From positions 608,001-672,000 of the forward strand of contig CAVTRN010000001.1 of assembly GCA_963737155.1 (NCBI GenBank): DNA of 64,000 nt, read 5' to 3'. Below the pieces are notes generated by a model, which saw only the letters and a program-made list of their open reading frames with translations, was not told the origin of the DNA and made no database searches. Shown piece by piece: positions 1 through 64,000 of the stretch (its first letter is position 1; every line of letters starts with the position of its first letter). Source of the stretch: Nitrospirota bacterium (lineage in GTDB: Bacteria; Nitrospirota; UBA9217). Position numbers and translations under genes: made by a program.

Positions 1-207
1 CCTAGCGGTGCCCAAACCATCGTGACCCCAGAAGAAACGGTGGACGTCAAAGAGCAGAAAGCCTCGCTCATAGAGGTATCAGGAGCAACACTCGGTGAAG
101 TCGTCAGGGCACTGAACGCGTTGGGAGTAACCCCGCGAGACCTCGTCTCAATCCTTCAAGCGCTGAAGTCGGCAGGTGCCCTAAGGGCCGAGGTGGAGAT
201 TATCTGA
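1..207 (+). CDS. flgI: Flagellar P-ring protein, C-terminal part (5' end outside window)
   Basis: Frame open from base 1; ends LGEVVRALNALGVTPRDLVSILQALKSAGALRAEVEII, the typical FlgI C-terminus. Confidence 0.95.
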   Translation, partial: PSGAQTIVTPEETVDVKEQKASLIEVSGATLGEVVRALNALGVTPRDLVSILQALKSAGALRAEVEII

Positions 208-965
208 TGCTGAACGCGCCCGGTACAACCGATATGCGTCGACTGAGCCTCGAAGCCGCAGGAGGGAAAAACGACCCCAAAGCCATAAAGGCAGTGGCCA
301 AGGATATGGAAGCGCTCTTTGCATACGAGATGATCAAGGTCATGCGGGAGACGACGGACGACTCGTCGCAGAACTCTTTTGGCAAAGACACTTACATGAG
401 CATGTTCGATATGGAGCTTTCCCGTCTCTTCGCCGAACGGGGAATGGGTCTTCAGGACATGATCGAAAGAGGGCTTACGTCCATCGCGGGAAAGGGGAAT
501 CAGTTAACCCTGCCACAGCAAGCAGACCGGGCACAGGATCAAAAACAAGCGTTGCAGTCAGAGGTCAAGAGCCTGCTCCCGGATATTCAAAACCCGCAAA
601 TCAGTTCGGGATTCGGTATGCGAAAGGATCCCCTTACCGGGGAGCATGAGTTTCATAAGGGCATAGACATTGCCGCTCCCGCAGGCGCTAATGTCCATGC
701 AATCCGGAAAGGAAAGGTTGTGTTCAGCGGTGAGCAACGGGGTTACGGCAATGTCGTGATTGTAGACCATGAAAACGGATTTATAACCAAGTATGCGCAC
801 AATCAAAAAAATCTGGTAAAGGAAGGCGACGAGGTCGATGGGGGGTCGGTTATTGCACACGTAGGATCCTCTGGAAAATCAACGGGTTCTCACGTTCATT
901 TTGAGGTGCTGTATAGGGGGCAGGCAGTGAACCCCAGCATTCTCCTGACACACGGGCAAGATTAA
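207..965 (+). CDS. flgJ: FlgJ rod-binding domain fused to an M23 peptidase
   Basis: N-terminal MEALF..EMIKVMR...YMSMFDMELS...GMGL (rod-binding); C-terminal HKGID and HVHFE M23 zinc motifs; directly follows flgI. Confidence 0.85.
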   Translation: MLNAPGTTDMRRLSLEAAGGKNDPKAIKAVAKDMEALFAYEMIKVMRETTDDSSQNSFGKDTYMSMFDMELSRLFAERGMGLQDMIERGLTSIAGKGNQLTLPQQADRAQDQKQALQSEVKSLLPDIQNPQISSGFGMRKDPLTGEHEFHKGIDIAAPAGANVHAIRKGKVVFSGEQRGYGNVVIVDHENGFITKYAHNQKNLVKEGDEVDGGSVIAHVGSSGKSTGSHVHFEVLYRGQAVNPSILLTHGQD

Positions 966-989
966 AGTTTTTCTGGCTTCTGCCGATAA
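963..989 (+). promoter_or_regulatory. Sigma28 (FliA) promoter of flgM
   Basis: TAAAGTTT-N11-GCCGATAA, exact sigma28 consensus just upstream of flgM. Confidence 0.92.
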
Positions 990-1026
990 GAAAAACACAA
1001 ATCATGCCTCAAGTGAAGGAGAAATT

Positions 1027-1335
1027 ATGAATATCAATTCCAGCAAACCGCCTGAAGGCCAGGGACAGAGCTGCAGCGCACAAAATGCGAGGAACGTCCA
1101 GCAATCCCAAGCTGCAGAGCAGAAGGATAATGCCGCGCCGACACAGCAGACCGGCAGTGCAGACCGGGTGGATATCTCCGGCACCAGTAAGGAAATCACC
1201 GACATCATGTCCGCGGTCAACCAGCTTCCCGATGTGCGGAACGACAAGGTGCAGGCGATCAAGCAGAGTATTGATGCAGGCACCTATTCCGTTGACGCTA
1301 GCAAGGTGGCCTCGTCGATCATCAATAGCATATGA
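1027..1335 (+). CDS. flgM: Anti-sigma28 factor FlgM
   Basis: DRVDIS...PDVRNDKVQAIKQSIDAGTYSVDASKVA motif; gene order. Confidence 0.93.
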   Translation: MNINSSKPPEGQGQSCSAQNARNVQQSQAAEQKDNAAPTQQTGSADRVDISGTSKEITDIMSAVNQLPDVRNDKVQAIKQSIDAGTYSVDASKVASSIINSI

Positions 1336-1787
1336 AGTGGACTAACGATATTAAATCCATACTGACCGAACAGGTAGGCGGTTACCGCCGCCTGCTCGAC
1401 ATCCTCCAACGCGAACGCGCATGCCTTCTCCACTTCGATCCCTGCGGAGTGGAAGTCCTCGCCAAGGAGAAAGACACCATTGTGATGAAACTGAAGCTCT
1501 TAGAGGAGGAACGGGTGAGGCTCGTCCGGGCCTTCACAGAGGAACACGGAATTGCCGACAAAGCAGCATTTTCCAAGCTCGCCGAAACAGCCGGCGATGA
1601 CTCCTTCCAGCGACTCCGCCTCCAACTCATTTCGCTCCTCCAGAGCATCATGGAATTGAACGGCTTTAATCGCGTTCTGATTGAACGATCCACCTCGGTC
1701 GTGAAAAACGCACTGAATTTTCTGGGTTCCATCGGCATAGCGGTGCAAACGAAAAACTCCGGCACACTTTTTTCGAAGGAAGCATAA
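1332..1787 (+). CDS. flgN: Flagellar export chaperone FlgN
   Basis: Helical 151 aa protein between flgM and flgK with N..NRVLI motif. Confidence 0.85.
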   Translation: MKWTNDIKSILTEQVGGYRRLLDILQRERACLLHFDPCGVEVLAKEKDTIVMKLKLLEEERVRLVRAFTEEHGIADKAAFSKLAETAGDDSFQRLRLQLISLLQSIMELNGFNRVLIERSTSVVKNALNFLGSIGIAVQTKNSGTLFSKEA

Positions 1788-3428
1788 ATGTCTCTTACCG
1801 GCCTCTATAACATTGGTGAATCGGCGTTGGCAGCGAGCCAAGCTGGGCTCGCTGTAACCAGCAATAATATAGCGAACGTCAATACCCCTGGTTATGATGC
1901 TGAGGCAGTCACCCTCAGCATTTCAAACCCTATCCAGACCAGCGCAGGATCCATCGGAACCGGTGTTACGGCTACCGGGATCACGCGCAACTATAACCAG
2001 TTCATAGGAGCTCAACTACTTACCCAGCAGCAGAACCAGAGTGCTTCTTCATCATTAAGCCAGACATTGGGACAGGTGGAGCAGTTAATGAACGAGGATC
2101 AAGGCGTCGGCTTGTCCACGCCATTGAGCAATTTTTTTAACGACTGGAACAATGTAGCATCATCTCCTGACTCTTCGGCAGCCCGCACCACTCTGATCCA
2201 GGATGCAGGCACCCTTGTAACAACAGCTCAGACGATCGGAAGCAGCCTCAACGCTACAGTTAGCAACGCAAACCAGGCAATCACCAGTGATGTAGGCCAA
2301 ATCAATACGATTGCAACAGAAATTGCAGGGCTCAACAAGCAAATTGTTCAACAGGAAGCAGGCGCAAACGGATCTCAGCCAAGTGCATTACTAAGTCAAC
2401 AAGACGCCCAATTAACGGCACTTGCCCAACTCACAAACTTTTCCACATATACAAATAGCGACGGATCAATTACCGTTGAAGTCGGCGGGCAAAACCTTGT
2501 TTCTGGCTCGCAGGCCTACACGATGAGCACTGCAGCTGATTCGAACGGCAACCAGGCTGTAATGCTAAATGGAAATAATATTACGTCTGGTATAACGGGT
2601 GGAGATATCGGCGGGCAAATTTCCTCCATAAGCGGGATTCAAAATACAACGCTCACAGGGCTGGAAACGCTTATTACTTCCCTTACGCTGCAGGTGAATA
2701 AATTAAATAGTTCCGGATACGGCCTCGACGGGTCGACTGGGAATAATTTTTTCAATGCACCACAGCTTACTACGCTCAATAATACGACGAACTCGGATAT
2801 CACGGCCACGGTAAGCAATGAGGCCAATCTCTCCGCTACAGTATACAATTTTACCTTTTCTGGCGGAAAATACAGCGTTTATAACAGCCAGACAGGCGCG
2901 ATTGTTACCGGTCCTACTGCTTATACGGCAGGGACTCCGATCGATCTTAGCTCAACACTCGGCATGACGGTGGATATACCGGCAGGGACGCCGGCTTCAG
3001 GATCCTTTACCATCAGCCCGCTTACCTCGGCAATCAGCAACTTCGGAGTGGCACTTACCGACCCCAACCAGGTAGCCGCCGCCTCTACGGCTGCAGGTGT
3101 CCCGGGTGATAACAGCAACGCGACACTCATTTCACAACTGGCTGGACAAACGATAAGCGCTCTTGGCAATGAGACTTTCTCTGATTACTATAGCGGCATT
3201 GTAGCCACGGCCGGTTCAGCCGCACAATCGGCATCCGACAATCTTACCTTTGATAACAACCTGGTCTCGTCCCTTCAGAGCCAGGAGCAATCGGCCTCAG
3301 GCGTCTCTCTCGATCAGGAGGCGACTAATCTTATGCTTTACCAGAGATCCTACGATGCGGCCGCTCAGCTTATTACCATAACTGATCAAATGGTCCAGAC
3401 ATTGCTTAATATACAGACGTCGGGGTAA
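1788..3428 (+). CDS. flgK: Hook-associated protein 1
   Basis: SNNIANVNTPGY N-terminus; SGVSLDQEATNLMLYQRSY C-terminus. Confidence 0.93.
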   Translation: MSLTGLYNIGESALAASQAGLAVTSNNIANVNTPGYDAEAVTLSISNPIQTSAGSIGTGVTATGITRNYNQFIGAQLLTQQQNQSASSSLSQTLGQVEQLMNEDQGVGLSTPLSNFFNDWNNVASSPDSSAARTTLIQDAGTLVTTAQTIGSSLNATVSNANQAITSDVGQINTIATEIAGLNKQIVQQEAGANGSQPSALLSQQDAQLTALAQLTNFSTYTNSDGSITVEVGGQNLVSGSQAYTMSTAADSNGNQAVMLNGNNITSGITGGDIGGQISSISGIQNTTLTGLETLITSLTLQVNKLNSSGYGLDGSTGNNFFNAPQLTTLNNTTNSDITATVSNEANLSATVYNFTFSGGKYSVYNSQTGAIVTGPTAYTAGTPIDLSSTLGMTVDIPAGTPASGSFTISPLTSAISNFGVALTDPNQVAAASTAAGVPGDNSNATLISQLAGQTISALGNETFSDYYSGIVATAGSAAQSASDNLTFDNNLVSSLQSQEQSASGVSLDQEATNLMLYQRSYDAAAQLITITDQMVQTLLNIQTSG

Positions 3429-3432
3429 TACT

Positions 3433-4458
3433 ATGAGAATAACCACATCCATGATCTCTAGTCAGTTACTGGCTGACATCCAGAACAGCCAGACATCTGA
3501 GGACAATATGACCCAGCAGCTGGGTACGGGCGATAATATACTTACTCCTTCCGATAATGTCATGGGCACAGTCCGTTCCATGGACTACCAGGTGAATATC
3601 AGTAGTGACGGCCAGTATGAGAACAATATAGACAACGCAAGCAATAATCTTAACGAGACAAACACCGTTCTCACTTCAATATCCGATACGCTCTCAAGCA
3701 TTACAGGCATTCTGAATAGTGCAACCTCGTCATCAGGGCAGAGCAGCCAATTGGCCAGTCAGGTATCCCAGCTGCAGAATCAGCTTCTTGGCTATGCAAA
3801 CACCAATATTGGCGGTGACTATCTGCTCTCAGGTTTTCAGACAGGCACGCAGCCCTATGCGGCGGGTACCTCTGATTATCAGGGCGATACAGGGCTCCAG
3901 AACGTTCCCATCGGCGAAAATGCGACAATTGCGCAAAATGTTCCAGGCACCAGTGTACTTAGTTACACTCAAACAAAACCGTATACAGCCACGCTATCGA
4001 ATGGCGATACCGCAACCTATACTAATGGAGGTACTACGGTAGCGGGTGAACCGATAGTAAATGTTAGCATCACTGATGCCAACCATAATCCGGTTTCGAA
4101 TTTCAGTTTTTCAAATGCAATCCAGCTGACTGGCATGCTGAGCACGGCCGTAGCAAATAACGACACTACCACTATCGATGCGCTCCAGTACCCCTTTAGC
4201 CAGATGCAGAACCAGGTAAATACGGCCCAAGCTGATGTAAGCGCAAGTTTGAACGGACTTAAGGATCAAACAACTAACCTGACCCAAAGCACGACCATCA
4301 CGCAGAACAGCCTTTCCACGATCCAGAGCGCGGACACCGCCTCGCTTGGCGTGGAGATTCAGCAGGCGAACACAGATCTTCAGGCCCTCTACTCAGCATC
4401 TGCTGAGATTCTTCCCTTGTCTCTCTTTAGCTTTCTGCAGTCGTCAAGTACCGGGTAG
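3433..4458 (+). CDS. flgL: Hook-associated protein 3
   Basis: MRITT start, TG..I.TPSD, AN....GDYLLSG..T...PY motifs; follows flgK. Confidence 0.9.
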   Translation: MRITTSMISSQLLADIQNSQTSEDNMTQQLGTGDNILTPSDNVMGTVRSMDYQVNISSDGQYENNIDNASNNLNETNTVLTSISDTLSSITGILNSATSSSGQSSQLASQVSQLQNQLLGYANTNIGGDYLLSGFQTGTQPYAAGTSDYQGDTGLQNVPIGENATIAQNVPGTSVLSYTQTKPYTATLSNGDTATYTNGGTTVAGEPIVNVSITDANHNPVSNFSFSNAIQLTGMLSTAVANNDTTTIDALQYPFSQMQNQVNTAQADVSASLNGLKDQTTNLTQSTTITQNSLSTIQSADTASLGVEIQQANTDLQALYSASAEILPLSLFSFLQSSSTG

Positions 4459-5723
4459 TTGATTCACAATAAATATTGCTCAAGTATTTTTTTAACAAAT
4501 CTTTGGCACGAGCAGAAATAATGGGCATCAGGAATGCCCGAAAAACACCCCAAGAATTCTGGACGCGCAAAAAGGCTTTAAATCTCCTCAATGCCTCCCT
4601 CGTACAAATCAGGCTCTCGCGGAAGACTTCGCGCTTTCAAAGCGAGCCGATGCCCGCAGGCCCAAGGCAATCGTCTTGTTTTCTCTCCTTCCCTGATCGA
4701 TCATCAGCAGCTCATCATTTTTTGAGCAGACCAAACCGCAAAGCTGGATCATGGCTATATCGCCGGCCTAGACTTGGCTCGATGAGGCGGAAACAGAATT
4801 GTTCTTTGCTCGATTGATGCGCGGTGGTAGGGACGCGTAATAACCAGACGTCTATTCTCTCGTGGAGATAAATCTCCAGAGTCATGAGCCCACTATCCTC
4901 GCTAGATATCCGCCGTTCTCGGCATCCAGCGCCGTGCAATTCTCTTGGTAGATTTCTTTTCATCGTCGACCACCTCCCGCTCCTCCGCATAAAGAGAGGC
5001 TTGCCAAACGTGAAAAAATAGATTCTAGGCTCGAGTGTGGAGCAAAAGAATATCGTAAATCGAAGGTTGTGCCAGATTGTTCAAATACCAGCATTGTATT
5101 GTAAACATCTTTGTCCGGAGCAGGTTCCGGGAATTGAAGAGCATCGGGTGGGTATCTGTGTAATGGTGCTCCCACCGTCCGTCAAACAGACTATCCAATG
5201 TCATAAAATTACAACATTTCATTCATTGCATTTTTTCGATATCCCCCCAAAAGTACCCCTATATATTTTATTTGCTATCGAACTCGGCGTTCCATCAAGA
5301 TTCGACTCTGCGATAATTTATCACCAACACATTGTAGATTAGTCAATGCGATTGCCACGCGGCCCGGTGCCGGTCGTAAACTTGACACCGAGACGGTATC
5401 GCCGTTGTAATTTTTAACTCAAGCATTACTCGAGGAATCTATGGCAATGGTTTGTCGAATTGACACCGGTCGGAAATGTCAGAGTCAACTGGACAGTGAT
5501 TGGTATGAAGGATGTAATCCCGCCCGCGTTGATATCATTTCAGTTCGCCGCTATGCTATAATTTTAAATAAATACGGATTCTTACAAAAATCGTAAAAAT
5601 CGGAAATTTTCGCTCCGCTGAAACGTCTCTGGAGTGAAAAAATAAACAGGTTGCAGTGTCACTACCGGGAACGGAACGATGAAGAAATATTAATGTCTGA
5701 TTGAAAAGTACAAGGACCTTATC

Positions 5724-7289
5724 ATGTCACGATCAGCCAGACTATCTCCGGTTGCGCTCATCATTGTTTTTCTGTTGTCCGGTTGTGTGAAAGTGGGGCC
5801 GGACTTCCACAGGCCGGAGAGTGTAGTTTCGCCGAGCTGGATAGTGGCTGGACATAAAAGGGTGCGAAATGGGTCTTCGGATTACCGCGCATGGTGGAAG
5901 GTATTCAACGACCCAGTCCTAGATGGGCTTATTGACCGTGCATACAGCGAGAACCTCACGCTGAGGATTGCAGGAATTCGCATACTGGAAGCCAGGGCAC
6001 AACTCGGCATTGCCATAGGGAGTATCTTTCCCCAAACCCAGCAGGCTTCGGGGTCTCTGGAACATATCAAGACAAGTGAATCTTCTCCCCAGTTCTTTCC
6101 TGAATATTCCATTGATCAAATAGGGATTAACGCAGGTTGGGAACTCGATTTTTGGGGAAAGTTTAGACGGTCGATCGAGTCGGCCAATGCCACGTGGCTT
6201 GCAACAGTCGCTGATTACGATAATGCCATGGTCAGCCTTACGGCCGATGTTGCCATTTCATATATTACGATCAGGACGCTCGAAAAACAGATAGCCATTG
6301 CCTGTGAAAATGTGGATGTCCAGAAAGAAAGTATGCAGATCACGGAAGCCAGGTTCCATTTTGGCACAGTTACTCAGTTGGATGTGGCGCAGGCCCGAAC
6401 AGTCCTCAATAACACCCTTGCTTCTGTCTCACCCCTTGAAACCCAACTGCGGCAGCAGGAAGATGCCCTTTGCGTATTACTGGGGATTGCGCCACGAGAC
6501 TTAGCGGATTTAATCAAGGGAAATGCTGAAATCCCTGTCTCTCCGCCTGAGGTAATCGCAGGCATTCCTGCCGACCTTCTCCGACGTAGACCGGACATTC
6601 GGAGTGCGGAGTACCAGGCAGCTGCTCAATCAGCCCAGATCGGTGTGGCCAAAGCTGACCTTTATCCGGCTTTCTCACTGAGCGGAATGTTTGGCTTTCT
6701 GTCAAGCAATTACGGACGATCCGAACTCGCAGACATCTTGGAGTGGAAAAACCGAACGTTCCAGATTGGCACTTCATTCCAGTGGAATATTCTTAATTAT
6801 GGCCAAATCACGAATAATGTCCGAGTGCAGGATGCCAGGTTCCAGGAACTGCTTGTTACATATCAGAACACAGTCTTGAAGGCACAACAGGATGTGGAAG
6901 ATAATCTGGCTGCCTTTCTGAGAGCCCAGGAACGGGCCCAGTATCTGGCCCAGAGCACTGTGGCTGCCAAGGATGCATTTGATATCGCGGCTAAACAATA
7001 TCGGCAAGGCATCACAGACTTTACCACCGTGCTGGTAGCCCAACAGAATCTTTTGAATGAGCAGGACAATCTGGCCGTTACTATGGGCAATATATCCAGC
7101 GGGTTGGTTGGAGTCTATAGGTCTCTGGGCGGGGGTTGGGAAATCCGTGAAGGCAAGGAATTGGTGCCTCCCACTATTAAAGAGGAAATGACGAAACGTA
7201 CTGATTGGGGCAAATTGCTCGCACCTGCATTATATAATCCGCCATTATTGACAGAGCCCAAGTCATCAATCCGGCCCCCGGATTGGTAG
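5724..7289 (+). CDS. RND efflux outer-membrane lipoprotein (NodT/OprM family)
   Basis: Lipobox LLSGC, WW..FNDP.L, WELDFWGK.RR, LLRRRPDIR.AE, YRSLGGGW. Confidence 0.95.
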   Translation: MSRSARLSPVALIIVFLLSGCVKVGPDFHRPESVVSPSWIVAGHKRVRNGSSDYRAWWKVFNDPVLDGLIDRAYSENLTLRIAGIRILEARAQLGIAIGSIFPQTQQASGSLEHIKTSESSPQFFPEYSIDQIGINAGWELDFWGKFRRSIESANATWLATVADYDNAMVSLTADVAISYITIRTLEKQIAIACENVDVQKESMQITEARFHFGTVTQLDVAQARTVLNNTLASVSPLETQLRQQEDALCVLLGIAPRDLADLIKGNAEIPVSPPEVIAGIPADLLRRRPDIRSAEYQAAAQSAQIGVAKADLYPAFSLSGMFGFLSSNYGRSELADILEWKNRTFQIGTSFQWNILNYGQITNNVRVQDARFQELLVTYQNTVLKAQQDVEDNLAAFLRAQERAQYLAQSTVAAKDAFDIAAKQYRQGITDFTTVLVAQQNLLNEQDNLAVTMGNISSGLVGVYRSLGGGWEIREGKELVPPTIKEEMTKRTDWGKLLAPALYNPPLLTEPKSSIRPPDW

Positions 7290-7313
7290 AGAATACAGGA
7301 GAGGAAGCCAAGC

Positions 7314-8459
7314 ATGAAGATTTGGACGGAGCTCATGAAAGTTGCATGCTGGAGCGCCTTGATTGTCTTTGTCCTTATTGCAGGGTGCAAAGCAAAGAAA
7401 GCCGCGCCTCCTCCTCCGCCTGAAGTTACGGTTAAACAGCCGGAGCAGCGGATCGTGACCGACTATCTCGAACTTAGCGGAAACACCCAGGCAATAAATA
7501 CTGTTCAACTGGTCGGTAGGGTGCCGGGTTACCTCGATAAGGTCTTTTTTCACGATGGGCAAATGGTCAAAAAAGGCCAAACGCTTTTTCTCATCCAGCA
7601 AAATACATATCAAGCCAGGCTTCAGCAGGCAGAAGGACAAGTCTTATTACAAAAAGCCCAGTTGGAATATGCTGCGAGCCAGTTTACCCGCTATTCCGCA
7701 TTGTTGCCGGAAAAGGCTGCCGCGCAATCCGATGTCGACAACTGGAAGTACCAGCGGGATGCTGCCCAGGCCAACCTGAAAGCAGCGGAAGCACAACGTG
7801 ACCTTGCCAAACTTGATCTGAGTTATACGGAGGTTACCGCCCCTTTAGACGGCCGTATCGACCGTAGGCTGCAAGACCCAGGCAACCTTGTGGGCACAGA
7901 TACCGGCAACTCTGTCCTGGCTCAGCTCAACCAAATCGACCCGATCTATGTTTATTTTACGATCAGCGATGCGGACTTGGCCCGGCTTATGAAGAGTGCT
8001 CATGGGATCCCCGGGAGTGGCAGTCTCCAAAAATGGCCGGTATTTATAGGGTTGACGGATGAAAAAGACTACCCGCATCACGGCCACCTCGATTTTGCTT
8101 CAATCAGTCTTACTCCCACCAGCGGCACTCTCCTTATGAGGGGAGTTTTTTCGAATCCCTCCGGGAGAATACTGCCGGGCCTGTTTGCAAGGGTGCAAGT
8201 GCCCCTGGAGAAAGAAGCCGCGTTCCTCTTGCCTGAAACTGCTATTAGTAATGATCAGCAGGGCGATTATGTTCTGATTGTAAACGAAAAGCATATTGTG
8301 GAACGTCGCCTTATAAAAACCGGTCCTTCGAGAAATGGTATGCGGGTCATCGAAGAAGGCCTTACCGGGGGAGAATGGGTCATTACCAACGGTATATTAA
8401 AAGCGTTTCCCGGACGCCAGGTCACTCCTGTGTCTGAGAGCGGGCGGGGAAAACAATGA
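7314..8459 (+). CDS. RND periplasmic adaptor (membrane fusion protein)
   Basis: Lipobox IAGC, lipoyl-like G..VKKGQ.LF, LSYTEVTAPLDGRI, LPG.FARV. Confidence 0.95.
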   Translation: MKIWTELMKVACWSALIVFVLIAGCKAKKAAPPPPPEVTVKQPEQRIVTDYLELSGNTQAINTVQLVGRVPGYLDKVFFHDGQMVKKGQTLFLIQQNTYQARLQQAEGQVLLQKAQLEYAASQFTRYSALLPEKAAAQSDVDNWKYQRDAAQANLKAAEAQRDLAKLDLSYTEVTAPLDGRIDRRLQDPGNLVGTDTGNSVLAQLNQIDPIYVYFTISDADLARLMKSAHGIPGSGSLQKWPVFIGLTDEKDYPHHGHLDFASISLTPTSGTLLMRGVFSNPSGRILPGLFARVQVPLEKEAAFLLPETAISNDQQGDYVLIVNEKHIVERRLIKTGPSRNGMRVIEEGLTGGEWVITNGILKAFPGRQVTPVSESGRGKQ

Positions 8460-11400
8460 TCTCCCGATTCTTTATCGAACGGCCCATCTTCGCCAATGTC
8501 ATAGCGGTGATCACAATAGTCATCGGGCTTGTGTTCCTCCGTAGTCTTCCTGTTGCTCAATACCCACAAATCGTTCCGCCAACAATTCAAGTTTCCACGA
8601 GCTATCCAGGAGCGAGCGCTGAAGTTGTGGCGCAAACGATTGGAGTGCCTATCGAACAGGCGGTCAACGGCGTCGAAGGTTCCATCTATACGTCGTCTAC
8701 CAGCGGCAGCGACGGCAGTTACACCCTGACGATCACCTTCGATGTCGGGACCGACCTGAACAAGTCGATAGCCCTTGTGCAAAACCTGGTGAACACTTCC
8801 CTTGCCCAATTGCCTGGGGTCGCTCAGCAACAAGGGGTCAATGTCAAGAAAATCTCTACTAATATATTGCTGGTTGCAAGCCTCTATGCCGACGACGAAC
8901 GATTTGATGAAGTGTTTCTCTCTAACTACGGAATTATCAATCTTCAAAACCCGCTGGCGCGTATTCCTGGTGTAGCTCTGGTAAGGATCATCGGCGCCGG
9001 TCCTTACAGCATGAGGATCTGGCTGGACCCTAAGAGACTTCAGATTTTCGGCCTTACTCCAGCCGATATTCTTACAGCTATTCAAGGCCAGAATGTCCAG
9101 GTAGTCTCCGGACAGCTTGGTGCCCCGCCGGTGCCGAAGGATCAGCCGCTGCAGTTAACGATTACGGCCCTTGGCCGTCTGTCGGATGTGGGCCAATTTG
9201 AAAATATAATCGTAAAATCTACCACCGGAGCAGCGGCTCAGATAGTGAGGATTCGCGACATAGGCCGTGTGGAGTTAAGCCAGCAGAATTTCAACAACTA
9301 TTCGCGATTTACCGGTCACAAGTCAGCCCAGATGGCTGTTTTTGCACTGCCCGACGCCAATGCCATCTCTGTTGCCGACTCCGTTTACCGCGCCATGGCC
9401 GATTTGAGTAAGACATTTCCCGCAGGACTCAAATATGGCATCCGGTTCGATACCACCAGGTTTGTCCGGGAGTCCATTTCAAAGGTGTATGAGACACTCA
9501 TTATAGCCGGCATTCTCGTGCTGATCGTAATTCTCGTCTTCCTGCAAAGTTTCAGAGCCACATTGGTTCCTGCCACTACTGTTCCTGTCACTATTATCGG
9601 TGCTTTCATTGCGATAGCCGCCCTCGGTTTCACCATAAACCTGATGACTCTGTTTGCCCTGGTCCTTTCTATCGGCATAGTGGTGGATGATGCCATCGTC
9701 ATTGTCGAGAACAGCTCATACCATGTCGAGGAGGGAATGCCACCCAAAGAAGCGACGATCAAAGCTATGAATGAACTGACAGGACCTGTCATGGGTATTA
9801 CCCTGGCCCTGGTTGCGGTCTTCCTACCGGCTGCCTTCCTTCCCGGCATTACAGGACAGCTATTCCGGCAATTCGCCCTCGTGATCGCCTCTACCTCTGT
9901 TATCAGCGCCATTAATGCGCTGACGTTAAAGCCTGTTCAGTGCGCTTACTGGCTGAGACCCCGGGGAAACAAACCTGTCAATTGGTTTTACAGGGAATTC
10001 AATAAAGGATTTCAGTCGGTGACCAAAATCTATATTGGGGCAGTTACACGCATGGTGAAAAAGCCGGCCCTGTTTATTGCCATCTTTGCCGTTATAATCA
10101 CAGCAACATTCCTTTTATTTCTAAGCCGCCCTACAGGTTTTCTTCCAACCGAAGACCAGGGCTACGGCATTATCGTCTCCCGCTTGCCGCAAGGGGCGTC
10201 CCAGCCCCGGTCACGGGAAGTTGCCGCGAAAATTAATGCAATTCTGAACAGAACTGCCGGCGTTGATTTCTGGGTGCATATAGGAGGTTTATCGATTCTG
10301 GACAACGCCAATGTCTCTAATTTTTCCACGACATTCGTCGTTTATAAGGACTGGAAGGACCGCGGAACTTCATTAGACCAGGATACGATTGTTTCGAGCG
10401 TCAACCGTGAGCTTGCTGGAATTCAGGAAGCCCAGGCTATCATGGTGGTCCCGCCGCCGATCCGGGGGCTAGCCCAAACGGGCGGTCTGCAAATGATGGT
10501 TGAAGACCGCGGCAACGTCGGACTGCAGGAACTCCAGAAGGCCACAAGCGAACTTGTCCGGAATGGAAATTCCAATCCCGCCCTGCAGGGACTAAATACT
10601 ACATTTGCGCTAAGCAGCCCGCAACTATATCTGAATATCGATCGTACCAAAGCGGAGTCATTTCAGGTTCCCATGTCTAATGTTCTGGATTCCCTACAGG
10701 CTTACATGGGATCTTCGTTTGTTAACCTGTTTAACAAATATAACCAGGTATTTCAGGTTTACATACAGGCTGACACCCGCTACCGTCTGCAGCCGCAGGA
10801 CATAAAAAACCTATATGTCCGCAACCAAAAGGGGGACATGGTCCCCCTCGGAAGCCTGCTGGAGATCAGGAAGGTACAGGGTTCTGAGTTGATTACCCGC
10901 TATGACCTTTATCCGTCAGCGGCCATTTTCGGATCCGCTGCGCCCGGGTATAGCTCAGGCCAAGCCAATGAAGCAATGGAACAGATGGCTGCCAAACTGT
11001 TGCCGCAAGGAATAGCTTATGAATGGACATCTACAACTTACCAGGAAAAAAAAGTGGGCAAACAGGCCTATTTCATATATACCCTGTCCATTTTTCTGGT
11101 CTATATGGTATTGGCCGCTTTATATGAGAGCTGGACCTCGCCTGCGGCAGTCGTCATGGTCGTACCCCTGGCTCTCGTCGGGGTCCTCCTGGCCATAATG
11201 GCCCGGGGCTATGACAACAACCTGTATACCCAGGTGGGACTGGTGCTGATGATTGCCCTTGCGAGCAAGAACGCGATTCTCATTGTGGAATTCGCCCGCG
11301 ACCTGCACCATGGAGGCATGAGTATAGAGGAAGCCGCAATTGAGGCGACCCGTCGCAGGTTCCGGCCCATTATTATGACTTCGTTTGCTTTCATCCTGGG

Positions 11401-11578
11401 AGTGGTGCCGCTTGTTGTTGCTTTCGGCGCCGGCTCGGCAGGCCAGCGGGCCATAGGTACGGTTGTTTTTGGTGGCATGTTATCATCGACCCTTCTAGCC
11501 ATCCCGTTTGTTCCGGTATTCTATGTTGCACTCGAACGACTGAGTGAAAGGGTTAAAAAAGGTAAGCCCTCTGCATAG
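8456..11578 (+). CDS. RND efflux permease (HAE1/AcrB family)
   Basis: MISRFFIERPIFA, IGIVVDDAIVIVEN, KNAILIVEFA, RFRPIIMTSFAF. Confidence 0.97.
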   Translation: MISRFFIERPIFANVIAVITIVIGLVFLRSLPVAQYPQIVPPTIQVSTSYPGASAEVVAQTIGVPIEQAVNGVEGSIYTSSTSGSDGSYTLTITFDVGTDLNKSIALVQNLVNTSLAQLPGVAQQQGVNVKKISTNILLVASLYADDERFDEVFLSNYGIINLQNPLARIPGVALVRIIGAGPYSMRIWLDPKRLQIFGLTPADILTAIQGQNVQVVSGQLGAPPVPKDQPLQLTITALGRLSDVGQFENIIVKSTTGAAAQIVRIRDIGRVELSQQNFNNYSRFTGHKSAQMAVFALPDANAISVADSVYRAMADLSKTFPAGLKYGIRFDTTRFVRESISKVYETLIIAGILVLIVILVFLQSFRATLVPATTVPVTIIGAFIAIAALGFTINLMTLFALVLSIGIVVDDAIVIVENSSYHVEEGMPPKEATIKAMNELTGPVMGITLALVAVFLPAAFLPGITGQLFRQFALVIASTSVISAINALTLKPVQCAYWLRPRGNKPVNWFYREFNKGFQSVTKIYIGAVTRMVKKPALFIAIFAVIITATFLLFLSRPTGFLPTEDQGYGIIVSRLPQGASQPRSREVAAKINAILNRTAGVDFWVHIGGLSILDNANVSNFSTTFVVYKDWKDRGTSLDQDTIVSSVNRELAGIQEAQAIMVVPPPIRGLAQTGGLQMMVEDRGNVGLQELQKATSELVRNGNSNPALQGLNTTFALSSPQLYLNIDRTKAESFQVPMSNVLDSLQAYMGSSFVNLFNKYNQVFQVYIQADTRYRLQPQDIKNLYVRNQKGDMVPLGSLLEIRKVQGSELITRYDLYPSAAIFGSAAPGYSSGQANEAMEQMAAKLLPQGIAYEWTSTTYQEKKVGKQAYFIYTLSIFLVYMVLAALYESWTSPAAVVMVVPLALVGVLLAIMARGYDNNLYTQVGLVLMIALASKNAILIVEFARDLHHGGMSIEEAAIEATRRRFRPIIMTSFAFILGVVPLVVAFGAGSAGQRAIGTVVFGGMLSSTLLAIPFVPVFYVALERLSERVKKGKPSA

Positions 11579-11631
11579 TTTTTTGCTCACTCTAACATAT
11601 ATGGGCGCGCCAAAAAACCGCTCTAGGGAAA

Positions 11632-11830
11632 AGCAAGATTTCCAAGCGAGGGATAAACATCTCCGACATGTCCTTTGGCTCATGACGGTGAGCGTTATCC
11701 TGAACAACGACAAATTTCGGGTATATTTCATGAAGAATAAGCAAGCTGTCTACCCTATAAAAAGGCAGTAATGGTAACGATGAACAATTTGACCAGGATG
11801 CTTTTTGCGATGCTCTCACAAGACCTAACA
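11632..11830 (+). mobile_element. IS110-family transposase C-terminal relic (frameshifted)
   Basis: Reading across two frameshifts gives SKISKRG.KHLRHVLWLMTVSVILNNDKFRVYFMKNKQA.LPYKKAVMVTMNNLTRMLFAML, resembling the IS110 tail (ISKRGN..LR..L...A.......K..KKA..A...KL.R...AML). Confidence 0.75.
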
Positions 11831-12642
11831 CTAAGTTGCCATAAGCCAAGCATCATTTAGATTCATTAAATAAGTTTTAAGTAACTTTGGTATTAGATAA
11901 TCACGATAAAAGCAGTAATTGGATTTTTTGATATAATAAATATAAAGTAAATTAAAATAGTTGAGAGTGTCAGCCAGTTCACTCGTCGGTTTAAATGCTC
12001 AATAAAATAAGTTGTAGCGAGAAATAATAATTTTACTATTGTTACACGATAAGTTTCTTTCATGTCAAACTATGCTGTATCTTGAATTGTAGTAATCTTG
12101 TCTCTACTTCACACCAGAAATCGTTATTGCTAGCATAGGTAGCGCTCAGAAGGGCTTTCTCGCTCACCTAAAGTGCTTCGTGGTCATACTATCGCGGCAT
12201 TTTTCGAATTGGGTCTTCTTTAAAACTTATATTGATGCGTGCCTGACTAACGCGCTCAGCATGAAGGCGTGTGATGAATAAATTTATCATTAATTCTGCA
12301 AATTATGAGTCATAAGATTTTATAAACTAGTCTATACAACAATAATCTAGCCGGGTGAGCGTCGACCACCTGTTCATGCCAGGTGTCTATACGTTTGTCG
12401 TTCACCGTTTTTTCCGTAAGACTGTACTCCTGTAGCCGTATTCCTTATTATGAAGGGACATTAGGGTACGATTATTCAAATACATAGCCCCTGCCCCGGG
12501 CGCATACGACGACAATTATTGGAACAACTGAGTCACAGGTCAGTGAGCGTAGCGTTTTGATCCTTCCGAGGGCGTCCGCTGCAGAGCCGACATGAAGAAA
12601 GCCACTCGCTGCATGTGATGTGAGTGGAGATCAACGAGGGGT

Positions 12643-15600
12643 ATGAGGAAACGATTTATTATACTTATGGTGCTGCAGGCAGCAGTCATGCTGCTTTCGA
12701 CGTGCGGCCAGAAGGGGCCGCTTCCGCCGGCCCCTACGACGCCGCCCACCGTAACCTCCATCACGCCCACCGATGGGGCGCTGAATGTCCCCGTAACTAT
12801 AAATAACGGGATCGTAATAACGTTCAGCAACGAAATGGATGCTTCGACCATCAATAACAAAACGATTACGCTTTATTACAACGGCGAGCAGGGTACGGTT
12901 CCCTTATCGGTTACCTACAGCGATGCGAACGGCAAGTATACCGCCGTTCTTATGCCATCAGTCGTATTGAATCCGAGTACCCTCTACACGGTAACAGTCG
13001 CCAATACCGTCATGGACACGACCGGAATCGCCATGTCCGCGGCATTCACCAGCTCCTTCATTACCGGGATGCCCATGCCGCTCAGGGTCATCGATGTCCA
13101 GCCCGAAGACCGGTCACAAAATGTAGGCACGACGACCGCTATTTCAATCATGTTCAGTCAGCCTATCGACCCATCTACGATTTCCTCGGACACGATAATA
13201 CTCAGTACGCCGACTGGAAACGTTCCGGGCAATGTTTCCTATAATGCGGCGACGGCCGCGGCCACGTTCGAACCCCTGAGTCCCCTTTCTCCCAATTCTA
13301 CCTACATCGTCAACGTCACAACCGGGGTGCAAACCGTGTCGGGCATTCCCATGACAGACGCCTTCGTAGCGAGTTTTGTGACCGGAGCAGGACCTGACAT
13401 TACAGCTCCCATGGTCATGTCGGCGCTCACCTTCCCGTCCACCACCGCCTCGGCGGCCGATGTGAACACGCCGATCAGTGTTACCTTCAGCGAACCGATG
13501 CTCCTGACGGGCCTCACGCCTTCGTCGATCATCGTCAGTAACGGCACGACCGGGATTCCCGGCACGATCATGTATGTCGACAATACGGTCATTTTCATGC
13601 CAAGCACGTCTCTTGCACCGTCGACCCTCTATACGGTCAGCATCCCCGAAGCGGTCAGCGATCTGTCCCTGAATTCGTTGTCGTCCGAATATACCTGGAG
13701 CTTTACTACAGAACCAGAGGCCTCGGACAGCGTCCCGCCTGCCGTCCTTTCCACCTTCCCGACCAGCTCTGCGGTCAATGTGCCAATCTACAACGACGTG
13801 GTCGCGCTCTGCAGTGAAGCCGTGCTTACGAGCTCGATCACGCCGACCACTACCTTTACGCTTGTCGACGGGAATGGAACAAGCATCCCCGGGTGGGTCA
13901 CTTCCAGCGGCGCCACGCTTGTATTTACGCCTACGCAGCCCCTGGCATACAGTACAAACTACGTTGCCGAAATTACCTCGCATGCCACCAACCTTGCGGG
14001 AAACCCGCTTGTCAGCAATACGTCCGGGGGGTATACCTGGTCCTTTACTACCGAGGCCATTGCTACGTTTACCATCACGGCATCCGCCGCGGGGGGGAAC
14101 GGCAGTATCACGCCATCCGGAGCGGTGATGCTGGTCTCGGGTGCGACGCAGACGTTCAGTATCACGCCGAATGCCGGCTACCAAATTGCAGACGTGCTGG
14201 TAGACGGCGTTTCGGTCGGCGCGGTGGCCTCCTACGCGTTCACGAACGTAACGGCGAACCACACGATCAGCGCCAGCTTCTCAATCATCACCAACACCAT
14301 AACGGCGACGGTATCCAGCGGGAGCGGTTCCATCAGCCCATCGGGCTCCATGACGGTGAATTATGGTGCAAGCCAGACCTTCACGTTCACCCCGGCTACG
14401 GGGTACTCTGTTGCCGGCGTGCTGGTGGACGGCGTTTCGGTCGGTGCGGTGACCTCCTATGCGTTCAATAATGTAACAACGAGCCACACCATATCGGTAA
14501 GTTTCTCGATTGACGCGTTTACGGTGACGTCGTCGGTCACCGGCAGTAATGGGACCATCAGCCCGTCGACCGCCCAGACGGTTACCTACAATGCGACGAC
14601 GGCATTCACTGTAACTCCGGCCACGGGATACACCGCCTCCGTGGGTGGTACTTGCGGCGGCACGCTGAACGGCACCACGTACACGACGAACGCAATCACG
14701 GCGAACTGCACGGTTGTGGCGAGCTTCTCGATCAACGGCAACACCATAACGGCTACGGTTTCCAGCGGAAGCGGGTCCATCAGCCCATCGGGCTCCGTGT
14801 CGGTGAATTATGGTGCAAGCCAGACATTCACGATCACCCCGGCTACGGGGTACTCTGTTGCCAGCGTGCTGGTGGATGGCGTTTCGGTCGGTGCGGTGTC
14901 CTCATACACGTTCACGGATGTTATAGCGAATCACACGATCAGCGCGAGTTTCTCGATCAACACGTTTACCGCGACGCCGTCGGTCATCGGCAGTAATGGG
15001 ACCATCAGCCCAGCGACTGCACAGACGGTTGACTACAATGCGACCACGGCATTCACCATTACGCCGGCTACGGGATACACCGGCACGGTGGGTGGTACCT
15101 GCGGCGGAACGCTGTCAGGGAGAAACTACACGACAAACGCAATTACGGCGAACTGCAGCGTCGTGGCAAGCTTCACGATCAACACCAACACCATAACGGC
15201 GACGGTTTCCAGCGGAAGCGGGTCTATCAGCCCAGCGGGCTCCGTGTCGGTGAATTATGGTGCAAGCCAGACATTCACGATCACCCCGGCTTCGGGGTAC
15301 TCTCTCGCCGAGGTGCTGGTAGATGGTGTCTTGGTCGGTGAGGTGACCTCCTATACGTTCGCGGATGTAACAGAGAACCACACGATCAGCGCGAACTTCT
15401 CAATCAACACCTATGCGGTAGCGCCGCTGACTGACGGGAGCGGGAACGGGACTATCAGCCCGAACACTCCACAGCCAGTGACCTATGGTAACACCACGCA
15501 GTTCACGATCACTCCGAACGCTGGATATAGCATTGCTTCGGTAGGCGGGACCTGCGGCGGCACGCTTAACGGAAACACTTACACGACGAATGAGATACTG

Positions 15601-15861
15601 GCGAACTGCACGGTTGTGGCGAACTTCTCGATAAACACCTATACGGTGTCGCCGTCGACTGACGGAGCAGGAACCATCAGCCCGAGCACTCCGCAGACAG
15701 TGCCGTATGATAATACTGTGATATTCACGGTTACTCCAACCACTGGATCCACCCCCACTATGGCTGGTACCTGCGGCGGCTCACTAGATCCAACTGGAAC
15801 TATGTATACCACTGATCCGATAACGGCGAACTGCACGGTTGTGGCGAACTTCTCGAGATAG
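12643..15861 (+). CDS. Large surface lipoprotein: four Big_5/SbsA-like Ig domains followed by eight tandem beta-repeat modules
   Basis: Signal peptide ending LLSTC; repeated P.V....P......V.....I...FSE.M...L...T.Y....FTT units; then G.ISP.G...V.YG..QTFT.TP..GY repeats. Confidence 0.85.
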   Translation: MRKRFIILMVLQAAVMLLSTCGQKGPLPPAPTTPPTVTSITPTDGALNVPVTINNGIVITFSNEMDASTINNKTITLYYNGEQGTVPLSVTYSDANGKYTAVLMPSVVLNPSTLYTVTVANTVMDTTGIAMSAAFTSSFITGMPMPLRVIDVQPEDRSQNVGTTTAISIMFSQPIDPSTISSDTIILSTPTGNVPGNVSYNAATAAATFEPLSPLSPNSTYIVNVTTGVQTVSGIPMTDAFVASFVTGAGPDITAPMVMSALTFPSTTASAADVNTPISVTFSEPMLLTGLTPSSIIVSNGTTGIPGTIMYVDNTVIFMPSTSLAPSTLYTVSIPEAVSDLSLNSLSSEYTWSFTTEPEASDSVPPAVLSTFPTSSAVNVPIYNDVVALCSEAVLTSSITPTTTFTLVDGNGTSIPGWVTSSGATLVFTPTQPLAYSTNYVAEITSHATNLAGNPLVSNTSGGYTWSFTTEAIATFTITASAAGGNGSITPSGAVMLVSGATQTFSITPNAGYQIADVLVDGVSVGAVASYAFTNVTANHTISASFSIITNTITATVSSGSGSISPSGSMTVNYGASQTFTFTPATGYSVAGVLVDGVSVGAVTSYAFNNVTTSHTISVSFSIDAFTVTSSVTGSNGTISPSTAQTVTYNATTAFTVTPATGYTASVGGTCGGTLNGTTYTTNAITANCTVVASFSINGNTITATVSSGSGSISPSGSVSVNYGASQTFTITPATGYSVASVLVDGVSVGAVSSYTFTDVIANHTISASFSINTFTATPSVIGSNGTISPATAQTVDYNATTAFTITPATGYTGTVGGTCGGTLSGRNYTTNAITANCSVVASFTINTNTITATVSSGSGSISPAGSVSVNYGASQTFTITPASGYSLAEVLVDGVLVGEVTSYTFADVTENHTISANFSINTYAVAPLTDGSGNGTISPNTPQPVTYGNTTQFTITPNAGYSIASVGGTCGGTLNGNTYTTNEILANCTVVANFSINTYTVSPSTDGAGTISPSTPQTVPYDNTVIFTVTPTTGSTPTMAGTCGGSLDPTGTMYTTDPITANCTVVANFSR
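14293..15410 (+). repeat. Intragenic tandem repeat with 447-bp (149 aa) period
   Basis: AACACCATAACGGC(G/T)ACGGT starts at 14293, 14740 and 15187. Confidence 0.9.
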
Positions 15862-16223
15862 CCTGTTTGACTTTGACATGACAGGGCACACCAGAGAGCA
15901 TGCCAGCCAAACTGGAATGCGGGAATAACGCATCACTACTCAACGATTACCGTCTCCTTCAACACAGCGTTAAACTGCATTTCCAAACCGGCCGAAATGG
16001 TGAGAAATACAGAAAGTTACATCGCATATTAAAAAAAGTCGACGTTAAAACTAATGATGCAGGTTTCTGGTGGCTTCACTGAGTACCGGGATTATCTTTG
16101 GTAGGTGGCAATTATCATTATGATAGTTCTCATGTGGAAAGTATGGACAGAGAGACTTAATTCTGAGCAAGAACTTAATTGTGTGCGGATACGGACAGGA
16201 CCATAGTGTCGCACGGTATAAAA

Positions 16224-16415
16224 GTACCAAAGTATGTCGTTTACGCCAAAATTTGCTACCACGACACAGAAGTGTGCTGTGAACAATAATTTGGTGTTTA
16301 TGGAAGCATAATTTGTCGCGTTAAGCTATATATATAATGCAAATAGATACAATTATTTACTTATTCAGAAGCAAAGATTGTCGCACTGTGTAATAAGGGA
16401 AGCATAGTTTGTCGA
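16224..16415 (+). promoter_or_regulatory. Cluster of four 17-bp direct repeats, putative regulator-binding sites
   Basis: GTACCAAAGTATGTCGT (16224), GAAGCATAATTTGTCGC (16303), GAAGCAAAGATTGTCGC (16368), GAAGCATAGTTTGTCGA (16399). Confidence 0.55.
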
Positions 16416-16488
16416 ATAATGTAGAAACTAGCTTGGAAATTAAAGTATTACAAAATTAGCAGCCTCACCAGCTACCAGGAAGAAGTTG

Positions 16489-16518
16489 TTGACAGAAATC
16501 CTAATCACAAAATACAAT
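16489..16518 (+). promoter_or_regulatory. Putative sigma70 promoter with no intact gene downstream
   Basis: TTGACA-N18-TACAAT. Confidence 0.45.
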
Positions 16519-16895
16519 GAAACAAAATAAATTCTGCACCTTCGCCAATATTATAATATACTCGACTTCACCTACTCTCTCGCAGTGGCGTTGACTATAA
16601 TTCAAAGCCGAATACGACGTGAAAATTGCATATGAACGGCTCATCTGAGAGGAGCGTTTTTCGTGACCTACTCGAGCCAAATGGTTAGAATCGTCGTCCG
16701 GTTTCACTTCGTTCGACTCGACTAACCGACAAGATCATCTCAAATTTATCTCCATATATTTTGTAGTGGGGTATGGGTTAAACCAGTATGGTTTGATTTC
16801 TTTGAACCCCAACGTTTTGTAGAGTCCTATGTCAGACTTCATGGAGTCTATAGTATCTAGCTCCATTATTTCATGCCTCATATTTCTCGCTTCTT

Positions 16896-17338
16896 GGATT
16901 AGTGCGGTGCATCAAACTCGTTTCTAAGCTCTTAGTCATCGCTTGGGCGCTCATAAAGAAGGAATTCTACGATCCGAAATATCTCAATGCGGAGGATCAA
17001 AATGTACAGAAAAAGGCAGAGCGTGAAGTATAAAACCTGATTTCGGCGAGAGGGCCCAGTCTACATAGCTGAGCGGTTTAGACCTCGTTAGATACAATGA
17101 AGGGCCTCTCGTTTGAACGATAGACTTTGGATAAGGTATTTTTGGTGGCCAGAGCGAAAGCGCGGTACACCGAATAGCAGTAAATATTAGAAATATCGTT
17201 CGTCTGGATGCGAGAGACTCGCCGATAAAAGCAATGACGGCAGAAATACCGAAAGGAGAACTGCGACATGTAAGCGACCTAAAGACATCCTATCGAATAG
17301 ACTCAAATCTTATCTGATTCTTGACTGGAGCGATATAG
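16896..17338 (+). mobile_element. IS110-family (IS1111-like layout) right-end relic: transposase tail plus about 300 bp non-coding end
   Basis: In-frame GLVRCIKLVSKLLVIAWALIKKEFYDPKYLN...stop at 17031-17033 resembles the IS110 tail (K...K.L.IAW.L.K....DP); the end reads CTTGACTGGAGCGATATAG, with an outward-facing -35 hexamer. Confidence 0.6.
17043..17225 (+). ncRNA. Putative bridge/seek-RNA-like structured RNA
   Basis: Stems CGAGAGGGCCC/GGGCCTCTCG, GAACGATA/TATCGTTC, TTGGTG/CACCGA with a GAAA cap, and long-range TCGGCGAG/CTCGCCGA; lies directly after a transposase tail. Confidence 0.5.
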
Positions 17339-17451
17339 TATTTATCAACAAGCACGCACCGCCAATTTTGTGACACGCTTAACATCTGCAACTGAGATAT
17401 AGATTACGTGCATAGTGTCCGTGCAGTCACACCATCTCAATAGCCCGATCT

Positions 17452-19500
17452 CTACTGGGCCTGGGCCCAGTCTATGGGAGGCCAGCTGGAGGGATGACAA
17501 CTTGGGCTGCAGCTTACGCCATTATAATTTAGAGTATCCAGCAGTGTTGCCGAAGCCGGCCCCTCCATGACAGATGTGTTAAGATTTGTAAAGTGATTGA
17601 CCGCAAGATAGACTGTGCTATGGCAGTCTGTACAACCAAAACCTTGAATATTGACATGGAAATTGTGTTGGCCGGAGTAAAAACTGTTATATTGCGGAGT
17701 TTGAGCAGCAGTCCCATAAGTATGACATGATGTGCACGAAGTATTTACATCGAGTGAGCCTGTCGTCCAATTTGGCGTGGTTTGACCACCATGACAGCTA
17801 ACATTGGAGCAGGTGTTATCGGAATTGTACACAGCGGTGCCAGTTTCTGCGTTGTAAACAGGGCTCATTATATTTACTTCTACAATGCCATCGAAATGAT
17901 ATATTGTGCCGCTTCCCGCTCCATTGTGACAGGTGTTACATCCATCAGGCAATGTGACTTGAGGTGCAAAGTGACCAGTAACAGTGTTATGAGCATCAGG
18001 CGTGGTTGGAGGAGAACCATGACAGGAAACGCAACCAGTTGCAGTAAACGGAAAAACTCCGTTAACATGGCAAGAATTGCAGCCCGGACCACTGTTGGTA
18101 ACTCCGGTGAGTGTCGATCCATGGCAGTAATTGTTCTGGCATGCCGTACTACTATTAGTGGCTACATAGGGCGAGTGATTGATTATAAGTTGTGACCCAG
18201 TACCCCAGGAAACCGGATGCACCGACGTTGCACCGCCAATATGACAGCTTGTACAGGAGGGCCCGCTTCCGATGACACCCATAAGAGATGACCCGTGGCA
18301 ATTTGCGTTCGCGCAGCCACTGGTCCCGTTTGTCTGCACATAGGAAGCGTGATCCAGGGCAATCGGAGTTGTCCAATCAGTCGGATGTCCCGATGTAGGG
18401 CCACCGATATGACAACTCGTGCAGGATGGACCACTGCCAGTGACACCAGTGAGTGACGATCCATGGCAACTTGCGTTCGCACACGCGTTGGTTGTATTCG
18501 CCGCGGCATATACCCCGTGTTGTGTCAAAATATCGCTGGCCCAGTCTGATGGATGCACTGACGCCACGCCGCCAAGATGACAGCTTGTGCAGGAGGGGCC
18601 ACTGTTAGTGACCCCAGTAAGCGTTGATCCGTGGCAGTAGTTGTTTTGGCAGGCGATATTGCCATTATCCGCAACATAGGACGCGTGATTCAGATCTACC
18701 TGCGTGCCGGTTCCCCAGGAAACTGGATGCACCGATATGACACCGCCAATATGACAGCTTGTACAGGAGGGGCCACTTCCAGCAACGCCGGTGAGGTTCG
18801 CTCCATGGCAATTCGCGTTGGCACAGCCGCTGGTTCCGTTCGCCTGCACATAGGAAGCGTGATCCAGGGCAATCGGAGTTGTCCAATCAGAGGGATGTCC
18901 TGATGTGGGTCCGCCGATATGACAGCTTGTGCAGGACGGACCACTGCCTGTTACGCCCCCCAGGTTCGTACCGTGGCAGACCATATTAGCACAGGCACTC
19001 GTTGTGTTCGCGGCAGCATAGACTCCATGCAGCGTCAAAATAGAACCGCTCCAGTCTGCAGGATGCACTGATGTCACTCCACCGAGATGACAGCTTGTAC
19101 AGGACGGGCCGCTGTTGGCGACTCCGGAAAGTGTTGATCCGTGGCAATAGGTGTTATGGCAGGAGGTATCGCTATTGGCCGTTACATAAGGTGCGTGGTT
19201 CAGGGCAATCTGGGACCCCGTACCCCAGGAAACCGGGTGCACCGATGTTGCGGTGCCGATATGGCAGCTGGTACAGGATACCTGCGAAATTCCCCCGGAT
19301 AAATCACTTCCATGGCATTGGGTACATGTGGTTAAATTTGTCGTTGCCGCCGTCATGTGCCCCGCTGGCAGCCATCCGGCTGGATGCGATCCGTCCGCAA
19401 ATGTCGAGGACTGGTTCTTTTGACTCGTGCATCCACAGGGAATCAGCAGTCCCAGCAATAATATCAGGCTTGTAATCTTGACTTTCGCTTCCTGTGACAT
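17452..19500 (-). CDS. Multiheme c-type cytochrome lipoprotein (CxxCH/CX4CH repeat type), 22 candidate heme sites
   Basis: Manual count: 13 CxxCH, 8 CX4CH, 1 CX3CH; GAGGT RBS before the ATG at 19500; hydrophobic signal ending IPCGC. Confidence 0.92.
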   Translation of the reverse strand: MSQEAKVKITSLILLLGLLIPCGCTSQKNQSSTFADGSHPAGWLPAGHMTAATTNLTTCTQCHGSDLSGGISQVSCTSCHIGTATSVHPVSWGTGSQIALNHAPYVTANSDTSCHNTYCHGSTLSGVANSGPSCTSCHLGGVTSVHPADWSGSILTLHGVYAAANTTSACANMVCHGTNLGGVTGSGPSCTSCHIGGPTSGHPSDWTTPIALDHASYVQANGTSGCANANCHGANLTGVAGSGPSCTSCHIGGVISVHPVSWGTGTQVDLNHASYVADNGNIACQNNYCHGSTLTGVTNSGPSCTSCHLGGVASVHPSDWASDILTQHGVYAAANTTNACANASCHGSSLTGVTGSGPSCTSCHIGGPTSGHPTDWTTPIALDHASYVQTNGTSGCANANCHGSSLMGVIGSGPSCTSCHIGGATSVHPVSWGTGSQLIINHSPYVATNSSTACQNNYCHGSTLTGVTNSGPGCNSCHVNGVFPFTATGCVSCHGSPPTTPDAHNTVTGHFAPQVTLPDGCNTCHNGAGSGTIYHFDGIVEVNIMSPVYNAETGTAVYNSDNTCSNVSCHGGQTTPNWTTGSLDVNTSCTSCHTYGTAAQTPQYNSFYSGQHNFHVNIQGFGCTDCHSTVYLAVNHFTNLNTSVMEGPASATLLDTLNYNGVSCSPSCHPSSWPPIDWAQAQ

Positions 19501-19520
19501 ATGCTGTACCTCGCAAGGAT

Positions 19521-19690
19521 TCATGGGGCGGCGGAGCACTTTTTCAGCAGTCTTTTAGCTACCTCTACATAAACTTCGAAGTCCGCTCGTCTTCTGATGC
19601 CGATAACTTCGACCACAACTTCTTGTTCAATAATCCGGTAGACAATGCATATCGATTTGTGCGCTGCATACGTTTTATAAACACCCCTAC
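19521..19690 (-). pseudogene. RelE/ParE-like toxin, C-terminal fragment
   Basis: GVYKTY...ICIVYRIIEQEVVVEVIGIRRRADFEVYVEVAKRL; N-terminal half and antitoxin not recognisable. Confidence 0.65.
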
Positions 19691-19880
19691 TTTGACAATT
19701 TTGGTGATTCATTCTGTATCTATTGGAATATTCATCGCTGACATTCGATGCTTATATTTGTTGGATGGTGAGAACTTACTTGTCGGCCTACTAGACAATT
19801 TCTTTATTCCCATTTTGGAAAAACTTTATTGTCCAGGGCAAACTTTATTGTCTCCCGGTATCAGGTGGGGATCTGTGAAA

Positions 19881-19956
19881 TGGTGGTCCCAACGGGAATC
19901 GAACCCGTGTCTCCGGCGTGAGAGGCCAGCGTCCTAGGCCGCTAGACGATGGGACC
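19881..19956 (-). tRNA. tRNA-Glu (CTC)
   Basis: GGTCCCATCGTCTAGCGG...CT-CTC-AC...GGTTCGATTCCCGTTGGGACCACCA cloverleaf with encoded CCA. Confidence 0.97.
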
Positions 19957-20051
19957 CAAAAAATTGATAATGACTAGCTATGAGTCCTCAGTTAAAAGCT
20001 GGGCAGCAAAAAGGCTGAATGGCCGGAAACTCGAAACCAAGAACAGATAGT

Positions 20052-20125
20052 TGGTTGGGGGAGGAGGATTCGAACCCCCGTAAACAGGTTCAGAGCCTGT
20101 CGTCCTACCACTGGACGATCCCCCA
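20052..20125 (-). tRNA. tRNA-Gln (CTG)
   Basis: TGGGGGATCGTCCAGTGGTAGGAC...CT-CTG-AA...GGTTCGAATCCTCCTCCCCCAACCA. Confidence 0.97.
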
Positions 20126-20144
20126 GTTGCTTGCAAGCCTTAGC

Positions 20145-20173
20145 ACTATATCCAAAACCCTTGCAGGTGTCAA
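20145..20173 (-). promoter_or_regulatory. Sigma70 promoter of the tRNA-Gln/tRNA-Glu operon
   Basis: TTGACA-N17-TATAGT on the minus strand, about 20 bp upstream of tRNA-Gln. Confidence 0.85.
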
Positions 20174-20818
20174 GGGTAAAAAAGTTCGATTTGCCTTAAA
20201 ATGTCCACGATTTTACCCCTTTCCCCCAAATAATAACCGATTGCTTTGCTTGCATCAGACTCAGTCCCTCCATCTGTCGAAAGGAGAGTATCAATGCAGT
20301 GCTTGAGCGGTCTTGCTGAATGACTGTCGCCAATTAGCTGCTCTCCTGGCGATTAAATTATCCACTTTCTTCCCTTATTACCAACACTTCCCGAAGAAAG
20401 CCAGTGGTTTGAACCCTGGGGATAAATACGGGAACTTCGCGACGACCGGGTAAATGTTTAACTCTATGATATACTTAACATTACAATGTCTAGTCATTTT
20501 ACTACCGCATCCTTCATCCACGAGTTTCACATCGTGACGGTTCCTAGAGATACCCACAAGATAACGACTCGGGCGTACAAAACGGTCGAGGATACGAATT
20601 CGGAGAACACGAAAAACCGCGGTTCGAACGCAAGGGTCTAAGACACACATGAGACTAAGACCGAACTATTCAATGTGGTCATCACGCCATTGCATCCCTG
20701 ACTTGTTATTTTTGCTCTCAGGAGATGACAATGAGCCCCTTGGCTTTAGCAAAAGGAAATGCTGAGAGTAATACCGGCATTGTTTCAATACTGTTATAGG
20801 AAGAATAGGTAATCATTC

Positions 20819-22480
20819 ATGAACCCAGATAAGATTAAAACAGTCTATGTAATCGGCCATACAACGCCGGATACCGATTCGGTGTGCTCCGCTATAGCCT
20901 ATGCCTATTTTAAGAACGTGACAGACAAGCGGTTTCTGTTTACACCAGTCCGTGCCGGCAAGCTGAACCATGAAACTGTATTCGTGCTTGAAAAGTTCGA
21001 CATCCCTCCTTCAGCGGAAATCGACAGCCTAGTGGCCACGGTGAGTGATCTGGAACTCAAACGTCCGATTGCCGTCGGGGTGCGTGACTCCATCCAGTTT
21101 CTAGCACTCCTCATGCGCGAGCAGGGAGTGCGCTCGGTCCCAGTCGTGGACGACTCTGGCAGGCTGGCGGGCGTTGTGGGCCTGAAGGACATTGCCCGCC
21201 ACTACATGGACAGCGTGGGTTTCGCGGATCTGACCAAAGCCCCCATTGAGCTCGATATCCTGCTGAAAACGCTCGACGGACGCGTTATAAGCAACACGAA
21301 ACAGATCACTGTGCTGACCGGCAGGGTGCTGATCGCCGCCATGCAACGCGGAACCATGCTGAATCGGGTCCGTTCCGGCGATGTCGTTGTTACGGGCGAC
21401 CAGAACGACATACAGCTCGAGCTTGTCCGGATGGGCTGCTCTGCGGTTATTGTGACAGACGATGCTCCGATCGCAAACGAGGTCATTACAGCTGCCAGGG
21501 AGAAAGACATACTACTCATCTCGTCGCGCCATCCCGCTTTTGCCACGGTTCAGTTGATGACCATGTCGGAGCCCGTATCCTCGATTATGACCACCACCTG
21601 CCCTACGGTCGGTCTTTACACGCCCATTGCCGAAGTGCGGTCGAAGATTTTGGAATCGGAGTACCGTTCGGTGGTGGTCGTGGACAGCGACACTCGCCTG
21701 ATTGGCTTTGTAACGCGGACTGACCTGTTGAAGCCTGTGCGTAAGATGGCCATTCTGGTGGACCACAACGAACTTTCGCAGGCTGTGGATGGCATTGAGG
21801 AAGCGGAGATTCTCGAGATCATCGACCACCACCGTGTGGGAGACATCTCCACCACGGCGCCGATCTACGTATACAACGACCCCGTCGGCAGCACCTGTAC
21901 CGTCGTTGCCGGGATCATGTTCCTGTACCAGACCCATATTCCGAAAGAAATCGCTGGTATCCTGCTCTCCGGCATCCTGTCGGACACCCTGCTATTGACG
22001 CTCTCAACCACCACGGAGCGGGACCGGACTATTGCCCATCGCCTTGCCGAAATTGCAGGCATCGAGACCCAATCCTATGCCAAGGAACTGCTACATGAAA
22101 GCATTAATCTCGATAACAAAAGCGCGGCCCAGCTGATCGCTGCGGACTTCAAGGAATTCCTGATCGGCGGCAAAAAACTCGGTATAAGCCAAATGATGTC
22201 GCTGGACTGCGCTGAAATCGACGCGCGGGAACGGGAACTAGTGGCTGAATTGGAGCGTTTGCGCTCGGAAAACAGCTATGATCTCGCGGTACTGCTGGTG
22301 CTGAATCCCCTCGGCAAAGGGCAGGAGCGAATCCTGGTTAGGGGGGAAACTTGGATCGTGGAAAAGGCATTCAACGTGAAGGTTGTGAATGACACCTGCA
22401 CGGTCTATCGCGTCATGTCGCGGAAGAAGGACTTCATCCCCGCCATAGGGCAGGTGCTCAGCATGGGACAAGGGCTGTAG
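20819..22480 (+). CDS. ppaC: Mn-dependent family II inorganic pyrophosphatase with CBS-DRTGG-CBS insert
   Basis: GH..PDTDS, LVDHNE, IIDHH, ILSDT, DFKEF, SRKK motifs; CBS/DRTGG insert. Confidence 0.93.
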   Translation: MNPDKIKTVYVIGHTTPDTDSVCSAIAYAYFKNVTDKRFLFTPVRAGKLNHETVFVLEKFDIPPSAEIDSLVATVSDLELKRPIAVGVRDSIQFLALLMREQGVRSVPVVDDSGRLAGVVGLKDIARHYMDSVGFADLTKAPIELDILLKTLDGRVISNTKQITVLTGRVLIAAMQRGTMLNRVRSGDVVVTGDQNDIQLELVRMGCSAVIVTDDAPIANEVITAAREKDILLISSRHPAFATVQLMTMSEPVSSIMTTTCPTVGLYTPIAEVRSKILESEYRSVVVVDSDTRLIGFVTRTDLLKPVRKMAILVDHNELSQAVDGIEEAEILEIIDHHRVGDISTTAPIYVYNDPVGSTCTVVAGIMFLYQTHIPKEIAGILLSGILSDTLLLTLSTTTERDRTIAHRLAEIAGIETQSYAKELLHESINLDNKSAAQLIAADFKEFLIGGKKLGISQMMSLDCAEIDARERELVAELERLRSENSYDLAVLLVLNPLGKGQERILVRGETWIVEKAFNVKVVNDTCTVYRVMSRKKDFIPAIGQVLSMGQGL

Positions 22481-22584
22481 ACCAGTGCGGGATAAAAACA
22501 GCCGCGTTCATTCCTTATTATGATCATGGGAAATCAGGAATTAAGGAACCGCCTGTTTGTTCTTTTTTACGAGCCGATGGACTC

Positions 22585-22848
22585 TTATTTCATCATGGCA
22601 TCCTTCTGTTCACGACTCCTAAGAAACCATTGAGATAAATCGATATCATAGTATAGCGTATAATCATAATGATCGCTTCCCTGCAAGGCGAAGAACCTCT
22701 TCTGTTTTCTGGTCTTGTACTCTTCCTCCACCCATACCCGCAGGATACGAATCACAGTAACTCTAATTCCTTCGAACAGGAGCGAGCTCGGCCGCTCCGC
22801 GCCGCGGTAGCCTTCATAAATTGTGACCTCAATCCGGATATCAGCCAT
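22585..22848 (-). CDS. Small hypothetical protein
   Basis: YEGYRGAERP...W......KRFF......Y.LYYD....W pattern; GAGGT RBS. Confidence 0.65.
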   Translation of the reverse strand: MADIRIEVTIYEGYRGAERPSSLLFEGIRVTVIRILRVWVEEEYKTRKQKRFFALQGSDHYDYTLYYDIDLSQWFLRSREQKDAMMK

Positions 22849-23094
22849 ACTACCTCACCCCAGCTTCTCCCGCTTTTACATTCCATGAATTAATGTAACA
22901 GTCTTCCCGGCATTTATATTAACGCATGCGATTACCTCTTGTCGATGCTTAGTTTGCGAGTCCTTGATCAACTCGCACCAGCGTTCCGCATTAACTAGAA
23001 GCTGACAAAATGGGTTCTCTTTATTGTCTGAACACCGCTTTCGTGATACTAGCGTTACCATCTCTTCCGGCCTTCGGGCCGTGGAGGATGTCAA

Positions 23095-23360
23095 CTGTGC
23101 AAAAGACCGCGTCCTGTTTCTACCTTCCGTTTTCGCTGCATGGAAGGCCTTGTCCGCCTAGGTAAGGATATCTTCCATCGATCTGCCATCGCTAGCATAG
23201 GCGCGGATACCGCCGTTGATCGTGATCCAGATAGGGCCTTCGGCTATTCCACCAAACTCTGTATCCTCGACCTTTTTTCGGATACACTCAGCCATTTCCC
23301 GCTCGGAGTCCCTGCTTTCCGGCATGAGGACACGAATTCTTCTCCCCAAAGCGCGCTGTC
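23095..23360 (-). pseudogene. Diguanylate cyclase (GGDEF) C-terminal relic
   Basis: ARFG(G)EEF broken by a frameshift, then VLMPE...AECIRKKVE...ITINGGI..Y..DG.SMEDILT*ADKAFHAAKTEGRNR. Confidence 0.8.
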
Positions 23361-23406
23361 CCGCACTGAAAAGACGGGGTTTTACTAAGCAAAAGAATGA
23401 GCGGTG

Positions 23407-24708
23407 TTAGCGGTAGGGATAGAAGACGAAGAACAGCAAAGACAGCGCTGCGAATATCCACATCCCGGGATGCACTTCTCGGCGCCTGCCGCTGAGAGTT
23501 TTCAAAACGGGGTGCGTGAGCAATCCCGCGGTCATGCCCACGCCTATGTTGTACGTGAAGACCATTAGCACGATCGTAAGAAAAGCGGGAACCAACTCGG
23601 TATAGTCGCTGAAGTCAAGCCTGGCGACCGGGGTGATCATGAGAATGCCAATCATGATCAGAGCCGAGCCGTATGCATGGGCGGGCACCGCTGTCAGGAC
23701 TGGAGAAAAGAACAGGGCCAGCAGGAACAGGCCCGCCACGACCAACGCGGTAAAGCCCGTGCGCCCGCCCTCGGCGATTCCCGCGGCGGACTCGATATAA
23801 GCGCCTGTGGTTGTGGTGCCAAGGAGCGGCGAAACCAAGTTCGCCACGGCGTCAGCGAGCATCGGCTTCTCGATTTCCGGCAAATTCCCCTTTTCGTCCA
23901 GTAGTCCACCCTGGGCGGACAGCCCAAGCAGCGTTCCAACCGTGTCCACGAAAGCCATCACGAAAATAATAAGTGCGACGGGTAAGCTTTTAATGCTCAG
24001 GGCATCGGCGATATTCAGTTGCAGGGCGATTGGAGTGAGCGTGGGCGGCATGCTCATCCATGCCGATGGAATCGGTGTCACCGATCCCAGGAACGATAAG
24101 ACCGTAACGACGAGAACTCCGATGATAATTGCGCCCCTGATCCGCCTGATCATCAGAACCGTTATAATAAGGAAACCGAGAACAGCAAGCAGTACCGAGG
24201 GCTGTGATAGCCTTCCCAGGCTGACCGGCGCTCCGGGCACGCCAGGCACGACGATTCCCGTTTCATTCAGGCCAATGAAGGCGAGAAAAAGACCGATGCC
24301 CACAGAAAAGCTGAGTTTAAGATTCTGCGGGAGCGTCTCCGCCAGCCATGACCGGACTTTCAAGACCGTGAGCATCGTGAACAGGGCCCCGGCGATAAAA
24401 ATCGCGCCGAGCGCCGTCTGCCATGGGTAGCCGAGAGCTTTCACAATGGTGAATGCAATGAAGGCGTTCTCGCCCATGTATGGGGCAAGCGCAAAAGGGC
24501 GCCTCGCATAAATCCCCATGATCAGCGTGCCAAAAGCGGCTGACAGGATGGTGGCGGTCGTGGACGGTCCCCGGGGGATGCCGGCTGCTTCGAGGATAGC
24601 AGGATTCACGATGATAATGTACGCCATGGTGAGAAAAGTCGTAAGCCCCGCCAGTGCCTCCTGTTTGTAATTCGTGCCATATTTACCAAATTCGAAATAG
24701 TCCTTCAT
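23407..24708 (-). CDS. NCS2/AzgA-family purine (guanine/hypoxanthine) permease
   Basis: E.LAGLTTFLTMAYII.VNP.IL, LAPYMGENAF, YIESAAGI.EGGRTG. Confidence 0.95.
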   Translation of the reverse strand: MKDYFEFGKYGTNYKQEALAGLTTFLTMAYIIIVNPAILEAAGIPRGPSTTATILSAAFGTLIMGIYARRPFALAPYMGENAFIAFTIVKALGYPWQTALGAIFIAGALFTMLTVLKVRSWLAETLPQNLKLSFSVGIGLFLAFIGLNETGIVVPGVPGAPVSLGRLSQPSVLLAVLGFLIITVLMIRRIRGAIIIGVLVVTVLSFLGSVTPIPSAWMSMPPTLTPIALQLNIADALSIKSLPVALIIFVMAFVDTVGTLLGLSAQGGLLDEKGNLPEIEKPMLADAVANLVSPLLGTTTTGAYIESAAGIAEGGRTGFTALVVAGLFLLALFFSPVLTAVPAHAYGSALIMIGILMITPVARLDFSDYTELVPAFLTIVLMVFTYNIGVGMTAGLLTHPVLKTLSGRRREVHPGMWIFAALSLLFFVFYPYR

Positions 24709-24875
24709 AATGGTAAAAAATAGTATAATTCATCAGAAAAGGCAAGGTGAAAGCAGCAAATGGCGGCGCGGTCGCGGGGGCCGGGAATGCTGCTCGCTTT
24801 TCAATAAACTGCGGAAAAAGCGATAATTAATCGTAATAGACACGCAAATTCGTGGTCGATGTGGTCAGCTTTACC

Positions 24876-24905
24876 TTGACAAAGGTTGGGAAATCGACAT
24901 AATAT
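24876..24905 (+). promoter_or_regulatory. Putative sigma70 promoter of the ArnA-like gene
   Basis: TTGACA followed by CATAAT (16-bp spacer) or TAATAT (18-bp spacer). Confidence 0.5.
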
Positions 24906-25009
24906 TATTCGCTTCCTCTGGACGGGACCGTGTTTGCGCTGCTTCCATGCCCAGCTATGACGCACGGGAAGGAGAGTGTTTTTCCCCAGTTTACGAAAGG
25001 GTACAAATA

Positions 25010-26050
25010 ATGAGCCTTAAAATTTTAATCCTCGGCGTCAATGGATTCATCGGCAACAGCCTGACAGAGTATATTCTGAAAAATAGGGCTTGGGAAGTCT
25101 ACGGCATGGACATGGCCGCGGATAAACTCGATCAGTGCCTCGGCCATGAGCGCTTCCATTTCGTAGAGGGTGACATTACTATCAATAGAGAATGGATCGA
25201 ATACCACGTCAAGAAATGCGATGCAGTCCTCCCTCTTGTCGCGATAGCAACGCCGGCAACGTACGTTGCGGATCCGCTGAGGGTATTCGAGTTGGACTTT
25301 GAGGCGAATCTCTACATTGTGCGCATGTGCGTGCGATACAAAAAGAGGGTGCTCTTCCCTTCCACCTCGGAAGTCTACGGTATGAGTCTGGACCATGAGT
25401 TTAACGAGGAAACGTCGAACCTCGTGCTCGGCCCAATCGGCAAACAACGCTGGATCTATTCTTGCTCAAAACAGCTAATGGATCGCGTGATCCATGCCTA
25501 CGGAATGAAGGAAGGTCTCAAGTACACGCTTTTTCGGCCTTTCAACTGGATCGGTCCGAAGCTCGACAACATCCTTGAACCCAAGGAAGGAAGTTCCCGA
25601 GTGCTTACCCAGTTCATTGGCAATATTCTGCGCGGCAAAGATATCAAGCTTGTAGATGGCGGGGCCCAACGTCGGAGCTTCACGTATATCGATGACGGCA
25701 TCGATGCGCTGAGCCGTATCATTGAGAACAGGGACAATGCCGCTGACGGTCGTATTTTTAACATCGGTACGCCCCAGAATGACATGTCCATTAGGAATTT
25801 AGCAGAGACGCTTATCGAACTCATCAAGACTTATCCCAAATACGCGACTCTCGCCGACAAAGTGAAGCTGGTAGATGTGCCCTCCAGCGAATATTACGGT
25901 GAAGGCTACCAGGACATTCTGACACGCGTGCCGTCAATCAGGAATGCTGAAAAGTACCTTGGCTGGAAGCCGACAACGGACGTCAAAACCGCACTTAAGA
26001 AGACGCTGGATTATCATCTCGGCCGGCCTTCAAGTGAACTAAGCGAATAG
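25010..26050 (+). CDS. Stand-alone ArnA-type UDP-glucuronate oxidase/decarboxylase domain
   Basis: LILGVNGFIG, WIEYHVKKCD, STSEVYG, RWIYSCSKQL, FRPFNWIGP. Confidence 0.9.
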   Translation: MSLKILILGVNGFIGNSLTEYILKNRAWEVYGMDMAADKLDQCLGHERFHFVEGDITINREWIEYHVKKCDAVLPLVAIATPATYVADPLRVFELDFEANLYIVRMCVRYKKRVLFPSTSEVYGMSLDHEFNEETSNLVLGPIGKQRWIYSCSKQLMDRVIHAYGMKEGLKYTLFRPFNWIGPKLDNILEPKEGSSRVLTQFIGNILRGKDIKLVDGGAQRRSFTYIDDGIDALSRIIENRDNAADGRIFNIGTPQNDMSIRNLAETLIELIKTYPKYATLADKVKLVDVPSSEYYGEGYQDILTRVPSIRNAEKYLGWKPTTDVKTALKKTLDYHLGRPSSELSE

Positions 26051-26307
26051 CGGCTTTGGAGAGCACGGCAAAGAAGGGGAAATATAAACTTTAATTGGAG
26101 TCTTTTTATGGTCGAGTTTTTTTCGGTATCTCATAGTCAGCCTCGAAACCCGTGCAAATGAAAACGTGTAACGGTTTGAGGAAAAGCAATACGGGTTATT
26201 GACAACCGAAAAATTCTACGGAGGATGGGGCAGACAGCACAGGTTAAGCACATGGAATCACTACGATTTCATGCTTAGCACCCTGCGCTATGCCCAATGC
26301 GCATTTT

Positions 26308-27114
26308 ATGAACTACATCGATTTCCACACCCACATCTTTCCGAACAAGATCGCGAAGCAGGCAATGAATGCCCTTGCCGCTGAGTCCGGCCACTACCAG
26401 CCCCAATCAGACGGTACGCTGCAAGGTCTACTCGAATCCATGAAGAGGGCTGGCATTTCGGCGAGTCTCGTTGCGAACATCGCCACGAAGCCGGCCCAGA
26501 TGGTCCCGATCCTCGAATTCTGCAAGCAGATCAAGAGCGAAACCATCCATCCATTGATTTCTTTTCATCCATCTAACAACTCGGAAGAGGTCGAGGAGAT
26601 ATTCGGGGAGGCCCACCGGTCAGGTATACGCGGCGTTAAGCTGCATCCCATGTATCAGCAATTCTTCATCGATGACAAATATATGTATGGCTTTTACGAG
26701 CTGATGGCGAGTTTCGGATTCTTTGTCATGTTCCACAGCGGATACGACATTGCCTTCCCGACCAACAGGCAGGCGGACGTTGAGCGGATCAAAAAGGTTG
26801 CGGATTGGTTCAAAGACCTCACCATTGTCTGCACCCATGTTGGAGGTTGGAAGCAGTGGGACCGGATCGACTGCCTCAGCGAGTGCCAAAACGTTTATAC
26901 GGAGACATCAATGACCCTGAGCGAAGTAGGCGACGAAGAGTTCGTGAGGCTCATCGGTCATTTTAACGATGATCGGCTGCTTTTCGGAAGCTACAGCCCC
27001 TGGACAGACCAGAAAGAAATGCTTGAGCGAACCGTGCAATTGAAAATAACTGACAGGTTGAAAGAGAAGATGCTTTACGAGAACGCCGCGGTGCTGCTCG
27101 GCCTGAACAAGTGA
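26308..27114 (+). CDS. Amidohydrolase_2 family metallo-hydrolase
   Basis: IDFHTH, GVKLHP, FHSG, THVGG, LLFGS(Y).PW. Confidence 0.88.
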   Translation: MNYIDFHTHIFPNKIAKQAMNALAAESGHYQPQSDGTLQGLLESMKRAGISASLVANIATKPAQMVPILEFCKQIKSETIHPLISFHPSNNSEEVEEIFGEAHRSGIRGVKLHPMYQQFFIDDKYMYGFYELMASFGFFVMFHSGYDIAFPTNRQADVERIKKVADWFKDLTIVCTHVGGWKQWDRIDCLSECQNVYTETSMTLSEVGDEEFVRLIGHFNDDRLLFGSYSPWTDQKEMLERTVQLKITDRLKEKMLYENAAVLLGLNK

Positions 27115-27338
27115 TGAAGCACCCTGTCGCAGCCTTCTGATGCCGGTATTGTTGCCGCATCGGCCTGTCAGCCCAATGCTCAGTTCATATATCCTCTCCC
27201 CTTCTTCTGTAGAATACAGAGCTTCACTTCACCTGCCCTCACGATACCGCAGCGAATGCCGCTTCAATTCCATTTTCGATACTTGACTCGAATCAGGGAG
27301 CGGGCTACGGCTACGTTCACAGATCCAACTGGGGAAAA

Positions 27339-27746
27339 TCAGAAACTCAGTGTTTTATCGTTACGTTTACGATAGTAATTAATGATCGGCCAGTCCGCAT
27401 CAGCCCAGTCAAGACCATGCAACTCCTCCGGCGCAAGCCAGACAATGGCTTTGTGTTCGTGGAGCACGATTTCACCGGAAACTATCGTGCAGCGGGAGGG
27501 GTAAAGAGTCACCGAAAAAGTCGGATAGGAATATGTTACCTCGGGGAACGGTTCGTGAATCATCACCTCAATCCCCAATTCCTCCCTTACTTCACGCTTC
27601 AAGCATTCCGATGCAGTTTCGCCCTCATCAATCTTTCCGCCGGGAAATTCCCATTTTAAAGGCAAGCTCATGTGCTCGCTTCTCTGGGCTGCGAGGACTT
27701 TTCCGTTTTGCTCTATTATGGCACAGGCCACACGTAAGGATTTCAT
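27339..27746 (-). CDS. MutT/NudG-like Nudix hydrolase
   Basis: WEFPGGKIDEGE....CLKREVREELG Nudix box. Confidence 0.93.
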   Translation of the reverse strand: MKSLRVACAIIEQNGKVLAAQRSEHMSLPLKWEFPGGKIDEGETASECLKREVREELGIEVMIHEPFPEVTYSYPTFSVTLYPSRCTIVSGEIVLHEHKAIVWLAPEELHGLDWADADWPIINYYRKRNDKTLSF

Positions 27747-28351
27747 GTTTTCCTGGAAGAATAGGTTTCCGCTTTCGCTGAATAGCGATCGCTGTCACTC
27801 GCTAATTAAAGGTCCTTGAAGGGTTGATGTTGCCTCAATCGGGCATTGCGAATCAAAAAAGCTCCGGACGGTCGGCTGGGTTCCGGCTTAGTGACCCTGT
27901 GCCTTGCCCGCTACGAACGTTTTCTGGTTTACATCGCAAAGGACTCGGCAAAAAGACCGTAGAGGTAGTTGTCACGCAAGTCCAATTTTTTCGTGAAGGG
28001 AAGCCTTTGTAACGTCTTCAATGCCCCTGATGTCCGAGGGTTTCACATTCTTTTCGTCGAACTTTTTTTGTAAAAAGGGACGAAGGAATAGACCCGCAAG
28101 CAAACATTCTTCAGGCGTTCACCCTGCAGCTTGCTCAAATCTTGTCGTGACAGGAATTCTTCTGTACTCCAAAGCATAGGCGTCTCCTACGGGCAAGGAT
28201 TCTATCGGGATAGGAGTTTGATTCATAGAGGGGCGCCGATTATTATAAAACGGTATACATTATTTTGTAAATAAAATTCATACTATATGTTGAGCCCGAA
28301 TGCGAGATTTTGCTATAATATCGGCACATCGTATAAGCAAAGAATGAACCT

Positions 28352-28757
28352 ATGGACACTATTAAAAAATTTGTTGATGCGGACCATTTTGCAAAACTTG
28401 TCGGTGTTGAGATACTTGAATATTCGCCCGGAAGGCTAAGGCCCGGATGATTCTTCAACAGCATGACCTAAACAGCACCGGCACCGTTCACGGGGGGGCC
28501 TTTTCTCGCTCGCCAACACGGTCTTCTCCGTGGCTTCCAACTACCACGGCACCCTTGCTATGGCGATTAACGTGGGCATTTCGTTCTTCAAGTCAGTGAA
28601 GAGCGGGATCCTTATCGCTGAAGGCTGGGATGTGTCGTTCAACCCCAAGCTGGCCACTTACTTGATCGATGTGAAGGATGATGCCGGCAATGCAGTCGCC
28701 CTGTTCTAGGGCACTGTATATCGGAAGAAGGATCCAATCGCCGATATCATAAAATGA
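28352..28757 (+). pseudogene. PaaI/hot-dog thioesterase pseudogene
   Basis: MDTIKKFVDADHFAKLVGVEILE...LNSTGTVHGGA.FSLA...ALF*GTVYRK with two frameshifts and an in-frame TAG. Confidence 0.85.
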
Positions 28758-29106
28758 TGTCACCATCGCACAACGGACAAAGATAAGACACGGTTATGAT
28801 CAATAGAACAGGAAGCAAGCTTGTTTATGCTGTCCCTGTTTTCTGCAAAATTTATATTTTCCAGCTTCTATCCCTATTTGTCTGCTCAATAGCCTTGTTT
28901 ACATGCTCCCTCCATGTAACAATATTTTTCAGGAATAATTATATGACAGAAGGACAAATACGCAATTGCTGAGAACACAGTGTTAATCATATCGCGCATG
29001 TTTCCATTGACAGGAAATCTAATTAGTAGTAGCCTTATGAATACTGATTATGAAGCAAATATGAAGCACACGGAGAGATGTCTACTATTTGAAGGAGGGA
29101 TATGTC

Positions 29107-29307
29107 ATGTTTGAAGGACTATTCAGACCAATGCATTTGCTCTTAATTCTTTTAATCGTGTTGATAATATTCGGACCTGGAAAGCTTCCTGAGATTGGAG
29201 AAGGATTGGGAAAAAGTATACGGTCATTTAAAAAAGCCATGTCAGGAGATAAAGAATTAAAAGATGAACAGAAGCCTGATGAAAAACAAAATGAAAAAGA
29301 GAGTTGA
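29107..29307 (+). CDS. tatA: Twin-arginine translocase TatA/E subunit
   Basis: [26 protein letters not shown]; GGAGG RBS. Confidence 0.93.
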
Positions 29308-30360
29308 TGAGAATTCAATATAGGCGACTTGAAATTATTTCAACATTAGAATGAAAATAATACTATTGATACTACTCTCGCCCTATCTATGAGTCGCGTT
29401 AAGGTTGAGTGTGACTCCCCCCATATGTCGTTATACGCTGTATCCGCACTGATCGATGCAACCACCTGATTATGCAGGACTTTTAACCTTAACTACTGTG
29501 CTTATTCTTTTCCCTTTATGCTATGTTTTGGTGCTTCCCTCACTCGTTTCGAGCGCGTTTTTCCCTACCACTTCCAAAACTTGCTTAAGTTCCGCTCTTT
29601 CGTCCTTTTCCTTCAAACAGTATCTCCAGGTCGCTCGTCCCTTCCAGAGCGCTTCCCAAGTGACGGGATATATGCTCATTGTCTCTGGATGAAAGTTTTC
29701 CATACCCAGAACGTTTATTTCATTAAAGGACGGTTCGCCTGCTCTTATTGCAACGCTTCCTTAAGACCGACCGTTTTGCTGGACTTATTGCATGGGATAG
29801 CGGCCAGATCTAGATCCAACGTAAGGAGGACGGCACTGCCTTTTTTTGAACGCAGTTTCTAATGCTGAGACGTGAAACCCTTGAATCCCCGGCAAACTTG
29901 TGAGATAATCGTAGTGCATCCGGAAGGAACCGCGTTGTCGAACGATTGCAGGTCATTTGCAAGACGGTATATCTTTTCGGATACTTATTCAATCTATAGT
30001 TTCGTGCCAAGAGCTTCGTAAACAAATGACTTGAACTTTTTTGGTTGATTCAGTATTGTCTTAAGAAGCATATCTTTGCTTATCATGACATGATATTCTT
30101 TCGAGAGAACCATCATACTTTAAATCGGAAAGTTTTGCTTTATTTTTGATTATTCCAATTTACAGACCGCAATTTATGCGGAACAGACACTTTGGCTCCT
30201 TACCAAAATCTGTTGATGAAAAAGTCTCTCATTGCGGCATAGCTATTAATGCTGATTTAGAATTGCATTGACAGTGCATTTTACCATTTCTGTCTTCATC
30301 CATCGTTGCTTACAACGTAGATGCTAAATCTGACCATGACATTTATTAGCCCTGGTAATC

Positions 30361-31347
30361 ATGCGTAATTTCAGGTCAAACACGGAATTGTTATCTAAAA
30401 AACGTCAGCGGATTCAGCGGAGGCCCCGCTTCTTCAATACAAGTATGCAGCCCGATCTGCCAAGTGCGACCGACAAATGGAGAAAACGGGTTTCTTTGGT
30501 GAAAACGATGCCTCAAGCAACACTCATGACGACTTTTCTATATGTAGTAGTAATGCTGCTCTTTGGTCCTCGCGCTTGGGCACAACAAACTGCGGAGAAG
30601 AAAGTGGAATGGACAAACTTGGCAGCCGGTATTGAATATGCTGAGTATCCTTTCGGCGAAATGCAGACAGAAGCCGACGTACTCCACGTGGTCCGGATTA
30701 ACCCTCACCGCGCACAACTCGTTGCACTAAGCCGGGGCAAACATGACTCCCACGGAAGGACGGCTCAACAGTGGTGCGAAGATTTCGACCTCGTGGCTGT
30801 TATCAACGCGGGCATGTATGATGTTGATCTCATGACCCATATAGGATATATGAAAACGCCAACAACCGTGAACAACAAAAGATGGAATAAAACCTATGAA
30901 AGCGTGTTGCTTCTGGACGGCACCGCTATGACCCTTCCACGGGCGGGGATAAGGGACCGCTCTGACCTCAATGAAACAATTCTTAAGTCGTTCGGTACCG
31001 TGATTCAGAATCTACGGCTTATTAAGAACCCGGGCATCAATGTATGGAGGCCACAATCAAGAGCATGGAGCGAGGCTGCAATCGCGGAAGACGTCAGTGG
31101 AAATATTCTCTTTCTCTTTTCACGAAAGCCCTATACAATGTTTGAGTTTGTCGAAAGACTTCTGCAAACCGACCTTCATATAGTGCGAGCCATGCATGTG
31201 GAAGGCGGTCCTGAATCAAGCCTTTCCCTCTGCTCAGACACTAAAAAGCTTCACTTGGCGGGCAAAAGCGAAACCAGTTTTCAGGACACCGACGACGATG
31301 GAATGGTACAGTTGGTGATTCCCAATATCATAGGTGTTAAGCGATAG
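30361..31347 (+). CDS. Exported phosphodiester glycosidase (NAGPA/DUF2233) family protein; true start probably about 30508-30526
   Basis: HVVRINP, AVINAGMY, SEAAIAED..G..LF, AMHVEGG, PNIIGV; signal peptide ending AWA. Confidence 0.7.
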   Translation: MRNFRSNTELLSKKRQRIQRRPRFFNTSMQPDLPSATDKWRKRVSLVKTMPQATLMTTFLYVVVMLLFGPRAWAQQTAEKKVEWTNLAAGIEYAEYPFGEMQTEADVLHVVRINPHRAQLVALSRGKHDSHGRTAQQWCEDFDLVAVINAGMYDVDLMTHIGYMKTPTTVNNKRWNKTYESVLLLDGTAMTLPRAGIRDRSDLNETILKSFGTVIQNLRLIKNPGINVWRPQSRAWSEAAIAEDVSGNILFLFSRKPYTMFEFVERLLQTDLHIVRAMHVEGGPESSLSLCSDTKKLHLAGKSETSFQDTDDDGMVQLVIPNIIGVKR

Positions 31348-31749
31348 CCTATGCGGTCCTGTTCGGTTATGTCTGTGTCTGTACGACAATGCAATTTAAA
31401 GTGATAATTATATCGAGTAAATGCTGTTTGTTGACCTCTTCGCGAATATTATAACCAGCACTTTCCAACCTAATGACATCAAACGGATTTATTTAGCTCT
31501 TATATCCCAATAAAATATCTGCTCAAAGGTATTTACATCCTTTTACAAAAAAGTTATAGTATTAGTTCAGAATTGTGTTTTTATGGGTAAATATTACCTT
31601 GAATATATTTTGTATTTAATGTTATTTAACGCTTAATAGAATTTCGTGTCCTAATATTTTTTTTCTTTTAATAGTCGCTATATTCGAGTGCATAGCGACA
31701 TCGGGTCAACATCCTGAAAACGAGGCTTGTCACTGTTCTTGAGCAATCC

Positions 31750-32769
31750 ATGAGAGAATTGTCATTCCATACAGACAACAATTTATGCATATGCTTGTGG
31801 GAGCAGGAAATCGCAAAATATTCAGGGCGGTCGTCTTTACAAACCATCGGGAATAAATATTACGATGTCCTTCCCAGAATAATCGTGGATGATAAAGACG
31901 CGATTGCTGAAGCAGTTAAAAAAAATAAAGCGATATCATGTAAGGGTTATTCATTCAATTGCTTATTGGGCTGTACTCGAGCTGATATTCAAATTACGCC
32001 AGTAAAACCCCGTGGCCGCAGACAAGTTGAAGTGGTAAAAGTTTTGATTCAGCCCTATTCGGTGTGCGCGGCGGAGAAGAAACTTCATCAATCCCAGAAA
32101 TTGATTGATATCGGCAAGATTGCATCCACCCTGGCGCATGGCGTGCGAAACCCACTGAATGCGATCAAGGGCGCCGTTGTTTACCTAAGGGAAAAATACC
32201 GTACCGAGGAGACGCTCGCTGAATTCACCAAGATCATGGAAGATGAGATTACGCGCCTAGAACAATTTATCACGAGTTTTTTGAGTTCGTCGGTTTCGGA
32301 AACAGAGCAGCGCGCAACAGACATCAATGCATTATTAAAAAGAATAGAAATCTTCACGTCTCTCCAGATTTATACGCGCAATATACAATCACGGTACGAG
32401 TTCGGTGACATCCCCCCCCTTACCATGAATTCTTTTCATCTTGAGCAGGCGATCCTCAACGTTATGAATAACGCGATCGAAGCAATGAAGAACGGCGGCA
32501 ATCTGATCATTAAAACAGACACTGCGATACGCTCCGGCAGTCTTTTTAGCGTCATAGCAATCTCCGACAGTGGCCCCGGGATGGCTGCTCAGGGTCCCGA
32601 TTATATTAATTTGAGCAACAATGATACTGGGAGGGGATTCGGGCTCGCCATCACCGATGAAATTCTGAAGCACTACGGTGGGTATATGGAGATAGACAGC
32701 AAGAAAAATGAAGGAACGACGATAACACTCTTTATTCCCTGCCAGCAAAACGCCAAGAAGTCGCTATGA
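31750..32769 (+). CDS. Cytoplasmic PAS-like sensor histidine kinase
   Basis: LAHGVRNPL H-box, NVMNNAIEAM N-box, DSGPGM, GRGFGL. Confidence 0.9.
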   Translation: MRELSFHTDNNLCICLWEQEIAKYSGRSSLQTIGNKYYDVLPRIIVDDKDAIAEAVKKNKAISCKGYSFNCLLGCTRADIQITPVKPRGRRQVEVVKVLIQPYSVCAAEKKLHQSQKLIDIGKIASTLAHGVRNPLNAIKGAVVYLREKYRTEETLAEFTKIMEDEITRLEQFITSFLSSSVSETEQRATDINALLKRIEIFTSLQIYTRNIQSRYEFGDIPPLTMNSFHLEQAILNVMNNAIEAMKNGGNLIIKTDTAIRSGSLFSVIAISDSGPGMAAQGPDYINLSNNDTGRGFGLAITDEILKHYGGYMEIDSKKNEGTTITLFIPCQQNAKKSL

Positions 32770-34106
32770 TAAACAATAAGACAATATTGATCGTAGACGA
32801 CGAACCCAATGCCATCAGAGTTCTCTCAGCAATTTTACAGGAAGAGGGCTATCGAATTCTCAAGTCGACGAATGTAGACACTGCCATTAGCATAATCCAC
32901 AGAGAGAGTGTCGATGCAATCATTACTGACCTGAAGATGCCTGTTAAAGACGGTTTTGAACTTTTTCGGTACGTATCCGATAAAAAGCCCGACATTCCTG
33001 TTGTATTTCTGACTGCCTATGGCTCAGTGGATTCAGCGGTAAACGCAATGAGAAACGGAGCATTCTATTATTTTATTAAACCGCCTGATTACGCCCAATT
33101 AAAAAATGTTCTGGCTCGTGCGTTAGAGCAGCATGAAGTAAAAAAGGAATTTGAAAATCTGAAAAAACGCACAGTAGCCGAAAATAATGTATACCCTCTT
33201 ATCGCAAAATCCTCCTCCATGGCGGGAGTTCTTAAGACCGTTGCCTCAGCCAAAGACTCGGATAGCAGTGTTCTTATTCAAGGCGAGACAGGTACCGGAA
33301 AAGAAATAGTGGCCTGCAATCTTCACTATGGCGGTAAACGCTATAACAAACCCTTTGTCGCTGTTAATTGCGCGGCCATACCGAAAGAACTTATGGAATC
33401 AGAGCTTTTCGGTTACGAAAAAGGTGCATTTACCGGTGCCACGTCGATTAAGGCGGGTAAATTTGAGGTAGCCTCGAATGGGACGATATTTCTCGACGAA
33501 ATCGGCGAGATCGATCTGTCCGTTCAGGCTAAACTGTTACGGGTATTGCAAGAACGCGAAGTAGAGCACTTGGGAACAAACAAAAAAATCAAAGTAAACT
33601 TCCGACTGCTTTCCTCGACAAACCGAGATCTTAAAAAAGAGGTCGAGTCAGGCCGGTTCAGAGAAGATCTATATTACAGGATCAACGTAATACAGATAGA
33701 TGTGCCGCCTCTTAGGGACAGGAAGCATGATATTCCTGTACTGGCGTCGGAATTTCTGGACTTTTTTGCAGTACGTGAAAATAGACCCTTGCTTCTGTCT
33801 GATGAAGTTATGGAAGTTTTTTTGAATTATAACTGGCCGGGGAATGTTCGGCAGCTGAAAAATGTTATTGAACGCGCAGTTGTTCTTGCAGAAGGTCATA
33901 AAATCACGATCAAGGATCTTCCCCAGGATTTTCCGATCAGCAGCAAGGATACGGTCAATGAACTCCCGATAAAATCGCTCAAAGATTTGGAGCAACTTGC
34001 TATTAATGAGGCATTACTTCGTTGCAATGGAAATAAATCTCAAGCGGCAAAACAGCTTGGAATCTCGCGTAAAACATTTTATAAGCGACTGAGGGGTATG
34101 GAGTGA
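32766..34106 (+). CDS. Sigma54-dependent response regulator (NtrC family)
   Basis: Receiver domain, GETGTGKE, GAFTGA, WPGNVRQL, Fis-type HTH. Confidence 0.96.
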   Translation: MINNKTILIVDDEPNAIRVLSAILQEEGYRILKSTNVDTAISIIHRESVDAIITDLKMPVKDGFELFRYVSDKKPDIPVVFLTAYGSVDSAVNAMRNGAFYYFIKPPDYAQLKNVLARALEQHEVKKEFENLKKRTVAENNVYPLIAKSSSMAGVLKTVASAKDSDSSVLIQGETGTGKEIVACNLHYGGKRYNKPFVAVNCAAIPKELMESELFGYEKGAFTGATSIKAGKFEVASNGTIFLDEIGEIDLSVQAKLLRVLQEREVEHLGTNKKIKVNFRLLSSTNRDLKKEVESGRFREDLYYRINVIQIDVPPLRDRKHDIPVLASEFLDFFAVRENRPLLLSDEVMEVFLNYNWPGNVRQLKNVIERAVVLAEGHKITIKDLPQDFPISSKDTVNELPIKSLKDLEQLAINEALLRCNGNKSQAAKQLGISRKTFYKRLRGME

Positions 34107-34319
34107 TCGGCAACTGAAATGGATTCTCCTGATGTTGTTTAAGATATCGCCCTCGCGATAAGAATGCTTTTTTTATTATTATAAACACTTACTGCAGCCC
34201 GGGAAATCCGGCAACCGATCTAAACAGTACAACAACAGGCAAGTTTATAATTTGTCATTTTCTGTGTATTGTCTTCCATGAAAGCATATTTCGGTTAGAA
34301 GGCACTGGAGCAGTTAGAA

Positions 34320-36152
34320 ATGGCTAACAATGATCTTTATAAAGAAAAATTTTTTGTCCTCCAGGAACTATCCCATGCCGTTGTCCTGACCGACAATATC
34401 AGCGCGATCGCGAATACTCTTCTCGATGCAGCAATCACTTACTCCGATGCCGAAAGAGGCTCGCTGATGATGCTGGCCAATCGAGAGGAGTTCACGATTT
34501 TAGCAGCGCGGGGTGTTGACGCACAGGTCATGGAAGGAAGTCGGGTGAAGTTCGGGGACGAGATCGCCGGCATAATTGCCAAAAAAGGTCTGCCGGTGTT
34601 AGTAGAGGACATCGATCGCGATGGCCGATTCAAAAGTCATCGACAAGAACGCTACAAGACAAAATCCTTCATATCCTGCCCCATTATCAGCAAAAACAAA
34701 TTGCTCGGTCTGCTTAACATAAACGACAAGAAGGATAAAACGCCCTTCACGATGGACGATTTCGAATTGTTAAAAACACTAGCGAACCATTCCGCAATTT
34801 TTCTTGAAAATGCCTTACTTATGACGGAGCTGAAAGCAAAGGCGGTGGAGCTGGAAGACATTAACAAGAAACTGGTGGAAACTGATATTCTGAAAAACGA
34901 ATTTCTCACCCGCGTTTCTCATGAGCTGCGCACGCCCTTGAACTCAATCAAGGGAGCAATTTATTTTTTGGAGCAGACTGAAAATATCCGGGAGAAGGAA
35001 CAAAAGGAATTTCAGGGAATTATTTCATCAGAAATCGACAAGCTGGTTTCCATTGTTGAGAACCTTCTGGGCTTTCTCAGGCTTGAAGATGAAACGATGA
35101 TCATCAAGAAATCTGTTCTGAATCTTCGCGATATATTCAGAGAGCTTCAAAACTCAAAGTCGCTCTCAGCCGTCCTGACGCGCAAAGGGATCCGCTTGGC
35201 GTTTGAGTCCGAGGATGCACGCCTGGACATTGTAGGCGACAAGATAAAGGTCGGCCAGCTTTTTGCTAATCTGATCGATGGTTTCTGTTATTATCTCGAG
35301 CGTGGCGACAGTATTGAAATTGCCGCAGGTGAGACCAGTAATGTAAATGTCAACATCGTTCTGGCCAGACCGCTTCCGGATTTTGCAATGGCCATCCTCA
35401 ATGACGCTCGTTTTGTTTTCGAGATGGACCGCTCAGAAGACCGGCTGAAGCTTTACCTAGCCAAAAACATCGTTGAAACGCATAGATGGAAACTCTCCGC
35501 TCAGAACAGTGACAGCGTTTGCAGGATAATGCTGTCAATTCCGAAAAGCAACAAACAGACCATCGATACCTACGTCGCGCAGAGCATGGACTCGTTTGTC
35601 GAGTTCATATCCGAACTGCTCGATTTAGATATCTGTTCTGTAATGCTCGCTGACGAACTCTCTAGTGAGCTTACTGTGAAGAGCGCAATCGGTCTAGATG
35701 ACGACATTGTCAGGAGAACACGGATAAAATTGGGTGATAAGATTGCGGGATGGGTGGCACTCGAAGGGAAACCATTGTTCATCGAGGACATTGAAAGGGA
35801 TGAGCGATTCTCGAAAGTTAGCATATCGCAGTATACGACCAAATCACTGCTGTCACTGCCGCTCAAGATCGGGGATAGGGTGGTAGGCGTACTCAATCTT
35901 AATAACAAAAAAACGTCGGAACCCTTTAGCCAGCACGACTACAACACTGCGAGTTTTTTGAGTGAAATAATTTCACAGTTTATAAATATCCTTTATTCAG
36001 AAAATTACAGCGATGAAAAGCTTCGCCCTTTGTTCGTTTCTTTAAACGAAATGTTGGCTAACGAAATGACCAGCCGATCCAAAACGAATCTTCTGCCTGC
36101 ATTGACTGGCAAAATCTTCAAAAATTCCCCCTCCTTAAAAAATAGTAAATAG
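34320..36152 (+). CDS. GAF-HisKA-degenerate HATPase-GAF signalling protein
   Basis: Two related GAF domains; VSHELRTPL H-box; no DxGxG or GxGLG boxes. Confidence 0.85.
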   Translation: MANNDLYKEKFFVLQELSHAVVLTDNISAIANTLLDAAITYSDAERGSLMMLANREEFTILAARGVDAQVMEGSRVKFGDEIAGIIAKKGLPVLVEDIDRDGRFKSHRQERYKTKSFISCPIISKNKLLGLLNINDKKDKTPFTMDDFELLKTLANHSAIFLENALLMTELKAKAVELEDINKKLVETDILKNEFLTRVSHELRTPLNSIKGAIYFLEQTENIREKEQKEFQGIISSEIDKLVSIVENLLGFLRLEDETMIIKKSVLNLRDIFRELQNSKSLSAVLTRKGIRLAFESEDARLDIVGDKIKVGQLFANLIDGFCYYLERGDSIEIAAGETSNVNVNIVLARPLPDFAMAILNDARFVFEMDRSEDRLKLYLAKNIVETHRWKLSAQNSDSVCRIMLSIPKSNKQTIDTYVAQSMDSFVEFISELLDLDICSVMLADELSSELTVKSAIGLDDDIVRRTRIKLGDKIAGWVALEGKPLFIEDIERDERFSKVSISQYTTKSLLSLPLKIGDRVVGVLNLNNKKTSEPFSQHDYNTASFLSEIISQFINILYSENYSDEKLRPLFVSLNEMLANEMTSRSKTNLLPALTGKIFKNSPSLKNSK

Positions 36153-36251
36153 AAAGCTGGCTTTAAATAAAACTAAAAAGACAAGATAGTATAGGATCAT
36201 AACGTTTTGAATGCGAATATTTTAGGCAGATTCCCGGAGGTTTTTTTGTTG

Positions 36252-36971
36252 CTAAAAGAGGATCGATTCAAACTCTGACTTAAGAAGAATGTATTTATTC
36301 TTGAGAACCTTTATTTCGCCGCTTTTCTGCCATTTATCTAATATCCTTGTAACTGTTTCGCGCGAGAGTCCAGTCATATCGGCGATATTCTGATGAATAA
36401 GCTTTAACTTTAAAACCGTGCCTTCACTTATTTTTTCCCCATAAGATTCTGAAAGCATAAGGAACAACATCTTTATCCGTTGAGAAGCATTGTTAAAATT
36501 TAATATTTGAATTTTTTTCATGCTATCTCGCAACCGCGAGCAAAGGATTTTAAGAAGACTTTCAAGGACTTTATTATGGTTGAATAACAAAGAAAAAAAG
36601 TCTGCTTTTGATATTATAGCGGTTACACAATGCTTTGCAGCGTATACGGCGGCAGGTATGGTTTTACCATCAATCAAAGAAAGCTCACCAAAGAAATCAC
36701 CCGCCTGGTGCACCGTCACAATAATTTCTTTGCCATCGTCCGTTGTTTGTACCACCCTTACCTCTCCCTCAAGAATCATGTACATGAATTGATTCGTTTG
36801 CTCTTCGCGCAGGATTATTTGGTTTTTGGAGAAACTCTTGATGATGATGTTATTTTGCATTTCCTGCACTTCGCGCAACGTCATCGAAGAAAAAAGGCCA
36901 ATTTTCTTCAATGTATTTGCTCTGTCATCTACCTTTATAATTTTTCTATCTATGCTTTTAGAATTTGTCAT
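36252..36971 (-). CDS. Crp/Fnr family transcriptional regulator
   Basis: GDFFGELSL cNMP-domain motif; IADMTGLSRETVTR HTH. Confidence 0.93.
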   Translation of the reverse strand: MTNSKSIDRKIIKVDDRANTLKKIGLFSSMTLREVQEMQNNIIIKSFSKNQIILREEQTNQFMYMILEGEVRVVQTTDDGKEIIVTVHQAGDFFGELSLIDGKTIPAAVYAAKHCVTAIISKADFFSLLFNHNKVLESLLKILCSRLRDSMKKIQILNFNNASQRIKMLFLMLSESYGEKISEGTVLKLKLIHQNIADMTGLSRETVTRILDKWQKSGEIKVLKNKYILLKSEFESILF

Positions 36972-37205
36972 TTTGCGTATATTACGTTAAAGGATCACGC
37001 TTGTCAAAAATAGGTTTTATCTCGGCCAGCATTTTTACAGCATAGGGAGTAGCTTTTCAATCATGAGCATGTAGAAAACTGATGAAAATAGCCATTTTCG
37101 GCATTCCGTGTTGCAACGGTCTGCGAAATCGCAGACATCTGCTATTACAGGTGTTCTGGACTTCAACTAGCGCTTATCGTGAACGAATGATCCATCTTGT
37201 ATATT

Positions 37206-38513
37206 TTAAGCTTTTACTATTTTACCATTACCTTCGAGACCCTTCATCGCATCCCTCGTATCCACGACTAGCAAGGAATGTTTAAGGATGAGTTTGTAAT
37301 CATAACAGGAGTGATCTGTAGCAATCACTACACAGTCGTAGTTTTTGAGCGTTTTTTTCGTCAATGGTACTGAGCTTTTTCTAAGATCGTATTTTCGCAT
37401 CTTTTTCGCCTTTGGAATGTAGGGATCATTGTAATCAACGCTGGCACCCTTCTCTGTTAAAAGCTCAATAATCCTCAATGACGGCGATTCTCTAGTATCG
37501 TCTATGTCTTTTTTGTACGCAAGGCCTAAAACCAGAATTTTTGACGATTGGAGGGTCTTCTTTTTCGCATTAAGTGCGCCAGTGATCTTTTCTACGACGT
37601 AATTGGGCATAGAGGTATTAATTTCCCCAGCTAGTTCGATAAATTTGGTGTGGAAATCATACTCCCTAGCCTTCCATGTGAGATAGAAGGGATCAATGGG
37701 AATACAGTGCCCACCCAAGCCAGGACCGGGATAAAATGCCTGAAATCCAAAAGGTTTTGTCTTGGCCGCATCAATCACTTCGAAGATATCAATGCCCATC
37801 TTATCAAATAAGACCTTCATCTCGTTTACCATCGCGATGTTGACAGCACGATAAATATTCTCGAGAAGTTTTGCTGCCTCCGCAACCCTGGTAGATGAAA
37901 CCGGTACCGTCTGTTTAACAATTGCGCTATAGAGTGCATCAGCGACCTTGAGACAATCTTTAGTATACCCACCCACAATCTTTGGTATCATGCTTGTTGA
38001 ATATTGTTTGTTATTTGGATCCTCCCGCTCCGGTGAGAAAGCAAGATAAAAATCTTTACCTGCTCTCAGGCCAGTTGCTTCGAGAATTTCCCGCATATCC
38101 GAGTCTGTTGTGCCCGGGTAAGTAGTTGATTCGAGCACAACAAGCTGTCCTTTGTGAAGGTGTTTGGCAACCGTTTTTGTTGTATCCAGCACAAAGGAGA
38201 GATCGGGCTCACGATGCTTCCCCAAAGGTGTCGGAACACACATGATAATGCAGTCCACATCCCTTAGCATTGAAAAATTTGTGGTAGCCGTAAAACCTTT
38301 ATTGTTCTTAAGTATTTTTACCTCTTTGTCAGGGATATGTTTAATATAGGTCTTTCCCTTGCGCAAGTAACTGATTTTGTCTTCGTCTATGTCGAAACCA
38401 ATAGTTTCAAATCCGGAGATTATAAACTGGAAAACCAATGGTAGCCCGACATAACCGAGGCCAATAATACCTATTATGGCTTTTCTTTTTTTTATTTTAT
38501 CTTGAAGTACCAT
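37206..38513 (-). CDS. Nucleotide-sugar 6-dehydrogenase (WbpA/WecC-like)
   Basis: GLGYVGLP, CVPTP, SPEREDP, GPGLGGHCIPIDP. Confidence 0.92.
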   Translation of the reverse strand: MVLQDKIKKRKAIIGIIGLGYVGLPLVFQFIISGFETIGFDIDEDKISYLRKGKTYIKHIPDKEVKILKNNKGFTATTNFSMLRDVDCIIMCVPTPLGKHREPDLSFVLDTTKTVAKHLHKGQLVVLESTTYPGTTDSDMREILEATGLRAGKDFYLAFSPEREDPNNKQYSTSMIPKIVGGYTKDCLKVADALYSAIVKQTVPVSSTRVAEAAKLLENIYRAVNIAMVNEMKVLFDKMGIDIFEVIDAAKTKPFGFQAFYPGPGLGGHCIPIDPFYLTWKAREYDFHTKFIELAGEINTSMPNYVVEKITGALNAKKKTLQSSKILVLGLAYKKDIDDTRESPSLRIIELLTEKGASVDYNDPYIPKAKKMRKYDLRKSSVPLTKKTLKNYDCVVIATDHSCYDYKLILKHSLLVVDTRDAMKGLEGNGKIVKA

Positions 38514-39258
38514 TGTAATTATATGATCTTTGTTCTTAAATAACTTCAGGTTATGTACAGGAATCTCAATATGTTGATAAAGGCTTTTTTCGTAATGAAA
38601 GAAATAACTGCCCGATTATACAAAGCTTTCAACCTTAATTACTGGGGATATACCTTTTCCCTCAATGCTATATTTTGGTGCTTCCCACACTCATTCCGCT
38701 AGAACCTTTTTTATACTTATCTGGTAATTGCAGAAGGTATTAACTCACAATTAGTAGTTGATGATGCTGTCGATAAGCAACATTGTATTTGGTTCTTTAT
38801 TCTGCCACAAGTTGCCTGTACTAGTCAACAGGTTGCGATATTTTTCGTTATTTTGCGTTTTCGTGCAAATGTATATCCAACAAGTATATTATGAAACACT
38901 TCCAGTATTCAGTACAATTGCGGTTGGCTTCATAACCTAGGCTGAAAAAGGGCATAAAAAGCGCAAAAATTGACAATTTGAACATTCAAGATTTGCGATA
39001 TATGACCATAAAATTAAAATGCTGTTCAAAACGAGCAAGTTGAAAATTTACTTTGGACAGGTGTGAATTGTCATATTTTTATACTGAGATTTCGAGTAAT
39101 AGTACGTCTAATCGCTTGCATTTGCATGTTTGTTAATTTGTTAATCATTTTTTTAATATGATATAATTTTAATCATATAAATTGGGTTTTCCTTTAGGCA
39201 CAATCAACAGAATTTTACGTTCAGCCTACAGTTGTTATAATAACAAAGAGATTACAAC

Positions 39259-39621
39259 ATGATGAACGAAAATAAATATTCCCTGTTCCTAACTATACTG
39301 ATCGTTATGATCTCAGGTTGCGGAGGCCAAGCCTCATCTATAACATCTTATACGGGAAATGCGATTTTGTCATGGAGCACTCCCACTGAGTATAGTGATG
39401 GGTCAGCCATGTTAGCAAGCAATATCACTGGGTATGAAATATATACTGGGAGTTCTTCGAGACATTACGATTGCAATCATCTTGTTTCTGCTTCGACCGC
39501 GAGTTTTCGAATAAGCGATCTAAACGTCCCGAAGGGATCTTTCTATGCTGCCATTACTACACTGGACAAATCAGGCTGTGAGAGTACTTTTTCCAGTGAA
39601 GTGTCCGCAACATTAAATTGA
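39259..39621 (+). CDS. Small lipoprotein with an FN3-like domain
   Basis: Lipobox ISGC; LSWSTPT..SDGS.....GYEIY.G...Y.A.T......ES..S.EV. Confidence 0.75.
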   Translation: MMNENKYSLFLTILIVMISGCGGQASSITSYTGNAILSWSTPTEYSDGSAMLASNITGYEIYTGSSSRHYDCNHLVSASTASFRISDLNVPKGSFYAAITTLDKSGCESTFSSEVSATLN

Positions 39622-40175
39622 CAAAGTCTCGATTTTTCCACCAGCTCACTATGGTCTTTTTATGATACCATGTTCATTGATTAGCCCGAGAACAACGCCA
39701 TTTATGTTTTTTGCTTGGACCGCATTATTATTATCCTTCTCGCGCTCCGCAATGCAAAATTACTCTAATACTATTTTTTATCTATTTCAAATTAATGCAA
39801 GAGATTATTTAACCTAAATACGGTCCTTTAATCCTCGCTTCCGATACTTGGATATCCATTCTGTGATGATATGCACCATGGGCACTATGTCGAATTTCCA
39901 TATTGCCATCTTATCATAATAACATTACCAGCTTGCGGCTGGTGCTCTTTCATCCACGATCTTACGCTCGAAGGTCTTCAGTGCCGTTTTTGATAAGCGT
40001 AGCAGACGCTATGGGGTCTAAATCCATAACCTCACAGATAACTGCGTCTGCGGAATCCAAAGAAGGTTAGCGCAATTGCAACAGTGAACAACAAAAAAAC
40101 CAATTGCCTTTCAGATGCAATTGCTCGCGGATGGGAACTCTATCCTTCAGAGTCACGGTATAGTTGCTGCGCTGG

Positions 40176-41090
40176 TCAATCGTACTGCAACCCCTCTTTA
40201 CCTTCTTGTTCGCGGACGATCTGGAGAAGATACTTTCCATAGCCATTTTTTCGCAATGGCTCCGCAAGACTGCAAACGCGCTCTGCATCGATATATCCCA
40301 TTCGATAGGCGACCTCTTCGATACATGCAACTTTGAGCCCCTGACGTTTTTCAATAGTCTCGATAAATGTACCCGCTTCAAGGAGCGACTCATGGGTGCC
40401 TGTATCCAGCCAGGCAAAGCCCCTCCCGAAAAGTTTCACTCTGAGCTCTCTCCGTGCTAGATAGGCATTTATAATGTCCGCGATCTCTAACTCCCCACGG
40501 GCAGACGGCTTAAGCTCTGATGCGATGAAAACGACGTCATTATCAAAAAAATAGAGTCCCGGCACGGCGTAGTTCGACTTGGGGCGGGCCGGTTTTTCTT
40601 CGATACCTAAAGCTCTCCCGGACTCGTCAAATTCCACAACCCCATATCGTTCCGGATCTTTTACCTGGCAGCCAAAGATAAGGCCTCCCTTTTCAATCTG
40701 AACTGCTTTTTTAAGGATGTCCGCCAAACCATGTCCATAAAAAATATTATCGCCGAGGATCAGGCAAACATGGTCCGATCCGATGAAATCCCTTCCGATA
40801 ACAAAAGCCTGTGCAAGACCTTCTGGGCGTGGCTGCTCAGCATAAAAAAACCGAAGGCCCAAAGAGGAACCGTTGCCGAAGAGGCGATTGAACTTCGGGA
40901 GATCCTCGGGCGTGGAGATGATGAGTATTTCGCGGATGCCCGCCAGCATGAGTACTGAGAGCGGGTAATAGATCATCGGCTTATCATATACACTCAAGAG
41001 TTGCTTGTTTACAGCCAAAGTAATGGGATACAGCCTTGTTCCTGCACCTCCCGCAAGGATTATCCCTTTCCATTTATGCCCGCTCTCCAT
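40176..41090 (-). CDS. rfbA: Glucose-1-phosphate thymidylyltransferase
   Basis: [16 protein letters not shown]....[37 protein letters not shown]. Confidence 0.96.
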
Positions 41091-41504
41091 GAATGTCCTC
41101 CAGTCCTTTTTTATTGCCAAGCGCGTCTTTCTTACTATATACTATTAGTATTACATAGTGGAAGGAAAGGATTTTCTCTTCTGATGGCTAACAGATAGAG
41201 CCCTGTTCCTGTTCATCCTTAGTTTGTTGACCATCGTGGTCAACCTCATGAGGGGTAATATCACCAAGCGTCGTACGTTGAGCTAACCGACTACCCCTTA
41301 TATAGATACTATTGACGCAGTTATCATATCCTGATAAATTAGGATTCTGATAATTTAGATCTGATAATATTGAAAAAACTATTATTAGAATTCACAATGT
41401 CGTTTGTGCTCTGAATCACAGAAAGTATGTCTTGATAATGATAGACTTAGTACAATTGAAATTACATTTTAATTGTTTTTAGAATTTAGCATCGGGAGGT
41501 AGAT

Positions 41505-42986
41505 ATGAAAAAGCTTCTTTTGATCGTATCAATAGTTCTTTGGGCAGCCTCAGCACATGCGGCGAATCTTTATGTCACTCCGTCAGGTACAGGCAGCAAG
41601 ACAGGCGCCAATTGGAGCAATGCCTTGGCGTGGCCTCCGTCATTTGTGAGGGGAAATGTCTACTATCTCTCGTCAGGCTCTTACGCGGGTATAGATTTTA
41701 ACACGCCAGATTCAGGAACTGCAACTATCTCAATTATCGGTGCAACCATTGCGAATAGTGGCACAGTTGCAGGATGGGCTAACAGCCTTTCGGTAAGCAA
41801 CGCAGACGGCGGCAGTCAGGCAACTTTTACATCGGCGATTGAATTTGACACCGATTACTGGGTATGGGATGGAACCGTCGGGCCTAATTGGGACATGAAC
41901 GGGGCCGATTATGGATTCGCATTCAGCAGCGGCGCGACAAACAATGTCACCCTCGGAACCAACGGCAACTCTTCCACTTGCGGGAACAACATAACGAGCA
42001 TTACCCTTAACCATTTTTATTCTGCGGCCATGACGGGCAGCCCAGGTTCTTCGTCGGTTGGGAAAGTATTTCTAGACTCTCAATCATACGGCGGGGTTAT
42101 GTCCAATCTCTATATTGGACATTATCTTATTAATTATTGGCAAGTGTTGATAATGACAAGAAATGGTTACTGCGGTGGGGGAGGGTATAACGCAACCCCT
42201 TGGGGTCCAATAACAATCGAGTATGGAGTTTTTGAAAATGGGTATAGCGACTCCTGCAATCATGGAGAAATGATTGACCCCAACAACGGGCCAATCTCTA
42301 ATATGACATTCAGATATAACTATGTTGTCGGAAATTCCACCGGTACTTCAAGCGGCTGTTCTACCGCAGGATCGACAATGGTAATGGGTGGCAACAATTC
42401 AGATTTAACCAATTCAGAAATTTATGGCAATGTGTTTAATAATACCTTACAAGGGGATGCAATTATCAGCGATACGGCAGGATCAAAAGCTGAAGATACC
42501 GGGGGGGGTTGCCTTATAAATGTACTTGTCTATAATAATGTTTTCGCTAACAGTTTCGTAGATGACTGTTCCGTTCTTCAGGCAAATAATAATGGTGGAT
42601 CGGGAGAGACTTCATCGGGAAATGTTGCCTATAACAATATGTTTTATAATATCACTTCCAGTTGTAGTGGTCCTGCTTACAGTATCAGCGGAAGCTTTAC
42701 GCATGATTATAACTGGTATGAGGGGCAAGGAAGCGGAGCCTCCGCAGAAACACATGGTCAGACAAGTTCTTCAAACCCGTTTGTTAACAACTCTACGACC
42801 GCGCCCTTTACCGGATTTGAGATTAACGCTGACACGAACGCTGGTAATACTCTAGCATCTCCTTATAATGTTGACCCTCTTGGAGCCACGCGCGGAGCAG
42901 ACGGTGTATGGGACAGGGGAGCTTTCCAGTATGTGACCAGCGGTACTGCTGTTCCAATGCCCCCAACCTTACAACTTATTAACTAA
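41505..42986 (+). CDS. Secreted Asn/Gly/Ser/Thr-rich protein, probable right-handed beta-helix (glycan-active)
   Basis: GGAGG RBS; signal peptide AHA/ANLYV; repeated I/VY.NVF.N turns; WDRGAFQY tail. Confidence 0.7.
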   Translation: MKKLLLIVSIVLWAASAHAANLYVTPSGTGSKTGANWSNALAWPPSFVRGNVYYLSSGSYAGIDFNTPDSGTATISIIGATIANSGTVAGWANSLSVSNADGGSQATFTSAIEFDTDYWVWDGTVGPNWDMNGADYGFAFSSGATNNVTLGTNGNSSTCGNNITSITLNHFYSAAMTGSPGSSSVGKVFLDSQSYGGVMSNLYIGHYLINYWQVLIMTRNGYCGGGGYNATPWGPITIEYGVFENGYSDSCNHGEMIDPNNGPISNMTFRYNYVVGNSTGTSSGCSTAGSTMVMGGNNSDLTNSEIYGNVFNNTLQGDAIISDTAGSKAEDTGGGCLINVLVYNNVFANSFVDDCSVLQANNNGGSGETSSGNVAYNNMFYNITSSCSGPAYSISGSFTHDYNWYEGQGSGASAETHGQTSSSNPFVNNSTTAPFTGFEINADTNAGNTLASPYNVDPLGATRGADGVWDRGAFQYVTSGTAVPMPPTLQLIN

Positions 42987-43068
42987 CATTTGTATATCAT
43001 CGATTCTAATGCTAGTCATGATTAGTATAAAAAAGACTTATTTATGTAATAGTCCCAAACTCCGTTAG

Positions 43069-43717
43069 GGGCGTCTTGAAATCTATCCAGCTTACTGCGG
43101 TTGATACGACGCGATCTGAATGCCGATAAGTTCGTGGAATCAACATAAGGGATTATCACTCCGGGCAGAACCTTCTCGTCGTTTCATCAACCGAGATTGC
43201 CAGAAGTAGGTTAATCGCTACGTCGTAAGGCAGGAGTAGAAAGACCTAAGACTGAGGCAACCGGGTGCAGTCTATAAGAAATCTCCCCCTGACGTGTAAG
43301 CCACCTTGGTCTAATTTCTCTTTTGGGAAGAAAATTGGTCAGTACCATGTATATGCGTTTAGGTACGGGAAGTTTATGAACGGCATTGATAGCCGACTGA
43401 GGGAAGCCTTCAGACCTCTTTTTTTCGATGACCTGGGCAATAGGGAGTTAGGTTTTGGAAAATCGATGCAGCCAAGAGGTGTCAGCGTAGCTGTAAGGGT
43501 TACACCGGTAATGCCGGGAGTATCACGATGCGAGCAGGGGATCCGTTCCAAGTGAAAACAATCCGGAATCGTAATATAGTAACGATATCGTCCTAATAGG
43601 AACAAACGACACAGTGCACTCTTCAGAGGAGGTTACTGGGGTCATCGGATGCGGGCAAACTGCATGTCCGGTAACAACGGGGGCTTGGCTGTGGCGGCAT
43701 GGCCATTTTCTACCCAC
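43069..43717 (+). mobile_element. ORF-less, partly decayed group II intron (about 650 nt)
   Basis: Domain V-like GTCATCGGATGCGGGCAAACTGCATGTCCGGTAAC (43641-43675); domain VI with TGGCTGTG/CATGGCCA hairpin, bulged A and ...CTACCCAC end; 5' boundary GGGCG is tentative. Confidence 0.7.
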
Positions 43718-43914
43718 AGAGGGTTTACCCTTATAATGAGTAAATTGTCATTAGAAGCATAGGTGAAACTGGAACCGTGTTTTTAATGGGCATGTATGCA
43801 TTTCGTTTGAGAATGTTGCGAAAAGATATTTTCTAGCATCATGCTGGAGGTTCACAGCTATTTGAACTATTCGGCTAATTCGCATGGTTGCTTTTATATT
43901 GGATGACCCGTCCG

Positions 43915-44694
43915 CTACTTATCCTCCGGTAATGATCTTGGATCCTCAACCCGATAGATTGGCGCTGATTCTTTGTGCAGTAATCGCGCATAGAGTCTAC
44001 GAAGGCGCCTCATGTGAAGGTCTCCGTCAAATCGTGATATTCTAATACATGGAGTATATATAGGCAGGTATTTTTTCCATCGCTTTTTGACATGCCGATA
44101 ACATTCATAAAATTCTTTAGGCAAGCTCAATATTTGGTTCGTATTATGGATGCAAAAGGCAGGAATCACGTAAGACGTCATCTCGATTTCTTTCGCAGAC
44201 ATGCAGATATCGGTACCATACAAGTGGAAAGATGGTAGGGTTGGATCAAACTTCAGACCAGATGATTTTTTTATAACCAACACTATCTCGTCCAAGGCTT
44301 GAACCGGCTCGGGTTTGTTAATCTCGCGACCAATAGTCCCCCAGCCATTTGAATATACACGTCCAATTTCTTTTCCTCTCTCCCATCCTTCTCTTGTCCC
44401 GAAGCATCCCAGAACTCCCCAATTAATCTTTTCTCTTTCAAAATAGGATAGGGATAGTCTTAGACTCATAAACCATTGTTCCGGTAAATATATATCCTGA
44501 TGAACAAAAAGGATGATTTCGTTTTTCGCTTCTTCGATGGCTTCGTTATAGGCCAAAGATGCAGCATTGTAATTACGTTTGATTATAAGTTGATTTTTGC
44601 CCTCATTACTGAGACCAGGCGACAAACACAGGTTCTTATGAAGTACATCCATATCATTTACAGCGGCAACAATTGTAAATTGCTCCTGTTTCAT
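43915..44694 (-). CDS. GT2-like glycosyltransferase (Glyco_tranf_2_5 type)
   Basis: YNEAI..A..EIILFVHQD, LDE, FHLYGTDIC. Confidence 0.85.
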   Translation of the reverse strand: MKQEQFTIVAAVNDMDVLHKNLCLSPGLSNEGKNQLIIKRNYNAASLAYNEAIEEAKNEIILFVHQDIYLPEQWFMSLRLSLSYFEREKINWGVLGCFGTREGWERGKEIGRVYSNGWGTIGREINKPEPVQALDEIVLVIKKSSGLKFDPTLPSFHLYGTDICMSAKEIEMTSYVIPAFCIHNTNQILSLPKEFYECYRHVKKRWKKYLPIYTPCIRISRFDGDLHMRRLRRLYARLLHKESAPIYRVEDPRSLPEDK

Positions 44695-44974
44695 TAGTCC
44701 TCGCTCCAAGGGCTCCCTTGCTGTCAAATTTTTAAAACTTGGCTACAAGGGTAAAATGCCTGCATTCTCAATGGGTTAATCTATAATAAGGTCTCAGAAG
44801 GATGAAGCTACATCTTGAGGCTACCTACACTGAATCCAGAATTGACGAACAGAAATATAACCTTCTCTCTCATCAACCTCAAGACAAAGGCAAGTAAAAC
44901 ACTCAGAGAATATCTTCGTCTCAAAAATCTGACATGCATGCTGCCTGACATCTGACCCAAAATAATGGTAAAAA

Positions 44975-45847
44975 TTACCCACTAGAATTGCACTTGATCC
45001 AAAAATATTTTAAATACATGCGCAAGGTCTTATAATAATATCCGGATCTGCGATATGACCCTGCAAGGCTGCGCATTTCTTGCAACAATCCTTTTTTTGC
45101 CCATTGGGCTAAAGTAGTGTCCTTGGACTTTAGGCGATCAGCTAATGAATATTTTATCGCGTTTATTCTATCCAGGTAAATTCTTTCTTTATCATTTACT
45201 CTGTCATTCCCGGGGCTGTAAACAGCCAAAGCATCGGCTATATAAGCCACTCGATATCTCGATGCAAGTCTAAAATAAAGTTCTAGGTCTTCTGAAGTTC
45301 TAAATTCTTTGTCAAAGTAGCCCACATCCTGAATAACTGTCCGCTTAACCATGAATGTTGTTGTCAGGAATAAATGGCCTGTAGTCATCATTCGTCGATA
45401 TGCCTCCGTCAAAATGCCTGTTTTTATCGGCGGTAAGCCAAGTTCTCCTTTATTAACGTATTCGTTCCACGAAGTAATTTTTTTACCATGCAAATTAGAA
45501 AAAGAAAGATCATGGAAACACAAGTCTGCATTCAGATTAATGCAATGTGAAAGTTGAATTTCTAATTTATTGGGCAACCAAATATCGTCAGAATCGAGAA
45601 AGGCCAGCCATTCCCCGCTTGCGTGGTCAATGCCATTATTTCTTGCCAATGCTGGGCCAGCATTATCTTGATAAACATATTGAATACGGTGCATGTAGGG
45701 TTCCAACGTCTTTCTTGTCTCATCAGTAGAACCGTCATCGACAACAATAATTTCATAATCTTTGTAGGTTTGTGCAAAGACACTGTTAATAGCTCTTACG
45801 ATATAGCTGGCCCGATTATACGTGGGGATTATAACACTGACCTTCAT
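44975..45847 (-). CDS. GT2 glycosyltransferase
   Basis: VSVIIPTYNR, VVDDGSTD, AFLDSDD, SED. Confidence 0.93.
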   Translation of the reverse strand: MKVSVIIPTYNRASYIVRAINSVFAQTYKDYEIIVVDDGSTDETRKTLEPYMHRIQYVYQDNAGPALARNNGIDHASGEWLAFLDSDDIWLPNKLEIQLSHCINLNADLCFHDLSFSNLHGKKITSWNEYVNKGELGLPPIKTGILTEAYRRMMTTGHLFLTTTFMVKRTVIQDVGYFDKEFRTSEDLELYFRLASRYRVAYIADALAVYSPGNDRVNDKERIYLDRINAIKYSLADRLKSKDTTLAQWAKKGLLQEMRSLAGSYRRSGYYYKTLRMYLKYFWIKCNSSG

Positions 45848-46422
45848 AGATCTTCTCCAATTTCTTGTGACCGATCAAAATTGAAGCCAGCAGCGCAAAA
45901 CAAATACTGTGATTTCATCGCGATGAGCTTGAGATTTATCTGAAAGGGATACTTTTCTTCGTCTCATCTTTAATTTTTAGTATAGTTTTCAGGGCGCCAT
46001 CCAGGTGCCCGCAGAGAAGTCCATCCCTGCCCAAATCGATTTCTTTAAAATTTCGTGGTAATATGTTGCTTGACCCCTCGTAAGGCCGGGCCCGCTAGTG
46101 GGGTAATTTCTTAAGCCCATTACCGATTCAGAAGTCATGCAGCGACAGCACAACCCTTCTGCAATGATTCTCGTGCGATGGCAACTTGTGTTCGCTCCGA
46201 GACCTAACAACCGAATATCACCTCGACATTATCAGGGCACCCCAATCTGAGGCGGAGTGTCACTAAGTGATAACAGGCCTATCTAAAAATTTTCTTCTTG
46301 TGCAATACATTGCCTGGCAGCGTAAAATTTATCACATAGCATCTGACCGTCCTGCACTGTTGTTAATAGTACAACACCTGGCCCTTCATGGTTTATTTGT
46401 TCTCCATTTCTCCATGGATCAA

Positions 46423-47895
46423 TTAATCTATATTGCCATAAAGTGTGTTGCACTGTCGTAAAAACCTGTTCATCGACAAAATAATATCAAACAACCTCGC
46501 TTTATACCGACGTAAATCCATTACACGTCTCCTAACTTGGCTTTCAATTTTATTGTCTGCACGAAAATATTTCGCATGGTAGGGTTCAGTCGTCTTCATT
46601 GCTCGCAATTTTTTATCATGGACGAGGGCCGCAATCATAGCTATGATCATGTACCAGAATATAATAATTTGATCAAAGTAAGATACCGAGAAGAAAGACG
46701 CGACATGGCCAAATATTGCACAACCCATGGACCAAATCATTAATCGCTCAGGTAGGGTAAAGCGGGTCTCATTACGAACAGATTTGCCGGTAATCTTAAA
46801 GCACTCGACTATCAGCCAAATAAACAGACCCATTGAGAGAATGCCCCCGCTAACCCCTTGAGCGATAAATTGATTCGTCATATCAGCTGAACTAGATTCG
46901 AATGCAAGGCCCGTGGGCATCCAACTTGCTGTGTACCCTGTACCAAAAAGCCACCACTCATTAAAATGACGGACGGCTGCATCTATCAGGGCAGAGCGGT
47001 ACCACCCTCCACCTCCAACCACATCACTTAAGCGAGATATCACGAACCATACTGGCGCCTTCATAACGACTTGTAAAGCCAGCAGGAGTATCACTAATCC
47101 CCACCTGATTTTCTTCATGTGGGACCTGAAAATCCAGCAGAACAACCCGACTATACTTAGCATATAGGCGAGAAGCGGACCACTTGAAGCTGAGAAAGCA
47201 ACGATGGCTGTGGCTGCCAGAATGGCACCACCCACCAGTAGTCGGTTCCGGGCATTGTAGAGCCATAAGCCTACAAAAAGAGGTAATGCAGTTGCTCCAA
47301 AAGTTCCAGCAAGAATAGAATGCCTAAATGGTCCCTGACAACGAATCCGGCCGTCACGAATCTCCGATAATACGGGCACTCCACCCAAAGCGGAAAAAGG
47401 GTTTTTCCCGGTCATATGTTCCACTGCAAAAAGGACGGCAAGAGGGATAATAATAATACCAAGTATCTTAATATTATAAACTACGTCATCTAAATCCCGT
47501 ACCAACGCCCGAACGAAAATATAAATTCCGAGCGTATTGTAAGCTCCTCCAAGGCGCTCGGTGATTTCGATGTTGGTTCCGCCGAAAAGAGGGATGAGCA
47601 AAGAACTCACCATGACCCATGCTATTAAGACCTTATCAATGGAGTTTAATTTAATACTGAATATTTCCTTCTTGGCAAAGATCCTGATAAAGCCGAAGAA
47701 TATTAGGATTCTAATCAAGTAAAAGTGCAATCCGCCTATGATAAGGACCTGCCCAAGCGTCATGTAGCAACCGCCTACCAACAGGGGAGCTAAAGCGTAT
47801 CGGCGTGGTAAAACCAACAAAAGAAACCCTAGACATAACGTAAAAAAAAGGCTGGTTCCCGTTAGGGTACTTATTTCTGGCTCTATATGATACAT
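46423..47895 (-). CDS. Wzy/O-antigen ligase-like polytopic membrane protein
   Basis: About 11-12 hydrophobic segments; R.QGPF.H.ILAG, SASSGP, YR..LID, W.FG.G; lies in a polysaccharide locus. Confidence 0.75.
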   Translation of the reverse strand: MYHIEPEISTLTGTSLFFTLCLGFLLLVLPRRYALAPLLVGGCYMTLGQVLIIGGLHFYLIRILIFFGFIRIFAKKEIFSIKLNSIDKVLIAWVMVSSLLIPLFGGTNIEITERLGGAYNTLGIYIFVRALVRDLDDVVYNIKILGIIIIPLAVLFAVEHMTGKNPFSALGGVPVLSEIRDGRIRCQGPFRHSILAGTFGATALPLFVGLWLYNARNRLLVGGAILAATAIVAFSASSGPLLAYMLSIVGLFCWIFRSHMKKIRWGLVILLLALQVVMKAPVWFVISRLSDVVGGGGWYRSALIDAAVRHFNEWWLFGTGYTASWMPTGLAFESSSADMTNQFIAQGVSGGILSMGLFIWLIVECFKITGKSVRNETRFTLPERLMIWSMGCAIFGHVASFFSVSYFDQIIIFWYMIIAMIAALVHDKKLRAMKTTEPYHAKYFRADNKIESQVRRRVMDLRRYKARLFDIILSMNRFLRQCNTLYGNID

Positions 47896-48007
47896 GTTTT
47901 CACTATTTTATTGTTTTATACATGTCTTTATGATTTATGCATATATCTTCTGGAACTTTTTTCGCTTTGTGCTCGCCAATGGAACCCGTAAGCAATTCAT
48001 TGAAGGC

Positions 48008-48340
48008 GCAGAGTAGAGAATGCCTATCACCAAGGCAATTATCATCGGACGAGCAGTTTTCGCGCATCCGTCAATCCCGTGCATAGCCCTAATTGGGGAA
48101 CTGGAGACATCGTTAATTGAAGCTGATCAGGGTATAGTACGCAGCAACAATAACTCATCCGCTTAAATTCTCCTCTGTCCGGCTTGTTCAACCCCAGCCA
48201 CTTGTAGGATAGCCAGCGTTTTTGAATATGCAAAAGCAGACGCTTCCTAATCCATGTATCTGATCAAACATTCCAGCCATTTTGTACTAGAACTCTAATG
48301 TAATCTGATCTCTACCCTGCTCAAGCAAAGCACACAAAAT
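48008..48340 (-). mobile_element. Group II intron 3' relic (maturase tail plus domains V/VI)
   Basis: G*..DY...DTWIRKRL...IQKRW maturase-like frame with stops; GACGGATGCGCGAAAACTGCTCGTCCG; TGCCT/AGGCA hairpin; CTCTACTCTGC end. Confidence 0.62.
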
Positions 48341-48368
48341 TGGGATATAATCGTCTAGGAAAAGTCCC

Positions 48369-49250
48369 CTACTGACGCGGTCTGCGAATACGTATTCCTA
48401 ATCTTCCTAGTTGTTCCCTTCGAAGGTAGTCCACAATCTCAGTCGAAACTTCAATGCGGTCACCCCTTAAGCCAGACCATGCAAATCCAATGAACTGAAA
48501 CAACGCTCGCAGGAAATAAGGTCTTTCCCGGAGCCTACGAATGCACTTCGCTAATTCAAATAAGGGATGGCTACCAACTGTGTAGTCCATCTTACCTTGT
48601 CTGATCGCATCTTTAAATATTCCGCGCTTTGATTCGCCAGGCTTGTGATGATATGCGACAATGTCAGGAAAGGCCGTAACTGCCCAGCCATTCTTACGTG
48701 CAAGGATCTCACACATCCAATCTTCGCCACCATGCGACAATGGCATGTGGCCACCAATTATCTCATAACATTCCCGACGAAATAATTGTATGGCACCCGC
48801 TACGGATTTTCTAGAATTTGACGGCCTGCTCCCGAAAAAATTTCCCTGGCGCTCATAAATGAACCCACCGGCTATGCCGAGCCTTGCATCTTCGTTAAAC
48901 CGGCGGAGGATCCGTTCGTAATAGTCACTTCCAAAGGTGATATCGGCATCTAGGATACCGACGAATCGATACGAGGTATCCTCTAACGATGCATACCCTT
49001 TGTGGATTGCGCGAACCTTTGAGGCAAAGCTAGGTGATGTGACTGGCTTTTCTATGCGGACGTGTTCGATAAATTGATGCTCTTTAGCGAAATGTTGGAT
49101 AATAGTGTCAGTATTGTCAGTAGATCCATCGCTAACGATTACCCACTTGCGCGGGATAACCGACTGAGCCAGCACTGTTTCGATGGTAGCGCCAATATAA
49201 TCTCCTTCGTTGTAAGCGGCTGTAATCAAAACGTATTCACTCTGTAACAT
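48369..49250 (-). CDS. GT2 glycosyltransferase
   Basis: YVLITAAYNE, VSDGSTD, LDAD, GGED. Confidence 0.9.
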   Translation of the reverse strand: MLQSEYVLITAAYNEGDYIGATIETVLAQSVIPRKWVIVSDGSTDNTDTIIQHFAKEHQFIEHVRIEKPVTSPSFASKVRAIHKGYASLEDTSYRFVGILDADITFGSDYYERILRRFNEDARLGIAGGFIYERQGNFFGSRPSNSRKSVAGAIQLFRRECYEIIGGHMPLSHGGEDWMCEILARKNGWAVTAFPDIVAYHHKPGESKRGIFKDAIRQGKMDYTVGSHPLFELAKCIRRLRERPYFLRALFQFIGFAWSGLRGDRIEVSTEIVDYLRREQLGRLGIRIRRPRQ

Positions 49251-49265
49251 AATACTTTCCTTCAG

Positions 49266-50303
49266 TTATGCGGGGCGTGATTCGTGGGTTAAATGGCGCA
49301 CCCACTTCTCGCGACCCAATGACCAGCGAAATATCTTAACCCATTTAGACAAAGATATCCTGAGCGCGTCACGTATGGATCTCCGTGGGATTGTTGCCAT
49401 AAGGCTAACCATTAGCATAACTCGGAAAAATGCTGCACAACCTATGGCTACACGATAGAGATTGCCATACAGTCTACCACGGAATTTAGTCAGAAAGAGA
49501 TACAGTGATTCACGCATGACAATAGCGGCAAAGTGATTGCGCTCCCGCTGTTTGCTACTACCGCCGCCGTGGTGAACGACCGATACGGCAGAGGTATAGT
49601 ATACTACGAAACCAAGGGTGCGAACTTTATAGCACAAATCTGTATCTTCTGCATACATGAAATAGTCATTACTGAAGAGACCTGCAGCTTCGAAAACATG
49701 GCGTTTGATCATCAAACACGCACCGGAAACGACTTCAACCGGTGTCGGGATCTCATTACGTTTAAAAAGTGGTAATGCCCCCCAACAAGCCATTGAAGGG
49801 AAACGCCGCCGCAACAAATCAGCATCAAGCACCTGGTTTAGTATCGTCGGAAACGCCTGAATACTACTCGTTTGAAGAGTGCCGTCAGTATTCAGAAGTT
49901 TACAACCAATAGCACCCGCATCGGGGATTTCCCATAATAGTCGATGCAAAGTGGAGAGGACTTGTCCTAACAATTCAGTATCGGGGTTTAGGAACAACAG
50001 CGTCTTCCCACTGCTTTGTCTATAGGCAAGATTATTAGCTCCTGCGAATCCTAAATTGATGGAGCTTTGAACGAATCTGACCTGTGGATATTGATCCAAA
50101 AGCATCGCATCGCATCCATCATAGGACGCGTTATCAACGACGATAACTTCTAACGAAGGAATGCCTACATCACGGTAGATAGTTTCGAGACATTTCCGCA
50201 CATAATGAGATGATTTCCAGTTGACAATAATAATTGAGATGTCCACAGGAATTGCAGTACACAGAACACTCAAGAGAGGAACCCCCAGTTTTTTTTGAAG
50301 CAA
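49266..50303 (-). CDS. GT2 glycosyltransferase (WbbL-like); start uncertain
   Basis: SIIIVNW, VVDNAS, NLGFAGANN, FLNPD, VSGAC, FMYAEDTDLC. Confidence 0.9.
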   Translation of the reverse strand: MLQKKLGVPLLSVLCTAIPVDISIIIVNWKSSHYVRKCLETIYRDVGIPSLEVIVVDNASYDGCDAMLLDQYPQVRFVQSSINLGFAGANNLAYRQSSGKTLLFLNPDTELLGQVLSTLHRLLWEIPDAGAIGCKLLNTDGTLQTSSIQAFPTILNQVLDADLLRRRFPSMACWGALPLFKRNEIPTPVEVVSGACLMIKRHVFEAAGLFSNDYFMYAEDTDLCYKVRTLGFVVYYTSAVSVVHHGGGSSKQRERNHFAAIVMRESLYLFLTKFRGRLYGNLYRVAIGCAAFFRVMLMVSLMATIPRRSIRDALRISLSKWVKIFRWSLGREKWVRHLTHESRPA

Positions 50304-50593
50304 CTTAGGCCGCGTATTGCAATGCGTAATGCGTCTCTAGCCTTGACCTTAACAAATACAACGACACAGCTATTAATCGAAAACAGCTTGCTTGATGGCA
50401 GGTAATTGAGGATAGACTCTTATCGCGGTCAAGATGAATGCACGGATCATTGGATGCTTAGAATTGATTTCTTTTATGTGGTCCATCCAGCGTATAAAAA
50501 CATTTAGGCACGATGCACGACTCTCCGCTCTCCGCCACCTGACAACATGATTCCTTCCATAAATGCCGAATTGACCCCAAGTAATTGCCCTTC

Positions 50594-51589
50594 TTACAAC
50601 CATGGATTATGCTTTTTCCTAAATAAGTTAAGCAATGAGACTGATGAACGATATCCATAATGGAGCACAATATTCTTTGCTCCATAATACCGAATCCATT
50701 CTCCCAACGTAAAATTAATTTTCTTATTCCGAACTTCATTTGCCAATTTCTCATTTCTTGTATGAAACGCGAGACGCAATGAATAATTGCACCATTTTGC
50801 TTCTTGCTCACTTCTAATGCTTGCGGGGAGATCGTATTTATTACACAGATAGAGGAAAAGCTCTGAGCATGAAATTGCAAATTGCAAATTTTTTATGATG
50901 TTTTTACTTCTGGCAGCTGATTCTTCCAGAATGTTATAAGTAGCCAGAGATTCAGGTATGTAGTGCAGTTGAGCCTTCGTTGCTATCTCCGCCCAAAGTT
51001 GAGTATCACCCATAAGAAAATGAGCGTTCTGGTGCAGGTAGGGGTCCGCTTCAATAATCTGCTCATAAAGAATCCGCCGGATCATAACAGTCAATGTTTG
51101 AGTTCCAGTCTTACTTTCCACAAAATCAGATACACTCGGATTTTCCGGTATCTTCCACTTTCTGTGTTTTATAAAATCCTCTATTCTTTTCTTTTCTTTG
51201 ACAATATACACATCATAACTGGAATACACCAATCCACATTCGGGGTGGCTCTCCATATAATCCACTTGTTTTTGCAGTTTGTAGGGGTGGTGCCAGTAAT
51301 CATCGCCTTCACAGAAGGCGATGTACTTTCCTTGGCAGGCCTTCACGGTGCGGAGACTATTCTTTTTCATTCCGACATTTTTGTCTGACGTGACCACTCG
51401 AATGATACCTGGGTACTTCTTTTGATATTCAAAAACAATGTCCCGTGTGCCGTCGGTAGAGCAGTCCTCTCCAATAACTAACTCGAACGTGTAGTTCGTT
51501 TTCTGCTGTAAGACGCCCTCGATAGCTTGGGCGATAAATGGCGCGTGGTTATAGGTTAGCATAGGAACGCTTACGAGAGGCTGTGACAT
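50594..51589 (-). CDS. GT2 glycosyltransferase
   Basis: PLVSV.MLTYNH, GEDCSTD, AFCEGDDYW...KLQKQV. Confidence 0.92.
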   Translation of the reverse strand: MSQPLVSVPMLTYNHAPFIAQAIEGVLQQKTNYTFELVIGEDCSTDGTRDIVFEYQKKYPGIIRVVTSDKNVGMKKNSLRTVKACQGKYIAFCEGDDYWHHPYKLQKQVDYMESHPECGLVYSSYDVYIVKEKKRIEDFIKHRKWKIPENPSVSDFVESKTGTQTLTVMIRRILYEQIIEADPYLHQNAHFLMGDTQLWAEIATKAQLHYIPESLATYNILEESAARSKNIIKNLQFAISCSELFLYLCNKYDLPASIRSEQEAKWCNYSLRLAFHTRNEKLANEVRNKKINFTLGEWIRYYGAKNIVLHYGYRSSVSLLNLFRKKHNPWL

Positions 51590-51953
51590 TTCAAAAGACT
51601 CCCAACTGGACATTTCCCACTGTTAATGAGGCTGACCGACTTCAATAAATAATCAACCACAAGGATCCTTGACGGAATCGGCACTGACTCCAATCGCAAT
51701 GCTCTTTGGTTCATGTCAAACCTAGCGAATGATCCTTCTGCAGCAAGCTGCAGAGCCTCTACGAAGAGGAAGACTATTATCATTTGAGCATCCTGCGGCT
51801 TCTCAAACTCTTCCCATATAAGGTTACCCTCAAGCAATCTATAGGGAATTCCACATTAAAATTTCTTTGATTTTTTGACATTATCGCGATGCCAATCGCT
51901 CTATTATACGTAGAATTTAGAAATAAATCTCTATATCGTGTAATGCATGAAGT

Positions 51954-53420
51954 TTATCGTGTGATTCCAGCCCTTGCTAATGGAAACCTATTCCATGCAG
52001 CTTGCCAGATTTCCATAAAAGCCTTCAGTCGAAATACAAGGCATATACAAAAATAGATTAAACCTCCCGTCGCAATTTGTACTACGAGCCTGGACCACTG
52101 GTTGGGGAACTGCAGTAGCCCAACGGCATAAACTGCAATGCCCATTATTACGGATGATATGAGGTAAGGCAACAGGTCATGCACCTGCTCCCCGATCGTG
52201 TAACCTAGCAGAGTACCGTTGTAATAACTGTTCAAATAATAACTGATAATCGAGGTGACAGTCATACCGTAGATCATCGCGGATATGCCCCACCGCCAGG
52301 TGATCGCGATATTGATGACGATAATGATCTTTTTGATAATCTCAAGGCGTAGAAACAAGTCAGACCTCCCTAGAGCTTGCAGTACATTCAAATTAATCAG
52401 GTGCAATGGAAACAGCAATCCAAACAAACAGAGTATCTGCATGTAGGGAACACAGGGGACCCACTTTTCCGTCAGTAATACCTGCACCAGCGGACGAGAG
52501 ATAACCGCCAATCCGATCATCATGGGGAAATTAACCAATACCAGAATGGTCAATGCTTTTTTCAATCCTCTTTTCAATCGGGCCGGATCATCTTTGATGG
52601 TGGAAAATACAGGAAAAGTGACGCGTCCAACCATTGATGACAGCGTTTGCGTCGGGAGGTCACTAAATGTCTTGGCGCGGGTAAAAAATCCCAGATCTAC
52701 GGCCGAAAACAGCTTGCCGATTATTACATAATATATGTTGTCAAAAATTTGATTGAGTACACTCGAAAACAACAGACGTGACCCAAAACCAAACATTTCC
52801 CGCAGGGCATTGAAGCTAAGGATCAAGGTCGGCCTCCAGGAACTGAAAGACCAGAGACATACGACTCGAAAAAAAGCATTGGATATCTGCTGGATAACCA
52901 GGCTCCATACACCGAAACCAAGAGCGGCTAAGGTAATTCCTATTATACCGGACAGTGTTCCTGCAATCAGACTTACTTTAGTATGTGTTTTAAAATTAAG
53001 TTGTTTAGTGAGGATGGTATCTTGAATCATGCCGAATGAATTGATCACAATGGTCAGTGACAATGCCCTCATCAGTGATGTCAGAATGGGCTGTTTATAA
53101 AAAGTGGCAATCCACGGAGCAACGAGGTACAACAGGCCTACAACCACCAAGCCTACAAATATATTAAAATAAAATATCGAACAGATGTCAGTCTGCGTCA
53201 CCTCCCCTTTCTGAATCAGGGCGGCGCCAAATCCGCTATCAAGAAATGTTTGTGCTATTGCTATGAAAATCGTCAGCATCCCAATCAGGCCGAATTGCTG
53301 AGGAAACAGCAACCGTGCCAAAACAATCCCAATGACAAATTGCACGCCACGTTGCGCAACAGTCTCGAGAAGACTCCATAAGAGAGCATATACTGTTCTA
53401 TGTTGTAGATTATTCGTCAT
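51954..53420 (-). CDS. wzx: Wzx-type polysaccharide flippase (WzxC-like)
   Basis: IVLARLL.P..FG, DSGFGAALIQK, about 12 hydrophobic segments. Confidence 0.9.
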   Translation of the reverse strand: MTNNLQHRTVYALLWSLLETVAQRGVQFVIGIVLARLLFPQQFGLIGMLTIFIAIAQTFLDSGFGAALIQKGEVTQTDICSIFYFNIFVGLVVVGLLYLVAPWIATFYKQPILTSLMRALSLTIVINSFGMIQDTILTKQLNFKTHTKVSLIAGTLSGIIGITLAALGFGVWSLVIQQISNAFFRVVCLWSFSSWRPTLILSFNALREMFGFGSRLLFSSVLNQIFDNIYYVIIGKLFSAVDLGFFTRAKTFSDLPTQTLSSMVGRVTFPVFSTIKDDPARLKRGLKKALTILVLVNFPMMIGLAVISRPLVQVLLTEKWVPCVPYMQILCLFGLLFPLHLINLNVLQALGRSDLFLRLEIIKKIIIVINIAITWRWGISAMIYGMTVTSIISYYLNSYYNGTLLGYTIGEQVHDLLPYLISSVIMGIAVYAVGLLQFPNQWSRLVVQIATGGLIYFCICLVFRLKAFMEIWQAAWNRFPLARAGITR

Positions 53421-53542
53421 TTAACTTCCAGCCTCATTCTCAGTGCAAATATCGATGAGTGTCTGGCCCTTTCATGTCCCTACATTGTCTACAAGCTATT
53501 TTTCAGTGGAAACCCAGAATGCCATACACAGATCATCGTTAT

Positions 53543-54484
53543 TTATTTTAAGTGAGTGTTCTTTATAACCCTATACGCAGGAAAATAGTCGTTGTTGTGA
53601 GTCTCGCCTCGCTGACAAAGAGATTCATACTTTCCCCTATCAAAGACACGGCCACACAAATATACGGTGCGCTGATCGTTGGACCAGCCCCTTTTGAATT
53701 TGGCTAAGCCATTGTGTGAATCGTCTTTAAACCCAGCCGCCCCCCCCATATCGAAGTATCTGATACCTTGATCGCGAAGGTAAGCGAGCGTCGTCCATTT
53801 GATGCCATAAGAAGCTCCTATTTGGTATCCCTTGTTGCTGCAGGCAGACAAATGGCCGTAAGCATATTCACCGTTAATCAGGACCAGAGCTGCCCCAACG
53901 ATTTCTCCCTCGCACCTGCACAGAACCATGACCATCCCGGGGATCTCAAGCTGTGTCTTGAAGCATTTTCGAGAAAATATTCTGTTATCCTTAATATTGT
54001 GCCTGCGAATTAAGTTATCGTACAATTGTATCCATTCATCGAGGTATTTTGACGGTTTTTGGCAAACTTCAACTTCCATTTTATCAAGCAACTTACGAGA
54101 CCTTTTGCGATGATGCTGATTGATAACACTCTCCAAGGGATGTCCCAGATCGGCCACGTAGTGCTTCTTGAATGGTTTGACAAAATCAAAACAATGTTCC
54201 ATATAAGATGGGACGAATGCGGAGAATGGATCAGAAACTAGCACAAGTGATACAAGTTCGGAACCAAGATGTTCAATGTCTTCGTTAAGCTTCTTCCAAT
54301 TCAGGCATGCAAACAAGGGGTAACATCCGGTGGCATCCTTGTATGTTGTGCCGGGAATCGATCTTACAAGAACCCAACCACCACACCGCGGCAACTCCCG
54401 TGGTTCGCCAAATTCCCGCATAGAATCAGCATAGCGAGGATCGGCATAGCCCATAGTCTTTATAGCGAGTTTCAGATAATTCAT
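53543..54484 (-). CDS. GNAT/FemAB-like acyltransferase
   Basis: AYGHLSA, FDMGG.AG, GLAKFKRGW, YFPAYR. Confidence 0.75.
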   Translation of the reverse strand: MNYLKLAIKTMGYADPRYADSMREFGEPRELPRCGGWVLVRSIPGTTYKDATGCYPLFACLNWKKLNEDIEHLGSELVSLVLVSDPFSAFVPSYMEHCFDFVKPFKKHYVADLGHPLESVINQHHRKRSRKLLDKMEVEVCQKPSKYLDEWIQLYDNLIRRHNIKDNRIFSRKCFKTQLEIPGMVMVLCRCEGEIVGAALVLINGEYAYGHLSACSNKGYQIGASYGIKWTTLAYLRDQGIRYFDMGGAAGFKDDSHNGLAKFKRGWSNDQRTVYLCGRVFDRGKYESLCQRGETHNNDYFPAYRVIKNTHLK

Positions 54485-54962
54485 CCTAAATTCAACATTT
54501 TAGAATCACATTCAGTCATTTAAAGCAGCCCGTCTCACTCATGGCAGAAGGGCTCGTGGGCATCGTTTCCTCTTTTTCCAGAACAGCTTGTACCACTCGC
54601 GCCTAGAAATGCCGGCATCTGATTCGCATCGGGTTAAAAGCCTGAAGCGCCTTCAACAGCCATGCTGTTTCGATTAGGTTGATCTATTGTAGTACGGAAA
54701 CCTTCGAAATACCTTATCAAATATATTAACGATAAGTGGGTGCTACTGCTATAAAAATCGTCATCTTCCCGGTCGGGCCGAAATACTCAGAAAACAGTAT
54801 CCGAACCAAAACGATCCCAATGACGAATTACGCACTCCTCGATGCAACAGCCTCGATAAAACTCCGGGAGGGAGTACATAGTGTTTCATGTTAAGACTAT
54901 CCACAATATTAACTGTTCCGGTCACAGTGTTTATCTGATCGAAATATGGAAATAAAAGCTTC

Positions 54963-56145
54963 TTAGACAGCGAAAGAGGCCCTCTCTCTGTTTTTGCCGT
55001 CAAAATGGGTTGCTTTCTTTGATACATTAAGATATTGGATGATATCACAAATCTTTTCGACATCGGACAGTTCCAGGCTGTCATAGATCGGCAGTGTCAA
55101 AATACATCCGGCCACCCGGCGTGCTACAGTCAAGGGGTCTGTCACTGAAACACTGCGATAGCAGGGGTAATCGCATATCAAGGGGTAGAAATATCGTCGG
55201 GCATATACATTCCACTCCTTAAGCTTTTCATACAGTGCATCGCGGCTCATTCCAAAATCGTTCTCATCCAATTCGATCGGCACATATGCATGGTTGAATT
55301 TTATATCTGGAGATAGCGCCGGCGCGAAACGAATACCGGGAACCTCCTTGAGTCGGGCCCGATATACGTCAGCAATCTTTGATCGCTTGCGTATGATTTC
55401 TTCAATGTACTCCAGAACCTGAATTCCCATCAGTGCTTGCATCTCGTTCATTTTTGCATTGGTGCCGGGCATGACGACTTCGGTCTCGTTTTCGAAACCA
55501 AAGTTTTTCAGATAATCGAATTTGCGCTGCAGCGCTGCCTCCTTGAAAATCAGCATTCCGCCCTCTATAGAGTGGAAAAGCTTGGTGCTGTGGAAGCTGA
55601 ACATGCTTAGGTCACCAAAGTGGGCAATCGACTTATTGCCAACCTTGACGCCGAAGGCGTGTGCGGCATCGTAGATGAGTTTTAAATTGTGCCGCCGTGC
55701 AATGTCGTCCAACGCATCAAGCTTGCACGGATGGCCATAGACATGAACTGCCAAGATTGCTGTCGTCCAGGGGGTGATTGCAGCTTCAACTTTCTCTGGA
55801 TCAAGGGTGTAATAATCAGGCTCTATGTCCACGAAGACAGGCCTGATTTTATTCCAGAACAAGGCGTGGGTCGTCGCAACAAAAGTAAAGGGAGTGGTGA
55901 TGACCTCCCCTGGAGATCTCCATCCCCTGCAAGGCTATCTGAAGGGCCAACGTCCCGTTATTGAATAGACAGACGTTGTTGCTTTCAAAGCTGTTGCACA
56001 ACTCTTGAGTAAAACGCTGGAGGATCGGCCCATTATTCGTGAGCCATTGGTTCTCCCAGATCTCACCAAGTCCCTGGCAGTATTTCTCCAACGGTGGTAA
56101 AAAAGGCCTGGTCACATAAATGGGCTTTTCAAAAGGTTTTATCAT
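54963..56145 (-). pseudogene. VioA-like DegT/DnrJ/EryC1/StrS aminotransferase split by a +1 frameshift (or sequencing error)
   Basis: IYVTRP.LP...WLTNNGP...NGTLAL joins GEVITTPFTFVAT..ALFWN after removing one base near 55910; YDAAHAF, SFHSTK. Confidence 0.85.
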
Positions 56146-56223
56146 TAATCTCCTCCAGATGGCACGAACAAATGGGACAGGACACGTTAACGCTAGCTGA
56201 CCTGAAGCCGGTGGTCGGGGAAC

Positions 56224-57336
56224 CTATGCGTTCAGGTCAAATTCCTTAATATGCTGGGCGATATACTTTATTTGACTATCACTCAGCTCGGGATACATAG
56301 GCAAAGACAAAACCTCTTGTGATGCTTTTGTAGCCTCCGGGAAATCGCTACCATTGTGGTTTAAATAAGAATAAGCCTTCAGATTGGGTAGCGCTATGGG
56401 ATAATGAATGCCTGTGGATATACCTTTTGATTTGAGATGATCCTGCAGTTTCTGACGCATCTCCTTTTTTACGCGTACAATGTAAAGATGATACACTGCC
56501 TTCACATTCGCAAGTTCAATTGGCGTGACTAAGTCCGTTCCTTTAAGATTTTCATTATACAGGTAAGCGTTCTTTCTGCGCGCCTCTGACCATGCATCGA
56601 GATGCTTCAACTTGACCCCGAGTACAGCTGCCTGGAGGCCATCCAAACGGCTGTTAATGCCTTCCATTTCATGATCGTATTTGTCAACCCGACCGTGATT
56701 TGCGAACATACGTGCATTTTTTGCTAAGGCCTCATCGTTTACTACTATTGCGCCGGCGTCGCCGTAGGCGCCCAGATTTTTCCCGGGATAAAAGCTGAAA
56801 CATGCCATATCGCCCATCGACCCGATGATTCTACCCTTATAGAGCGCCCCATGAGCCTGGGCGCAATCCTCAACAATTTTTAAATTATGCTTCTTCGCCA
56901 GGGCGAGGATCGGGTCCATATCAGCAGGCTGACCGTAAAGATGGACCGGAATGACGGCCTTTGTCCGAGAAGTGATCTTTTTCTCGATCCTGCTCGTATC
57001 GATATTGTAGGTCTTCGGATCGATGTCAACAAACACGACCCTCGCTCCTGTCTGCGTTATCGCCTCAGACGTCGCAATGAAACTATTCGCAACTGTGATA
57101 ACCTCGTCACCTGCGCCGATCCCGAGTGCTTTTAAAGCGATAAATATTGCATCGGTGCCGTTGCCGACGCCTATGCAATATTTCGTACCACAGAACTTTG
57201 CGAAGGATTCTTCAAATTTCGTAACGTGCTTACCCCCGATAAAGGCTGTTTCCGATACAACCTCTTTTATTGCTGAATCAATTTCATTTTTGATCGTTTC
57301 ATATTGGGCCTTTAAATCGACAAATTGAATATTCAT
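56224..57336 (-). CDS. DegT/DnrJ/EryC1/StrS aminotransferase
   Basis: FVDLKAQY, GNGTDA, EDCAQAHG, SFYPGKNLGAYGDAG. Confidence 0.95.
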   Translation of the reverse strand: MNIQFVDLKAQYETIKNEIDSAIKEVVSETAFIGGKHVTKFEESFAKFCGTKYCIGVGNGTDAIFIALKALGIGAGDEVITVANSFIATSEAITQTGARVVFVDIDPKTYNIDTSRIEKKITSRTKAVIPVHLYGQPADMDPILALAKKHNLKIVEDCAQAHGALYKGRIIGSMGDMACFSFYPGKNLGAYGDAGAIVVNDEALAKNARMFANHGRVDKYDHEMEGINSRLDGLQAAVLGVKLKHLDAWSEARRKNAYLYNENLKGTDLVTPIELANVKAVYHLYIVRVKKEMRQKLQDHLKSKGISTGIHYPIALPNLKAYSYLNHNGSDFPEATKASQEVLSLPMYPELSDSQIKYIAQHIKEFDLNA

Positions 57337-58313
57337 GCTTCCTCCATTGCAGTATGTAACTTCGAAATTGCCAAACTATTATCGAAAACAAATCCTGTCT
57401 TTAAACTGTCCATGCTTAAAATAGCTTTTTCAAGTTCACTTGTATTTCTTACAACTTTTGTATAGCCCAGTTCTTCGAGTTTTTCATGTAAATCTTCTTT
57501 CATATCGCTCTTAGTGGGAAGTTCTCCGTATTGATAGTCCCTCGGCATCACGAGAAATTTTGTTCCATGTTTAAGGCATTGGGTGCTGATGCCTGCGCTC
57601 TCCTGCGTGATGACATATTGTGCATTCAAGATCAACTTGTCTATCTTTTCTGGCCCGCAAAAATCGAAGACTTCGACACAGTCCGAGCTGAACTTTGTAT
57701 ACCCTGCCTGGATAATCACTTTCTCCCTTATAACGCCTTTTCGTACAAGATCCTCGACCCCTTTTATCAGCCTGGTGAACTGCTCGTCTCTTGTACCCAA
57801 CGTGACGAATATGTATTTCGAATCGTGGCATTTGTCGTGGTTTTCCTGCTGTTTGAATATCGGTCCAATATATATAGCATTGGCATTTTTCGGATCTTTC
57901 CATTGCGTAAAGATCCTGTTCTTCGTTTTCAGCAAAAAAAGACCAAACTTGGACTGGCCCTTCACACGGGAAAACGTGTCGATATACATAAATTTTATCC
58001 TGAAAAGCCTTGTCAACAGATAAGGGATGAAAGCTGTCCTGCCCGATCCCGTCGAAAGCACATGCGTCGGCTTTTCTTTGGCAAATATTTTCAGGACCGG
58101 CACGATCTGAAATAAATAGGTCCACGGCTTTTTAAAGTGGGCCAGTTCCACATAGTACGCTTTTTCTTTCCTCAACTGCTCCTCGGTCTGGTTATTTCTG
58201 TTTGTTATCCAGAAGTGATCATAATAGCCGTAAAAGTCGGACAGGTTGGTCAGTTGTTCAAAATGTCCGCCTTTTGTGCAGACCAAGGCGATATTTATTC
58301 TTCGATTATTCAT
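57333..58313 (-). CDS. Fused PssD/Alg14 and PssE/Alg13 glycosyltransferase
   Basis: N-half LVCTKGGH...STGSG...YIDTFSR...TQW; C-half IFVTLGT...F.RL...IIQAG...MPR. Confidence 0.82.
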   Translation of the reverse strand: MNNRRINIALVCTKGGHFEQLTNLSDFYGYYDHFWITNRNNQTEEQLRKEKAYYVELAHFKKPWTYLFQIVPVLKIFAKEKPTHVLSTGSGRTAFIPYLLTRLFRIKFMYIDTFSRVKGQSKFGLFLLKTKNRIFTQWKDPKNANAIYIGPIFKQQENHDKCHDSKYIFVTLGTRDEQFTRLIKGVEDLVRKGVIREKVIIQAGYTKFSSDCVEVFDFCGPEKIDKLILNAQYVITQESAGISTQCLKHGTKFLVMPRDYQYGELPTKSDMKEDLHEKLEELGYTKVVRNTSELEKAILSMDSLKTGFVFDNSLAISKLHTAMEEA

Positions 58314-58346
58314 GGTCGGTTTTTCACGCTCAGCAGTTGGGCGAAA

Positions 58347-59324
58347 TCATTGCACATTGGCGGTTGCCAGGATTTCGACCACTTTCCTGGCATGTTCCAC
58401 GCCTGTCAGGCATTTTGTTCCATTCTGAATACAGTCTATAAAATGATCCAGTTCCACTTTCAAGGGTTCCTTGAAATCGATTTTCGGAAGTAAAACATCC
58501 CCGGATCTATGGTCAAAGACAGGCAATTGCGAATCACCGGCCGAAGCCTTCCTGTCTATCCCCTTATCGTATATAGCGATTTTGTCCTCCGCCATGTCGT
58601 CGTACACCACCATTTTTTTGGACCCGACAACGACCATCGAGCGGACCTTTAAAGGGTCCAGCCAACTGACATGGATATTTGCCATGACCTTCTTCGGATA
58701 CTTGATGCTCATGAAGACCACGTCATCGATGCTGTCCTGAATATAATCGGCTCCCCGCCTGACCACGGAAAGCGGCTCCGGATCCCCGAGCCAGTATTGA
58801 ATGACGCTGATGTCGTGGGGAGCCAGATTCCACAGGGAATCGACATCGGACCGGATCTTGCCGAGATTCAACCTCTGGCTGTAGATATAGCGGACATCTC
58901 CGAGTTCCGCCGATTCGATCAATTTCTTTACGTACCGCACGGCGCTATTGAATAGAAAGGTGTGCCCTACCATAGCAACACGTTTCTTTTCATCCGCGAG
59001 CCTTCCGATCGCATCAACCTCTGCTACGCTCCGGGCCATCGGCTTTTCGATCAAGATGTGCTTCCCTGCAGCAAGCGCCCGCATGGCAAGGTCAAAATGC
59101 GTCGCTACAGGAGTTGCAATTACGATGGCTTCTATCTCAGGATTTTGGAGGACTTCGTCAACATCACCGGTGACCGTTATAGCGGGATATAGGCCTCGTA
59201 CGAAGTCCCTCCTTTCAGGTGAGAGCTCCGCGACCGCGGATGTCGTACACCTTTTATTGGCCACCAGATTTCTGAGGAGATTTGGTCCCCAGTAACCTAC
59301 GCCGATTTGTGCAATCTGAACCAT
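58347..59324 (-). CDS. Gfo/Idh/MocA oxidoreductase (nucleotide-sugar modification)
   Basis: GVGYWGPNL.RN, IATP..TH, EKPM, LAPHD. Confidence 0.92.
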   Translation of the reverse strand: MVQIAQIGVGYWGPNLLRNLVANKRCTTSAVAELSPERRDFVRGLYPAITVTGDVDEVLQNPEIEAIVIATPVATHFDLAMRALAAGKHILIEKPMARSVAEVDAIGRLADEKKRVAMVGHTFLFNSAVRYVKKLIESAELGDVRYIYSQRLNLGKIRSDVDSLWNLAPHDISVIQYWLGDPEPLSVVRRGADYIQDSIDDVVFMSIKYPKKVMANIHVSWLDPLKVRSMVVVGSKKMVVYDDMAEDKIAIYDKGIDRKASAGDSQLPVFDHRSGDVLLPKIDFKEPLKVELDHFIDCIQNGTKCLTGVEHARKVVEILATANVQ

Positions 59325-59668
59325 TATACTACCTCCTTAAACTAAGATTACTCGTTTGATAATCATAGCTCTTGATGATAAGTCTTTTCTTTCTATGAGT
59401 GCTGATGTTCATATTCCTTGATACTGATCTGATCATGAAGATCTGGGCATTAGAAGTACCCGTTCCGGTGCAGGGTTAAACACTGTCACCATAGCTGCCC
59501 TGCCTTTGCGTTGTCGTTGTCGGTATTGCCGTCGTGACTCGGTCGAAGAAACATTAGTCGTCGTGCGCTAACCAAGTCTGATTCCACGTCGAAAAACAGC
59601 CCACCTTAGAATGTCCCCTGAACCACCAATACGGAATCAGCAAATATATTTAAATGCAAATTTAGCCT

Positions 59669-61267
59669 CTAATTGAACTTGGTAACGCTTATTCCTTGAA
59701 AATGCCATGTCGAAATAACATCCCTTTTCTGCATTAAGTCGTTGAATACTATCCTGTCCGGATCGAATAGATCTTCTCGCCTGGTGATTAACCAGATAGG
59801 TGATTTACCAGCAATAGCGTTGTTTATTGAGGGAACATCTGAAGGCTTTATCTCGTCATCGTAAAAAGGATGGTCAACTCGGAGTGCTGGATGCAAATTA
59901 TTGTCAAATGGGTACGGCAAAGGGATGATTTGCAGATTATCGTTACTGTTTCTCTTCGCGTAATAGGAAAAAGGAAACTCGATATTATTTGGTACAAGCA
60001 AAACAACATCCCCATTAGCATGCTGGACCATTGTCTGCGCAACCTTGTCCCAAGGTTCCTTCTTATAATCAGTGTAATAGCTATTGTTCCATCTCAAGAA
60101 TATGAGCGTAATGATCATGACAACAAGTACGCGTTTTCGTGGATCGCGCATCATCATAATCCCTGCAGAAATGGCCACAAAAAACGGCACACTGACATAA
60201 ATCAGCGTTCTTTCAACAAAGATGGGCCGAAACAGAAAGCTGTACACGAGTTCCATCAGAATCGGCCCGACAATCGAACCTAGAATGAGAAGGGAAACAT
60301 AGGGACCGGAGTGTCTCCGGATATTCAACAACCCCGCAACGGCAAGAATGATAAGAAAGGTGAAGATTGCGATCTTCACGACATCGTTTACCGTGGCATG
60401 CCATGAGATTCCTTGTCCAAGAAGGAGTAGGATCACAGTATGCATGGCGGACATGACCGTAGGCGTCGGAATCGGAAGGGCCTCACTCATTGCCTGGGGT
60501 ATCAGAAAGACCAAGTATGGCGCCCATAGAAGGAATACTACGGCACTAATTGTCATCATATTGCCGAGGAATATTCTGTTGAACCGCAGCTGGAACAAGA
60601 ACCATGCCAGCATTATCAAATATAGCGTAAAGATGTATAAGACTGCGGTATCGTGGATCCAAAGTGTAAAAGATATGGCGACTGCTATGGTCAACCAAGG
60701 TAGGAAATGAGACCATATTATTCCATATTTTGCGTACTGCTTTACGTCTGACTTCTTTCTGATTATGGGTTCGCAGGCTTCAGCCGGGTTGCGAATAATC
60801 CAAAGAAATGTACACAATGTCAACGTTGTGGCAAAGGTGAGCATTGCATAGGATCGAACCTCCTGAGCATACTGGATATGCACGGGGAATACAGAAAACA
60901 GTAATGCCGCTATTGCACCTATCCAGTTTCCCCCAATCGAATTCCCCATGAGTCTGCCGAGCATGAAGACTAAAAAAATGCATCCGATGCTCATTATAGC
61001 AGACAAGCTTCGTAAACCTGCCTCGCTCGACCCGAATAAAATCCTCCATATTTTCAGTATTGTATAATAAAACGGCGGGTTCATATCAAATTGAGGAACG
61101 ATGGTCCAAAGCTCATGCATCGTTCTGCTTGAAAACCAATGACTATAGGCTTCATCAAGCCACAGCGGTTGCCCCCCAATATGATAAAATCTGAGAAAGC
61201 TACCTAGCAGTATTGAAAATACTAGTAAGTAACGATATGTGATTTTAATTTGTTTTTTTTCTTTCAT
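59669..61267 (-). CDS. GT-C fold (GT39/PMT_2-like) membrane glycosyltransferase
   Basis: LWLDEAYS, NPPFYY, SE..LR.LS, YAQEVRSY; polytopic membrane protein. Confidence 0.88.
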   Translation of the reverse strand: MKEKKQIKITYRYLLVFSILLGSFLRFYHIGGQPLWLDEAYSHWFSSRTMHELWTIVPQFDMNPPFYYTILKIWRILFGSSEAGLRSLSAIMSIGCIFLVFMLGRLMGNSIGGNWIGAIAALLFSVFPVHIQYAQEVRSYAMLTFATTLTLCTFLWIIRNPAEACEPIIRKKSDVKQYAKYGIIWSHFLPWLTIAVAISFTLWIHDTAVLYIFTLYLIMLAWFLFQLRFNRIFLGNMMTISAVVFLLWAPYLVFLIPQAMSEALPIPTPTVMSAMHTVILLLLGQGISWHATVNDVVKIAIFTFLIILAVAGLLNIRRHSGPYVSLLILGSIVGPILMELVYSFLFRPIFVERTLIYVSVPFFVAISAGIMMMRDPRKRVLVVMIITLIFLRWNNSYYTDYKKEPWDKVAQTMVQHANGDVVLLVPNNIEFPFSYYAKRNSNDNLQIIPLPYPFDNNLHPALRVDHPFYDDEIKPSDVPSINNAIAGKSPIWLITRREDLFDPDRIVFNDLMQKRDVISTWHFQGISVTKFN

Positions 61268-61402
61268 ATACCATTGCGTTGAACTATTATCTTGGGCAAA
61301 ATATCCAGTTCATGTTGAGCAAAATCACATTCAGCAAAATATATTTCCACTCTTTCTCCGGGGACACTGATAATATTATTTAATCGCATCAGTCGCCCTC
61401 TA

Positions 61403-62326
61403 TCAGACAATGTCAACGCATTGAAGCTTGGCAGTCAGTGCTGGAACAAACTGCATGACGTCGGCCACTACCAGAACATCGGCAATCTCCCCAATGGGGG
61501 CATCCTTATCCTTATTGATAGCGACGATGAAGTCGGACTTTTTCATTCCAACCACATGCTGGATTGCGCCGCTGATGCCGCAGGCTATGTAAAGTTTGGG
61601 ACTAACCGTCTGGCCGGTGATGCCAACTTCCTGGCTGTATTTAACCCAGCCAGCATCAACTACAGGCCGACTGGCCCCGAGTTCGCCTCCGAGTATCTTA
61701 GCAAGTGTGGCGATAACGGGTATGTTATCCTTCTTGCCAACTCCCCTGCCAACGGCAACAATCACCCTGGCCTTAGCAAGGTCAACATCTTTGGGTTCTG
61801 CAGGCTTATAGTCGATAAACTCAACAGCACCTGTGCCATCAACATCCAAGCGCTGCACCTCCGGGGTGCCACTCTGTCGCATAACTGGGAACGCCCCCGC
61901 TTGAATTGTCAGCACCGCTTTGCCACCTGTTGGCTTGACGGTACGCAGCATTTTGCCGTTGCAGCACTTCACCTCGAAGTTGCCATTTTTCAACCCGACG
62001 ACCGCCGAAATCTGGCCCATTCTAATATTGGCAGATACACGAGGCGCCAAGTCCCAGCCGTAGGATGAATGGATAAAAACAATGTAGTCAGGCTTTTCCT
62101 TCTCTATTGCCTGTAAGACCAGTTTTTTGTGCAGGTCAGGGTTATAATCGCTGTATTTCGCGGTTTCCGCCAGATAGAGCTTTCCTTCGTATGCAGGAAG
62201 CTGGTTAACGTTGCCGACGAGTACCATGGAAGTCTCGCCCCCCAGTTGCTCTGCAAAGCCAAGTAGTTCATACGTTGACTCAAGGAGTTGCCCTTCCCGG
62301 TATTCCGCAACTAATAACAGTTTCAT
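61403..62326 (-). CDS. etfA: Electron transfer flavoprotein alpha subunit
   Basis: GASRPVVD.GW, VG.TG.TV.P.LYIACGISGAIQH. Confidence 0.95.
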   Translation of the reverse strand: MKLLLVAEYREGQLLESTYELLGFAEQLGGETSMVLVGNVNQLPAYEGKLYLAETAKYSDYNPDLHKKLVLQAIEKEKPDYIVFIHSSYGWDLAPRVSANIRMGQISAVVGLKNGNFEVKCCNGKMLRTVKPTGGKAVLTIQAGAFPVMRQSGTPEVQRLDVDGTGAVEFIDYKPAEPKDVDLAKARVIVAVGRGVGKKDNIPVIATLAKILGGELGASRPVVDAGWVKYSQEVGITGQTVSPKLYIACGISGAIQHVVGMKKSDFIVAINKDKDAPIGEIADVLVVADVMQFVPALTAKLQCVDIV

Positions 62327-62335
62327 TTCGGCCTC

Positions 62336-63112
62336 CTAGCGCAGCACCGTGGTTTTCTCTTTGAGTATGCCCACTAGCTGATCGGCCATCGTCACTACAT
62401 CGCCCTCGAGGACGATCCCCCCACACTTTTTGAGCGGCGGATAAAACATCTCGGTAATTGCAAGGGGTCCTTCATCCAGAAGCGCTACGACCTGGATGGT
62501 TTTAATTTCCTTTTTTTTGGCCTTCATGATGTTGGGGAGGGTCGGGTAGCGTGGGACGTTAAGTCCTAGCTCGCAGGTGAGCAGTGCCGGGATCTTCAAT
62601 TTCACGATACCTTTGATCCCCCCCTCCAACTCACGTTTTCCTGTGACAATACCGTCGGCATATTCAAAACCGACCAAGGTGGTAGCACAGGCATAGCCGA
62701 GCAGTTCAGCCACGGTAACGCCTACCTGGGCCGAGCCCCGATCCTCCGATTGCATACCGGTGAAGATCAGATCAAAGTTCTGGCCTTTTGCATACTTGGC
62801 AATAATGGAAGCGATCTGCCACGGGTCCTTGAGCTGCGCTGCCGGATCCTGGACATGCATTCCCCGGTCACACCCCATGGCCAGTGCCTTTTTGATCGCC
62901 TCCCGCACGCGATCCGGGCCGATGGAAAGTACCGTCACCTCGGGAATATTGCACAGTTGTTCTTTGAGCTGCACAGCCTGCTCCACTGCGAATTCATCAT
63001 ATTCGTTCATCCGCCAAGCGATGTCGGACTCATCGTACCAGATGCCCTCCGTGTTCGGCTTAAATCTCGACTCCATGTCAGGAACCTGTTTAATGCAGAC
63101 AAGTATTTTCAT
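62336..63112 (-). CDS. etfB: Electron transfer flavoprotein beta subunit
   Basis: MKILVCIKQVPD, ALAMGCD, PRYPTLPNIMKAKKK. Confidence 0.95.
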   Translation of the reverse strand: MKILVCIKQVPDMESRFKPNTEGIWYDESDIAWRMNEYDEFAVEQAVQLKEQLCNIPEVTVLSIGPDRVREAIKKALAMGCDRGMHVQDPAAQLKDPWQIASIIAKYAKGQNFDLIFTGMQSEDRGSAQVGVTVAELLGYACATTLVGFEYADGIVTGKRELEGGIKGIVKLKIPALLTCELGLNVPRYPTLPNIMKAKKKEIKTIQVVALLDEGPLAITEMFYPPLKKCGGIVLEGDVVTMADQLVGILKEKTTVLR

Positions 63113-64000
63113 TTTTTCCACGTATTCTCTCGGCGACAATCTCCGTCAAGTCCTTAACCATCAATTCCCCTTCCCAACCTCCAGTCTTAATCCCATCCTC
63201 GAACATGGTGAGGCAGAAGGGACAGCTAGAAACAAGCAGCGGGACGCCGGTGTCCTTCGCCATCTGCACCCGCTTCACACTAATGTGGTCGCCGATCTTC
63301 TCCTCGGCCAGATCCGGCCACCACCTGCACCGCAGCAAAAGCTATCGTAGCCCGACTTCGCCATCTCCATCAATTGCCCTCCCGCCGCCAAAAGCACTTC
63401 CCGTGGCTCTTTGATGATATCCATGTACCGTCCTAGATAGCAGGAGTCGTGGTAAGTAAAATCGAATCGCTCGGGTGTGAGCATCAATCTCTGTTCTTTC
63501 AGTAGCTTGTCAAGGAAGGTTGCAGAGTGTTCCACCGGTAGATCAAGCCCCAGGTCTTTATAATCTCGTGCCAGGGTGTTAAAGCAGTGAGGACAGGTGG
63601 AAACGATCTTCTTGATGCCGTACCCCTTGATCAATTCTATGTTCTGGGCCGCCATCATCTGGTAGAGGTATTCGTTGCCGAGTTTGCGGACTGGCTCACC
63701 GCAGCATTTTTCCTCTTTGCCGAGAATGCCAACCCTAACCCCTGCGGCAGTGCAGATCTCCACAAAGTTTCTTGCCACTTCCTGGTTCCTCTTGTCAAAA
63801 GAAGCATAGCAGCCAACGAAATAGAGGATATCGACTTCCGTGCCGCTCTCCATAAGGGTTACCGGGAGGCCGTTGATCCACTCGCCGCGGGCCGCAAAAA
63901 CCAGGCCAAAGGGGTTGCCATTCACCTCCACGTTGCTGACCGCGGTCCTCACCTCGTTGCCAGGAAATGAACCCTCCATGAGGGTCAGGTGGCGGCGCAT
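63090..64000 (-). CDS. CCG-domain Fe-S oxidoreductase (HdrD/FadF-like), C-terminal part; 1-bp frameshift near 63310; 5' end outside window
   Basis: YFVGC, EKCCG, TCPHC, YHDSCYLGR, FCCGAGGG then LAEE...SSCPFC in the next frame. Confidence 0.88.

Follow-up and report, generated by a model that had tools for sequence, protein, structure and literature searches.

A probable IS110-family relic with a fossil bridge RNA gene, most likely inert, in a Nitrospirota bacterium

A 64,000-nucleotide stretch of Nitrospirota DNA (the window) carries at positions 16911-17344 what is very probably the decaying right-hand 434 bp of an IS110-family insertion sequence of ~1.76 kb, a copy that is most likely inert. 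A first-pass annotation had described 16896-17338 as an IS110 relic that lost its recombinase, and this identity was confirmed; ~1.3 kb has been lost, including nearly all of the recombinase gene. Every sequence feature named in that annotation was found where it had been placed, and only the bounds were revised. Homology to relatives begins at 16911/16912 and not at 16896 (at the DNA level, the sister relic L002 aligns from 16911 and L047 from 16912), and it ends at 17341-17344. The right end is present, but the element terminates at 17341 rather than 17338 and is followed by a 2-nt core remnant at 17342-17343.

The left part of the relic (16911-17033, + strand) is the remnant of the transposase gene, consisting of the last ~40 codons and the stop, with a left breakpoint at 16911/16912. 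The reported transposase tail KLVSKLLVIAWALIKKEFYDPKYL belongs to a reading frame that is open from 16854 to 17030 and ends in a stop codon at 17031-17033. As expected of an IS110 protein, the peptide has homologues in the family; it aligns to residues 398-434 of P0001, the protein of an intact relative, with 20 of 37 residues identical (BLASTP, pairwise E = 9e-10). Pfam searches with the 43-aa tail alone and with two neighbouring small ORFs returned no family. The assignment of the relic to IS110 is drawn from homology to its relatives, the retained residues aligning past both transposase domains. P0001 itself, a protein of 435 aa, passes the NCBIfam model NF033542 'IS110 family RNA-guided transposase' (152 bits, cut-off 140). 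It contains PF01548 (E = 4.2e-19) and PF02371 (E = 9.8e-19), the N-terminal DEDD/RuvC-like and C-terminal Tnp domains respectively, and matches the IS621 transposase 8wt6 (E = 1.5e-15).

Intact relatives, the search for which had been proposed as a check on the relic, were found as 1.76-kb copies in genomes of the same genus and in other phyla. Matching DNA at 70-85% identity occurs in 9 of 41 related genomes, the source genome (G000) counted. The copies in G011, G018 and G012 are preceded by intact reading frames of 442-455 codons from stop to stop. An intact copy has a left non-coding end of ~140 nt and a right one of ~320 nt, in which the RNA begins ~20-90 nt past the protein match. In multi-copy relatives a GT core is found at both junctions, and the flanks are conserved. 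No inverted repeat of at least 7 nt was found when the first 72 nt of an intact copy were compared with the last 72 nt; the best exact repeat was 6 nt, at non-equivalent positions.

Downstream of the gene remnant, the covariance model R1 identified the gene of a fossil bridge (seek) RNA of 226 nt (17040-17265, + strand; model positions 1-227) with 237 bits, a score inflated by the presence of the window among the 13 seed sequences of the model. All 54 sources searched with R1 (54/54) gave a single match each. In the 44 loci oriented by their protein, the match lay on the + strand just 3' of the protein match, in relatives down to 54% protein identity. The retained structured region is identified as the predicted bridge (seek) RNA of the element family. 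An Rfam scan of 15800-17600 with E values up to 10 yielded no family, the sole match being a chance one to the R2 element on the opposite strand (13.9 bits against a gathering score of 38).

The thermodynamic stability of the fold is weak: the window RNA has z = -1.93, with 6 of 200 shuffled sequences folding as well, and an intact relative has z = -1.36. The decisive evidence that the predicted fold exceeds chance is comparative, not thermodynamic. The stems covary, as the first reading would have it, with changes on both sides in 33 of 51 pairs among 45 distinct sequences. The assigned partners can pair in 93.7% of the cells of these sequences and have a covariation score of 0.377; when the partners are slid, these values reach at most 44.5% and 0.081. 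The covariance-model alignment used here (A2) was fitted to the structure of the model and hence favours that structure. A MAFFT alignment of the trimmed RNAs, made free of any structure, also contained compensatory changes in 19 of the 36 pairs predicted de novo. An earlier MAFFT alignment, of the 59 downstream regions in full, was too gappy, and these two took its place.

The best-supported helix is the long-range one, which had been listed merely as an alternative pairing. The pairing is real, with its 5' strand TCGGCGAG (17043-17050, + strand) opposite CTCGCCGA (17218-17225), changes on both sides in 8 of 8 pairs and 92.1% of cells paired. The closing stem described for loop 1, CGAGAGGGCCC (17047-17057) with GGGCCTCTCG (17102-17111), is present, but its outer two pairs are the weakest; C17047-G17111 and G17048-C17110 are unpaired in 16 and 13 of the 45 sequences respectively. 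Stem-loop 1, the predicted target-binding part (17054-17105, + strand), has an outer stem of GCCC (17054-17057) and GGGC (17102-17105) and an inner hairpin (17070-17074/17083-17087), in which C17074 stands opposite C17083 as a broken pair (columns 45-68). The segment CUCUCG (17106-17111, + strand) has two possible partners, GAGAG upstream (17048-17052) and GCGAGAG downstream (17210-17216). With the downstream partner 94.6% of cells are paired, and pair 98-271 is GC in 23 sequences and AU in 19; with the upstream partner the figure is 83.8%, and column 94 covaries with both. Stem-loop 2, the predicted donor-binding part (17115-17201, + strand), has changes on both sides in 14 of the 22 pairs of helices 5-7. 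Its closing stem GAACGATA (17115-17122) with TATCGTTC (17194-17201) and its GC-GAAA-GC cap (17154-17161) are both as originally read. A small terminal hairpin, helix 8, follows at 17238-17251 on the + strand (CGGC, a 6-nt loop and ACCG). It has changes on both sides in 5 of 5 pairs, and in the relic it carries one C-A mismatch (broken pair 313-341).

The loops had been expected to match the insertion flanks and the element ends. In relatives, the two strands of loop 1 do match the left and right flanks around the GT core. The left target guide, CTACATA plus core (17061-17069, + strand), corresponds to the left flank matching it on average at 5.57 of 7 positions in the 30 distinct cognate pairs and at 2.92 of 7 in the 852 non-cognate ones; in the relic its core reads GC where the family has GT, by a T-to-C change in column 40, and the relic's own left flank is lost. 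The right target guide TTAGATAC (17088-17095, + strand), with the core complement AC at its end, is the reverse complement of the right flank in relatives; the 38 distinct pairs match on average at 4.42 of 6 positions, the 1342 non-cognate pairs at 2.43 of 6. The 5' guide, equal in sequence to the top strand of the left flank, would thus pair with the bottom strand, and the 3' guide and the right flank are reverse complements of each other. For the right flank of the relic, GT-ATCTAA is predicted and TT-ATCAAC is observed, with 4 of 6 flank positions matching.

The putative donor guides in loop 2 (+ strand) are GGTAT on the left (17135-17139) and GTAAA on the right (17180-17184), the right consensus being ATAAC. 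The loop-2 variants GGTAT, GGGAT and GGGATT go with the right ends AGTAT, AGGAT and AGGATT respectively, which amounts to about two independent co-changes, with the relic L059 breaking the pattern. ATAAC or GTAAC of loop 2 faces GTTAT, the start of the left end.

Beyond the RNA, at 17266-17341 (+ strand), an A+T-rich spacer leads to the element's right end, with a -35 box, TTGACT, at 17321-17326, ATATAG at 17333-17338 and the terminus TATAGTAT at 17334-17341. The -35 box noticed at the right end is conserved, and the motif CTTGACAGGAGCG(A/T)TATAGTAT is conserved among genus-level copies. When the right and left ends of intact copies are joined, TTGACA and TATATA stand 17 nt apart. The core remnant and the right half of the original target occupy 17342-17349 (+ strand), reading TT, where intact copies have GT, and ATCAAC. 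At the equivalent position, L051, a truncated copy in another genome, has GT-ATCTAC.

The homology of the relic to the family, the covariation of the stems and the correspondence of the target guides to the flanks are demonstrated by sequence comparison, which also suggests a correspondence of loop 2 to the element ends. The working of intact members, including binding, catalysis and promoter activity, is inferred from the analogous elements IS621 and ISEc21. The bridge RNA would be encoded downstream of the recombinase gene and probably co-transcribed with it. Loop 2 would hold the element's own joined ends, and the DEDD recombinase would swap strands at the GT core. Excision would join the right-end -35 box to the left-end TATATA at a distance of 17 nt, creating a junction promoter. 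A promoter directed outwards from the relic's -35 box was also considered and rejected, as no -10 element lies 16-18 nt downstream and none was found in a consensus scan.

The element had been labelled IS1111-type. This was not borne out, and only the position of the RNA downstream of the transposase gene resembles that group. The family is not of the IS1111 type because it has no subterminal inverted repeats of at least 7 nt, a transposase of 435 aa and the IS110 guide order. The IS1111 group, as described for ISEc11, ISPa11 and ISKpn4, shares with it a long non-coding region and guide RNA downstream of the transposase gene, site-specific insertion and a junction promoter, predicted in the relic's family, formed on circularisation (PMC11187229). 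That group differs in its subterminal inverted repeat of 7-17 bp, absent from the relic's family, in its transposase of 330-350 aa and in its reversed guide order, the segment complementary to the top strand lying 5' (PMC11187229). The order seen here, in which the guide pairing with the bottom strand lies 5' of that pairing with the top strand, is the IS110 order reported for ISEc21 and IS621 and the reverse of that of IS1111 (PMC11187229).

The likeness to the IS621/IS110 group, as that group is described in PMC11208160, extends to a recombinase with DEDD and Tnp domains, an RNA with two internal loops, a 2-nt core within the guides, and, as predicted for the relic's family, a loop 2 that matches the joined ends and a promoter rebuilt across the circle junction. 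Also, long inverted repeats are lacking in both, and both have a short ATA...TAT symmetry in the donor, which here reads ATA-GTAT-GT-TATA-TAT. The relic's family differs from IS621 in that its RNA is encoded downstream of the gene, in the right end instead of the left; its recombinase has 435 aa, against 328 aa in the solved IS621 chain; and a long-range helix encloses both stem-loops, with a further helix bracketing loop 2. The core is GT in the relic's family and CT in IS621.

ISEc21, as reported, has the same 5' bottom-strand and 3' top-strand order of matches in its guide RNA and a linear target sequence, but has its non-coding region on the upstream side of the gene and a transposase of 358 aa (PMC11187229). 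Some members of the IS110 family are described as having a downstream non-coding region (PMC11187229), and the relic's family fits this little-described group. The ISfinder-based trees that supplement PMC11187229 and PMC11208160 may already include such elements, which bears on the newness of the family. ISPpu9, with ssr9 and MITEPpu9, offers another parallel in its small-RNA gene downstream of an IS110-family transposase gene and its extra gene-less copies (PMC12288879). The differences are that ssr9 is described as self-excising, with a recombination-end pair of its own and dispensable for transposition, and that the bridge RNA of ISPpu9 lies upstream of the gene (PMC12288879). The RNA-only copies found here are truncation products with differing breakpoints and no left end.

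The relic remains at its original right junction. On its other side it abuts a GNAT acetyltransferase gene fragment (16567-16911, - strand), 75% identical over 345 bp to C2:83102-83442 of G000, where an ORF matches Pfam Acetyltransf_1 (E = 4.4e-11). Homology to this gene ends at 16911, where the fragment is fused to the relic. A single rearrangement would have deleted the left ~1.3 kb, with the left end and almost the whole recombinase gene, and joined the remaining right end to the truncated acetyltransferase gene. A comparison of 17345-18600 with five same-genus genomes for synteny or an empty site gave matches only from inside the repetitive neighbouring cytochrome gene, at 68-75% identity, and no conservation of the intergenic region. 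L051 (G001) was considered as an orthologous relic, its homology extending 8 nt beyond the element end, and was rejected because its 1.5-kb flanks are unlike those of the window; the shared 8 nt therefore reflect a similar target.

The first-pass annotation had further inferred an orphan guide RNA that might act in trans or be transcribed from an upstream promoter. According to this explanation, the relic is a working guide. Its transcription might start at 16489-16518, for instance, and a recombinase resident in the cell, or one from an incoming element of the family, would load the RNA in trans and be directed by it to recombine at sites set by the relic's own loops. The fold is nearly whole, with only 2 of 51 pairs broken, and therefore an RNA of the right shape could still be made. 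A promoter-like site does lie at 16489-16518 on the same strand, ~530 nt upstream (TTGACA, 18 nt, TACAAT; 11 of 12 matches), and a scan of 15862-17460 gave no terminator-like site on the + strand. In addition, seek RNAs supplied in trans are reported to support transposition, and similar seek RNAs to serve transposases just 46% identical (PMC11187229).

These points are outweighed by the evidence against, and a working orphan guide is considered very unlikely. The relic departs from the family at 6 of 63 columns conserved to at least 93%, whereas 32 of 36 reference sequences depart at none or one. The changes affect the left target guide at its core, the right donor guide at its core complement, which reads AA and not AC by a C-to-A change at 17184 (column 222), and one inner-stem pair, and the junction core is TT instead of GT. 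In IS621, the core is described as part of all four pairings, and mismatches in the guides as poorly tolerated (PMC11208160). No intact cognate recombinase was found in the source genome by tblastn, the other IS110-family genes being at most 26% identical to P0001 or undetected. The cognate protein survives there only as fragments, with at least seven N-terminal and two C-terminal pieces; the window's own tail, too short for the tblastn threshold, makes a third C-terminal piece. The one near-full transposase copy is split across two reading frames, has a TAG stop and lacks the RNA. The predicted 15-nt target is not enriched in G000: with up to 3 mismatches allowed it has 55 sites, and ten shuffled patterns have 67-182. 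The three RNA copies of G000 form a gradient of decay (237, 168.8 and 68.9 bits), the two sister relics being progressively more decayed, L002 with 15 of 51 pairs broken. Preferential retention of RNA-bearing 3' ends was rejected as well, since N-terminal pieces of this transposase occur no less often than C-terminal ones. The window copy is most likely inert, given its mutations at core and conserved positions and a genome that retains no cognate recombinase.

The possibility that the fossil guide is still transcribed and loadable, so that relic RNAs would serve in trans as extra guides for a newly entering recombinase of the family, is a similarly long shot. Its consequence would be that insertions and rearrangements are sent to sites set by an extinct element lineage, with the genome's graveyard of 3' relics acting as a standing library of guides. 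In the titles and abstracts that a literature search on orphan IS110 bridge RNAs brought up, relic bridge RNAs acting in trans are not described.

Even less probable is a structure that now serves the host, either as an unrelated regulatory RNA or with the hairpin at 17238-17251, read on the minus strand, and a T-rich run terminating the convergent cytochrome gene. A consensus scan does give a weak minus-strand terminator-like site at 17251-17238, ~200 nt past the end of that gene (17452). However, the stem has merely 5 pairs, and 2 such sites were found in the scan against 1.3 expected by chance. Homology to the insertion sequence explains all 434 bp, no Rfam family matches, and no + strand gene lies downstream to be regulated.

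Least probable of all is a non-autonomous, MITE-like miniature element with both ends kept and mobilised by a full-length copy: self-excising orphan copies of an IS110-linked small-RNA module, ssr9, are documented for ISPpu9 (PMC12288879), and L042 in G001 seems to retain both ends ~1.25 kb apart, suggesting an internally deleted derivative, but the window copy has no left end, its homology stopping at 16911 within the transposase tail against the unrelated acetyltransferase fragment, the three G000 relics are cut at different points of the gene, unlike a common module, the right-junction core is mutated to TT, and a scan covering 1,250-1,900 nt upstream of the RNA, beyond the first ~1.2 kb, gave a 7/9 guide match with no left-end motif after it.

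The feature itself, read as the dead end of a transposon within a mosaic intergenic region, warrants annotation neither as a gene nor as a regulatory RNA. Its relatives are more useful than this copy, and they indicate how the guide reads the insertion site. By record titles, the family is phylogenetically wide, occurring in Nitrospirota, Thermodesulfovibrionales, Smithella and other Desulfobacterota, and Gammaproteobacteria. It combines a long IS110-type recombinase, a 3'-encoded bridge RNA, the IS110 guide order and a GT core, and its guides of ~7+2 and 6+2 nt can be read directly from sequence. The covariance model could annotate an RNA that has no Rfam family, and from it the sites at which each copy inserts could be predicted. 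Programmable recombinases might also be sought in this family, which in addition lends itself to the question of how the guide RNA reached one end of an element or the other. In a milder, equally speculative version of the trans-acting guide proposal, at the level of the family, the bridge RNA of the clade would have shifted to the 3' end separately from IS1111, and pairing of CUCUCG with the upstream or the downstream GAGAG would switch the RNA between a short form for the target alone and a longer one that bridges. As a side observation, an nhmmer search with a profile of the two best G000 copies found the third relic, together with weak matches to the right-end/flank part at several other loci.

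The relic at 16911–17344 is the decayed right-hand end of an IS110-family element, its RNA part lying at 17040–17265. The relic itself is ordinary; its family is a clean, previously unmodelled case of a bridge RNA that is encoded at the 3' end and has its guides in IS110 order, and no Rfam family matches the relic RNA. Identification of the fragment as an IS110 relic was upheld by homology of its protein tail to P0001, the 435-aa transposase of an intact relative (20 of 37 residues identical to P0001 residues 398–434, E = 9e-10). P0001 scored 152 bits against the NCBIfam model NF033542 'IS110 family RNA-guided transposase' (cut-off 140), carries the Pfam domains DEDD_Tnp_IS110 and Transposase_20, and matched the solved IS621 transposase with E = 1.5e-15. 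Matching DNA at 70–85% identity was found in 9 of 41 related genomes, both counts including the window's own genome (G000). One of these, G011, holds at least 15 matches to relic DNA, and in G011, G018 and G012 an intact reading frame of 442–455 codons, stop to stop, precedes the matching stretch. Beyond the window, G000 contains two more copies of this kind: L002 (contig C2:2631726–2632216; 73% identity), which retains a longer transposase tail, and a more diverged third relic on the minus strand at C1:138878–139426. Scanning a single genome for each species gave 77 loci that encode relatives at 54–100% identity, with record titles naming Nitrospirota, Thermodesulfovibrionales, Smithella and other Desulfobacterota, Gammaproteobacteria and others.

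Thirteen genus-level copies of the non-coding stretch were aligned and folded with RNAalifold, and the alignment was used to build a covariance model, R1. The fold comprises a long-range closing helix, stem-loops 1 and 2, each with a large internal loop, a helix in which CUCUCG pairs with GCGAGAG farther downstream, and a small terminal hairpin. R1 was searched over 54 sources (44 of the 77 scan loci, eight related-genome loci, L002 and the window), leaving out loci with duplicate downstream sequence or without the 3' end of the gene. Each of the 54 gave one match, at 46–257 bits; in the 44 scan loci, oriented on the protein match, it lies on the plus strand just downstream of that match. Across 45 distinct sequences, standard pairs occupy 93.7% of pair cells, against 30.8–44.5% with partners slid by 1–3 columns; 33 of the 51 pairs changed on both sides, and the covariation score is 0.377 versus at most 0.081 for slid partners. 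This alignment was fitted to the R1 structure, and a MAFFT alignment with a fresh RNAalifold run was made as a check on 35 of the 45 sequences, dropping nine without a full-length protein match at the locus as well as L122 and L125, which have long insertions in the RNA match. The check recovered stem-loop 1 with its inner hairpin, the pairing of CUCUCG with its downstream partner, and the two stems of stem-loop 2, with compensatory changes in 19 of 36 predicted pairs; poor alignment of the sequence ends kept the long-range helix out of it. Taken by itself, folding energy does not stand out (z = -1.93 for the window RNA, -1.36 for that of an intact copy).

All sequence strings quoted in the first-pass annotation are present where it placed them. 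The long-range pairing that it called alternative is the helix with the best support of all (8 of 8 pairs changed on both sides). Its closing stem for loop 2 is supported by covariation across the 45 sequences. For loop 1, the GCCC/GGGC part of the proposed closing stem stands, as do the inner three pairs of the CGAGAG/CUCUCG extension, which hold in 42 of 43–45 sequences; the outer two pairs do not, failing in 16/45 and 13/45. CUCUCG with the downstream GCGAGAG is paired in 94.6% of cells, one pair being GC in 23 and AU in 19 sequences, and one CUCUCG column covaries with both its upstream and its downstream partners. The GAGAG copies upstream (17047–17052) and downstream (17210–17216) stay complementary to CUCUCG (17106–17111) family-wide. 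These two pairings may mark alternative conformations, one short and target-only, the other long and with both loops, and they recall the short and long forms of seek RNA that the available text of PMC11187229 reports for other elements.

The boundaries of the intact element were set by identical G011 copies with differing flanks. The left junction reads flank–GT–TATATATGGATAGAGC... and the right ...CTTGACAGGAGCGTTATAGTAT–GT–flank, giving a length of 1,763 bp with one GT counted; an IS110-type core behaves in this way, with GT present at each junction. Once the right end is joined to the left, TTGACA and TATATA stand 17 nt apart, so spaced that the joined ends would form the classical junction promoter of the family. 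The 5' strand of the internal loop of loop 1 repeats the left flank, with GT at its end, and the 3' strand is the reverse complement of the right flank, with AC at its end. Examples of the left guide are RNA CCACAGTTGT against flank CCACAGTT-GT and AATAAGCGT against AATAAGC-GT, and of the right guide TCACCTAC against GT-AGGTGA and TGGAGAAC against GT-TCTCCA. Pairs were counted at motif-defined ends (motif found in 49/54 right and 34/54 left ends), with one pair having a 7-nt right guide dropped and the better of two motif hits taken for L125. The right guide matched its own flank at a mean of 4.42/6 positions (38 distinct pairs) versus 2.43/6 in 1342 non-cognate combinations, and the left guide at 5.57/7 (30 distinct pairs) versus 2.92/7 in 852, the pairs being partly non-independent because related elements share targets. 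In loop 2, a 5' strand of GGTAT, GGGAT or GGGATT accompanies a right end of AGTAT, AGGAT or AGGATT respectively, the exception being the relic L059, and the 3' strand is ATAAC or GTAAC, opposite the left-end start GTTAT. This pattern, behind which lie about two independent co-changes, is consistent with loop 2 being the donor-binding loop. The layout is that of the bridge-RNA scheme in the available text of PMC11208160, in which the left guide pairs with the bottom strand and the right guide with the top strand, each including the core. The proposal of a bridge-RNA-like end was confirmed by covarying stems and by loop-1 guides that match insertion flanks; the suggested comparison of loops with flanks and ends, made on the relatives, gave cognate matches well above the non-cognate level for loop 1 and a suggestive pattern for loop 2.

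The label 'IS1111-type' fails three of four tests. Subterminal inverted repeats, an IS1111 trait, are absent between the ends of the intact element, where none of at least 7 nt was found; a short ATA...TAT symmetry surrounds the end-to-end junction. The transposase, at 435 aa, is outside the 330–350 aa of IS1111. In the RNA, the guide for the bottom strand stands 5' of the one for the top strand, as in ISEc21, whereas all IS1111 members tested have the reverse order, so far as the available text of PMC11187229 describes them. The sole fit to IS1111 is an RNA downstream of the transposase gene, and a downstream non-coding region is also noted for some IS110-family members in that text. The family fits with these little-described IS110 members.

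Six G011 insertion sites (L046, L052, L056, L058, L060 and L061) resemble the centre of an imperfect palindromic repeat, with GTGCA...T.CAAC...GTAT on the left and ...GTTGAAG.ATGCA on the right, about 50 nt out. The family seems to target REP-like repeats, which are targets of many IS110 elements. The closest relative of the relic, L042 in genome G001 (oriented 675–1926; 81% identity), apparently keeps both a left-end motif and a right end, only about 1.25 kb apart. A match to its own left guide (CATAGT) precedes the left-end motif; between its right guide and its right flank there is no match. L042 may have arisen by internal deletion and is possibly non-autonomous.

Decay of the relic was measured at 63 near-invariant columns (at least 93% conservation) drawn from 36 distinct sequences, a reference that excludes the nine whose loci lack a full-length protein match. 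Of the 63, the window differs at 6, and among the 36 reference sequences 32 differ at none or one. The window's changes include the left target guide core, now GC instead of GT (17068–17069), the right donor guide core complement, now AA instead of AC (17183–17184), and a G to C change at 17074 that breaks an inner-hairpin pair; at the right junction, the one that survives, the core is TT (17342–17343). The right flank, ATCAAC, agrees with the guide-predicted ATCTAA at 4 of 6 positions, and the relic therefore most likely still occupies the original insertion site. Of the 51 pairs only 2 are broken, as against 15 in L002, so the shape of the RNA largely survives. The three G000 RNA copies scored 237, 168.8 and 68.9 bits, the first (the window) being inflated by its presence in the seed alignment.

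A tblastn search of G000 with P0001 found no intact cognate recombinase but only pieces: at least seven N-terminal and two C-terminal fragments, the window's own tail being a third C-terminal one, too short for the threshold used. A near-full copy at C1:827972–829218 is split over two reading frames, contains a TAG stop and diverges after residue 416, and no RNA was found downstream of it. Other IS110-family genes of G000 have at most 26% identity to P0001 or went undetected by tblastn. Preferential retention of the RNA-bearing end was rejected, as C-terminal fragments are no more common than N-terminal ones. A 15-nt target predicted from the relic's guides shows no enrichment in G000 (55 sites at three mismatches or fewer, against 67–182 for ten shuffled patterns). 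With mutated cores, no intact cognate recombinase and no target enrichment, the idea of an orphan guide working in trans is unsupported. Among these other genes is a different IS110-family element, with no relation to the relic's family at the tblastn level, present in G000 as six copies with identical 403-aa open frames and the same score (C1:842219, C2:172223, C2:233110, C2:498685, C2:925624 and C2:2321229) and probably active in this genome.

The relic sits in a 1.6-kb gap. On one side is a gene for a repetitive surface-type protein of 1072 aa with repeated Ig-like-looking modules (12643–15861, plus strand), and on the other what appears to be a 695-aa multihaem cytochrome gene with repeated CxxCH modules (17452–19539, minus strand). 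The gap is a mosaic. Directly after the surface-protein gene, 15862–16268 holds pieces repeated elsewhere in G000 (15866–16088, 81% identity to C1:699452–699678; 16154–16268, 87% to C1:221523–221640). One copy of a dispersed repeat of about 110 bp follows at 16476–16587, with some 18 more G000 matches at 72–88% identity; a MITE, an IS end and a REP-like unit are candidate identities for it. Next comes a truncated GNAT acetyltransferase pseudogene (16567–16911, minus strand), 75% identical to part of C2:83102–83442 on the other contig, where the ORF contains Acetyltransf_1 (Pfam, E = 4.4e-11). The insertion-sequence tail runs from 16911 onward; the frame with KLVSKLLVIAWALIKKEFYDPKYL is open over 16854–17030, and relatives exist only for the part from about 16911. 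Base 16911 is the cut point of both fragments, and from this shared base they were probably joined by a single rearrangement. A strong, near-consensus promoter-like site (TTGACA, 18 nt, TACAAT; 16489–16518) lies within the 110-bp repeat on the relic's plus strand, and no plus-strand terminator-like site was found across 15862–17460, so read-through transcription of the relic is possible. Another copy of the 110-bp repeat lies directly past the right end of the third relic (C1:138812–138890). Both genes flanking the gap are highly repetitive, and same-genus genomes match the cytochrome gene in several shifted registers.
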